Source: an uncultured virus (IMG/VR IMGVR_UViG_3300044977_000112)
Lineage: Duplodnaviria > Heunggongvirae > Uroviricota > Caudoviricetes
Reading direction: 5' to 3' (one strand)
Length of the DNA stretch: 20,000 nt
Virus record (IMG/VR): IMGVR_UViG_3300044977_000112
Shown: piece by piece, positions 1 to 20,000 of the stretch
Position numbering within the stretch: position 1 is the first letter of the stretch
How the letters are laid out: each line of letters opens with the position of its first letter
Notes under the pieces: generated by a model
The model's input: only the letters and a program-made list of their open reading frames with translations
Told to the model about the DNA's origin: nothing
The model's database searches: none
Made by a program: the position numbers and the translations under genes

Positions 1-24
1 CAAGATTGTGAGGCTGACGACCAA

Positions 25-378
25 ATGAACCGAGTAGCCATCACTATCACCGCCGACCTCGACCTCATGCAGCTCGTGGGCATGGAAGGGCCGATGTCCA
101 GCAACCCCAAACTCACGGCCAATATCCTCCGCGCTGCGTTGCGGTCCACTCTCCGCGGAGTCAAGGAATCTGGAGTTATCGCCATCCTGCCTGAAGGGAC
201 GCCGATTCCCACGCATCAACTCATGATCGAGGGATTCACGCCGCCGGAAGTGGGCGGCATCATCGACGCATGGGGAGCCAAGGAAGGTGTCCGCATGATG
301 GAAGAAGTCATGCAAAGCAATCGCTCGATCTGCTCGCACGAAGTTACTTCGACTCAACTTGAGGCACCTCTGGGTTGA
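25..378 (+). CDS. Hypothetical protein (117 aa)
   Basis: Clean ORF with GAGG upstream of the ATG and the same codon style as the following gene; no recognised motif. Confidence 0.75.
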   Translation: MNRVAITITADLDLMQLVGMEGPMSSNPKLTANILRAALRSTLRGVKESGVIAILPEGTPIPTHQLMIEGFTPPEVGGIIDAWGAKEGVRMMEEVMQSNRSICSHEVTSTQLEAPLG

Positions 379-388
379 GGTGTCGCCT

Positions 389-2203
389 GTGGCCAAGTTC
401 CAGATACCACGTCTTCAGCAGCACACACAGCCGCTTTCAGATTGGTTCCTCGTTGTAATCCAAAATAGCTTGACGGTCACCACTCCGGATGGCGATGTCA
501 CAGGCTACACATTTCAGGAATACTGGCTCGAGGCGGACGATGGCAGCTATGACGTGAAAGGGGCGGGCAGGCTTGGAACGGCCCAGAATCCAGGAATTCC
601 GATCACGGGCCAGACACTGGAGGAAGGTGATTTTGCTTTAGCAAAAGCGGCGGAAGGGGCCGGCAATCTCTACTGGCAACTCGTGGGAATAAGTGCGAGT
701 CTGTCTGGGGCTTATTTCCCGGCACAACTTACTACCCCATACTCCGCTTCGACGGGCTATGACTGGCAACTCCTTGTTCGCGAAACCTCTCCTCAGTCTT
801 ACATCCTTTCCTATCCGGCCGTGACAGGCAACAACGCCGTCGAGGTGGGCAATAACGTCACCCTTCAGCCGGGCCGCAACGCGATCTTCTTTCCCGATCC
901 CACGACTCCCGGGGCATGGATGTTTGAGCTGTGGCCGTTACCGCTTGTCGCTGAGGTCTGCCCGATAGTGACCAGTGGGGTGTTCACTGGGTTTGATGTG
1001 GAAACATGGAAACAGGATGGTAGTACAGAATGCGAAGTTAATCCTGATGATTGCTGCGTAACACCCGCTCCAAGCTGCAGTATTTGTCCAGGCAGCGTAT
1101 TGCCTTCACCAATGTACGTGACGTTTATTAGTGGTTGCTCTGGTCTAGATGGACAAACATTTGAAATTGGTGAATTGACCCCCATTCCCGGTACAGGTGG
1201 AGCGGCACAATTTGATTTTAGTTTTGAGTGTGTGGATGGTTTAATTAATTTTGGAGGAGAAATTGCTTTTGAAGGAGGATCGGTACCATGTTCCGCTGGT
1301 ACGGTATCATGGCTTGATACGAGTTGTTTATATGGTGTGTTTTGTGGAATTGTGTCACTGAGTAATTGGTCCGAGGAAGGTATTGACTGCAATGGTTCGT
1401 TTGAGGGGTGCGCCGCCAATCCTTTGGTACTGATGATAAGTTCTGACCCTGATGGAGACTGTTCACAAGGATTCACTTGGAACTGTATATCAAATCAGTG
1501 TATTCCAATTTCGGGTTCCGATGGACAATATGCAACATATTCCGAATGCTTGGATGGATGTGGTGCCGGCAATCCAACCTTTACTCCTCTCGGCAAGGCG
1601 CAAGTAGTCGGTAATACATTGTCGATTCCAGCTGGTACAATACCGGCTGGATCGGTTCTGGTATTATCGATTCTTGCACTGAGCAGTAGTGCGCCAGTAC
1701 CGTCAGCTACTTTCGGAGGCAATTCATTCCTTGGTTTCGGCGGGGTAGTTGTTCCAGGTGCGATTACTGGAGGAATCACTTACCAAGCATGGCTTCAAGT
1801 GCCGACAACTACAACTGGAACCGTAGTTATCAATATAACTAATGCTATAGTAATTTTGGCAAGTATGTTAGAGATTAAAGACCTTCCAAACAATGGTACT
1901 GAAGATATAAATAATGGAGCAAACGGCACTGCCTCCGCCCCCTCAATACCACCCTTTGGGCCAACTTCTAAACCTGTTGAATTTTGGGTTGCAACGACAG
2001 GATCTATATCAGCCAGTACGATCACTCCAAGTACGTGGAACAGCCCATTCAGCGATGATGGCCAAGATCAGACTTTAACTAATGCGGGCATCGTTTACGA
2101 ATTACAGACGGGGTACGACATTGTCACATCGATTGGTTCACCGAATCCTACTATGTCTGGTACTCAGGCAGCGTGGTCTAGCTTAGCGAGGACATATTCA
2201 TGA
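389..2203 (+). CDS. Putative tail fibre / virion structural protein, Cys-rich middle and Thr/Ser/Gly-rich C-terminus
   Basis: Long ORF (track start 359). GTG at 389 follows GAGGTG and avoids overlap with the upstream gene. Beta-rich T/S/G/N composition, Cys clusters (CEVNPDDCC; WNCISNQC...YSECLDGC). Function inferred from composition and context. Confidence 0.6.
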   Translation: MAKFQIPRLQQHTQPLSDWFLVVIQNSLTVTTPDGDVTGYTFQEYWLEADDGSYDVKGAGRLGTAQNPGIPITGQTLEEGDFALAKAAEGAGNLYWQLVGISASLSGAYFPAQLTTPYSASTGYDWQLLVRETSPQSYILSYPAVTGNNAVEVGNNVTLQPGRNAIFFPDPTTPGAWMFELWPLPLVAEVCPIVTSGVFTGFDVETWKQDGSTECEVNPDDCCVTPAPSCSICPGSVLPSPMYVTFISGCSGLDGQTFEIGELTPIPGTGGAAQFDFSFECVDGLINFGGEIAFEGGSVPCSAGTVSWLDTSCLYGVFCGIVSLSNWSEEGIDCNGSFEGCAANPLVLMISSDPDGDCSQGFTWNCISNQCIPISGSDGQYATYSECLDGCGAGNPTFTPLGKAQVVGNTLSIPAGTIPAGSVLVLSILALSSSAPVPSATFGGNSFLGFGGVVVPGAITGGITYQAWLQVPTTTTGTVVINITNAIVILASMLEIKDLPNNGTEDINNGANGTASAPSIPPFGPTSKPVEFWVATTGSISASTITPSTWNSPFSDDGQDQTLTNAGIVYELQTGYDIVTSIGSPNPTMSGTQAAWSSLARTYS

Positions 2204-3540
2204 CAAGTCCTTGTCTCAAAACTGATGGCACTTGGCGGAAAGGATGCGTTGACCCCAATGGAGCAATACCACCAATTCCGGGGAAATCCAGACCGGCTTG
2301 TAAAAAGTTTGGCAAGCCGACGGGTAAGACAGAAACGTGCCAGACATGTCGGGGTAAAGTGAACTTGAAAATTTTCGAGTGTTCGGAGTTTGAATCGTGT
2401 ACTCCGGAAACAAAGCTTCCTGGTCATGCGTGCTGCAAAGGCTGCACGAAATATGAGCCTGTGGAGAAGCCATTTCGCGGCATGAAGTCACCGCGAGACA
2501 AGCGCAGTACCTATCATGGTGGCATTCTGCAGGTCCACCTTACAAGAGCGTGCGACCGCTCTTGTTTCGCGTGCACACAGGGTAGCAACTTCGCTGGCAA
2601 ACCCGAGTTCATGACTCCCGACCAGGCCCGAGTAGCTTTCGATTCTCTCCAAGGCTACTTCGGAGTCATCGCCCTGTTCGGCGGCAATCCCTGCATTTCC
2701 CCGCACTTTGAGGAAATCTGCAAAATCATGCGCGGTGCTGTGCCGTGGAACCGCCGAGGCCTGTGGAGTAATCATCCGTTGGGGAAAGGGAAGATATGCC
2801 GGCAGACGTTCAATCCCGCCGTCTCGAACCTCAACGTACACGAGAGCCAAGAGGCATACAACGAATTTGCGGGGGACTGGCCAGAGAGCAAGCCCTACTT
2901 GAAAGGCCTGGATTGCGATTCCGCGCACCGGCCTCCGTTCGTTGAACTGAATCAAATGATCCCCGATGAAGCTGAACGCTGGCGACTTATTCGCGATTGC
3001 AAGATTAACGCAGAATGGTCGGCGATGATCGGCATCTTCCGCGGACAACTTCGCGGCTGGTTCTGCGAGATCGCTGGTGCGCAGTCGATGCTCCACCAGT
3101 ATGATTCAGAGATTTGTGAAAAGTGTGGAGGCAAGGGAACAACGACCGCCCAATATCACCCTGAGGGAGTAGAACCCGTTGAATATCCTTGTTGGGACTG
3201 TGCTCCAACAGGAGGATTTTATGGAAAACACGGGCCATCTGAAGGTAGAGTTTGGGGCTACCCCGACACGGGTCATCGGATCGTCTCGGGCTGGTGGAAC
3301 AAACCCATCGACGCTTTCGAGGAACAAGTGACATATCACTGTCACCGCTGCGGCATTCCACTTCCTTCGGAGAGTATACTTGCCAACGGTGGCGAGGTCG
3401 AAGTAGTTACCCTGGGCTATGAGCGTATCGCCAAACCAAAGCGACTAGGGCGGCAGGTGTTGACGCTTCTGGAACCAGCGCCTCGGCTCGGTAATCCAAA
3501 TCGAGAAGTAATTCGCTATCTCGAATCGGGCAAGCCATGA
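2200..3540 (+). CDS. Radical SAM protein with N-terminal Cys-rich domain and C-terminal auxiliary Cys motifs
   Basis: CxxxCxxC (TRACDRSCFACTQ) after a beta strand, GGNP at the GGEP position, later Cys motifs (DCKIN, WFCEIAG, HCHRCG). ATGA overlap with the upstream gene. Confidence 0.9.
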   Translation: MTSPCLKTDGTWRKGCVDPNGAIPPIPGKSRPACKKFGKPTGKTETCQTCRGKVNLKIFECSEFESCTPETKLPGHACCKGCTKYEPVEKPFRGMKSPRDKRSTYHGGILQVHLTRACDRSCFACTQGSNFAGKPEFMTPDQARVAFDSLQGYFGVIALFGGNPCISPHFEEICKIMRGAVPWNRRGLWSNHPLGKGKICRQTFNPAVSNLNVHESQEAYNEFAGDWPESKPYLKGLDCDSAHRPPFVELNQMIPDEAERWRLIRDCKINAEWSAMIGIFRGQLRGWFCEIAGAQSMLHQYDSEICEKCGGKGTTTAQYHPEGVEPVEYPCWDCAPTGGFYGKHGPSEGRVWGYPDTGHRIVSGWWNKPIDAFEEQVTYHCHRCGIPLPSESILANGGEVEVVTLGYERIAKPKRLGRQVLTLLEPAPRLGNPNREVIRYLESGKP

Positions 3541-4049
3541 CCGAAGATATCTTTGCCGGCCAATCCTACGCCAAACCGGACGAGCTGGCAAAGCTCATCG
3601 AGCTACTTCCGGCGAGCGGCTGGTTCCTGGAAATCGGCTCGGCCCACGGCGTCACTGCTTCAATGATCGCTCGAGCCCATCCAGGCTCGCGGATCGTGTC
3701 AATCGATCCCTATATCGATCCCCATCCCGAAAGGTTGGCGAACTGGAAAGCCAACCAGGTCGCGAATCAGCATCTCTGGGTTGGAGAAATCGATACATTC
3801 CACTTATTTTGTGGCCAAAAATTCGATGTGGTTTTTGTAGATGGCGATCATCGGTACGCAGGCGTAATGCGCGATCTACTTTATGCGACGATGCTGGTCA
3901 AAGAAGACGGAACGATTGCGGTCCATGATTGCGGCGATCCAGAATGGTATCAAGTTCAACAGGCATTCGACAGATTTATATCTGCTCAGCATAAATGGAA
4001 AATTGACGCAGTAGTAGGATCGTTGGCAATTTTGAGGATGGGGAAATGA
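3537..4049 (+). CDS. Class I SAM-dependent methyltransferase (Methyltransf_24-like)
   Basis: FLEIGSAHG motif I, VSIDPY, FDVVFVDGDHRYAGV and IAVHD motifs; ATGA overlaps at both ends. Confidence 0.9.
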   Translation: MTEDIFAGQSYAKPDELAKLIELLPASGWFLEIGSAHGVTASMIARAHPGSRIVSIDPYIDPHPERLANWKANQVANQHLWVGEIDTFHLFCGQKFDVVFVDGDHRYAGVMRDLLYATMLVKEDGTIAVHDCGDPEWYQVQQAFDRFISAQHKWKIDAVVGSLAILRMGK

Positions 4050-4786
4050 TTCCAATTCGCGGTATAGTCGTTTGTGTGGATTATGATTGCGAACTTGAAA
4101 TCACGCTGCCTCGCAATATGCGTCATTTCACCGAATGCCTGGTGATCACTTCACCTGCTGACAAAAAAACTTCCAGGGTCGTGGCCGAAGTTCCTGATGC
4201 TCGCTGCTATGTCACGGACGCCTTTTACCGGAGCGGCGCGAAGTTAAACAAAGGCTTGGCACTGGAAGAGGGATTCACGGCGCTGGGCCGTTGGGGGACC
4301 ATTCTTGTCTGGGATGCCGATATTGTTCTGCCCGACGCGATCCCCCTTCCCAAGCTTGATCGCGATACCCTCTACGGCGCTCCGCGGCGGATTCTACACG
4401 ACCCCAAACGCTGGTCGTCTTCACTCGACTGGCGGCAGATACCCGTGGACAAAGACCCAACAGTCCCGGGTTATTTCCAGCTCTTCAACGCCGAAGCCAA
4501 ATGCCTCCAGAGTCGCCCTTGGTATGGCATAGATTTTACCCATGCGGGAGGTGGAGACGCTGTCTTCATGATGAAATTCAAACAGAGGGCGAAACTTCCT
4601 TTCGAGGTCCTGCACCTCGGCCCGAACAACAAGAATTGGTTCGGGCGCGTGAGCGATAGACTCGATGGCGAACCAGTATCGGAATCGGCGGTCCGGGATA
4701 GAAATGCCGCAATGAAGAGACTGGAACGCTCTCGCGGGGCAACTGGCCGTTTGCCGTGGGAGCAGACGAAAGATTTCCCAACATAA
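4046..4786 (+). CDS. GT-A fold glycosyltransferase-like protein
   Basis: N-terminal IVVCVDY strand, NKGLALEEG helix, ILVWDADIVL DxD motif, GYFQLF and AGGGDAVF motifs. Confidence 0.8.
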   Translation: MIPIRGIVVCVDYDCELEITLPRNMRHFTECLVITSPADKKTSRVVAEVPDARCYVTDAFYRSGAKLNKGLALEEGFTALGRWGTILVWDADIVLPDAIPLPKLDRDTLYGAPRRILHDPKRWSSSLDWRQIPVDKDPTVPGYFQLFNAEAKCLQSRPWYGIDFTHAGGGDAVFMMKFKQRAKLPFEVLHLGPNNKNWFGRVSDRLDGEPVSESAVRDRNAAMKRLERSRGATGRLPWEQTKDFPT

Positions 4787-4871
4787 ACGGGTCCACTCAT
4801 TCGCTTAAACCGCAATTCTTATTCTGCGCCGCATTCCGCATTCCCTACAATTCGTCCAAGGAGGCTATGCG

Positions 4872-5264
4872 ATGGCAGAGGAACATGAAGCCGAGCCCCG
4901 GGGTAAATTCGCATCAGGCGTCCACGAGACCAGAAAGGCTGTTTTAACGCTCATCAATCTGACCGATACCCAGCGGGCGTGGCTGGCCATTTCGACGATC
5001 CTGGCCTGCTGTATCGGCGGTCTGGCCTGGATGATGAGTGCCTGGCGATCCGATGTCCACGACGAAAGAGCGTTGACGACGCGGGCTTATGAAGCGGAAT
5101 CGGAACGCGGGCGGATGTGGTATTCACAGGAACGGGATAAGGATCGACTCTGGCAGGCCGAGCAGAACGAAAAGAACCGCTCAGCTACAATGGCACTGGT
5201 GGTGAAGATGGATCAGGTTTTGGCGGCAATTCGGGCGAAGAAGAATGGGATAGAAGATGATTAG
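4872..5264 (+). CDS. Single-pass membrane protein with coiled-coil tail (holin-like candidate)
   Basis: AAGGAGG RBS; hydrophobic segment WLAISTILACCIGGLAWMM followed by a charged helical region. Confidence 0.7.
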   Translation: MAEEHEAEPRGKFASGVHETRKAVLTLINLTDTQRAWLAISTILACCIGGLAWMMSAWRSDVHDERALTTRAYEAESERGRMWYSQERDKDRLWQAEQNEKNRSATMALVVKMDQVLAAIRAKKNGIEDD

Positions 5265-5499
5265 ACCCCGCAATTCCCGCCGTCTTCCTGCCCACCAGTT
5301 CATCGAGGCTGATCTGAAATCCATCAGCCATCATGATAAGATTCGCCAACCCTGGAACTCGCCCTGCATTCTCGAACTGGGCAATCTGGTTGCTCCCAAA
5401 GCCGCATGCTTCTGCAAGTTCGTCCTGAGTCCAAGAACGGTTTTCGCGGAGTTTCTTGAGATGGGATCCAAAAGAGCGAATGAGGGTGGAAGTAGTCAT
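5185..5499 (-). CDS. XRE-family helix-turn-helix transcriptional regulator
   Basis: FGSHLKKLRENRSWTQDELAEACG...IAQFENAGRVPGLANLIMMADGFQISLDELVGR fits HTH_XRE. ATG at 5499 overlaps the upstream stop (ATGA). Confidence 0.92.
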   Translation of the reverse strand: MTTSTLIRSFGSHLKKLRENRSWTQDELAEACGFGSNQIAQFENAGRVPGLANLIMMADGFQISLDELVGRKTAGIAGSNHLLSHSSSPELPPKPDPSSPPVPL

Positions 5500-6056
5500 A
5501 AGTTGCCACCTCCGCGTCGTCCGGTACATTCACACGCTTCGCAGTTTACTTCCTTGGGATCAAGTCCTATCCCAATGCAGGAAGGACAAGGTTCCCACTT
5601 GGCGGCAAGATTAACGCACTTTTCGACACAGCTACCGACAACCACTTCAATTTGTGCTGTCATGTAACGAAACCATGACTCCTGATTCTGATCGCGCTGG
5701 GCCTCTTGGCTTGCCTCCGCGTCGTTCTCTTCCCATCCGGTGATAAGTGTTTGTACAGCTTGGTTGATTTCTGATGCAATCGCCGCTGTGAGGTATTTGT
5801 CATCCGAAACGGGTTTTTTATAAGTTTCAGACAACGCCTTTCCGATGGGGGTTTGATAACCCCAATCGCCCGGAGCGCCAAACGCTTTATGCCATGCTCT
5901 CCCCTCGACCAGTCGGGCCAGAACATTAAACAATTCGGCGTTGTCCCGATCTTCTCGGCTTGTCTCTTCATCAGCATCGTCCTGATCCAGAATGGCTTTC
6001 GCACGCTGGCGAAGAGCGAGAGTAACGGGCTTCCAATTCGTGATAGCATCTTTCAT
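5496..6056 (-). CDS. Hypothetical protein with C-terminal CxxCxGxG-type zinc finger
   Basis: CPSCIGIG...CEACECTG; ATGA-coupled to both neighbours. Confidence 0.75.
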   Translation of the reverse strand: MKDAITNWKPVTLALRQRAKAILDQDDADEETSREDRDNAELFNVLARLVEGRAWHKAFGAPGDWGYQTPIGKALSETYKKPVSDDKYLTAAIASEINQAVQTLITGWEENDAEASQEAQRDQNQESWFRYMTAQIEVVVGSCVEKCVNLAAKWEPCPSCIGIGLDPKEVNCEACECTGRRGGGNL

Positions 6057-6703
6057 GATACAACCTCTCTTTCTGCAAGCTTCTTCATGTCAGCCAAAGC
6101 ATCTTCATTCGAGTCGAAGAATCGCACTGGCGAAATCAGATAGCCACTTGCCTTGTAAATCTGCATTGCGGCAAATTCAGGCGATGTTTGTTGTTCCAAT
6201 TCGCGACCCTCTTTTCCAGCTAATGCTACGACCCATCCGGCACGGCAATGCGTTGTTCCACAATATCCACCTTCAGGAGAAACCTCTTCATCGGTGTGCC
6301 AAGTGGACATATTGAGGCAATTTGGTCTTGATGCAGCTTCATAAACCTTCTTGTGAATTTCCGTAATGACTGGGATTTTCCTGGCACCGACTTCGATTTT
6401 TGATGGTGCCATGCCGGAGCAGTCGGAGCAGCGGGAGCAGCGGGAGCAGTCGGAGCAGTCGGAGCAGCCGGAGCAGCGGGAGCAGCCGGAGCAGTCGGAG
6501 CAGCGGGAGCAGTCGGAGCAGTCGGAGCAGTCGGAGCAGTCGGAGCAGCCGGAGCAGCCGGAGCAGCGGGAGCAGTTTGTCGTTTTCTTGCAATCGATTA
6601 GGCTATCTAAAGCCTTTTGCGCTTTTTCTTGCGTACCGAACCATTCGACATAGCAACGGTTACCTTTGGTGTCCTCAACGAATTCAACGGTCGTAGCAGT
6701 CAT
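6053..6703 (-). CDS. Cys-Ser-x repeat protein with C-terminal 'WH...CGTTHCRAGW' domain
   Basis: ATG at 6703 follows an AAGGA RBS (track start 6859 overlaps the upstream gene). 18 CSx units; the C-terminal domain resembles the one I recall on phage pentapeptide-repeat proteins. Confidence 0.8.
   Translation of the reverse strand: MTATTVEFVEDTKGNRCYVEWFGTQEKAQKALDSLIDCKKTTNCSRCSGCSGCSDCSDCSDCSDCSRCSDCSGCSRCSGCSDCSDCSRCSRCSDCSGMAPSKIEVGARKIPVITEIHKKVYEAASRPNCLNMSTWHTDEEVSPEGGYCGTTHCRAGWVVALAGKEGRELEQQTSPEFAAMQIYKASGYLISPVRFFDSNEDALADMKKLAEREVVS
6413..6574 (-). repeat. Coding 9-bp tandem repeat, 18 copies of TGC TCC (CGC/GGC/GAC)
   Basis: Read directly: the + strand shows GGAGCAG recurring every 9 bp. 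Confidence 0.98.
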
Positions 6704-6749
6704 GGTATTCCTTGGTTTGAGCAATGAGTAATTGGTAAACAGCATAAAA

Positions 6750-7103
6750 TCAAACGCTTCCACCTCGTAAGTCAGCGACGAATTCGCCCCACTGGAAGCA
6801 ATCGCGCCACTGAGTTTCGCGGACGCCGGGAACCGAAACGGCAAGAGCCTCATCTTCATTGGCCGGATCGTAATCCCAGTTGACGTGGTTCGCCCACACT
6901 TCGACGATTTCCCATGATGCTGCGGATGGATTCCATTCTTCGCCCTCGTGGGTTCCCTCAGTGGGGGCAGTCAAGCGTGCCCAGTAGTATCCGGGCTTCA
7001 GAGGCAGGTTATTTTGCATTATCTCCCATCTCCTATCTTCGGGTGACCAGAAGGAACAATCTGGGGGATCAATGCCCCGGAGAGTGTTGCGAGGATCATT
7101 CAT
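6750..7103 (-). CDS. Hypothetical phage protein, Trp-rich (alternative start 7019)
   Basis: PLKPGYYWAR motif typical of small phage proteins; GGGAG precedes the ATG at 7019. Confidence 0.7.
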   Translation of the reverse strand: MNDPRNTLRGIDPPDCSFWSPEDRRWEIMQNNLPLKPGYYWARLTAPTEGTHEGEEWNPSAASWEIVEVWANHVNWDYDPANEDEALAVSVPGVRETQWRDCFQWGEFVADLRGGSV

Positions 7104-7105
7104 GA

Positions 7106-7321
7106 TTAAGCTCCCCAGTTATCTGGAATTGATGTTACGATTTCCTCGATCCAGGCATTCCAAACTCGCTTGGCCATTTCGTCGGTTTCGCAGTTGTGAA
7201 GGATCACATATCGACCAATAATTTCTCCTGGATTCAACCGTCGCACAATATACTGGTTGTCCACGCTGCAATTGCGAGCGTCATTTCCCAAAAGGTCAAT
7301 CCACGTCTTCTGAGCGATCAT
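7106..7321 (-). CDS. Hypothetical protein (71 aa)
   Basis: AAGGG RBS, in series with the minus-strand operon. Confidence 0.65.
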   Translation of the reverse strand: MIAQKTWIDLLGNDARNCSVDNQYIVRRLNPGEIIGRYVILHNCETDEMAKRVWNAWIEEIVTSIPDNWGA

Positions 7322-7338
7322 TTTAGCCCTTTATGTTT

Positions 7339-7390
7339 GGCCTCATCGGCTGCCGCATGACGGCAAGACCGGCTTTCGCCGGTTTCGGCC
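7339..7390 (-). ncRNA. Type II hammerhead ribozyme with CCGAUGA core variant
   Basis: Minus strand reads GGCC GAAA CCGGC GAAA GCCGG UC UUGCCGU CAU GCGGCAG CCGAUGA GGCC. All three stems pair, GAAA and GUC are correctly placed, and the core differs from CUGANGA at one position. Confidence 0.85.
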
Positions 7391-7564
7391 TTAGATTCGG
7401 ACCAGTGATAGGACTTTGTAAGGACTGCCGCCACCGCAGGGTTTCATGACCTTTTGGCCAACTTTGAACGGCGTGCTTGAGCACCGGGGAAGGATCATGG
7501 TATAGGTCATTCCTTCAAGTGTTCCACCGATGAACAGGATTTCGATTTCGTAGGTTGCGAGCAT
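7391..7564 (-). CDS. Hypothetical protein (57 aa), first gene of the leftward operon
   Basis: ATG at 7564 with GGAG RBS; the track start at 7603 sits at about the predicted transcription start. Confidence 0.6.
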   Translation of the reverse strand: MLATYEIEILFIGGTLEGMTYTMILPRCSSTPFKVGQKVMKPCGGGSPYKVLSLVRI

Positions 7565-7611
7565 GTTCAGGACTCCGAAGGGGTTTGGGTTTCCGTCTCT
7601 CATCTACCAAT

Positions 7612-7640
7612 ACTATACGCTATCGTCATGAGAAGTGCAA
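7612..7640 (-). promoter_or_regulatory. Sigma70-type promoter, leftward
   Basis: TTGCAC (7640-7635), 17-bp spacer, TATAGT (7617-7612), with an AT-rich stretch upstream; intergenic. Confidence 0.8.
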
Positions 7641-7688
7641 TACGATTTCGTAAAGATTTTCTGAAAATGTTTTGCTGCCAGAAATGAC

Positions 7689-8117
7689 CTACTTCGCCCA
7701 CACGCTACACTCGCCCACTCTCACCCACCACGTCACTCCCGCTCCCCGGTTCTTCCCGTCTTCCACTCGCCCCACGCACCGCCCCACCACGTCAATCGGC
7801 CGGCAGTTATCGGCTAATCCGCCTCCATACTCGCACACCAGGACCGGCTCACTTCCCGGCATTCCAGAGAAAAAGCAGATCTGCCCTTCTCGTACTTCGT
7901 ACTCCTTCGCCCCGAAGCTCAGCCGCACTTTCCGACCCGTGTAATTTGCATCGGCTTGCTGAATGCTCAAGTCTCGATATGATTTAATCAGAGCTTTTGG
8001 CGATACCTGCTCGGCGGGTTCCGTGGTAGGATTGGTGCGGCACGAAACGATCATCGTCGCAATCCCAGTCATCAAAACCAACGATCCGCAAAGAGCAACA
8101 AGAGGGCGAACAGTCAT
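7689..8117 (-). CDS. Putative exported or lipoprotein, possibly tRNA_anti-like OB-fold
   Basis: Hydrophobic N-terminus ending IVSC; VSPKALIKSY...ADANYTGRKVRL resembles OB-fold lipoproteins from memory. Start uncertain. Confidence 0.55.
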   Translation of the reverse strand: MTVRPLVALCGSLVLMTGIATMIVSCRTNPTTEPAEQVSPKALIKSYRDLSIQQADANYTGRKVRLSFGAKEYEVREGQICFFSGMPGSEPVLVCEYGGGLADNCRPIDVVGRCVGRVEDGKNRGAGVTWWVRVGECSVWAK

Positions 8118-8373
8118 GGCAAAAACACCTCATCAGGTTAATCCACCGATACCGCCAGTTCCACCAAGTCCACCGCCCCCACCGTTGCCTTGCTCGGATT
8201 CGCCTTGTTGTGACGATGTTCTGGGGCCGTCGATCGTTGTCTGCTGGAACAGCAAGACTTACATGATCGATCCACCTTCCGCGGCGGGGACACTGGTCTT
8301 TGATCCCACTGTACCACCTGGCACTTGCCCAATCTATTGGAGTACGTTAGTGGGATTGCCGAAAAAACCGTAG
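8116..8373 (+). CDS. Pro/Cys-rich hypothetical protein (85 aa)
   Basis: GAGGG before ATG 8116; PPIPPVPPSPPPPP and PCSDSPCCDD, similar in style to the tail protein. Confidence 0.6.
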   Translation: MAKTPHQVNPPIPPVPPSPPPPPLPCSDSPCCDDVLGPSIVVCWNSKTYMIDPPSAAGTLVFDPTVPPGTCPIYWSTLVGLPKKP

Positions 8374-8412
8374 TTTTGGCGGTGGGTGAAAATTCGGGGC
8401 GGGGGTGGAAAC

Positions 8413-9075
8413 ATGAGGCTGTTGGATTTGTATTGCCGAGCCGGGGGTGCAGCCGTTGGATACAACCAAGCGGGGTTCGATGAAATTGTGGGCATCGATA
8501 TTGAGTCACAAAAAAGATATCCATTCACTTTTGTTCAGTGTGATGCTCTGGAATACGTCCGAGATCATTGGCGGGAATTTGACGCCATCCATGCCTCTCC
8601 ACCGTGTCAGGCTTATTGCGCGATGAAGGGACTCGGTAAAGGGGCCGGTAAAAATGCCCCTGATTTGGTCGGGCCAACCCGGATGCTTCTGCAAAGGACA
8701 TGCGTGCCGTGGGTAATCGAGAATGTTCCGGGGGCTCCTTTGATCAATCCAGTGATGCTATGCGGCTCAATGTTCCGCCTCGGGGTTCGCCGCCATCGGC
8801 TGTTTGAAACATCGTTTTTTATGTTGGGAATTTCGACGTGCGAACACAGACCTGGGGCTTTGGCTGTGTATGGGGATCATCCGGAAGATGCCTACATTCA
8901 TTCCAAGACAATGAAGCCGGATTCGACGAAACGGGCTCCGAATATCCAGGCTGCAAGGAAGGCGATGGGGATTGATTGGATGGACTGGAAGGATATCACT
9001 CAAGCCGTCCCGCCCGCTTTCACAAAATTCATAGGAACCCAGATGATCGATCACATACGCTTCAAGGCCGCATGA
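8413..9075 (+). CDS. DNA (cytosine-5)-methyltransferase, short phage type
   Basis: LLDLYCRAGG (motif I), HASPPCQ (catalytic PC), VIENV (motif VI), RRHRLF (motif VIII), QAVPP (motif X). Confidence 0.9.
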   Translation: MRLLDLYCRAGGAAVGYNQAGFDEIVGIDIESQKRYPFTFVQCDALEYVRDHWREFDAIHASPPCQAYCAMKGLGKGAGKNAPDLVGPTRMLLQRTCVPWVIENVPGAPLINPVMLCGSMFRLGVRRHRLFETSFFMLGISTCEHRPGALAVYGDHPEDAYIHSKTMKPDSTKRAPNIQAARKAMGIDWMDWKDITQAVPPAFTKFIGTQMIDHIRFKAA

Positions 9076-9085
9076 GGAACCGCCC

Positions 9086-9547
9086 ATGCTTTTTGCCGAT
9101 AGTACATCCGGGACTGACGGCTTGATCATTACCGTGGTCAATATCATTGTCGGGGCGATCCTGGCCGGCTTTCTGGCCTGGATCAAACGCGGCCAGACTG
9201 ACGCCAGCAAAGACGCCACGGACGCCATCAAGGAAGCCAAAGCCGACCGGGTTCAGGTCAAGCAGGCCCTTGAAGTTCACACCACGGCCCAGAACGAAAA
9301 GCTTGATACGATTCACACACTCGTCAATTCTGCTCTGGGAGTGAGAATGAATGCGGAGGCCACGGCAAAAGAGGCCTTGGCGCAGGTGGTCCCAACTCCG
9401 GAAAACATTCTGGCCGCGGAAGCGGCGCGGGACGAATACCACGCACACATGGCCAAGCAAGCGACTGTCGATGCGGTCACCGCAACGGGCCGCGCAACCG
9501 TGGCTGACGCAAAAAAGGCGAACGATTCCAATACAATGGGATCATAG
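9086..9547 (+). CDS. Membrane-anchored helical protein (holin/lysis-associated candidate)
   Basis: GAGGA RBS; one N-terminal TM (LIITVVNIIVGAILAGFLAWI) then an Ala-rich helical tail with KLDTIHTLVNS. Confidence 0.75.
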   Translation: MLFADSTSGTDGLIITVVNIIVGAILAGFLAWIKRGQTDASKDATDAIKEAKADRVQVKQALEVHTTAQNEKLDTIHTLVNSALGVRMNAEATAKEALAQVVPTPENILAAEAARDEYHAHMAKQATVDAVTATGRATVADAKKANDSNTMGS

Positions 9548-9581
9548 TCGCCCGCACTGTCGCCCCGAAAGCCGTGCAATC

Positions 9582-9791
9582 GTGATCTCCATTCAGGGCG
9601 CTGTCAGCATCGTAATTACCCTGGTCGTTGCTGGCCTGATATTCTGGCTTCTGTTTTGGCTTGTAGGGTATTGTGGCATTCCCGAGCCGTTCAATAAGGT
9701 CGCTCGCGTTATTCTCGCTGTGCTGGCTGTGTGCGTGTGCATTGGGATTCTCCTGTCTCTGAGTAGCGGTCAACCGATTTTCAGGCCGTGA
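9582..9791 (+). CDS. Small two-TM membrane protein
   Basis: 3' part of track ORF 9351-9791; two hydrophobic helices separated by IPEPFNKVAR. Confidence 0.7.
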   Translation: MISIQGAVSIVITLVVAGLIFWLLFWLVGYCGIPEPFNKVARVILAVLAVCVCIGILLSLSSGQPIFRP

Positions 9792-9894
9792 AACCATGAC
9801 TCCCGACCATCCACCGCCGAAGCCTCACCATCCGCCCAAAGAAGCCCGGCATTTTCGTTTGAAACTGATCCATTACCACAAAGGAAGAAAGCGT

Positions 9895-10233
9895 ATGAAC
9901 GATGTAATCGCCAACTGGCTGGCCAGCCCATCCAACAATGTGACTGGATACCTGATCACTTGGCAACAGAATGGCACACCGGCCGGACCGACTTCCCCAA
10001 TTGTCATTCCCCGCTCTTCGGCCTCTGATGCTTCGGGCTACTCATCAGACTTCAGCCTAGCCACAGGTGTCACACCGAGCCCCGGCGATGTGATCACGGC
10101 TACGCTGGTGGTTCAGGACGCCACAGACAATCTCAACGGCCCGGTGCAGACCCCCATGCCGGCCAGCATCACGATTCCCACCGTGCCGGTTGCCCCGCAG
10201 CCCGCCCCCGGGTTCACACTGACACTGAGTTGA
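9895..10233 (+). CDS. Fibronectin type III / Ig-like protein (alternative start 9796)
   Basis: AAGGA RBS; W-x-ASP-x-NNVTGY-x-I-x-W pattern typical of FN3-like strands. Confidence 0.6.
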   Translation: MNDVIANWLASPSNNVTGYLITWQQNGTPAGPTSPIVIPRSSASDASGYSSDFSLATGVTPSPGDVITATLVVQDATDNLNGPVQTPMPASITIPTVPVAPQPAPGFTLTLS

Positions 10234-10236
10234 ATA

Positions 10237-10620
10237 ATGATCAAACTCACTGCTCTTAATCCGCGATTCGTCGGGGCTGCAGGCGAAGGCGTCTACAATG
10301 CGGACGGTTCGCCCGCAGTCCGTCGTGAGGGCGTTGGACTCGGCTTCGATTGCCCGTGTCCCAAATGCTCTGCATTGCGAACAGGCAACGACGATGACGA
10401 TTTCCACTTGCGGCATTTCATACCGTTCACGAATCCTCTCGATGGCGGTTCGCAATACGATATTCGGCAGGGATGGACGAGAACCGGCGACACCTTCGAG
10501 ACGATTATCCTCATGCCGTCGATCCTGAGTGATGCAACCAAGGGCGGCTGCGGCTGGCATGGATATGTTGGACAGGACGATGAAGGGAAACCCGTTCCGG
10601 GAATGGTGAGAACGATATGA
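10237..10620 (+). CDS. DUF6527-like putative metal-binding protein
   Basis: FDCPC...H, W-x-RTG-x-TFE-x-I-x-L-x-PSI and CGWHG motifs; family from recall. Confidence 0.7.
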   Translation: MIKLTALNPRFVGAAGEGVYNADGSPAVRREGVGLGFDCPCPKCSALRTGNDDDDFHLRHFIPFTNPLDGGSQYDIRQGWTRTGDTFETIILMPSILSDATKGGCGWHGYVGQDDEGKPVPGMVRTI

Positions 10621-10919
10621 CCCAACTCGCCCGCACGCTCGATGCCGTCTCACGATCTTGGACTGCACGCCACCAGGTCCTGCTGTGCGGCATCTTCATC
10701 GGCTGTTGCGCTGCGGGAATCGCGGTTGACCTGTTCCTGGTCCTGGTTCTGCATGTGAAATCGATCAGCCTTTCGACGTGGATTGCGGAGAACGCACACC
10801 CTACACTGATTGGAGCGGGTGTTTTGGCAGGCGTGGGAATCTGCTACCTCGTGCGGTCGGAATGGCGTCTGGTGATGTTCGCGGGGATATTAACCGGGCA
10901 CCTTTTTCTTCACATGTGA
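10617..10919 (+). CDS. Small multi-pass membrane protein (holin-like candidate)
   Basis: Two to three hydrophobic segments in 100 aa; ATGA overlap. Confidence 0.7.
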   Translation: MTQLARTLDAVSRSWTARHQVLLCGIFIGCCAAGIAVDLFLVLVLHVKSISLSTWIAENAHPTLIGAGVLAGVGICYLVRSEWRLVMFAGILTGHLFLHM

Positions 10920-10923
10920 TCAA

Positions 10924-11160
10924 ATGTTCAAGTATTACAAGTACATCCCGACTACCGATCTAGAAGCCAAATCGTGGTTCGAGATCGACAAAACAGAAGT
11001 TCCTCCCGGAACCTACAAATACCCGGATGCGGCATATGTCAGGCTGTATTTTGGTGGTTCAGATGATGAAATTGACCCGAAAGACAAACAGCCATGCATT
11101 CTTGGGTTTGATACACTCTGGGAACCACTTATGGGCATGACCAAAAAGGTGATTTCATGA
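10924..11160 (+). CDS. Hypothetical protein (78 aa)
   Basis: Fills the gap in a coupled gene string. Confidence 0.65.
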   Translation: MFKYYKYIPTTDLEAKSWFEIDKTEVPPGTYKYPDAAYVRLYFGGSDDEIDPKDKQPCILGFDTLWEPLMGMTKKVIS

Positions 11161-11384
11161 CGAACAAAGATGCGGCCAGCGAGTGGCAGATTCGTGTTGC
11201 CGAAGAGAAAGAGGAGTTGGATCAAAAACTGGAAAGGCTTTCTCACTTTCTCAAAACAGAAGGCTACACAACGTTGAAAATGATTGACCGACAACTTCTG
11301 GAACAGCAACAACGAGTTATGAAAGAATACAGCGGCATTTTGGCATTGAGAATCGATCAATTCAAAGAAAAAGGTAAATCATGA
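11157..11384 (+). CDS. crAss001_48-like phage coiled-coil protein
   Basis: QIRVAEEKEELDQKLERLSHFL...LLEQQQRVMKEYSGILALRI matches the family pattern as I recall it. Confidence 0.8.
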   Translation: MTNKDAASEWQIRVAEEKEELDQKLERLSHFLKTEGYTTLKMIDRQLLEQQQRVMKEYSGILALRIDQFKEKGKS

Positions 11385-11581
11385 CGAACAAAGATGCCGC
11401 TGACTATTTCGGCTCCCTTGATCCTAATGCGGACGCCGTGCTGACTGGTTCGGCCAGCTTCACGAATGCGACTTTCACTGCCGATCTGGGCGGACTCATG
11501 GGCACGCAGACTGTGACCAATGCCAGCGGGACGGCGGACATGGTGTTCACGTTGGCGGCAACAACGACGGAAAAGAATTGA
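11381..11581 (+). CDS. Hypothetical Thr/Ala-rich protein (66 aa)
   Basis: AAGGT RBS, ATGA overlap; first 7 residues identical to the upstream gene. Confidence 0.7.
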   Translation: MTNKDAADYFGSLDPNADAVLTGSASFTNATFTADLGGLMGTQTVTNASGTADMVFTLAATTTEKN

Positions 11582-11781
11582 CCATCACCGGCATACTCCG
11601 CGAAGCCGCTGGCCAGTACACGCTCGCGGCTCCGACCGCGACGTGGAACCTGGAAATGCCCGAGCAGTTGCTGATGCAAGCAAGAGCTTTACTTGGCTCC
11701 GAAGTTATGGCCACGGGTACGCAGATCGGCGTCCGGAGTTATGGTGGGATATTCCGGGTGGATGGAATAGAGGGGGTGTAG
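11578..11781 (+). CDS. Hypothetical protein (67 aa), TTG start
   Basis: TTGA overlap with the upstream stop; fills the gap exactly. Confidence 0.6.
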   Translation: MTITGILREAAGQYTLAAPTATWNLEMPEQLLMQARALLGSEVMATGTQIGVRSYGGIFRVDGIEGV

Positions 11782-11783
11782 AT

Positions 11784-11984
11784 ATGGACAAGCTCATCTT
11801 ACAAGACTCATCACACAACGCTGTGATCCTGGAAATGAGGAATGCGGGTGGCACGGGCGAAAACTTCGTGATCGTCTCCATCATCGGCCAGCCGCCGCAT
11901 CTGACAATGGATCAAGTGCGCGAGATGCAGGTGTGGCTGAATGAATTCGAGCAGAAGTACGGGAAGGAGAAGGGCCATGCCTGA
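11784..11984 (+). CDS. Hypothetical protein (66 aa)
   Basis: GGGGGTG before ATG 11784; 3' part of track ORF 11520-11984. Confidence 0.65.
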   Translation: MDKLILQDSSHNAVILEMRNAGGTGENFVIVSIIGQPPHLTMDQVREMQVWLNEFEQKYGKEKGHA

Positions 11985-12195
11985 ACTCGACCGCATTGAA
12001 CTGGAAGGCATCGACGGCGGCCATATGACCGTTGCACCCGCCAACAGTCTCGGCGGAAATCCCGCTGCGGAATTCACGCTGAACGCCCCCGGACGCAAGA
12101 TCAAGGTTAGGTTGGCGCCGACGGACTTGGCACGTCTGGTCGAATGGGGAACGGAGTATTTGAAAGAATTTCCGCCCGCGAAAACCGTAGAATGA
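11977..12195 (+). CDS. Hypothetical protein (72 aa)
   Basis: AAGGAG RBS before ATG 11977. Confidence 0.65.
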   Translation: MPELDRIELEGIDGGHMTVAPANSLGGNPAAEFTLNAPGRKIKVRLAPTDLARLVEWGTEYLKEFPPAKTVE

Positions 12196-12497
12196 AAGAC
12201 ATGTCAACCACTGTCTACCTCCAGACCGTCGCCGATTCCTGCCGCGAGATCTTGGCGCGGCACGATGAACTTGTTGCGATGGATGCGGAACTGATAGCGA
12301 AAGCGCCGGGTGGAATTTCTCGGGCTGAGATCCTGAAAGATGAGATCGAGGACTACAAAGCCAAGATGGACTTGGCCCAAGCTCAGGCGAAGTTGGATGA
12401 AGCGACCGAGAAGGAATCCATTCCCGAGTCGCGACGGTGCAAGAACGTGTGCTCCGCGTGTCATCATGTTTGTGGGCATGACCTGGCGATAGGATGA
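12192..12497 (+). CDS. Hypothetical protein, helical with C-terminal Cys/His cluster
   Basis: ATGA overlap; RCKNVCSACHHVCGH. Confidence 0.7.
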   Translation: MKDMSTTVYLQTVADSCREILARHDELVAMDAELIAKAPGGISRAEILKDEIEDYKAKMDLAQAQAKLDEATEKESIPESRRCKNVCSACHHVCGHDLAIG

Positions 12498-12509
12498 TTT
12501 TCAAGTGTA

Positions 12510-12602
12510 CCCCCGGCACTCTCTTGACGGGAGGGAGTGACGGACGGTTCTCCTGGAGCTGTCCTCCGGGGGCTTTTCCGTCTCCCGTCAACTCCAGGGG
12601 AA
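12510..12602 (+). promoter_or_regulatory. Structured intergenic RNA: three-way junction plus alternative pairings covering the protease RBS
   Basis: Stems 12510-16/12566-72, 12517-25/12531-39 and 12542-50/12556-64. Alternative helices 12524-33/12582-91 (10 bp perfect) and 12548-58/12592-602 (11 bp, one GU). Confidence 0.65.
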
Positions 12603-12609
12603 TTTATCA

Positions 12610-13680
12610 ATGAAGCGACTGAAGTATCTGCTCGTCTTAATGGCCGCGATGATCGGCCTCACTGTGGGCACGCTACCCGAATCGGAAGCTGCACAACCGA
12701 AGAAAGTCGTGAAGCACGGCAGGGGATACAAACCCTCGACCCCAGATGCTCGCAAGCGTCTGCATGCTGGAGCCAAAGCTCGTAATGACAGCATCGTCAA
12801 GCGTCTCCCCAAAGCGACCGCTGCGAGTTTCGATTGCCGAACGGCGTTCAACAATGTGCTGCCCACAGACGATCAGGGCCAGTGCGGAGATTGCTTCGGC
12901 GTGAGTTCAGCCGACGGTGCTTCGATGGCGATGATCAAGGCCGGGATCTTGCCGAATGACACTGTTGCCGGTCGGCTGTCCTCACAATACGGACTTGACT
13001 CCGGGGCCTTCCAGGGTGGCTGTGATGGGGGCGATGAAGCCCAGGTAATCGAATATATCCACAGCACGGGATTCCCGCTCACGTCGCAGTACGGACCGTA
13101 TTCCGCGTCTCCAGGCCAATTACAGAATACGACTGGTATGACGTTCTACAAATTGGCAAGTTATGGCTACTGCACGCCGTCTCAGGAGGAGGGAATCGCG
13201 GCCGATCAGGACGTGAAGAACTGCATGGCTATGTGGGGGCCGATCAGCGTAGCCTTCGATGCCAGCGAGTGCGACAACTACGTTTGGCCCGGCACAATGA
13301 CCGGCAACGGTCGTAATGTTGATCACGCCGTCCTCAACATCGGCTGGGACGACAACCATGACAACGGGGACGGGACAAAAGGCGCTTGGCTTGGAATGAA
13401 TCAGTGGGGACAGGCCAGCACAACGACGGTAAGCTTCCAGAGTCAGCCGTGGGGCGGACCGAATGGGACATTCTGGATCAAGTACGGCAGTGATTCGTGG
13501 AACACGGAGTCTATTTGGATGTCTGGAGCCCCGATCCCGAGTCCCGGGCCAACGCCACCAGGACCAGTACCTCCTACGCCGGTGCCTCCTACTCCCGTTC
13601 CCCCGACACCGATTCCACCAGCTCCGATTCCCTGTACCCCAAAATTTCACATTTTCGGAAGACCACATTTTAGATGCTGA
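12610..13680 (+). CDS. Secreted papain-family (C1A) cysteine peptidase with Pro-rich tail
   Basis: Signal peptide; DQGQCGDCF (oxyanion Gln, catalytic Cys), LSSQY, GCDGG, GPISVA, DHAV (His), NQWG (Asn), GTFWIKYG; PTPVP-type repeats. Confidence 0.93.
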   Translation: MKRLKYLLVLMAAMIGLTVGTLPESEAAQPKKVVKHGRGYKPSTPDARKRLHAGAKARNDSIVKRLPKATAASFDCRTAFNNVLPTDDQGQCGDCFGVSSADGASMAMIKAGILPNDTVAGRLSSQYGLDSGAFQGGCDGGDEAQVIEYIHSTGFPLTSQYGPYSASPGQLQNTTGMTFYKLASYGYCTPSQEEGIAADQDVKNCMAMWGPISVAFDASECDNYVWPGTMTGNGRNVDHAVLNIGWDDNHDNGDGTKGAWLGMNQWGQASTTTVSFQSQPWGGPNGTFWIKYGSDSWNTESIWMSGAPIPSPGPTPPGPVPPTPVPPTPVPPTPIPPAPIPCTPKFHIFGRPHFRC

Positions 13681-13737
13681 GTTTTCCAAAGCGAAGATTT
13701 CATCCTGATTATTTTTCCAAACACGAAAGGTGATTTC

Positions 13738-14031
13738 ATGGGTTCCGGCACACAAAACCCGCTGCTGTACACATTGCTGAAAATGGCCACAAGCGTGCAG
13801 TTGAAGCGGAAAGGTATTTCGCTTTCAGACTCGCAGGCCGCTCTCAGTCAGCTTGATGGCGGCATAATTGACGGTGTGGCGGCAGATGCAGGCGTGGCTT
13901 ATCCGGCCGAGAAAGGAGCAAGCGGCCAGATCATTGCAGCGTTACTTGCGTTTCTTGCTTCGCCCCAAGGACAAGCCTTAATGGCAGCTCTGATCCAGAT
14001 GCTGATTAGCCTGATCGCTGGCGGTGGCTGA
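13738..14031 (+). CDS. Hypothetical protein with hydrophobic C-terminal helices
   Basis: AAGGTG RBS; IIAALLAFLASPQGQALMAALIQMLISLI. Confidence 0.75.
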   Translation: MGSGTQNPLLYTLLKMATSVQLKRKGISLSDSQAALSQLDGGIIDGVAADAGVAYPAEKGASGQIIAALLAFLASPQGQALMAALIQMLISLIAGGG

Positions 14032-14056
14032 TCGACCTCGCTTTCGCTACAATCAT

Positions 14057-14105
14057 TCTGTTCCATTGATCTGTTCCATTGATCTGTTCCATTGATCTGT
14101 TCCAT
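14057..14105. repeat. Intergenic 13-bp tandem repeat TCTGTTCCATTGA, 3 full copies plus a 10-bp partial
   Basis: Read directly. Confidence 0.97.
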
Positions 14106-14129
14106 CTGTTTCCTCAAAAGGAATTCCAC

Positions 14130-14303
14130 ATGAATCGTTTTCTGTTCGCGTTGTTCGTCTGCTTCCTCTTCGGAGCGACCGCCGAAGCCTCCCGTTGCTC
14201 GCGAGCGGCAGCTCGTCAGGCACGGCATCAGGCTCGTGGAAGTTGCGCTCAGGCCACGTGCGCGACGGCAACGGTGATTCCGGCCATGGAAATGAGAAAG
14301 TGA
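14130..14303 (+). CDS. Small secreted basic peptide (57 aa)
   Basis: AAGGA RBS; signal peptide MNRFLFALFVCFLFGATAEA with an AxA site. Confidence 0.7.
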   Translation: MNRFLFALFVCFLFGATAEASRCSRAAARQARHQARGSCAQATCATATVIPAMEMRK

Positions 14304-14431
14304 ATCCAACTCGCCAGAGTTGGTGGGGTGTGCGACATGCACCAAACAGCCCGTGGGGAAACCTGCGGGCTGTTTTATTCTGGTTCCTGATCTTCTTTAT
14401 CAATTGCTTCATGTCTACATTCCCTGCGTAG
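14300..14431 (+). CDS. Possible small membrane peptide (43 aa)
   Basis: GTGA overlap with the upstream stop; hydrophobic VLFWFLIFFINCF. Confidence 0.4.
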   Translation: MNPTRQSWWGVRHAPNSPWGNLRAVLFWFLIFFINCFMSTFPA

Positions 14432-14465
14432 TATGAACGACTCCACAGAGTTGGCAAACGAGACT

Positions 14466-15005
14466 TTATGGTACGCTGGCGTTTCGGTGGTCGTTGCAGA
14501 TTCGCTTGGCTTCGTCGAGGTCGTGGGAGTAGCCAAGTTTGATGGCGTCATGCCATGAATGAAAGCGATTTCCGATCCGTTCAATGCGATAAGGTAAACT
14601 TGTATAGATTTTTCCGACAGCATTTTCACCTACTTCCCACTTCAGATCATTCACGCTCTCTTTGGCGGCAGAGATAACAGAATCTTCCCGATGAACCGGA
14701 CAATTTTTGCCGTCGGCATCGGCATGTTCGCAACATCCGCCAAATGCCGTCTTGACCAATCCAAGATCTTCTGCCGTCCGCTGGGCCATCGCTGCTATTT
14801 GAACGAGTTCCGCGAGCATCGCCACGCGACCTTCTTCAGTCTTCCGTTTGTCGCTTTTCACCATGTCCCAAAACTCGTCCACCTCTTCTTTGAGGACCGC
14901 ATAGCCTTCATGGAATCCATTTTGTGGCCGGGGGAACTTTGTTCTCGCGCGACCAAGTTCGCTTTCGACAAGAGCCGCAAACTTGGAATGTGTTTCAGTG
15001 GGCAT
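14466..15005 (-). CDS. MazG-like (all-alpha NTP pyrophosphohydrolase fold) phage protein with C-terminal extension
   Basis: HEGYAVLKEEVDEFWD...AELVQIAAMA gives the EExxE...E-x-x-Q pattern. Confidence 0.7.
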   Translation of the reverse strand: MPTETHSKFAALVESELGRARTKFPRPQNGFHEGYAVLKEEVDEFWDMVKSDKRKTEEGRVAMLAELVQIAAMAQRTAEDLGLVKTAFGGCCEHADADGKNCPVHREDSVISAAKESVNDLKWEVGENAVGKIYTSLPYRIERIGNRFHSWHDAIKLGYSHDLDEAKRICNDHRNASVP

Positions 15006-15008
15006 GGA

Positions 15009-15209
15009 TCACTTGCCTTTCTTTTGGGGTAGACGTTCGGCCAGTAGTTTTTCGTGTAATGCGACGATTGCCTGCCGCATTACGTCGGCATTCTTCAGTT
15101 CGTAGCCCATCTTCGCTTTCAGAATTTCCCGGATCACATCAACTCGTTGAGAAAAATCTTCGTCGGCGTTGAGGTCAATGGCAAAGAAATTTCGACTTCG
15201 TATGGCCAT
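15009..15209 (-). CDS. Small putative DNA-binding regulator (ribbon-helix-helix-like)
   Basis: AAGGAG RBS before ATG 15209; strand-helix-helix pattern (FFAIDL...NADVMRQAI); first gene after the leftward promoter. Confidence 0.6.
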   Translation of the reverse strand: MAIRSRNFFAIDLNADEDFSQRVDVIREILKAKMGYELKNADVMRQAIVALHEKLLAERLPQKKGK

Positions 15210-15229
15210 GAATGATCTCCTTCCCGAGA

Positions 15230-15258
15230 AGCATAGATTATGGCTCAAAGAAAAGCAA
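15230..15258 (-). promoter_or_regulatory. Sigma70-type promoter, leftward
   Basis: TTGCTT (15258-15253), 17 bp, TATGCT (15235-15230). Confidence 0.6.
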
Positions 15259-15265
15259 TAGGTAC

Positions 15266-15294
15266 TTGACAGGATTGTGGAATTCATCTACACT
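15266..15294 (+). promoter_or_regulatory. Sigma70-type promoter, rightward
   Basis: TTGACA (15266-15271), 17 bp, TACACT (15289-15294). Confidence 0.8.
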
Positions 15295-15347
15295 TCCTTT
15301 CAGACGACGCGGGGTCGTCGTCCTGATGGCGTTGTGTGAGGCCTCAA

Positions 15348-15545
15348 ATGCGAGAAACAGAAGCCGCTTTATTCAACCTATTTATCGCTGTGGCCGCTGA
15401 ATCTAACAGCATGGATTTAGCTGGCGTGCTTCAGAGATGCGCAATCGAGGCTTCCCGATTTGTGATGATCCGATCCCGCACGAAAGTTGAAGAACTTCTT
15501 GCGCGGGCAGAAGAATTGAGACTAGCCAGCAAAGATAATGACTGA
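15348..15545 (+). CDS. Hypothetical protein (65 aa)
   Basis: GAGG RBS before ATG 15348; first gene after the rightward promoter. Confidence 0.65.
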   Translation: MRETEAALFNLFIAVAAESNSMDLAGVLQRCAIEASRFVMIRSRTKVEELLARAEELRLASKDND

Positions 15546-15607
15546 ACAAAGCTGGGAGCCGTGGCCTGGGTCGGCATATTTCCCCTTAACCTTTCTGGAA
15601 GGCGATC

Positions 15608-16093
15608 ATGATCGACACCAAAGGTCTGAACCGCGCGGCAGTTTTGGCTGCTCTGTTCAATGCGAGCCGGCCACTTGGAATGGGCTTTATGCAGTACGAC
15701 AAAACACCCATGACTCCCGAGAGAGCGCAGGAAATCATCGACACGTTATCCGCCAACGGAGCCACCAGAATCCACTTTGATTATTTGCAAGGTCGCGTGA
15801 TGAAACTCGACTTGTCCAATCCTGACGGGTTCGAGCCGCATGGCTACAATCGCGACGTTGGTCCGGGCGCGGCGGAAAAGGTGATCGAAGAACTTCGCAG
15901 GACTTTTTCCGTCAACACTGCCGCCATTCAAGAGACGCATAAATCCGGACTCGCCGAAGCTGCCGACGAAGCGAGGAAGGGCATGCTAAAAGACCATTCT
16001 TGGGACAACTCGGCAGGTATGCCGACGCTGAACATGGGCCTTAAAGACGTGGCCCATGTTCTGGACGAAAAAGTCAACGAAGCGGTTAAGTGA
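15608..16093 (+). CDS. Conserved hypothetical viral protein
   Basis: IDTKGLNRAAVLAALFNAS..LGMGF and FDYLQGRVMKLDLS...YNRD.GPGAA resemble an uncharacterised family I recall from phages. Confidence 0.8.
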   Translation: MIDTKGLNRAAVLAALFNASRPLGMGFMQYDKTPMTPERAQEIIDTLSANGATRIHFDYLQGRVMKLDLSNPDGFEPHGYNRDVGPGAAEKVIEELRRTFSVNTAAIQETHKSGLAEAADEARKGMLKDHSWDNSAGMPTLNMGLKDVAHVLDEKVNEAVK

Positions 16094-16116
16094 ATTTCAT
16101 TGAGGACAAAAAAAAC

Positions 16117-16220
16117 GACTCGACGAGAAATTGGCCATCCCGGACTAATGACCCGGGGCAACCACGCTGAACGTCCTCATTAGTCGTTCAGACCCGGTGC
16201 AATTCCGGGACGAGTCACTA
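16117..16220 (+). ncRNA. tRNA-like RNA (atypical; nominal anticodon AAU) with complementary internal loops
   Basis: Acceptor stem GACTCG/CGAGTC followed by A-CTA; D-loop-like AATTGG; T arm CCCGG-TGCAATT-CCGGG; two internal hairpins. 104 nt, intergenic. Confidence 0.7.
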
Positions 16221-16277
16221 GGTCCGTAGCGTCTGCTGGTCACGTCCTGGGCGAACGCGGCGGCAGAGCTACGGGCC
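16221..16277 (+). other. Long GC-rich hairpin abutting the tRNA-like RNA
   Basis: GGTCCGTAGC/GCTACGGGCC (10 bp) then TCTGCTG/CGGCAGA (7 bp). Confidence 0.65.
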
Positions 16278-16328
16278 GTTTAATTGCAGTGGAGTGAATA
16301 CCCTGATCACAACTAAAGGAGTAGTTTC

Positions 16329-16556
16329 ATGCTTGTCCTCACACTCAAAACGAATCGCCGCGCGGCCCTGATCGATACGCCAGCCAACCGCTTCTTGGGC
16401 TGGGTGTCTTTGTGCGAACGAGTCACAGGCCATAATCAAGTGATGTTTGGCTTCGACTTCCCGAAGACAATCCAGATCATCCGCGAGGAGTTGTTGAGCC
16501 CGGAACAGGTGCGGGAATTCGATAAGCAATTGCAGGTGCGATTTCACCATATGTAA
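16329..16556 (+). CDS. csrA: Divergent CsrA/RsmA-like RNA-binding protein
   Basis: AAGGAG RBS; MLVLT N-terminus and QVMFGFDFPKTIQIIREELL align with the CsrA MLILTR...QVRIGxxAPKxVxVHREE pattern. Confidence 0.7.
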   Translation: MLVLTLKTNRRAALIDTPANRFLGWVSLCERVTGHNQVMFGFDFPKTIQIIREELLSPEQVREFDKQLQVRFHHM

Positions 16557-16589
16557 TTTGTACGTGGCGGACATTATGCGAGACATGAA

Positions 16590-16805
16590 ATGAAAGAAGC
16601 TTTCAAGCGGTCGATGGTGTTTCTTTATCCGCAAGGAGCGGACAACATTCATCAATGGCGCGATCTGGTTCGCACTTTCGTTATGGGATGGAACGAAGCC
16701 TTGATGAAGCGAGAGGATCGAGAAGGTTTGCTTATTGCGATGGATGTAACCAAGTCAATCACTGATAAATTTTGGTTTCCAGACAAGACTTGGAAGTGGT
16801 GGTAG
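16590..16805 (+). CDS. Hypothetical protein (71 aa)
   Basis: In series on the + strand. Confidence 0.6.
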   Translation: MKEAFKRSMVFLYPQGADNIHQWRDLVRTFVMGWNEALMKREDREGLLIAMDVTKSITDKFWFPDKTWKWW

Positions 16806-16808
16806 CGT

Positions 16809-17027
16809 ATGACCATATACGTTTTCAAGTGTTGCGACTGCGGAACAATGGGGACGACTATCGATCCGAATGATGATCCAATTTGCGGACAGTGCGAAAA
16901 TATAAGGCGAAAATGGTGGGCAGTGTACAACGCGCAATCGCCTGCTATTCGCGAAGCAATTGACCAAATTGAGTTTTCACCATTCACAGCCCGATCCAGC
17001 GGTTATTGCTTCAAAGTAAACGAGTAG
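16809..17027 (+). CDS. Hypothetical zinc-ribbon protein
   Basis: YVFKCCDCG...CGQC. Confidence 0.65.
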   Translation: MTIYVFKCCDCGTMGTTIDPNDDPICGQCENIRRKWWAVYNAQSPAIREAIDQIEFSPFTARSSGYCFKVNE

Positions 17028-17063
17028 TGTTTTCCTGTATGATCAGCAGTTGGGGGACGCTAG

Positions 17064-17372
17064 ATGAAAAATAAGCGATGGAATTGGCAAAACTGGTTGG
17101 CAATTGTAAGGGATCGAGTACCAACCGCGACAACGGTTGCGGAGGCCATTTATGCTCTGTTGCGGGACAAGCCTGCCAAAAAGCGTGGTCTGTACGTCCA
17201 CGAACTGGGGATTGCTTGGGGGACCGAGCAATCCGCGACAAATGAGGAGTTCCACAAACTGTCCCGAAGTGGTCTACTCTCTCGCTGTCCAGGTATGCCC
17301 TATTACGCGCCGACGATGAAGATGGACCCACTGAACGCTGATTTTCCTAAAGTATCCTGTACAAAATTATAA
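17064..17372 (+). CDS. Hypothetical protein, possibly winged-helix
   Basis: GGGGGA RBS; AIYALLR...LYVHELG...FHKLSRSGLL is weakly wHTH-like. Confidence 0.6.
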   Translation: MKNKRWNWQNWLAIVRDRVPTATTVAEAIYALLRDKPAKKRGLYVHELGIAWGTEQSATNEEFHKLSRSGLLSRCPGMPYYAPTMKMDPLNADFPKVSCTKL

Positions 17373-17403
17373 ACGTAATTTGTACCGGGAGGAAGAATTA
17401 TCC

Positions 17404-17670
17404 ATGTTCGACAAACACCTGACGCCCAATTACGGCAAATTCACACTCGCTCGTCCGATGCTCAAAAACGTCCCTGGCGGCAAGCCGGGCTGGACGCTGG
17501 TCTCGTGCCCGTACTGCGGTTGCGACTGCTGGAAGCAGGTCATTGAGCCGGACCCGCTCCCCGCCAACTGCACCGCGGCGTGTACCGAGTGTGCGTTGAA
17601 GCGGAGTCACCACCAGCAAGAAATGGATGCCGCGCGATACGCAAAGGAATCCGCGTCCGGCTGTGCCTAA
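17404..17670 (+). CDS. Zinc-finger hypothetical protein
   Basis: GGAGG RBS before ATG 17404; CPYCGCDCW...ACTECAL. Confidence 0.75.
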   Translation: MFDKHLTPNYGKFTLARPMLKNVPGGKPGWTLVSCPYCGCDCWKQVIEPDPLPANCTAACTECALKRSHHQQEMDAARYAKESASGCA

Positions 17671-17729
17671 TTGATGGGCTCACTCTATCGCTGTCTAGGT
17701 ATGCCTTATTAGCTGACCTTATGGGAGCC

Positions 17730-18113
17730 ATGAAAATGATTGATGTGTCAAAGGAAACGTGGCCAAGTGATTGCCCACGGATCGTCTGCTTGTGCGGCTC
17801 GACTCGCTTCTATTGGGCATTCCAGGAGGCTAATTTCCGCGAGACGATGGCAGGCCGGATCGTGCTGTCTGTCGGGTTCTATCCTCATGCGACAGCCGAA
17901 GTTCATGGCGAACACATTGGGATTACCCAAGCTGAGAAAGAAGCCCTTGACCGTCTTCACTTTCGCAAGATCGATCTGGCCCATGAAATTCTTGTGTTGA
18001 ACGTGGATGGATATGTGGGGAGTTCGACGCGCAATGAAATCCTGTACGCAAGATCGAAGGGCCGTCCTGTTCGATGGCTACATGACAACAAAATACCAGA
18101 CGATTTGCAGTAG
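17730..18113 (+). CDS. Nucleoside deoxyribosyltransferase-like fold protein (DUF4406-type)
   Basis: IVCLCGSTRF...KIDLAHEILVLNVDGYVGSSTRNEILYARSKGRPV; GGAG before ATG 17730 (or 17736). Confidence 0.75.
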   Translation: MKMIDVSKETWPSDCPRIVCLCGSTRFYWAFQEANFRETMAGRIVLSVGFYPHATAEVHGEHIGITQAEKEALDRLHFRKIDLAHEILVLNVDGYVGSSTRNEILYARSKGRPVRWLHDNKIPDDLQ

Positions 18114-18159
18114 TGTTTTCCTGTATATATAATTTGCTCTCTCCGACGTTGTATGACAC

Positions 18160-18381
18160 ATGAAAAGCATGAATGACCTGAAAAGAGCTTTGGCGGAATA
18201 TCCAGGTAGGCTCGAAATATTTCGAGACGATGACGACCCCGATTTTTGGTGCGTAGGTTATCGCGACGAACCTGGATGCGAGACAACTTTTGCGAGTGGA
18301 ATGACAAGGATAGTGGCACAAGTCCTGTTCAATAGTTTGCTCAGCATGATTCCACCTCGCGAAATGGTTGATCTGCCTTGA
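18160..18381 (+). CDS. Hypothetical protein (73 aa)
   Basis: In series on the + strand. Confidence 0.55.
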   Translation: MKSMNDLKRALAEYPGRLEIFRDDDDPDFWCVGYRDEPGCETTFASGMTRIVAQVLFNSLLSMIPPREMVDLP

Positions 18382-18658
18382 AAGGAAAGAATGGGTTCTG
18401 ACTAAAGAGGAAGCAGGAACAGACCCACTAAAACCACTGCTGACGTTGTTGGTAAAGCTCGGATCGATTGTGATTCATGCAGACGAATATCTCTCTCCTG
18501 AAGGCCATCCATTTGACAGACAGGCTCTTGTTCCTTTGATTCGAGATCCCGAAGTTGAGAAGTGGATTGCCGCTATGCACAAGCAATGCTTCTTGCCACA
18601 GAAGAGAAATCCAAAGTCTCAGGCCATACCTGAAGGGCCGAACCGATCTGGTTTCTGA
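18368..18658 (+). CDS. Hypothetical phage protein (start uncertain)
   Basis: LLVKLGSIVIHADEYLSPEGHPFD looks like a genuine coding segment. Confidence 0.7.
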   Translation: MICLERKEWVLTKEEAGTDPLKPLLTLLVKLGSIVIHADEYLSPEGHPFDRQALVPLIRDPEVEKWIAAMHKQCFLPQKRNPKSQAIPEGPNRSGF

Positions 18659-18724
18659 GTGTAGCAGAATTCACCGAACATAAGCATCATTATTTACCTC
18701 ATGACCTCGTGGAGAAAATGACGA

Positions 18725-19258
18725 ATGTCCCGCAAGTCTCCCTCCATTCCTCTTGGAAGCTACGCCGTCGGCATGTCTGTTGGCGAGGCCCTGGACAAGA
18801 TTGTCAAGGAGCAGGGTTTTAACCTGAGTCCCGTTGAAAAAGCCAAGAAACGACGTGAGAAGGTGCCATTGGTCGAGGCCAGCTCCTTTGTGGGACCGTG
18901 GTACTTCATGGCCGTGATCCCGCTCTATGTCGTGGCTGGCGACAACTCGCGTGGGATGCAGAAACGCATTGGCCGTGGTGGTCACGAGAAGACGACCACA
19001 ATTAAGACGCTGGCGCGGTGGCATCGAGAGATTGCTCCTTACGCAGATCGAGCAATTGTCGGGGAACGGGTTGAGATTAAGCTGACCAGGCTGGGACCGA
19101 ATCTTCTCGATGACGACAATTGTACGGCATCTTGCAAATACATTCGTGATTCTGTAGCTATGTTTCTCGGCTGTGACGATTCGCCGCGTTCGCCGCTGAT
19201 TTGGAGCTACGATCAACGGAAGGAAGCGGCATACGGGGTGGAAGTGAGGATCAGCTAA
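18725..19258 (+). CDS. RusA-like Holliday junction resolvase / endonuclease
   Basis: VEIKLTR...LDDDN...KYIRD...GCDD...GVEVRI gives the RusA DxDN, K-x-x-x-D and DD pattern. Confidence 0.75.
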   Translation: MSRKSPSIPLGSYAVGMSVGEALDKIVKEQGFNLSPVEKAKKRREKVPLVEASSFVGPWYFMAVIPLYVVAGDNSRGMQKRIGRGGHEKTTTIKTLARWHREIAPYADRAIVGERVEIKLTRLGPNLLDDDNCTASCKYIRDSVAMFLGCDDSPRSPLIWSYDQRKEAAYGVEVRIS

Positions 19259-20000
19259 TGCCTTCCACCATCGCTGACGTGTTGGCCGGAAATGGACACT
19301 GGGCGGTCGAGTGCGGGGATTGCTTGTCAGTGATGAAATCTCTTCCCGACCGATGTGTTAACCTCGTCTTTACCAGTCCTCCCTATTCAGATCAACGCAC
19401 ATACGGCTTGGGATTCAAACTCAAGGGCCAAACCTGGGTCGATTGGCTGCGGCCGATCATTGTGGAATGTGCGCGAGTCTCTTCTGGACTCGTGGTCGTG
19501 AACATGGCTAGTCCGGTCAAGAAGGCATCGTATCAACCAGAAGTCGAATGGTTGGTTGCTGATCTCACACGGTTGGATGGTCTCGTGTGTGGTCCGAGTC
19601 CTTACGCCTGGGTGAAATCGCAGAATCGCGAAGATGCGGACGGTAACGGCATTCCTGGGAGCGGAGCTGCGCACTACCAACGACGCGACTGGGAAGCATT
19701 GTACACGTTTGCTCTTCCGGATCGATTGCCCGGCAAGAACAGAAATTCCGATTTCTGGTCGGATAACTTGGCATTCGGTCATCCGCCGAAGTGGGGCGCT
19801 GGCGGCAAGATGAGCAACAGGATGGCCGACGGGACAAGAGCGAACGATCCGTGGGGTAAGCGCGGCCGTGGAAACAACTTGGGGGGCAGAAAACCAAATG
19901 GCGAGAAGAATCTGGGCACGCTGGCAAACGCCCCCGGCCCGACAAAGCGAAGCGGTGGAGAATATAAAGCCGTCAGTCGTACTCACACGAAACGTGTGAG
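19258..20000 (+). CDS. N4-cytosine/N6-adenine DNA methyltransferase (beta-class layout), truncated by the window end
   Basis: Absent from the ORF track. Manual translation from ATG 19258 (TAATG overlap): MPSTIADVLAGNGHWAVECGDCLSVMKSLPDRCVNLVFTSPPYSDQR..., open to the end. Confidence 0.92.
   Translation, partial: MPSTIADVLAGNGHWAVECGDCLSVMKSLPDRCVNLVFTSPPYSDQRTYGLGFKLKGQTWVDWLRPIIVECARVSSGLVVVNMASPVKKASYQPEVEWLVADLTRLDGLVCGPSPYAWVKSQNREDADGNGIPGSGAAHYQRRDWEALYTFALPDRLPGKNRNSDFWSDNLAFGHPPKWGAGGKMSNRMADGTRANDPWGKRGRGNNLGGRKPNGEKNLGTLANAPGPTKRSGGEYKAVSRTHTKRV

Follow-up and report, generated by a model that had tools for sequence, protein, structure and literature searches.

A hammerhead element with a C4 core between two small genes of an uncultured phage is probably a working, if slower, mRNA-processing ribozyme

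INTRODUCTION

Can a hammerhead whose core carries C instead of U at position 4 still cut the messenger RNA in which it lies? This question is raised by a stretch of 20,000 nucleotides (here called the window) from an uncultured virus of the Caudoviricetes, IMG/VR record IMGVR_UViG_3300044977_000112, in which a hammerhead-like sequence with the core CCGAUGA sits in a run of small minus-strand genes. The window is phage-like: it encodes an HTH repressor (5185-5529, minus strand), several DNA methyltransferases and a papain-like protease, and it has PHROG matches. The original prediction, made from the sequence by itself, had described an intergenic type II hammerhead that processes a polycistronic mRNA after its first gene, and had proposed that the U4C change may tune or cripple its activity.

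U4 belongs to the CUGA U-turn of the hammerhead core. In its passages on type II hammerheads, Perreault 2011 (PMC3088659) introduces natural examples of this type, describes them as flanking single genes in prophages and proposes that they process long phage transcripts. Core variants are called rare there, and it is stated that U4C "considerably decreases activity in vitro", yet that the activity in vivo suffices for viroid infectivity, for which Ambros and Flores 1998 is cited. The same passages place the N3-H of U4 in contact with the backbone near N7, report a pseudoknot between loop I and the tail in the majority of type II hammerheads, though not in all, and describe the pseudoknot as critical for speed in the hammerheads that were tested there. 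The part of a pairwise mutagenesis study that deals with the U-turn (PMC9901934) gives low activity for CUGA mutations in a type III construct. Where a 2026 survey of deep-sea RNA viromes sets out its motif (PMC13481778), the core is written CYGANGA, with Y at position 4. A full-text literature search for CYGANGA returned this survey alone, and a search for "hammerhead" together with "U4C" returned Perreault 2011 alone. In the portion of a 2017 review that concerns them (PMC6155905), the roles of prokaryotic and phage hammerheads are called an open question.

RESULTS

Anatomy of the element

Based on its sequence, folding and model scores, the segment listed first in Table 1 is almost certainly a genuine hammerhead-class element. 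The sequence, our own descriptor and the class model R1 (both described below) agree that the original prediction had the topology, stems, loops and coordinates right to the base. Its placing of the element, from the base right after the TAA of the upstream gene at 7391-7564 to 17 nt before the next ATG, was confirmed, and its reading of the core as CCGAUGA, with a predicted cleavage site between 7367 and 7366, holds as well.

Table 1. Features of the hammerhead locus in the window, and type I hammerheads found after homologous genes
Feature	Position	Strand or source	Basis
Type II hammerhead element (predicted ribozyme), whole, including the class-invariant A	7339..7391	minus	class model R1, Rfam RF02276, descriptor match
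Weak promoter-like site, TTGCAC-17 nt-TATAGT	7612..7640	minus	by eye, upstream of first small gene
Upstream small gene, 57 aa from ATG 7564, TAA abutting the ribozyme	7391..7564	minus	ORF list
Upstream TAA stop	7393-7391	minus	sequence
A before stem II, last base of the upstream TAA	7391	minus	class-invariant position
Stem II, 5'-proximal strand GGCC, positions 11.4-11.1, pairs with 7339-7342	7387..7390	minus	sequence and fold
Core G12 A13 A14	7384..7386	minus	sequence and descriptor
Stem III hairpin, 6 bp (A15.1-U16.1, C15.2-G16.2 and 4 more), GAAA tetraloop	7368..7383	minus	sequence and fold
C17, GUC site	7367	minus	sequence and descriptor
Predicted scissile bond, 3' of C17 (7367) and 5' of U1.1 (7366)	7366..7367	minus	hammerhead numbering applied to sequence
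Stem I hairpin, 17 nt; 7 bp counting the U-G closing pair	7350..7366	minus	sequence, fold and class consensus
Core C3-A9, C-C-G-A-U-G-A	7343..7349	minus	sole conserved-position mismatch against R1 is C4
Variant C4 (consensus U4)	7348	minus	sequence
Stem II, 3'-proximal strand GGCC, positions 10.1-10.4	7339..7342	minus	sequence and fold
Spacer from ribozyme to next ATG (7321-7319), 17 nt, contains AAAGGG	7338-7322	minus	sequence
Downstream small gene, 71 aa, with AAAGGG Shine-Dalgarno-like run at 7327-7332	7106..7321	minus	sequence, ORF list
Type I hammerhead	L008 3195-3246	marine phage contig
Type I hammerhead	L013 1478-1534	marine phage contig
Type I hammerheads	L014 1118-1172, 1393-1444	marine phage contig
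Type I hammerheads	L015 205-260, 610-668	marine phage contig
Type I hammerheads	L017 500-556, 1505-1558, 2069-2124	marine phage contig
Type I hammerheads	L026 443-498, 833-887	marine phage contig

When compared with the canonical core (C3 U4 G5 A6 N7 G8 A9), the element departs at U4 alone, and the other five fixed letters are present. The further features that a hammerhead requires are in place, namely GAA at 7386-7384, the A7383-U7368 pair and a base other than G (C) at position 17, and the topology is that of type II, in which stems I and III end in loops and stem II is open. Apart from C4, no conserved position is altered, and none of the 17 base pairs is broken. Folded by themselves, the 52 nt adopt the three-way junction as their minimum free energy structure (-24.9 kcal/mol, z = -2.5). 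In the fold of a 151-nt context, stems III and I are kept and the 4-bp stem II is exchanged for other weak pairings. There is no loop I-tail pseudoknot of 4 bp or more in the element, as loop I has 3 to 5 nt and forms at most 3 bp with the tail when inspected by eye. A tail complementary to core nucleotides 3 to 7, which part of its class possesses (see below), is also absent.

Detection scores

The Rfam model Hammerhead_II (RF02276) aligns end to end with 7335-7390 on the minus strand and scores 22.4 bits (E = 0.016 when 231 nt are scanned), short of its gathering score of 37. In the whole-window Rfam scans, an RF02276 match at the element is absent from the listing. Our own type II descriptor, which allows one core mismatch, gives the element as the only strong type II match in the window, with 4, 6 and 7 bp in stems II, III and I, respectively, and one core mismatch. 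A comparable match (stems of at least 4/6/6 bp and at most one core mismatch) was obtained once in 2000 dinucleotide-preserving shuffles of the window, which amounts to 0.0005 per 20 kb. We also built a covariance model, R1, from 51 U4-only members, 50-54 nt long, of the class described in the next section (alignment A3). With R1, the window element obtains 61.3 bits (E 4.6e-16, by a rough calibration) over model positions 1-53 of 53, and the second-best match in the window has 11.4 bits. Conserved positions outside the core match as well, among them the A before stem II and the G-U-N-A-N-G-C in loop I. As a model trained on U4 members only gives 61.3 bits over all 53 positions, the sequence places the element firmly in the compact class. 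The covariance-model search that had been proposed as a check on the original prediction is thus positive with R1 and below threshold with Rfam.

In the 20-kb window, no hammerhead beyond this element was found with Rfam, the descriptors or R1. A weak descriptor match at about 1836-1899 on the plus strand was rejected as a chance match; it has a mismatch at A13 and AT-rich stems of 4-5 bp, and the relaxed descriptor gives 0.09 matches per shuffle.

A compact class of phage hammerheads

Exact copies of the 20-mer made up of GAA, stem III and C17 are present in 6 viral contigs, 5 of which carry 6 copies within type II hammerheads with a canonical core; in the other carrier (L007), no downstream core was seen. 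We scanned viral contigs with a pattern in which the GGCC of stem II, GAAAC and GUC were fixed, position 4 was Y and position 7 was N. This gave at least 130 loci, and among the matches listed 113 distinct elements pass the stem filter, 109 of them with U4 and 4 with C4. The class that emerges, here termed the compact A-GGCC subclass, has an invariant A before a GGCC/GGCC stem II, a stem I of 17 nt (5 variable pairs followed by G-U-N-A-N-G-C) and a short stem III. Its commonest length is 52 nt (23/113 among the matches listed). The stem II GGCC is invariant in 51 of 51 members, but it was fixed by the search pattern. In the class alignment, the U among the loop-proximal positions of stem I is invariant and the G and C are each present in at least 90%; stem I of the window element fits this consensus. 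The loops of the class are too short to form the pseudoknot that the Rfam consensus has between loop I and the tail. Covariation across the class is strong, with 99.3% of the cells paired in the alignment of 51 U4 members and changes on both sides at 10 of 16 pairs, on a set that was pre-filtered for at least 4 bp per stem, so that it arises partly by construction. The subclass was defined here from viral contigs, and it may be new as a named group; we have not met a name for it in print, no dedicated literature search having been made.

The Rfam Hammerhead_II threshold of 37 was reached by only 2 of 15 canonical U4 members of the class, and 1 of the 15 is absent from the listing. C4 members scanned with the same model have 22-29 bits or are likewise absent. 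Because canonical members also fall short, it is mainly the class as a whole that accounts for the low Rfam score, and C4 costs several further bits. The original prediction had stated that the U4C change would cause the element to be missed by strict motif searches. This holds in so far as the Rfam gathering score is not reached, but C4 is only part of the reason, since Rfam also misses 13 of the 15 canonical compact members, and at least in the motif given by the 2026 survey (PMC13481778) Y is already used at position 4.

In 61 of 128 elements among the matches listed, a stop codon abuts the first G of the ribozyme (22 elements) or overlaps it by one base (39 elements, TA+G). The elements came from the Y-pattern and C4-only scans, and the count requires an ORF that is open for at least 40 codons and ends at the 5' edge of the ribozyme. 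The stop codon in the window shares this arrangement, as it adjoins the 5' edge of the element. Since the stop codon abuts or overlaps the first G, a ribosome that terminates there would sit over the 5' portion of the ribozyme.

Some class members have a tail, located after stem II, of 5 nt that pair with core nucleotides 3-7. This was observed in 39 of 110 U4 elements among the matches listed, in 28 of them at offset 0; L033, L048, L060 and L066 are examples from the class, as are L170 and L169. The tail tracks positions 4 and 7, reading N-U-C-A-G with U4 and N-U-C-G-G with C4, and no non-cognate tail was found in either group. Such pairing suggests that the core can be sequestered in an alternative hairpin, perhaps once cleavage has taken place.

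Hammerheads of this class can be clustered. One viral contig of 67.6 kb (L035-L038) carries at least 9 compact type II hammerheads within about 5 kb. Another contig (L179) has a Twister-P5 ribozyme at 732-800 (46.6 bits, above the gathering score), about 280 nt downstream of a C4 hammerhead.

C4 in the compact class

In the Y-pattern scan, which is an unbiased sample with respect to C4, the variant makes up 4 of 113 distinct elements among the matches listed (about 3.5%). A scan of viral contigs for C4 only gave 27 stretches, from which 18 distinct elements pass the descriptor. Two more (L169 and L183) fail the descriptor solely because of a bulge in stem III, which brings the total to 20 distinct C4 elements; 6 stretches were set aside as apparent coincidences in coding sequence. 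All 20 C4 elements score 46.5-67.7 bits with R1, and their stems are perfect and compensated. On the 67.6-kb contig mentioned above, two C4 copies are found among at least 7 U4 copies with near-identical stems (stem I).

Control scans in which any non-consensus base was allowed at the neighboring core positions gave 2 raw matches for G5 and 8 for A6, and none of them is a real element. None passes the descriptor, and the best R1 score is 24.8 bits, which is in the range of random pattern matches. As decay should yield changes at G5 and A6 at rates comparable to those at U4, yet none was found, the comparison of sequences indicates that C4 is specifically tolerated by selection in the compact class. 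In the tails of three C4 elements (L170, L159 and L169), the base facing C4 is G, whereas A faces U4 in the U4 elements. Because these tails covary with C4, the variant appears to have persisted under selection. Of the two outcomes named in the original prediction, a change that tunes and a change that cripples, natural variation thus seems to favor a tolerated change over a crippling one.

Position 7 is U in 15 of 20 C4 elements versus 45 of 109 U4 elements (the latter among the matches listed), a skew from which nothing can be inferred because the elements are not independent lineages. In genome contigs, the C4 pattern gave at least 120 loci, and among the matches listed there is one real element (L309). 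The others listed are coincidences in the coding sequences of GC-rich genomes and have no bearing on the frequency of C4.

Neighboring genes and homologous loci

An in-frame ATG at 7603 would extend the upstream gene to 70 aa, but the start at 7564 is backed by P0002, a 57-aa protein that is 82% identical. The upstream small protein has no Pfam, PHROG or PDB match and no match in genome contigs, and the 71-aa downstream protein has no family match and no relatives in viral contigs. A blastn search with 6700-8200 against a phage GenBank collection also gave no match. The promoter-like site in front of the first small gene is omitted by a consensus promoter scan, as its -35 box matches at 3 of 6 positions; the homologous locus L008 has TTGACA-17-TATACT at the equivalent place. 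Upstream of the small genes lies an ORF at 7689-8117 (minus strand, 142 aa) that has no family match and, by eye, a lipoprotein-like, signal-peptide-like start ending in Cys.

A homologue of the upstream gene is encoded in 15 distinct contigs, with L008/L023 and L012/L024 counted once each. Two further candidates (L009 and L020) were left out, as they are 12-14-residue matches inside unrelated long proteins. In 8 of these 15 loci (L008, L013, L014, L015, L017, L018, L019 and L026, all marine phage contigs), a type I hammerhead with a canonical CUGAUGA core is located at most 3 nt from the stop codon. In the type I elements, 98.5% of the cells are paired and 4 pairs are compensatory, and a 5-bp pseudoknot between loop II and the tail is possible in 6 of 6 aligned sequences. 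They also occur in arrays, with 2-3 per locus of about 1.5-2.4 kb, and base pairing is possible between UGGCU in loop II and an AGCC(A) tail that follows stem I. An extra U after A9 is present in many type I elements.

At the other 7 of 15 homologous loci, no hammerhead was found after the gene with Rfam, with our own type I descriptor or by eye, and one of them (L016) has a terminator-like hairpin instead. The same Rfam models gave the clear type I element of L008 just 15.5 bits (HH9 model), so it is the descriptor and the reading by eye that carry this negative result. As these 7 loci do without a hammerhead, the ribozyme is not obligatory for the upstream gene. The gene family is thus followed by a hammerhead in two lineages, with different circular permutations.

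Other features of the window

Outside the ribozyme operon, the ORF at 6053-6859 (minus strand, 268 aa) contains Cys-Ser-Asp/Gly/Arg tripeptide repeats at 6339-6660 (CSRCSGCSGCSDCSDCS...), and its C-terminal part matches phrog_31265, which is of unknown function. Three genes resembling DNA methyltransferases are present in the 20 kb, at 3537-4049, 8386-9075 and 19201-19998, all on the plus strand; the kinds represented are Methyltransf_24, a C-5 cytosine methylase and an N6/N4 methylase. Such a set is consistent with a phage that guards its DNA against restriction.

DISCUSSION

The element described here is best read as a working, probably slower mRNA-processing ribozyme of the compact class in its C4 variant, and we give this reading a probability of roughly 0.6. 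Judged by the comparison with its relatives, we would on balance expect the element still to cleave usefully, and it is plausible that the polycistronic mRNA is processed after its first gene, as had been proposed. In this reading, the ribozyme would be transcribed within the minus-strand operon, and the three-way junction would form during transcription and cut itself between 7367 and 7366. By the established chemistry of hammerheads, the 2'-OH of C17 would attack the adjacent phosphate, with G12 and G8 as catalysts. The mRNA of the first gene would then terminate in stem III, capped by a GNRA loop, and carry a 2',3'-cyclic phosphate, and the downstream mRNA (7321 onwards) would open with a 5'-OH that is directly followed by the stem I hairpin, 28 nt upstream of the ribosome-binding site. 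These new ends would differ from the ends of the primary transcript in 5'-end-dependent and 3'-exonucleolytic decay, and because of this difference the cut could uncouple the stability of the first-gene message from that of the rest. With C4, the N3-H through which U4 contacts the backbone near N7 would be missing, and the change probably lowers the rate of cleavage without abolishing it. If C4 slows the cut, processing may be partial.

Several points were counted against this reading: the lowered in vitro activity reported for U4C and for U-turn mutations, the 7 homologous loci without a hammerhead, the presence of a single hammerhead in 20 kb, the absence of a pseudoknot and the loss of stem II in the 151-nt fold. 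A rival reading is that the element is a recently disabled relic, in which the change from U4 to C brought cleavage below a useful rate and the hairpins linger because the event was recent or because they serve as passive stabilizing structures. The literature lends this some weight, as U4C is said to reduce activity considerably in vitro in the relevant passage of PMC3088659, and U-turn mutations have low activity in the mutational scan, in the part of PMC9901934 that covers them. The minority state of C4 (4 of 113 elements among the matches listed), the absence of another hammerhead from the window and the homologous loci that do without one can also be understood in this way. A decaying class, however, should also contain G5 and A6 variants, yet none of the 10 raw G5 and A6 matches is real. 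All other conserved positions and the 17 base pairs are intact in the window element, 20 distinct C4 elements with fully compensated stems are spread across many contigs, and in three C4 elements the tail covaries with C4. We therefore regard a disabled relic as rather unlikely, though by no means far-fetched.

The other alternatives concern the sequence itself. C4 could be a sequencing or assembly error or a rare polymorphism in a phage population that truly has U4, so that the element would be fully canonical. The window sequence comes from a single contig, and the neighboring protein P0001 likewise has a record from just one. Assembled contigs rarely contain single-base substitution errors, however, and as C4 recurs independently in 20 other distinct elements of the class no error need be invoked, which makes this explanation very improbable. 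It could further be supposed that two GC-rich hairpins with another role, such as a terminator, an RNase site or a translational coupling element, happen to be accompanied by hammerhead-like letters. An Rfam score of 22.4 bits, below the gathering score and absent from the whole-window listings, and a z of merely -2.5 for the 52-nt fold would agree with such a coincidence, the chance of which we consider negligible. It is effectively refuted by the single comparable match in 2000 shuffles and by the R1 score of 61.3 bits (E 4.6e-16), and hammerheads are found at the same place after homologous genes. A terminator was rejected, as no terminator-like site is present in 6600-8600 and no U-run follows either hairpin.

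Compared with the type II hammerheads of RF02276, the working ribozyme that we propose shares the three-way junction (stem II open, loops on stems I and III), the GAA, A15.1-U16.1, GUC and G10.1-C11.1, and six of the seven letters of the CUGANGA core. It also shares the intergenic place on the sense strand between small phage genes and the proposed role, in which long phage transcripts are cut into mRNAs of gene length. It differs by C4, by the absence of a loop I-tail pseudoknot of at least 4 bp, and by a stem II of 4 bp, versus 2-3 bp in the Rfam consensus; its score below the gathering threshold is a trait that 13 of 15 canonical compact members display as well. With the compact A-GGCC subclass it has in common the A, the GGCC/GGCC stem II, the 17-nt stem I, the short stem III, the length of 52 nt and the abutting stop codon, and it differs by C4 and by the absent core-complementary tail. 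The viroid U4C hammerhead (Ambros and Flores 1998, as cited in the passage of PMC3088659 on this variant) has the same core substitution, with lower activity in vitro that is sufficient in vivo. As described there, it is a type III hammerhead that functions in rolling-circle replication, whereas the window element lies in a phage mRNA. The marine type I hammerheads belong to the same ribozyme class and occupy the same place, directly behind the stop codon of the upstream-gene family and ahead of the next ribosome-binding site, but they are circularly permuted, with stem I open, have the canonical CUGAUGA core and a 5-bp pseudoknot, and occur in arrays.

The novelty implied by the original prediction was too high, because the literature already contains U4C as a natural variant of a viroid, and the change is also recurrent among phage hammerheads. 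With this element, the intergenic hammerheads of phages, known since 2011, gain a further example. What it adds concerns the class to which it belongs. The Rfam Hammerhead_II model under-detects a large compact class, and a class-specific model recovers its members cleanly, those with C4 included. The finding of 20 C4 elements and no G5 or A6 element is comparative evidence that U4C would be compatible with function in full-length hammerheads. This contrast from natural variation can be set against the low or reduced in vitro activity reported for U4C and other U-turn mutations. For tests of function, a convenient matched pair would be the window locus together with the type I hammerheads that follow the same gene elsewhere.

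A more far-reaching interpretation, which we hold to be unlikely, is that C4 hammerheads are a selected kinetic variant and not a tolerated defect. It comes together with two further readings. The compact class, which has no pseudoknot, may rely on an undescribed tertiary contact that involves the invariant 5' A and the G-U-N-A-N-G-C loop. In addition, the occurrence of two topologies at one small early gene, in different phage lineages, may mean that this gene in particular requires a cut at that place. If C4 hammerheads were indeed such a variant, a slower or condition-dependent cut (for example, one that responds to Mg2+ or pH via C4) would set the ratio of processed to unprocessed early transcript in these phages.

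Follow-up and report, generated by a model that had tools for sequence, protein, structure and literature searches.

The 112-nt leader of a papain-family cysteine peptidase gene carries a strongly folded three-way junction that is specific to the sense RNA strand, and a segment downstream of it is complementary, beyond chance, to two of the junction arms and covers the ribosome-binding site (RBS) of the peptidase. The gene lies in a 20,000-nt stretch of DNA (hereafter the window, meaning the whole of the sequence analyzed) that looks like part of a phage genome. When folded in silico, a structure that buries the RBS is more stable than the junction, and a similar junction occurs in one distant relative. 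From these observations we infer that the element may terminate transcription, refold in vivo, and have some effect on translation. The reading that we prefer, tentatively rather than with confidence, is that it acts between the two cistrons as an attenuator and insulator, and that the RBS can be sequestered in those transcripts that read through, in other words a two-state cis-regulator and not a recognized riboswitch.

Gene layout and the three-way junction

The features referred to throughout are the following.

3537-4049, 8386-9075, 11157-11384, + strand: methyltransferase-like genes and a crAss001_48-related gene
12192..12497, + strand: upstream gene, 101 aa, no family (ORF list, sequence reading)
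12498..12609, + strand: intercistronic leader of the peptidase gene, 112 nt (ORF list, sequence)
12510..12572, + strand: three-way junction (RNAfold)
12510-12516 (CCCCCGG) / 12566-12572 (CCGGGGG), + strand: stem P1, 7 bp
12517-12525/12531-12539, + strand: stem P2 (arm 2), 9 bp including 2 G-U, loop GACGG (12526-30)
12542-12551/12555-12564, + strand: stem P3 (arm 3), 10 bp including 3 G-U, loop CCU (12552-54)
12550..12572, + strand: alternative simple hairpin (CUCCUGGAG/CUCCGGGGG, 9 pairs; terminator scan)
12574..12577, + strand: short U run UUUU, one base (C12573) after P1, a weak terminator tail
12581..12591, + strand: block A' (UCUCCCGUCAA), the complement of 12524-12534 at the top of arm 2
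12592..12604, + strand: block B' (CUCCAGGGGAAUU), the complement of 12546-12558 at the top of arm 3
12610..13680, + strand: papain-family cysteine peptidase (Peptidase_C1), 356 aa (Pfam PF00112, E 1.6e-20)
13738..14031, + strand: 97-aa ORF, hydrophobic at its C-terminus, final gene in the + strand block
14344..14375, + strand: strong canonical hairpin terminator closing the block, 14 pairs, T-rich tail

Small, tightly abutting + strand genes form a long array across the window, and in this part of the block neighboring genes otherwise overlap or stand a few bases apart. Before the leader comes the last gene of a closely coupled + strand block; its start codon overlaps the stop codon of the ORF before it (ATGA; start placed at 12192), and it has no Pfam match. 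Within the leader, as read from the sequence, there is no in-frame ATG, GTG, or TTG from the stop at 12538-40 to the ATG at 12610. The N-terminus of the peptidase, judged by eye, looks like a signal peptide, and on that reading the protein may be exported. Its tail is Pro-rich, and the columns of the catalytic Cys, His, and Asn show no variation across nine relatives (alignment A2). The peptidase cassette ends the operon, before the canonical terminator at 14344-14375.

Some further observations concern the neighboring genes. The same + strand block includes two genes for DNA methyltransferase-like proteins (PF13578; PF00145 with phrog_363) and one for a small crAss001_48-related protein (PF21825). 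The 97-aa ORF that follows the peptidase has no match in Pfam or PHROG, and weakly resembles the C-terminal tail of the longer peptidase of a relative that we call L024 (L024:1177-2970; 30% identity over 74 aa, E 0.07 as a single comparison); the peptidase tail may thus be a separate gene in the window. The first 13 nt of the peptidase gene (ATGAAGCGACTGA, 12610-12622) recur with one mismatch and out of frame at 12397-12409, in the upstream gene, which may reflect chance or a recombination scar. The proteins encoded upstream of the peptidase in the window (12192-12497) and in its closest relative, L001 (139-1143), have C-x-x-C-H-like ends (CSACH/CASCH), and homology between the two is not significant (E 0.25). 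Comparison of the window with a phage collection returned no similar DNA.

When 12510-12581 is folded with RNAfold, the result is exactly the three-way junction (-40.2 kcal/mol, z -3.19, with 1 of 200 shuffles as good), at an ensemble frequency of 0.71, and a second shuffle run on the junction gave z -3.68 with 0 of 300 as good. The stems are connected by strands of 0, 2 (AC), and 1 (U) nt. The minimum free energy (MFE) of the whole leader is not unusual (z -1.0). A preliminary description, made from the sequence alone, had read stems of 7, 9, and 9 bp followed by CUUUU; the junction, the first two stem lengths, and the CUUUU are as described there, and arm 3 is corrected to 10 bp.

The reverse complement of the junction folds to -25.1 kcal/mol, with z -0.29. 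The opposite strand folds poorly because 5 of the 26 junction pairs are G-U, and the restriction of the fold to the sense strand therefore argues for RNA, the level at which the structure had been proposed to act, and against a DNA palindrome. Two inverted repeats are present in the DNA. Nevertheless, we regard an element acting at the DNA level, such as an operator, a recombination site, or a repeat, as hardly credible: besides the five G-U pairs and the difference between -40.2 kcal/mol for the sense strand and -25.1 for the other, the repeat arms do not recur in the 20-kb window above chance, and arm spacings of 48 and 27-33 bp are unsuited to a dimeric operator.

As a terminator, the element has mixed features. 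P1 consists of seven G-C pairs and is followed by C, UUUU, and CC. The tail of an intrinsic terminator is U-rich, usually with 5 or more U in 8, and the UUUU tail here is weak compared with the terminator at 14344-14375, which is this genome's ordinary example. The terminator scan flags the simpler hairpin at 12550-12572 with the tail CTTTTCCGTC. This hairpin shares its 3' strand with P1 and coexists with the pairing of block A' to arm 2 (A:A', see below). A simple unbranched hairpin is not the prevailing structure, given that the three-way junction dominates (0.71) and the unbranched conformer is found only alongside A:A'.

The element does not belong to a catalogued RNA family. At gathering thresholds, Rfam 15 matched nothing, either across the whole window or in six related loci, and in a lax Rfam scan of 12440-12660 the best E-values were 1.2-5.3 (12.5-13.3 bits against cut-offs of 35-50), in keeping with the first impression that no known riboswitch is present. 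ARAGORN found no tRNA or tmRNA.

Complementary blocks and competing folds

The sequence CTCCCGTCAA at 12582-91 pairs in 10/10 positions with TTGACGGGAG at 12524-33, and this helix (A:A') can be extended to 11 bp with one G-U (12524-34/12581-91). Likewise, CTCCAGGGGAA at 12592-602 pairs, with one G-U, with TTCTCCTGGAG at 12548-58, and this helix (B:B') can be extended to 13 bp (12546-58/12592-604). In arm 2, the target of A' comprises two stem bases, the loop, and four stem bases. B' contains a Shine-Dalgarno (SD)-like AGGGG at 12596-12600, which lies 9 nt 5' of the ATG at 12610 and is the only SD-like element before that ATG. Blocks A' and B' abut, and the order A, B, A', B' means that the helices cross, in a pseudoknot topology. 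Thus, the central claims of the preliminary description hold up: that 12582-12602 is complementary to arms 2 and 3 in abutting blocks, that the second of these covers the AGGGG of the peptidase, and that the two helices cross.

The two-block complementarity is more than chance. When the downstream 39 nt were replaced by dinucleotide shuffles, the score of the best single helix was reached in 8/1000 cases and that of the best two helices in 1/1000. As a natural control, we took 222 strong 64-nt folds from a subset of the loci collected; 2 of them reached the two-helix score of 56, and at least one of these two is one long hairpin truncated by the 64-nt scanning frame. Several CUCC/GGAG pairing registers exist in the leader (four helices were listed). 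With regard to an H-type pseudoknot, the helices do cross, with loops of no more than 5 and 3 nt, and the long helices require the tops of the arms to open; from geometric reasoning, full formation of both long helices at once looks sterically strained.

Other genes in the window have GGAG- or GGTG-type elements at a similar spacing. Those starting at 11157, 11381, and 13738 share AAAGGTGATTTC/AAAGGTAAATC directly before the ATG, a stronger SD than the AGGGG of the peptidase.

To compare the alternative structures, a 143-nt RNA (12498-12640) was folded under constraints; the energies cover nested folds only. The junction state lies at about -44.3 kcal/mol, the A:A' state, which coexists with the simple hairpin at 12550-72, at -46.1 kcal/mol, and the B:B' state, in which P2 is kept and 12546-58 pairs with 12592-604, is the MFE at -50.2 kcal/mol. 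The SD-sequestered fold is therefore, in silico, ~6 kcal/mol below the junction fold, and the blocks do compete with the junction arms, as had been suspected. Mean pair probabilities are 0.71 for B:B' and 0.14 for P3.

The order in which these folds become favorable follows the length of the transcript. At growing lengths, the junction is the MFE at the tested ends from 12572 to 12600, except at 12596, where a different fold wins (-41.0 vs. -40.9 kcal/mol), and the B:B' fold is the MFE from 12604 onward. On paper, such models would give two states: the junction, which comes early and leaves the RBS open, and a later fold that closes it. Two properties of delayed folding are seen here, in silico only: at equilibrium the SD pairs with an upstream complement, and an earlier structure holds that complement. 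The findpath barrier from the junction to the closed fold is ~18.8 kcal/mol, which is an upper bound, but large; with a barrier of ~19 kcal/mol, it could be that refolding never takes place within the lifetime of the mRNA. The energy required to open the RBS region (positions -18 to +6) in the equilibrium ensemble is 7.8 kcal/mol and is ordinary among the 24 genes of the window (range 1.4-14.3).

Leaders of related peptidase genes

Relatives of the peptidase were gathered from viral contigs by a single-protein search (6 loci) and by a profile search (392 relatives, of which the best 80 were kept), and from metagenome contigs by a protein search (7 loci). In genome contigs, a first peptidase search found none and a second found four distant loci (23-24% identity), which were left out of the comparison. 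The compared set (n = 16) consists of 15 deduplicated phage-type relatives (32-62% identity) and the window. It should be noted that the start codons of several relatives were set by eye, from signal peptides and the alignment, as were the boundaries of the element and of the downstream segment.

Long leaders are present in 6/16 cases (window 112 nt, L007 99, L008 97, L015 116, L016 158, and L024 about 207-213), and the other 10/16 have leaders of 0-54 nt. L001, the closest relative (62% identity), has a 27-nt unstructured spacer and a different upstream gene. Strongly folded elements are found in all six long leaders (z -3.7, -5.9, -2.4, -7.9, -5.8, and -6.4, in the order just given). In all of them but L016, folding is clearly stronger on the sense than on the antisense strand, and at least 4 U follow the element in the window, L007, L008, and L016, and not in L015 and L024.

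The genes that precede these leaders differ. In L007 and L015, a chagasin-type inhibitor gene (PF09394; L007:1641-1943 and L015:1040-1369, E 4e-20 and 7.5e-16, respectively) lies directly upstream of the leader, and the peptidase genes (L007:2043-3326 and L015:1486-2706) are downstream, so that inhibitor and peptidase are separated by a strongly folded 99-116-nt leader. Judged from their sequences, these are inhibitor-protease pairs carried by phages, and the peptidases appear to be without a signal peptide. The position of the inhibitor gene before the leader fits a need for less peptidase than inhibitor. In L016, TTGACA and TAATCT with a 17-nt spacer (L016:1351-1385) were noticed by eye directly ahead of the long hairpin preceding the peptidase gene; this motif was not accepted by the promoter scan, and if it is real, the hairpin would lie in a 5' leader. 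The genes upstream of the leader in L024 (L024:613-969) and L008 (L008:1165-1596) encode small proteins with one hydrophobic segment and then a charged, coiled-coil-like stretch. No family was found for them, and by sequence they could be lysis-associated.

L024, whose peptidase is 33% identical to that of the window, has a three-way junction at 1036-1101 (-42.7 kcal/mol, z -7.2), with P1 closed by CCCCGG...CCGGGG and a P2 of 8 bp with a 5-nt G-rich loop. Junction bases and flanks are identical in the two leaders: GTACCCCC precedes the junction, the central stretch reads GUGAC(G)GACGGU, with AC between P2 and P3 and GACGGU opening P3, and a single U stands before the 3' strand of P1. With a covariance model built from the window only, the L024 junction was the best non-self match (11.7 bits), with E 0.3 in 26 kb, E 0.0026 within its 230-nt leader, and ~0.04 after our multiplication by the ~15 leaders. 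In Smith-Waterman comparisons of whole leaders against shuffles, the similarity to the window was reached in 25/500 cases for L024 and in 1/500 for L008, the 3' half of whose leader aligns with the window (GGCTTTT..TCTCC..CG..TCAACTC..GGGAAT); it was not significant for L007, L015, L016, L001, L002, L005, and L006. In a structure-fitted alignment of window and L024 (A6), 13 pairs differ on both sides and 97.9% of cells are paired, and because it holds two sequences that were fitted to the structure, it shows only that the junctions are of like size. The MAFFT leader alignments A1, A3, and A4 are not structure-consistent and were for that reason excluded from the pair counts.

Searches for further copies were made at several levels of stringency. 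In 17 sources searched with a two-sequence model (R2), there was no third junction, an exact 21-mer from the leader had 0 matches in viral contigs, and one degenerate pattern scan of viral contigs returned only L024's own contig. A degenerate pattern with 14 specified bases gave at least 121 chance matches in viral contigs, of which only L024 and one unrelated locus passed a stricter regular expression, and two AT-rich matches in a further pattern scan of viral contigs were also set aside as chance. We considered GTACCCCC as a repeated promoter-like word and rejected this: it occurs once in the window and 7 times in the 66.7-kb L024 record, against 3 for a control word, and the other six L024 sites have no similar fold. 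A two-hairpin fold tried for L008 was rejected because it is 8 kcal/mol worse than the L008 MFE.

The helix test designed on the window was applied to the five other structured leaders, with 1000 shuffles each. The counts below are of shuffles that reach the score of the best helix and of the best two helices; energies (kcal/mol) are those of the closed state, in which the RBS or the block is paired, and of the element state in nested models, for four relatives.

L015: best helix 1/1000, two helices 4/1000; closed -61.8 vs. element -64.1
L007: best helix 54/1000, two helices 73/1000; closed -38.4 vs. element -49.0
L008: best helix 138/1000, two helices 43/1000; closed -30 vs. element -35
L016: best helix 535/1000, two helices 511/1000
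L024: best helix 442/1000, two helices 594/1000; closed -54 vs. element -68

In combination (Fisher), the five leaders are enriched for element-to-downstream complementarity (p 0.005 for two helices, 0.003 for the best helix), an enrichment that rests on L015 (p 0.084 when it is removed); there is no excess in L016 and L024. The form of the pairing varies. In L015, the loop of hairpin 2 and the 3' strand of hairpin 1 have as partners two abutting blocks that end 2-3 nt before the SD, and in L007, GUCUCGG in a 9-nt loop pairs with CCGAGAC between the SD and the AUG. At the position homologous to A:A' (P2 loop and 3' strand), the pairings GGCGUGGG/UCCACGCU of L008 and GUGGGGUG/CACCCCAC of L024 were reached in 154/2000 and 620/2000 cases, respectively. 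The closed state is less stable than the element state in 4/4 relatives, by 2-15 kcal/mol.

Overall, a downstream segment complementary to the upstream structure is a recurring theme, and conservation of A:A' and B:B' themselves is not significant. The preliminary description had proposed to look for covariation among leaders of homologous peptidase genes; the comparison of leaders yielded a junction of the same architecture in L024, with A:A' not significantly conserved in L008 and L024 (combined p 0.11) and B:B' absent in L024. Of the two folds, both of which would be conserved in an established case of delayed folding, the junction recurs, and in L024 only. As for the two-state regulator itself, the part of the proposal that stands is the competing RBS-closing fold, in silico, and what speaks against the regulator is the ordinary RBS opening energy, the unstructured spacer of L001, and the weak conservation of these pairings; the potentially lytic nature of the protease, also proposed there, is conjectural.

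Proposed function, alternatives, and known systems

We suggest that a sense-mRNA element at the boundary between the coupled block and the peptidase gene probably brakes the latter in two ways. The junction would form upon transcription, its GC-rich closing stem and C-UUUU acting as an insulator and as an intrinsic terminator that is weak and partial, so that some transcripts but not all would proceed to the peptidase gene; perhaps it would also stabilize the upstream message at its 3' end. In those that read through, the next 24 nt would invade the tops of arms 2 and 3, and in the stable end state arm 2 would be kept and 12546-58 would pair with 12592-604, with the RBS buried. Because the junction is, in silico, a deep kinetic trap, the RBS would be free only early, and translation would consequently be brief after synthesis, or a factor would be needed. 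An elaboration that we think unlikely would make the leader a self-contained co-transcriptional timer, in which the junction, as a conserved kinetic trap, keeps the RBS open on nascent transcripts only, until loop-primed strand invasion shuts it permanently, so that each transcript yields a fixed, small burst of secreted protease. The leader would then represent a new motif family of phage C1-peptidase cassettes, with the window and L024 homologous and L015, L007, and L008 as analogous designs.

The element, as the junction or its simpler hairpin conformer, could also be a plain intercistronic terminator or mRNA stabilizer that does no more than end or protect the upstream message and reduce read-through, with the 24-nt complementarity a by-product of CUCC-/GGAG-type tracts that regulates nothing; this is a strong rival, in our view somewhat less likely than the preferred reading. 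Such a reading would accommodate the strong structure with a U run in 4/6 structured leaders, the hairpin flagged by the scan at 12550-12572, the several CUCC/GGAG registers, the ordinary RBS opening energy, alternative pairings that are not significantly conserved, and a leader that is dispensable in 10/16 relatives. It sits less easily with shuffles that keep composition and reach the two-block score only 1/1000 times, with a branched stem and 4 U that make a poor terminator next to 14344-14375, and with L024, which has no U run and keeps an architecture and junction bases that a mere terminator would not need. In our view, strand specificity, the L024 junction without a U run, and the block complementarity argue for more than a casual terminator, whereas ordinary RBS accessibility, the leaderless L001, and weak conservation of the pairings argue against a finely tuned, indispensable switch.

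A factor-dependent riboregulator, in which the junction binds a protein of phage or host origin (or, with lower likelihood, a small ligand) that stabilizes one fold and so switches translation or termination, in the manner of riboswitches or the operators of ribosomal proteins, we judge quite improbable. Three folds within ~6 kcal/mol, a high barrier suggesting that a helper may be needed, and identity of the junction bases and flanks in window and L024 despite 33% protein identity are what such a regulator might display. However, the conservation expected of a riboswitch was not found, with two junction copies (window and L024) and 3 unpaired junction bases; a 3-nt junction leaves little room for a ligand pocket, the Rfam match is absent, and there is no candidate binding protein. 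A processing site, at which a cut by a double- or single-strand-specific host RNase uncouples the stability of the upstream and peptidase messages, as at T7-like intercistronic sites, is in our estimate more improbable again. The intercistronic position in a long co-directional block and the strong sense-strand structures at the same position in 6/16 relatives would suit it, but arms of 9-10 bp are short for RNase III, and the block complementarity would go unexplained.

If the attenuator and insulator that we prefer does have two states, it would be a case of compact, protein-free timing of expression by RNA folding in a dsDNA phage, on a mobile protease cassette. It would show how a phage can dose a potentially dangerous cysteine protease that is secreted or paired with an inhibitor, and would provide a candidate new RNA motif outside Rfam. 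If the plain reading is true, the leader is an unusually shaped intercistronic terminator of little wider interest. Cis-acting leaders with metastable and SD-sequestering folds are a well-known kind of element; the layout of junction plus invader is outside any described family, as far as Rfam and the related-topic literature extend. None of the papers listed by topic searches on phage chagasin/cysteine protease and on three-way-junction terminators concerned the leader. Because there are only two homologous copies, it is a candidate motif only.

Among known elements, purine riboswitches resemble the leader in size (~65 nt), in P1-P2-P3 topology, and in being followed by an expression platform overlapping a terminator or RBS. 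In purine aptamers the junction strands are long and conserved and the loops kiss, whereas the window junction has strands of 0, 2, and 1 nt, loops (GACGG and CCU) that are not mutually complementary, and no Rfam match. Hairpin/pseudoknot or alternative structures are found at the translation start sites of the E. coli rpsO-S15 operator and of lambda cIII. The leader is like these in that a hairpin loop may pair at the RBS and conformers would differ in ribosome access, with a balance that a protein or physical condition could shift; it differs in that it has two crossing helices of 11 and 13 bp in place of a compact H-type pseudoknot.

Intrinsic (Rho-independent) terminators, attenuators, and stabilizers occur between the genes of phage and bacterial operons, for example, before the lambda late/lysis genes. 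The window shares with them a GC-rich stem and U's between co-directional genes, upstream of a late or lysis-like gene, and would be expected, as they are, to set the ratio of upstream to downstream expression. In contrast to them, its stem is branched and followed by 4 U, L024 and L015 have no U run, and the downstream complementarity is extra.

Closer parallels to the competing folds come from mRNAs with metastable structures. Type I toxin mRNAs (hok; aapA1 of Helicobacter pylori, PMC6733600) have metastable folds that sequester the SD. As in these, the leader of a potentially harmful protein would close the RBS by alternative or transient folds; the toxin systems also involve an antisense RNA partner and 3' processing, none of which is seen in the window, and that the peptidase is harmful is assumed. 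In the maturation-gene 5' UTR of the levivirus MS2, a branched leader at equilibrium pairs the SD with an upstream complement, and a structure that forms early postpones this pairing, such that translation occurs only early (PMC4615214). MS2 is an ssRNA phage and the structure is at the 5' end of its genome, whereas the window leader lies between two genes of a dsDNA-phage-like operon and is related to that of MS2 neither in sequence nor through Rfam; the fold that forms early in the window, unlike that of MS2, is a complete three-way junction with a U run after it. The MS2 structures are backed by covariation and experiments, and those of the window leader are predicted in silico; at that level, it shows the same delayed-folding logic.

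Follow-up and report, generated by a model that had tools for sequence, protein, structure and literature searches.

Location and parts of the element

The window analyzed here, a 20,000-nucleotide stretch that forms part of a 73.9-kb contig, belongs to an uncultured soil phage. The element under study lies in an accessory-gene region, within a 234-nt non-coding gap (16095-16328) flanked on both sides by + strand genes. Barring a pair of antisense ORFs overlapping the flanking genes, the longest ORF in this gap is at most 32 aa. The features of the locus are as follows:

15608..16093, + strand: upstream gene, 161 aa, conserved phage family without assigned function (ORF, homologues)
16117..16123, + strand: 5' side of the acceptor-like closing stem, GACUCG followed by A16123; pairs with 16211-16
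16124..16137, + strand: linker CGAGAAAUUGGCCA at the place of the D arm, without a D stem (MFE structure)
16138..16158, + strand: arm 1 (anticodon-arm position), 6-bp stem UCCCGG/CCGGGG, 9-nt loop ACUAAUGAC (read from sequence, MFE)
16143..16151, + strand: 5' half of the loop-loop complementarity, G-ACUAAUGA; exact reverse complement of 16177-85
16159..16166, + strand: 8-nt linker CAACCACG from arm 1 to arm 2 (read from sequence)
16167..16191, + strand: arm 2 (variable-arm position), 7-bp stem CUGAACG/CGUUCAG, 11-nt loop UCCUCAUUAGU (read from sequence, MFE)
16177..16185, + strand: 3' half of the loop-loop complementarity, UCAUUAGU-C; exact reverse complement of 16143-51
16193..16209, + strand: T-arm-like hairpin CCCGG/UGCAAUU/CCGGG (read from sequence, MFE)
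16210..16220, + strand: A plus 3' strand of the closing stem, CGAGUC, discriminator-position A16217, then CUA; no encoded CCA
16221..16286, + strand: long GC-rich hairpin (arms 16221-30/16268-77 plus an inner stem), then GUUUAAUU (fold, inverted repeat)
16329..16556, + strand: downstream gene, 75 aa, weakly CsrA-like (PF02599, 23.2 bits, under the cut-off of 27)

The original prediction described a tRNA-shaped RNA with two hairpins whose loops are complementary to one another, and both the helices and the complementarity could be read directly from the sequence at the positions it gave. The closing stem comprises 6 bp (GACTCG 16117-22/CGAGTC 16211-16) followed by a mismatched seventh position (A16123/A16210), and its pair 16118-16215 has a probability of 0.998. 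Hairpin 1 (TCCCGG 16138-43/CCGGGG 16153-58, loop ACTAATGAC) has a folding energy of -8.9 kcal/mol on its own, and its inner 7 nt, CUAAUGA, resemble an anticodon loop (Y-U-NNN-R-A). Hairpin 2 (CTGAACG 16167-73/CGTTCAG 16185-91, loop TCCTCATTAGT) has a pair probability of 0.999 and an inner loop of CUCAUUA once C16175-G16183 pairs. Importantly, ACTAATGA (16144-51) and TCATTAGT (16177-84) are perfect reverse complements, and a repeat search extended these 8 nt to 9 bp by adding G16143-C16185. The T-arm-like hairpin (CCCGG 16193-97, loop TGCAATT, CCGGG 16205-09) carries a loop that differs by one base, a G at position 55, from UUCAAUU, which is a common T loop. The pattern CCCGG-N(5-12)-CCGGG occurs twice in the 20-kb window, both times within the element, which is rich in CCCGG/CCGGG and GAC(U/C)CG repeats, so that several alternative pairings are possible. 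The 3' tail is ACTA and no CCA is encoded, in agreement with the earlier description of its end as ACUA rather than NCCA.

Neighboring genes and flanking signals

The stop codon of the 161-aa gene lies 23 nt before the element. An AF2 model of the 161-aa protein reached a pLDDT of 96.5; the protein matched no Pfam or PHROG family and had no usable match in the ESM Atlas. Its model displayed no clear PDB fold (Foldseek against PDB, E of at least 0.76; best VIA-align Z 3.8), and a comparison with BFVD returned uncharacterized phage proteins only. Relatives of this gene are often found near tRNA genes in other phages, and most of its homologues are followed by plain terminators. On the other side of the gap, the 75-aa ORF is preceded by the Shine-Dalgarno sequence AAAGGAG at 16315-21; its product has no PDB sequence match, and the closest known relative is a protein 93% identical to it, encoded on a 798-bp contig.

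As judged from its predicted fold, the hairpin at 16221-77 may be either terminator-like or a protector of the 3' end. A consensus terminator scan of the + strand (15400-16700) called no terminator, the 16221-77 hairpin included, and no sigma-70-like promoter was seen between the two flanking genes. A CsrA-binding RNA, whether of the CsrB/RsmZ type or an operator, would present several GGA motifs in hairpin loops. The gap does not resemble one: GGA is not enriched in it (5 per 234 nt vs ~3.7 expected), and a single motif, 16142-44, reaches a loop, doing so at the 5' edge. Among the 45 ORF translations of the window, no integrase, replication initiator or repressor was recognized.

The element cannot be a decoding tRNA

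ARAGORN found 0 tRNA genes in the 20-kb window, and with introns disallowed it likewise returned 0 at thresholds of 100, 95, 90 and 80%. Rfam gave no match at the gathering score, and none from the tRNA clan at E<=10 across 15900-16500; nor did the element match, at gathering score, the models of tmRNA, YrlA and other curated tRNA-like RNAs in Rfam 15. At E<=10, the Rfam matches were limited to a group II intron fragment at 13.8 bits and leuA-Halobacteria at 13 bits, each well short of its cut-off. The expectation that neither ARAGORN nor Rfam would call a tRNA was thus borne out.

Allowing introns altered the ARAGORN result at a threshold of 80%, where 16117-16218 was called as a tRNA-Arg(CCU) with a 24-nt insert and the anticodon stem ACTAA/TTAGT. 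We discarded this setting as evidence because it made an obviously false extra call in the same 401 bases. With introns at 90%, ARAGORN produced 147 intron-bearing calls over 160 loci, and at relaxed thresholds it made ~1 spurious call per 5 kb. An archaeal-type bulge-helix-bulge intron was likewise rejected, as it would leave a 9-bp 'anticodon stem' and only a single bulge is present.

Comparison with the canonical class II tRNA (RF00005) revealed both likenesses and differences. The element resembles it in the acceptor-like stem (6 bp and a mismatch at 7:66), in a 5-bp/7-nt T-arm-like hairpin immediately 5' of the acceptor 3' strand, in an extra arm at the place of the long variable arm, and in the anticodon-like loop motif C-U-AAU-G-A. 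The T arm retains U54, C56, A57 and A58. In contrast, position 55 is G instead of U, position 8 is C16124 instead of U, CCA is lacking, and the 3-4-bp D stem is absent from the MFE structure. The AAUUGG that had been proposed as D-loop-like is indeed there, but no D stem surrounds it; instead, UGG 16132-34 pairs with CCA 16162-64 in the MFE structure and thereby extends arm 1. The sole drawing with a D stem was that of ARAGORN with introns at the 80% threshold, in which 3/4 positions paired. Nor is there an anticodon stem of 5 bp bearing a free loop of 7 nt. In its place stand a 6-bp stem and a 9-nt loop, which shrinks to 7 nt only by counting an A/C mismatch as its closing pair, and 8 of these 9 nt are complementary to the neighboring loop. 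The tRNA likeness extends no further than the acceptor/T-arm half: a D stem is missing, the T loop has G55, and Rfam gives no tRNA match. The RNA-level shape described originally is evident in the sequence, is the fold preferred thermodynamically, and cannot be that of a decoding tRNA.

Preferred fold and rarity of the loop-loop match

RNAfold returned the four-way junction as both the MFE and the centroid structure (-38.4 kcal/mol, z -3.11), with the MFE structure accounting for 16% of the ensemble, and 0/200 shuffles were as stable as the element. A nested fold, in which the two complementary segments form one helix, reached -31.8 kcal/mol, or 6.6 kcal/mol worse; the two segments are therefore not predicted simply to make up a single nested helix. 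The loop-loop duplex has an energy of -7.7 kcal/mol. The minus strand folded to -38.9 kcal/mol (z -2.0).

A loop-loop match of at least 6 nt arose in 0/4000 dinucleotide shuffles of the element. Among 28,493 natural 104-nt segments from related phages, none had a match of 8 nt; the longest was 7 nt (1 segment), and 5 had 6 nt. Acceptor-plus-T-arm frames as such are generic, occurring in 117/3024 control segments of 310 nt (3.9%), and they were not enriched behind the neighbor gene (5/124, or 4.0%). The element was alone among 125 tRNA-like frames (756 kb, window plus loci) in having a loop match longer than 5 nt. This design scan thus found no second case of a frame plus kissing loops, under an acceptor criterion that would miss T4 RNA C itself (5/7 pairs). 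Perfect inverted repeats are not rare here: 601 bases hold 3, including another of 9 bp and one of 11 bp, and two of them fall in coding sequence. What is unusual is not the 9-bp repeat itself but the placement of both its arms in hairpin loops.

Search for relatives

Neither blastn of the gap nor blastn of 14000-18000 found a relative among the INPHARED phages, and searches of IMG/VR for loci with the two flanking proteins and a 614-aa ORF yielded 0, 2 spurious and 0 loci, respectively. The gap also lacked a homologue by blastn and nhmmer in 8, and later 160, loci containing the neighbor gene. R1, a single-sequence covariance model of the element, recovered only the element itself from the window and 88/160 loci; against 55 whole viral records (5, then 50) its best E values per genome were 0.28 and 0.78. 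The pattern ACTAATGA..TCATTAGT matched at least 119 stretches in IMG/VR, AT-rich chance matches throughout, while the loop pattern combined with the T loop had 0 matches in IMG/VR and 2 chance matches in GTDB genomes. A papain-like protease query led to 6 distant phage loci without synteny, and the 161-aa protein was in none of these records. In a soil metagenome DNA run, contigs reached 16407-16900 only, where they were identical to the window. The lack of a homologue in any search counts against the reading of the element as a working RNA.

Parallels with T4 RNA C and other tRNA-like RNAs

Kissing complexes between 7-nt loops are familiar from ColE1 RNA I/RNA II and from tRNA dimers joined anticodon to anticodon. 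As in the element, these involve two 7-nt anticodon-like loops that pair over 6-7 bp and stack between their stems. They are formed by two molecules, whereas both loops of the element lie on one RNA, 8 nt apart, so that two copies could also dimerize by way of these loops.

A closer parallel is the RNA C of phage T4 (rnaC, species 1 RNA; NC_000866, 70908-71046; 139 nt), which has been known since the 1970s and sequenced for decades. It is a stable small RNA from the tRNA region of T4, and reviews and omics papers still give its role as unknown (PMC3014915, PMC9697503). Its hexaloops, UUGACG and CGUCAA, are complementary over 6 nt. RNA C has 748 matching phage records, and across 5 diverged rnaC homologues both partners differ in 9 stem pairs, while 6/6 loop-loop pairs are invariant. 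The present analysis thus found the apical loops of RNA C to be complementary and invariant while the stems covary; we found no description of this loop complementarity among the full-text papers listed, the older subscription literature lying outside that search.

We compared the layout of the element with T4 rnaC and 4 of its homologues. The order of parts is shared: a mismatched acceptor-like stem, no D arm, a long arm 1, and arm 2 at the variable position, followed in both by a 5-bp/7-nt T arm that abuts the 3' acceptor strand. Arms 1 and 2 have complementary apical loops in each case, of 6 nt in T4 RNA C and 8-9 nt in the element, and both RNAs are missed by the Rfam tRNA model at threshold and by all Rfam families. 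The two differ in the T loop (canonical UUCGAAU in T4 RNA C vs UGCAAUU in the element), in the length of arm 1, which is much longer in T4 RNA C, and in setting: T4 RNA C sits within a tRNA cluster, whereas the window around the element contains 0 tRNA genes. Moreover, T4 RNA C has 5 aligned homologues with stem covariation, while the element stands alone. A model of RNA C built from 5 rnaC homologues (R2) and run with filters off gave as its best match in the 2.5 kb around the site a weak, local one of 9.4 bits to 16167-16209 (arm 2 plus T arm), covering model positions 92-135 of 149 at a rough E of 0.075. Homology between the two is not demonstrable from this local match, and their parallel is a likeness of design. 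The suggestion that the element might represent a new ncRNA class was overstated, given that T4 RNA C shares its layout, complementary apical loops included.

One further locus (L169, 3021-3142), from a metagenome, contains a genuine tRNA body (43.3 bits with Rfam) in which a 60-nt hairpin takes the place of the anticodon loop, and which lies 65 nt behind a homologue of the 161-aa gene. Like the element, it stands just behind this gene, has a deviant T loop and could not decode. Unlike the element, it keeps a full D arm and scores on the tRNA model, and its insert prolongs the anticodon arm as a single long hairpin, which lacks both a second arm and a loop-loop match. There is no sequence similarity between the two.

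Alternative explanations

We weighed four alternatives to a structured, non-decoding RNA. The gap may be an ordinary spacer with a terminator-like hairpin, in which the junction and the loop match are coincidental, aided by GC-rich palindromes (CCCGGG) and picked post hoc from a very large scan. No search found a homologue, tRNA-like frames are generic at 3.9% of 310-nt control segments, perfect inverted repeats of 9-11 bp number three in 601 bases (two of them coding), the minus strand folds equally well, and relaxed, intron-allowing ARAGORN makes a spurious call about every 5 kb; a scan of ~250,000 windows would, in addition, be expected to throw up a few chance cases of such quality. What renders chance doubtful, though still a serious contender, is the rarity of the joint event (8 nt in 0/4000 shuffles, 0/28,493 natural segments and 1/125 frames), together with the z of -3.1 and a well-defined ensemble (MFE 16%), the exact placement of the element on the transcribed strand of a non-coding gap, and a design that repeats that of a proven stable RNA, T4 RNA C. 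The element may also be a decayed phage tRNA gene whose D arm is gone and whose anticodon region was changed by an insertion or rearrangement, with ACUAA/UUAGU as the old anticodon stem and no present function. The tRNA-Arg(CCU) call of ARAGORN (introns, 80%) uses just this ACTAA/TTAGT stem, the T loop is one base off a common canonical sequence, relatives of the neighbor gene occur in tRNA regions, the L169 tRNA body bears its 60-nt insert at the same relative place, and a direct repeat, GACCCGG(G/T)GCAA at 16150 and 16191, hints at internal duplication. That ARAGORN setting, however, also makes a false call in the same 401 bases and even the stricter 90% gave 147 calls, the repeat is at chance level by estimate (~0.3 expected), and the nested fold is 6.6 kcal/mol worse. 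Decay would also leave unexplained two strong hairpins that put the 'old stem' exactly in their loops, and we consider it quite unlikely.

The element might instead act in cis as part of an mRNA rather than as a free RNA, being either a 3'-end stabilizer or processing site of the 161-aa mRNA or a leader of the CsrA-like gene. Its start 23 nt past a stop codon with a strong hairpin behind it, the absence of a sigma-70-like promoter between the genes and the weak CsrA match of the downstream ORF are compatible with such a role, as is a possible alternative pairing of UGAGGA 16101-06 with the complementary UCCUCA 16174-79 of the arm 2 loop. With GGA not enriched and a single one at a loop, however, the gap is unlike a CsrA sponge or operator; the Shine-Dalgarno sequence lies ~100 nt downstream and is unsequestered in the MFE structure, and plain terminators stand behind most homologues of the upstream gene, all of which make a cis-acting element improbable. 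Lastly, nested inverted repeats could serve at the DNA level as protein-binding sites or a cruciform, as in an origin, recombination site or operator. All of the helices are also DNA palindromes, the 9-bp repeat arms are 25 bp apart, and the two strands fold about equally. The G-U pairs U16138-G16158 and, in the downstream hairpin, U16223-G16275 nevertheless work only in + strand RNA, the motif has no further copy in the window, and the 45 ORF translations include no recognizable integrase, replication initiator or repressor; a DNA site thus seems very improbable.

A candidate self-locked tRNA mimic

Our preferred reading, which we hold tentatively and at somewhat less than an even chance, is that the gap encodes a plausible non-decoding, tRNA-framed RNA of ~100 nt that is built like T4 RNA C. 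It draws on how stable the predicted junction is, on how seldom such a loop match arises, on the gap being non-coding, and on the T4 RNA C parallel together with the weak R2 match; relatives of the neighbor gene close to tRNA genes, and the L169 tRNA body, also speak for it. In such an RNA, the acceptor-like stem of 6-7 bp would stack on the T-arm-like hairpin, with the D arm missing, and the arm loops CUAAUGA and CUCAUUA would pair over 6-9 bp, locking the molecule. We infer that this kiss would form within one molecule and that the RNA may have a target. By A-form geometry, an intramolecular kiss would require the linker CAACCACG to bridge a ~21-bp stack, and its 8 nt would barely suffice for 8 bp.

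The RNA would probably be co-transcribed with the upstream 161-aa gene, because the flanking genes share the + strand, with no promoter-like site in between. RNase P may then recognize the acceptor/T-arm minihelix and cut before G16117, and the same cut would determine where the upstream mRNA ends, immediately after an A8 run. Trimming back from the terminator-like hairpin would presumably complete the 3' side. Once freed, the self-locked RNA would present the acceptor/elbow surface of a tRNA with both loops hidden, and would therefore be unusable in translation. Most likely, its target would be a host factor binding to the bodies of tRNAs, for which it would be a decoy or sponge. The roles put forward originally, a nuclease or sensor decoy or a signal for RNase P/Z, are conceivable.

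Among the genes that phages carry are those for tRNAs, and little is known of what their odd tRNA look-alikes do. By itself, this orphan copy is only a candidate; it does show an unrelated soil-phage gap repeating the layout of RNA C with a longer loop match. A bolder reading, which we regard as unlikely at present, is that the two exemplify a T4 RNA C type of self-locked phage tRNA mimic, a class that recurs and may have arisen by convergence. Members of such a class would keep the acceptor/T-arm half and tie their other arms together by complementary anticodon-like loops, and they would occupy or mislead a tRNA-handling host factor such as a defense nuclease, a processing enzyme or a sensor. 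If true, this would give T4 RNA C a testable function after some fifty years, as well as a search rule. Confirmation of further cases would make 'tRNA frame plus kissing arms' a recognizable class of viral RNA with a clear experimental handle.

Structure of the element

Reading the sequence directly, we found every feature of the original prediction at its coordinates, including the 3' tail, ACUA.

Parts of the element, from pairing in the sequence
16117-22/16211-16, +, closing stem, GACUCG/CGAGUC
16138-43/16153-58, +, arm 1, UCCCGG/CCGGGG, with 9-nt loop ACUAAUGAC
16167-73/16185-91, +, arm 2, CUGAACG/CGUUCAG, with 11-nt loop UCCUCAUUAGU
16193-16209, +, T-arm-like hairpin, CCCGG/UGCAAUU/CCGGG

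The closing stem has a mismatch at its seventh position (A16123/A16210), and a 1-base gap separates its 3' strand from the T-arm-like hairpin. As predicted, ACUAAUGA (16144-51) and UCAUUAGU (16177-84) are exact reverse complements, and a repeat search extended this complementarity to 9 bp with G16143-C16185. Counting the A16144/C16152 mismatch and the C16175-G16183 pair as stem ends leaves two 7-nt anticodon-like loops, CUAAUGA and CUCAUUA. The AAUUGG described as D-loop-like is present, but a D stem around it is absent; its UGG instead pairs with CCA 16162-64 in the minimum-energy fold, lengthening arm 1.

The element is internally repetitive, making further alternative pairings possible. CCCGG/CCGGG occurs four times, both examples of the hairpin motif CCCGG-N(5-12)-CCGGG in the whole window lie within the element, and GACUCG and GACCCG also recur there. 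A direct repeat, GACCCGG(G/T)GCAA (16150-16161, GACCCGGGGCAA; 16191-16202, GACCCGGTGCAA; 11/12 identical), joins the 3' side of arm 1 to the 5' side of the T arm, and may be the mark of an internal duplication or else chance (~0.3 expected, by our estimate). UCCUCA (16174-79) in the arm 2 loop has a complement in UGAGGA (16101-06), right behind the stop codon of the upstream gene.

The four-way junction was both the minimum-energy and the centroid structure (RNAfold; -38.4 kcal/mol, 16% of the ensemble), with a z-score of -3.11 and none of 200 shuffles equally stable. It had been proposed that the prediction would fall if the two complementary segments simply formed one nested helix. When forced, that helix (16144-51/16177-84) gave -31.8 kcal/mol, 6.6 worse, and the loop-loop duplex was computed to contribute ~-7.7 kcal/mol on top of the hairpin form, which argues against the nested fold. 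The minus strand was similar in energy (-38.9 kcal/mol, z -2.0, diffuse ensemble), so energy alone does not fix the strand; the plus strand is favored because both flanking genes lie on it and because the G-U pairs U16138-G16158 and U16223-G16275 (the latter in the downstream hairpin) exist on it exclusively. The 8-nt linker 16159-66 would have to span a stacked rod of arm 1, loop-loop helix and arm 2 of ~21 bp, a distance that it could only just bridge, given a bend in the complex. A dimer formed through the same two loops is an alternative to intramolecular pairing.

Detection by tRNA and RNA family models

As anticipated, ARAGORN called no tRNA or tmRNA in the 20-kb window and Rfam 15 gave no match at gathering score. 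Without introns, ARAGORN made 0 calls in 16000-16400 at thresholds of 95, 90 and 80%, and Rfam at E<=10 returned two noise matches only, none of the tRNA clan. With introns allowed at 80%, ARAGORN reported 16117-16218 as 'tRNA-Arg(CCU) with a 24-nt intron', with ACUAA/UUAGU as the anticodon stem. Since such lax settings also produced a clearly false opposite-strand call within the same 401 bases and, at 90%, 147 intron-bearing calls across 160 phage loci, we gave this call no weight as a detection and kept it solely as a nested-helix alternative.

Rarity of the loop-loop match

A perfect 9-bp inverted repeat is not in itself rare, as the same 601 bases carry one more of 9 bp and one of 11 bp, within coding sequence. 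The rare feature is the placement of both repeat arms in the loops of two strong adjacent hairpins. When 4000 dinucleotide-shuffled versions of the element were refolded, no loop-loop match exceeded 5 nt, a length reached in 1 shuffle. In natural DNA (28,493 windows of 104 nt, both strands of loci L122-L287 and the window), the maximum was 7 nt, reached once, and 5 windows had 6 nt. Likewise, of 125 tRNA-like frames (an acceptor-like stem plus T-arm-like hairpin) in 756 kb, real tRNAs included, the element alone exceeded 5 nt.

Genomic setting

The window, part of a 73,856-bp contig, is a phage-like accessory region; alongside numerous small orphan genes it encodes several DNA methyltransferases, a papain-like protease and a protein related to crAss001_48. 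A gap of 234 nt houses the element, and its ORFs are <=32 aa, except for two antisense ORFs overlapping the flanking genes.

Features flanking the element
15608-16093, +, 161-aa gene of a widespread phage family with no Pfam or PHROG name
16221-77, +, GC-rich long hairpin directly 3' of the element, then GUUUAAUU
16329-16556, +, 75-aa ORF weakly matching the CsrA family over residues 35-57 (PF02599, 23.2 bits, under the cut-off of 27)

The element starts 23 nt past the stop codon of the 161-aa gene, right behind an A8 run (16108-15) that directly precedes its predicted 5' end. The GC-rich hairpin is followed by a Shine-Dalgarno site and then the start codon of the 75-aa ORF; no sigma-70-like promoter was seen between the flanking genes. 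By eye, the 75-aa product begins like CsrA (MLVLTLK) and contains an ...IIREEL motif; it had no sequence match in PDB, and its single known homologue (P0045), near-identical (93%), is on a 798-bp contig. The 161-aa family (44 proteins, alignment A1) yielded a very confident AlphaFold model (pLDDT 96.5, pTM 0.89) with no Foldseek match in PDB (E>=0.76) and a best VIA-align Z of 3.8. Among the 50 weak structural matches listed, ~11 were to RNA-binding domains of the KH type (Rrp4, Rrp40, Krr1, Dim2/Pno1), which is a hint only.

Relatives of the element and homologous loci

The element is an orphan within the searched data, as all searches for relatives were negative. No DNA similarity was found among INPHARED phages, and IMG/VR, queried with three proteins of the source phage, yielded no close relative of it. 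In 160 loci encoding homologues of the 161-aa protein (80 metagenome, 80 viral; 34-55% identity), the element was not found by blastn or nhmmer. R1, a covariance model built from the element alone and thus limited in reach, found no copy in 88 of these 160 loci or in 55 whole viral records. A pattern on both loops and the T loop had 0 matches in IMG/VR and two AT-rich chance matches in GTDB genomes. The sole sequencing run found was of DNA and covered 16407-16900 only.

Plain terminators come after most homologues of the 161-aa gene, tRNA genes lie within ~2 kb in ~13 of the loci, and frames were not enriched behind the gene (5/124 vs 117/3024 controls). The cases at L169, L208 and L239 are anecdotes.

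tRNA-like bodies behind homologues of the 161-aa gene
L169, 3021-3142, +, tRNA body 65 nt behind the gene (Rfam tRNA, 43.3 bits)
L208, 2975-3050, +, cloverleaf immediately 3' of the gene; 'anticodon' loop of 13 nt, deviant T loop
L208, 3236-3300, +, phage-borne tmRNA, 5' part (Rfam, 26 bits), 270 nt downstream, truncated at the edge of the searched stretch
L239, 2895-3043, +, 149-nt frame with a 7-bp perfect acceptor-like stem (CAAGGGG/CCCCUUG) and canonical T arm CUGGUUCGACUCCAG

The L169 body has full acceptor, D and T arms, with a 60-nt insert in place of the 7-nt anticodon loop drawing that arm out into a long hairpin, and was not called by ARAGORN at default settings. Neither ARAGORN nor Rfam called the L208 cloverleaf. 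The L239 frame contains three inner hairpins (-69.7 kcal/mol) and was called by ARAGORN solely at a lowered threshold, solely as 'tRNA-Val with a 65-nt intron'.

Two further loci carry unusual tRNAs. At L171 (~3100-3300, +), a tRNA-Val (3140-3216) lies within a long perfect inverted repeat, CAUGCCCCCACACCUUUGG ... CCAAAGGUGUGGGGGUG, flanked by apparent halves of a second tRNA, GGGCGAUUAGCUCAG ... UAGUUAGAGCGC, so that the first seems to sit inside the D loop of the second. At L138 (3470-3751, -), ARAGORN (default threshold, introns allowed) called a tRNA-Phe(GAA) interrupted by a 207-nt intron beside three ordinary tRNAs; this is possibly a phage tRNA carrying a group I intron.

Comparison with phage T4 RNA C

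No Rfam family covers T4 RNA C (rnaC; NC_000866 70908-71046, L288), and two papers call its role unknown (PMC3014915, PMC9697503). Its fold comprises an acceptor-like stem, a canonical T arm and, between them, a long arm 1 and a 10-bp arm 2, whose apical loops, UUGACG and CGUCAA, are complementary over 6 nt. We aligned it with its relatives (L289-L292; five homologues in all, down to ~60-80% identity). Both-sided changes occurred in 9 stem pairs, while 6/6 loop-loop pairs were invariant in 5/5 homologues, as were two U/U mismatches of the acceptor-like stem. The alignment indicates that the loops are under strong constraint, which does not itself prove that they pair. The element resembles T4 RNA C in the order of its parts and in the kind of loop match. 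A model of the five aligned rnaC sequences matched it only locally (arm 2 and T arm, 9.4 bits), so we regard the two as sharing a design, relatedness not being shown.

Interpretation

We tentatively favor the view that the element is a non-decoding tRNA-framed RNA, on the basis of its fold preference, the rarity of its loop match, its non-coding setting and the T4 parallel. It would be transcribed together with the upstream gene, and RNase P, acting through the acceptor/T-arm half, would release it at 16116/16117; the loop-loop helix, formed intramolecularly, would lock it, and it might act as a tRNA-shaped decoy for a presumed target.

A structure arisen by chance is the most serious rival, if a rather unlikely one. 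Generic frames are common (3.9% of 310-nt control segments), and so much sequence was scanned that a handful of cases this good are expected overall; statistics alone do not settle the matter, rare as the loop match is in shuffles and natural windows. We consider it improbable that the element is a decayed tRNA relic, slightly more so that it is a purely cis-acting mRNA element, and very improbable that it is a DNA site.

The present copy is a candidate; the part worth following is the recurring design, together with its implication for T4 RNA C.
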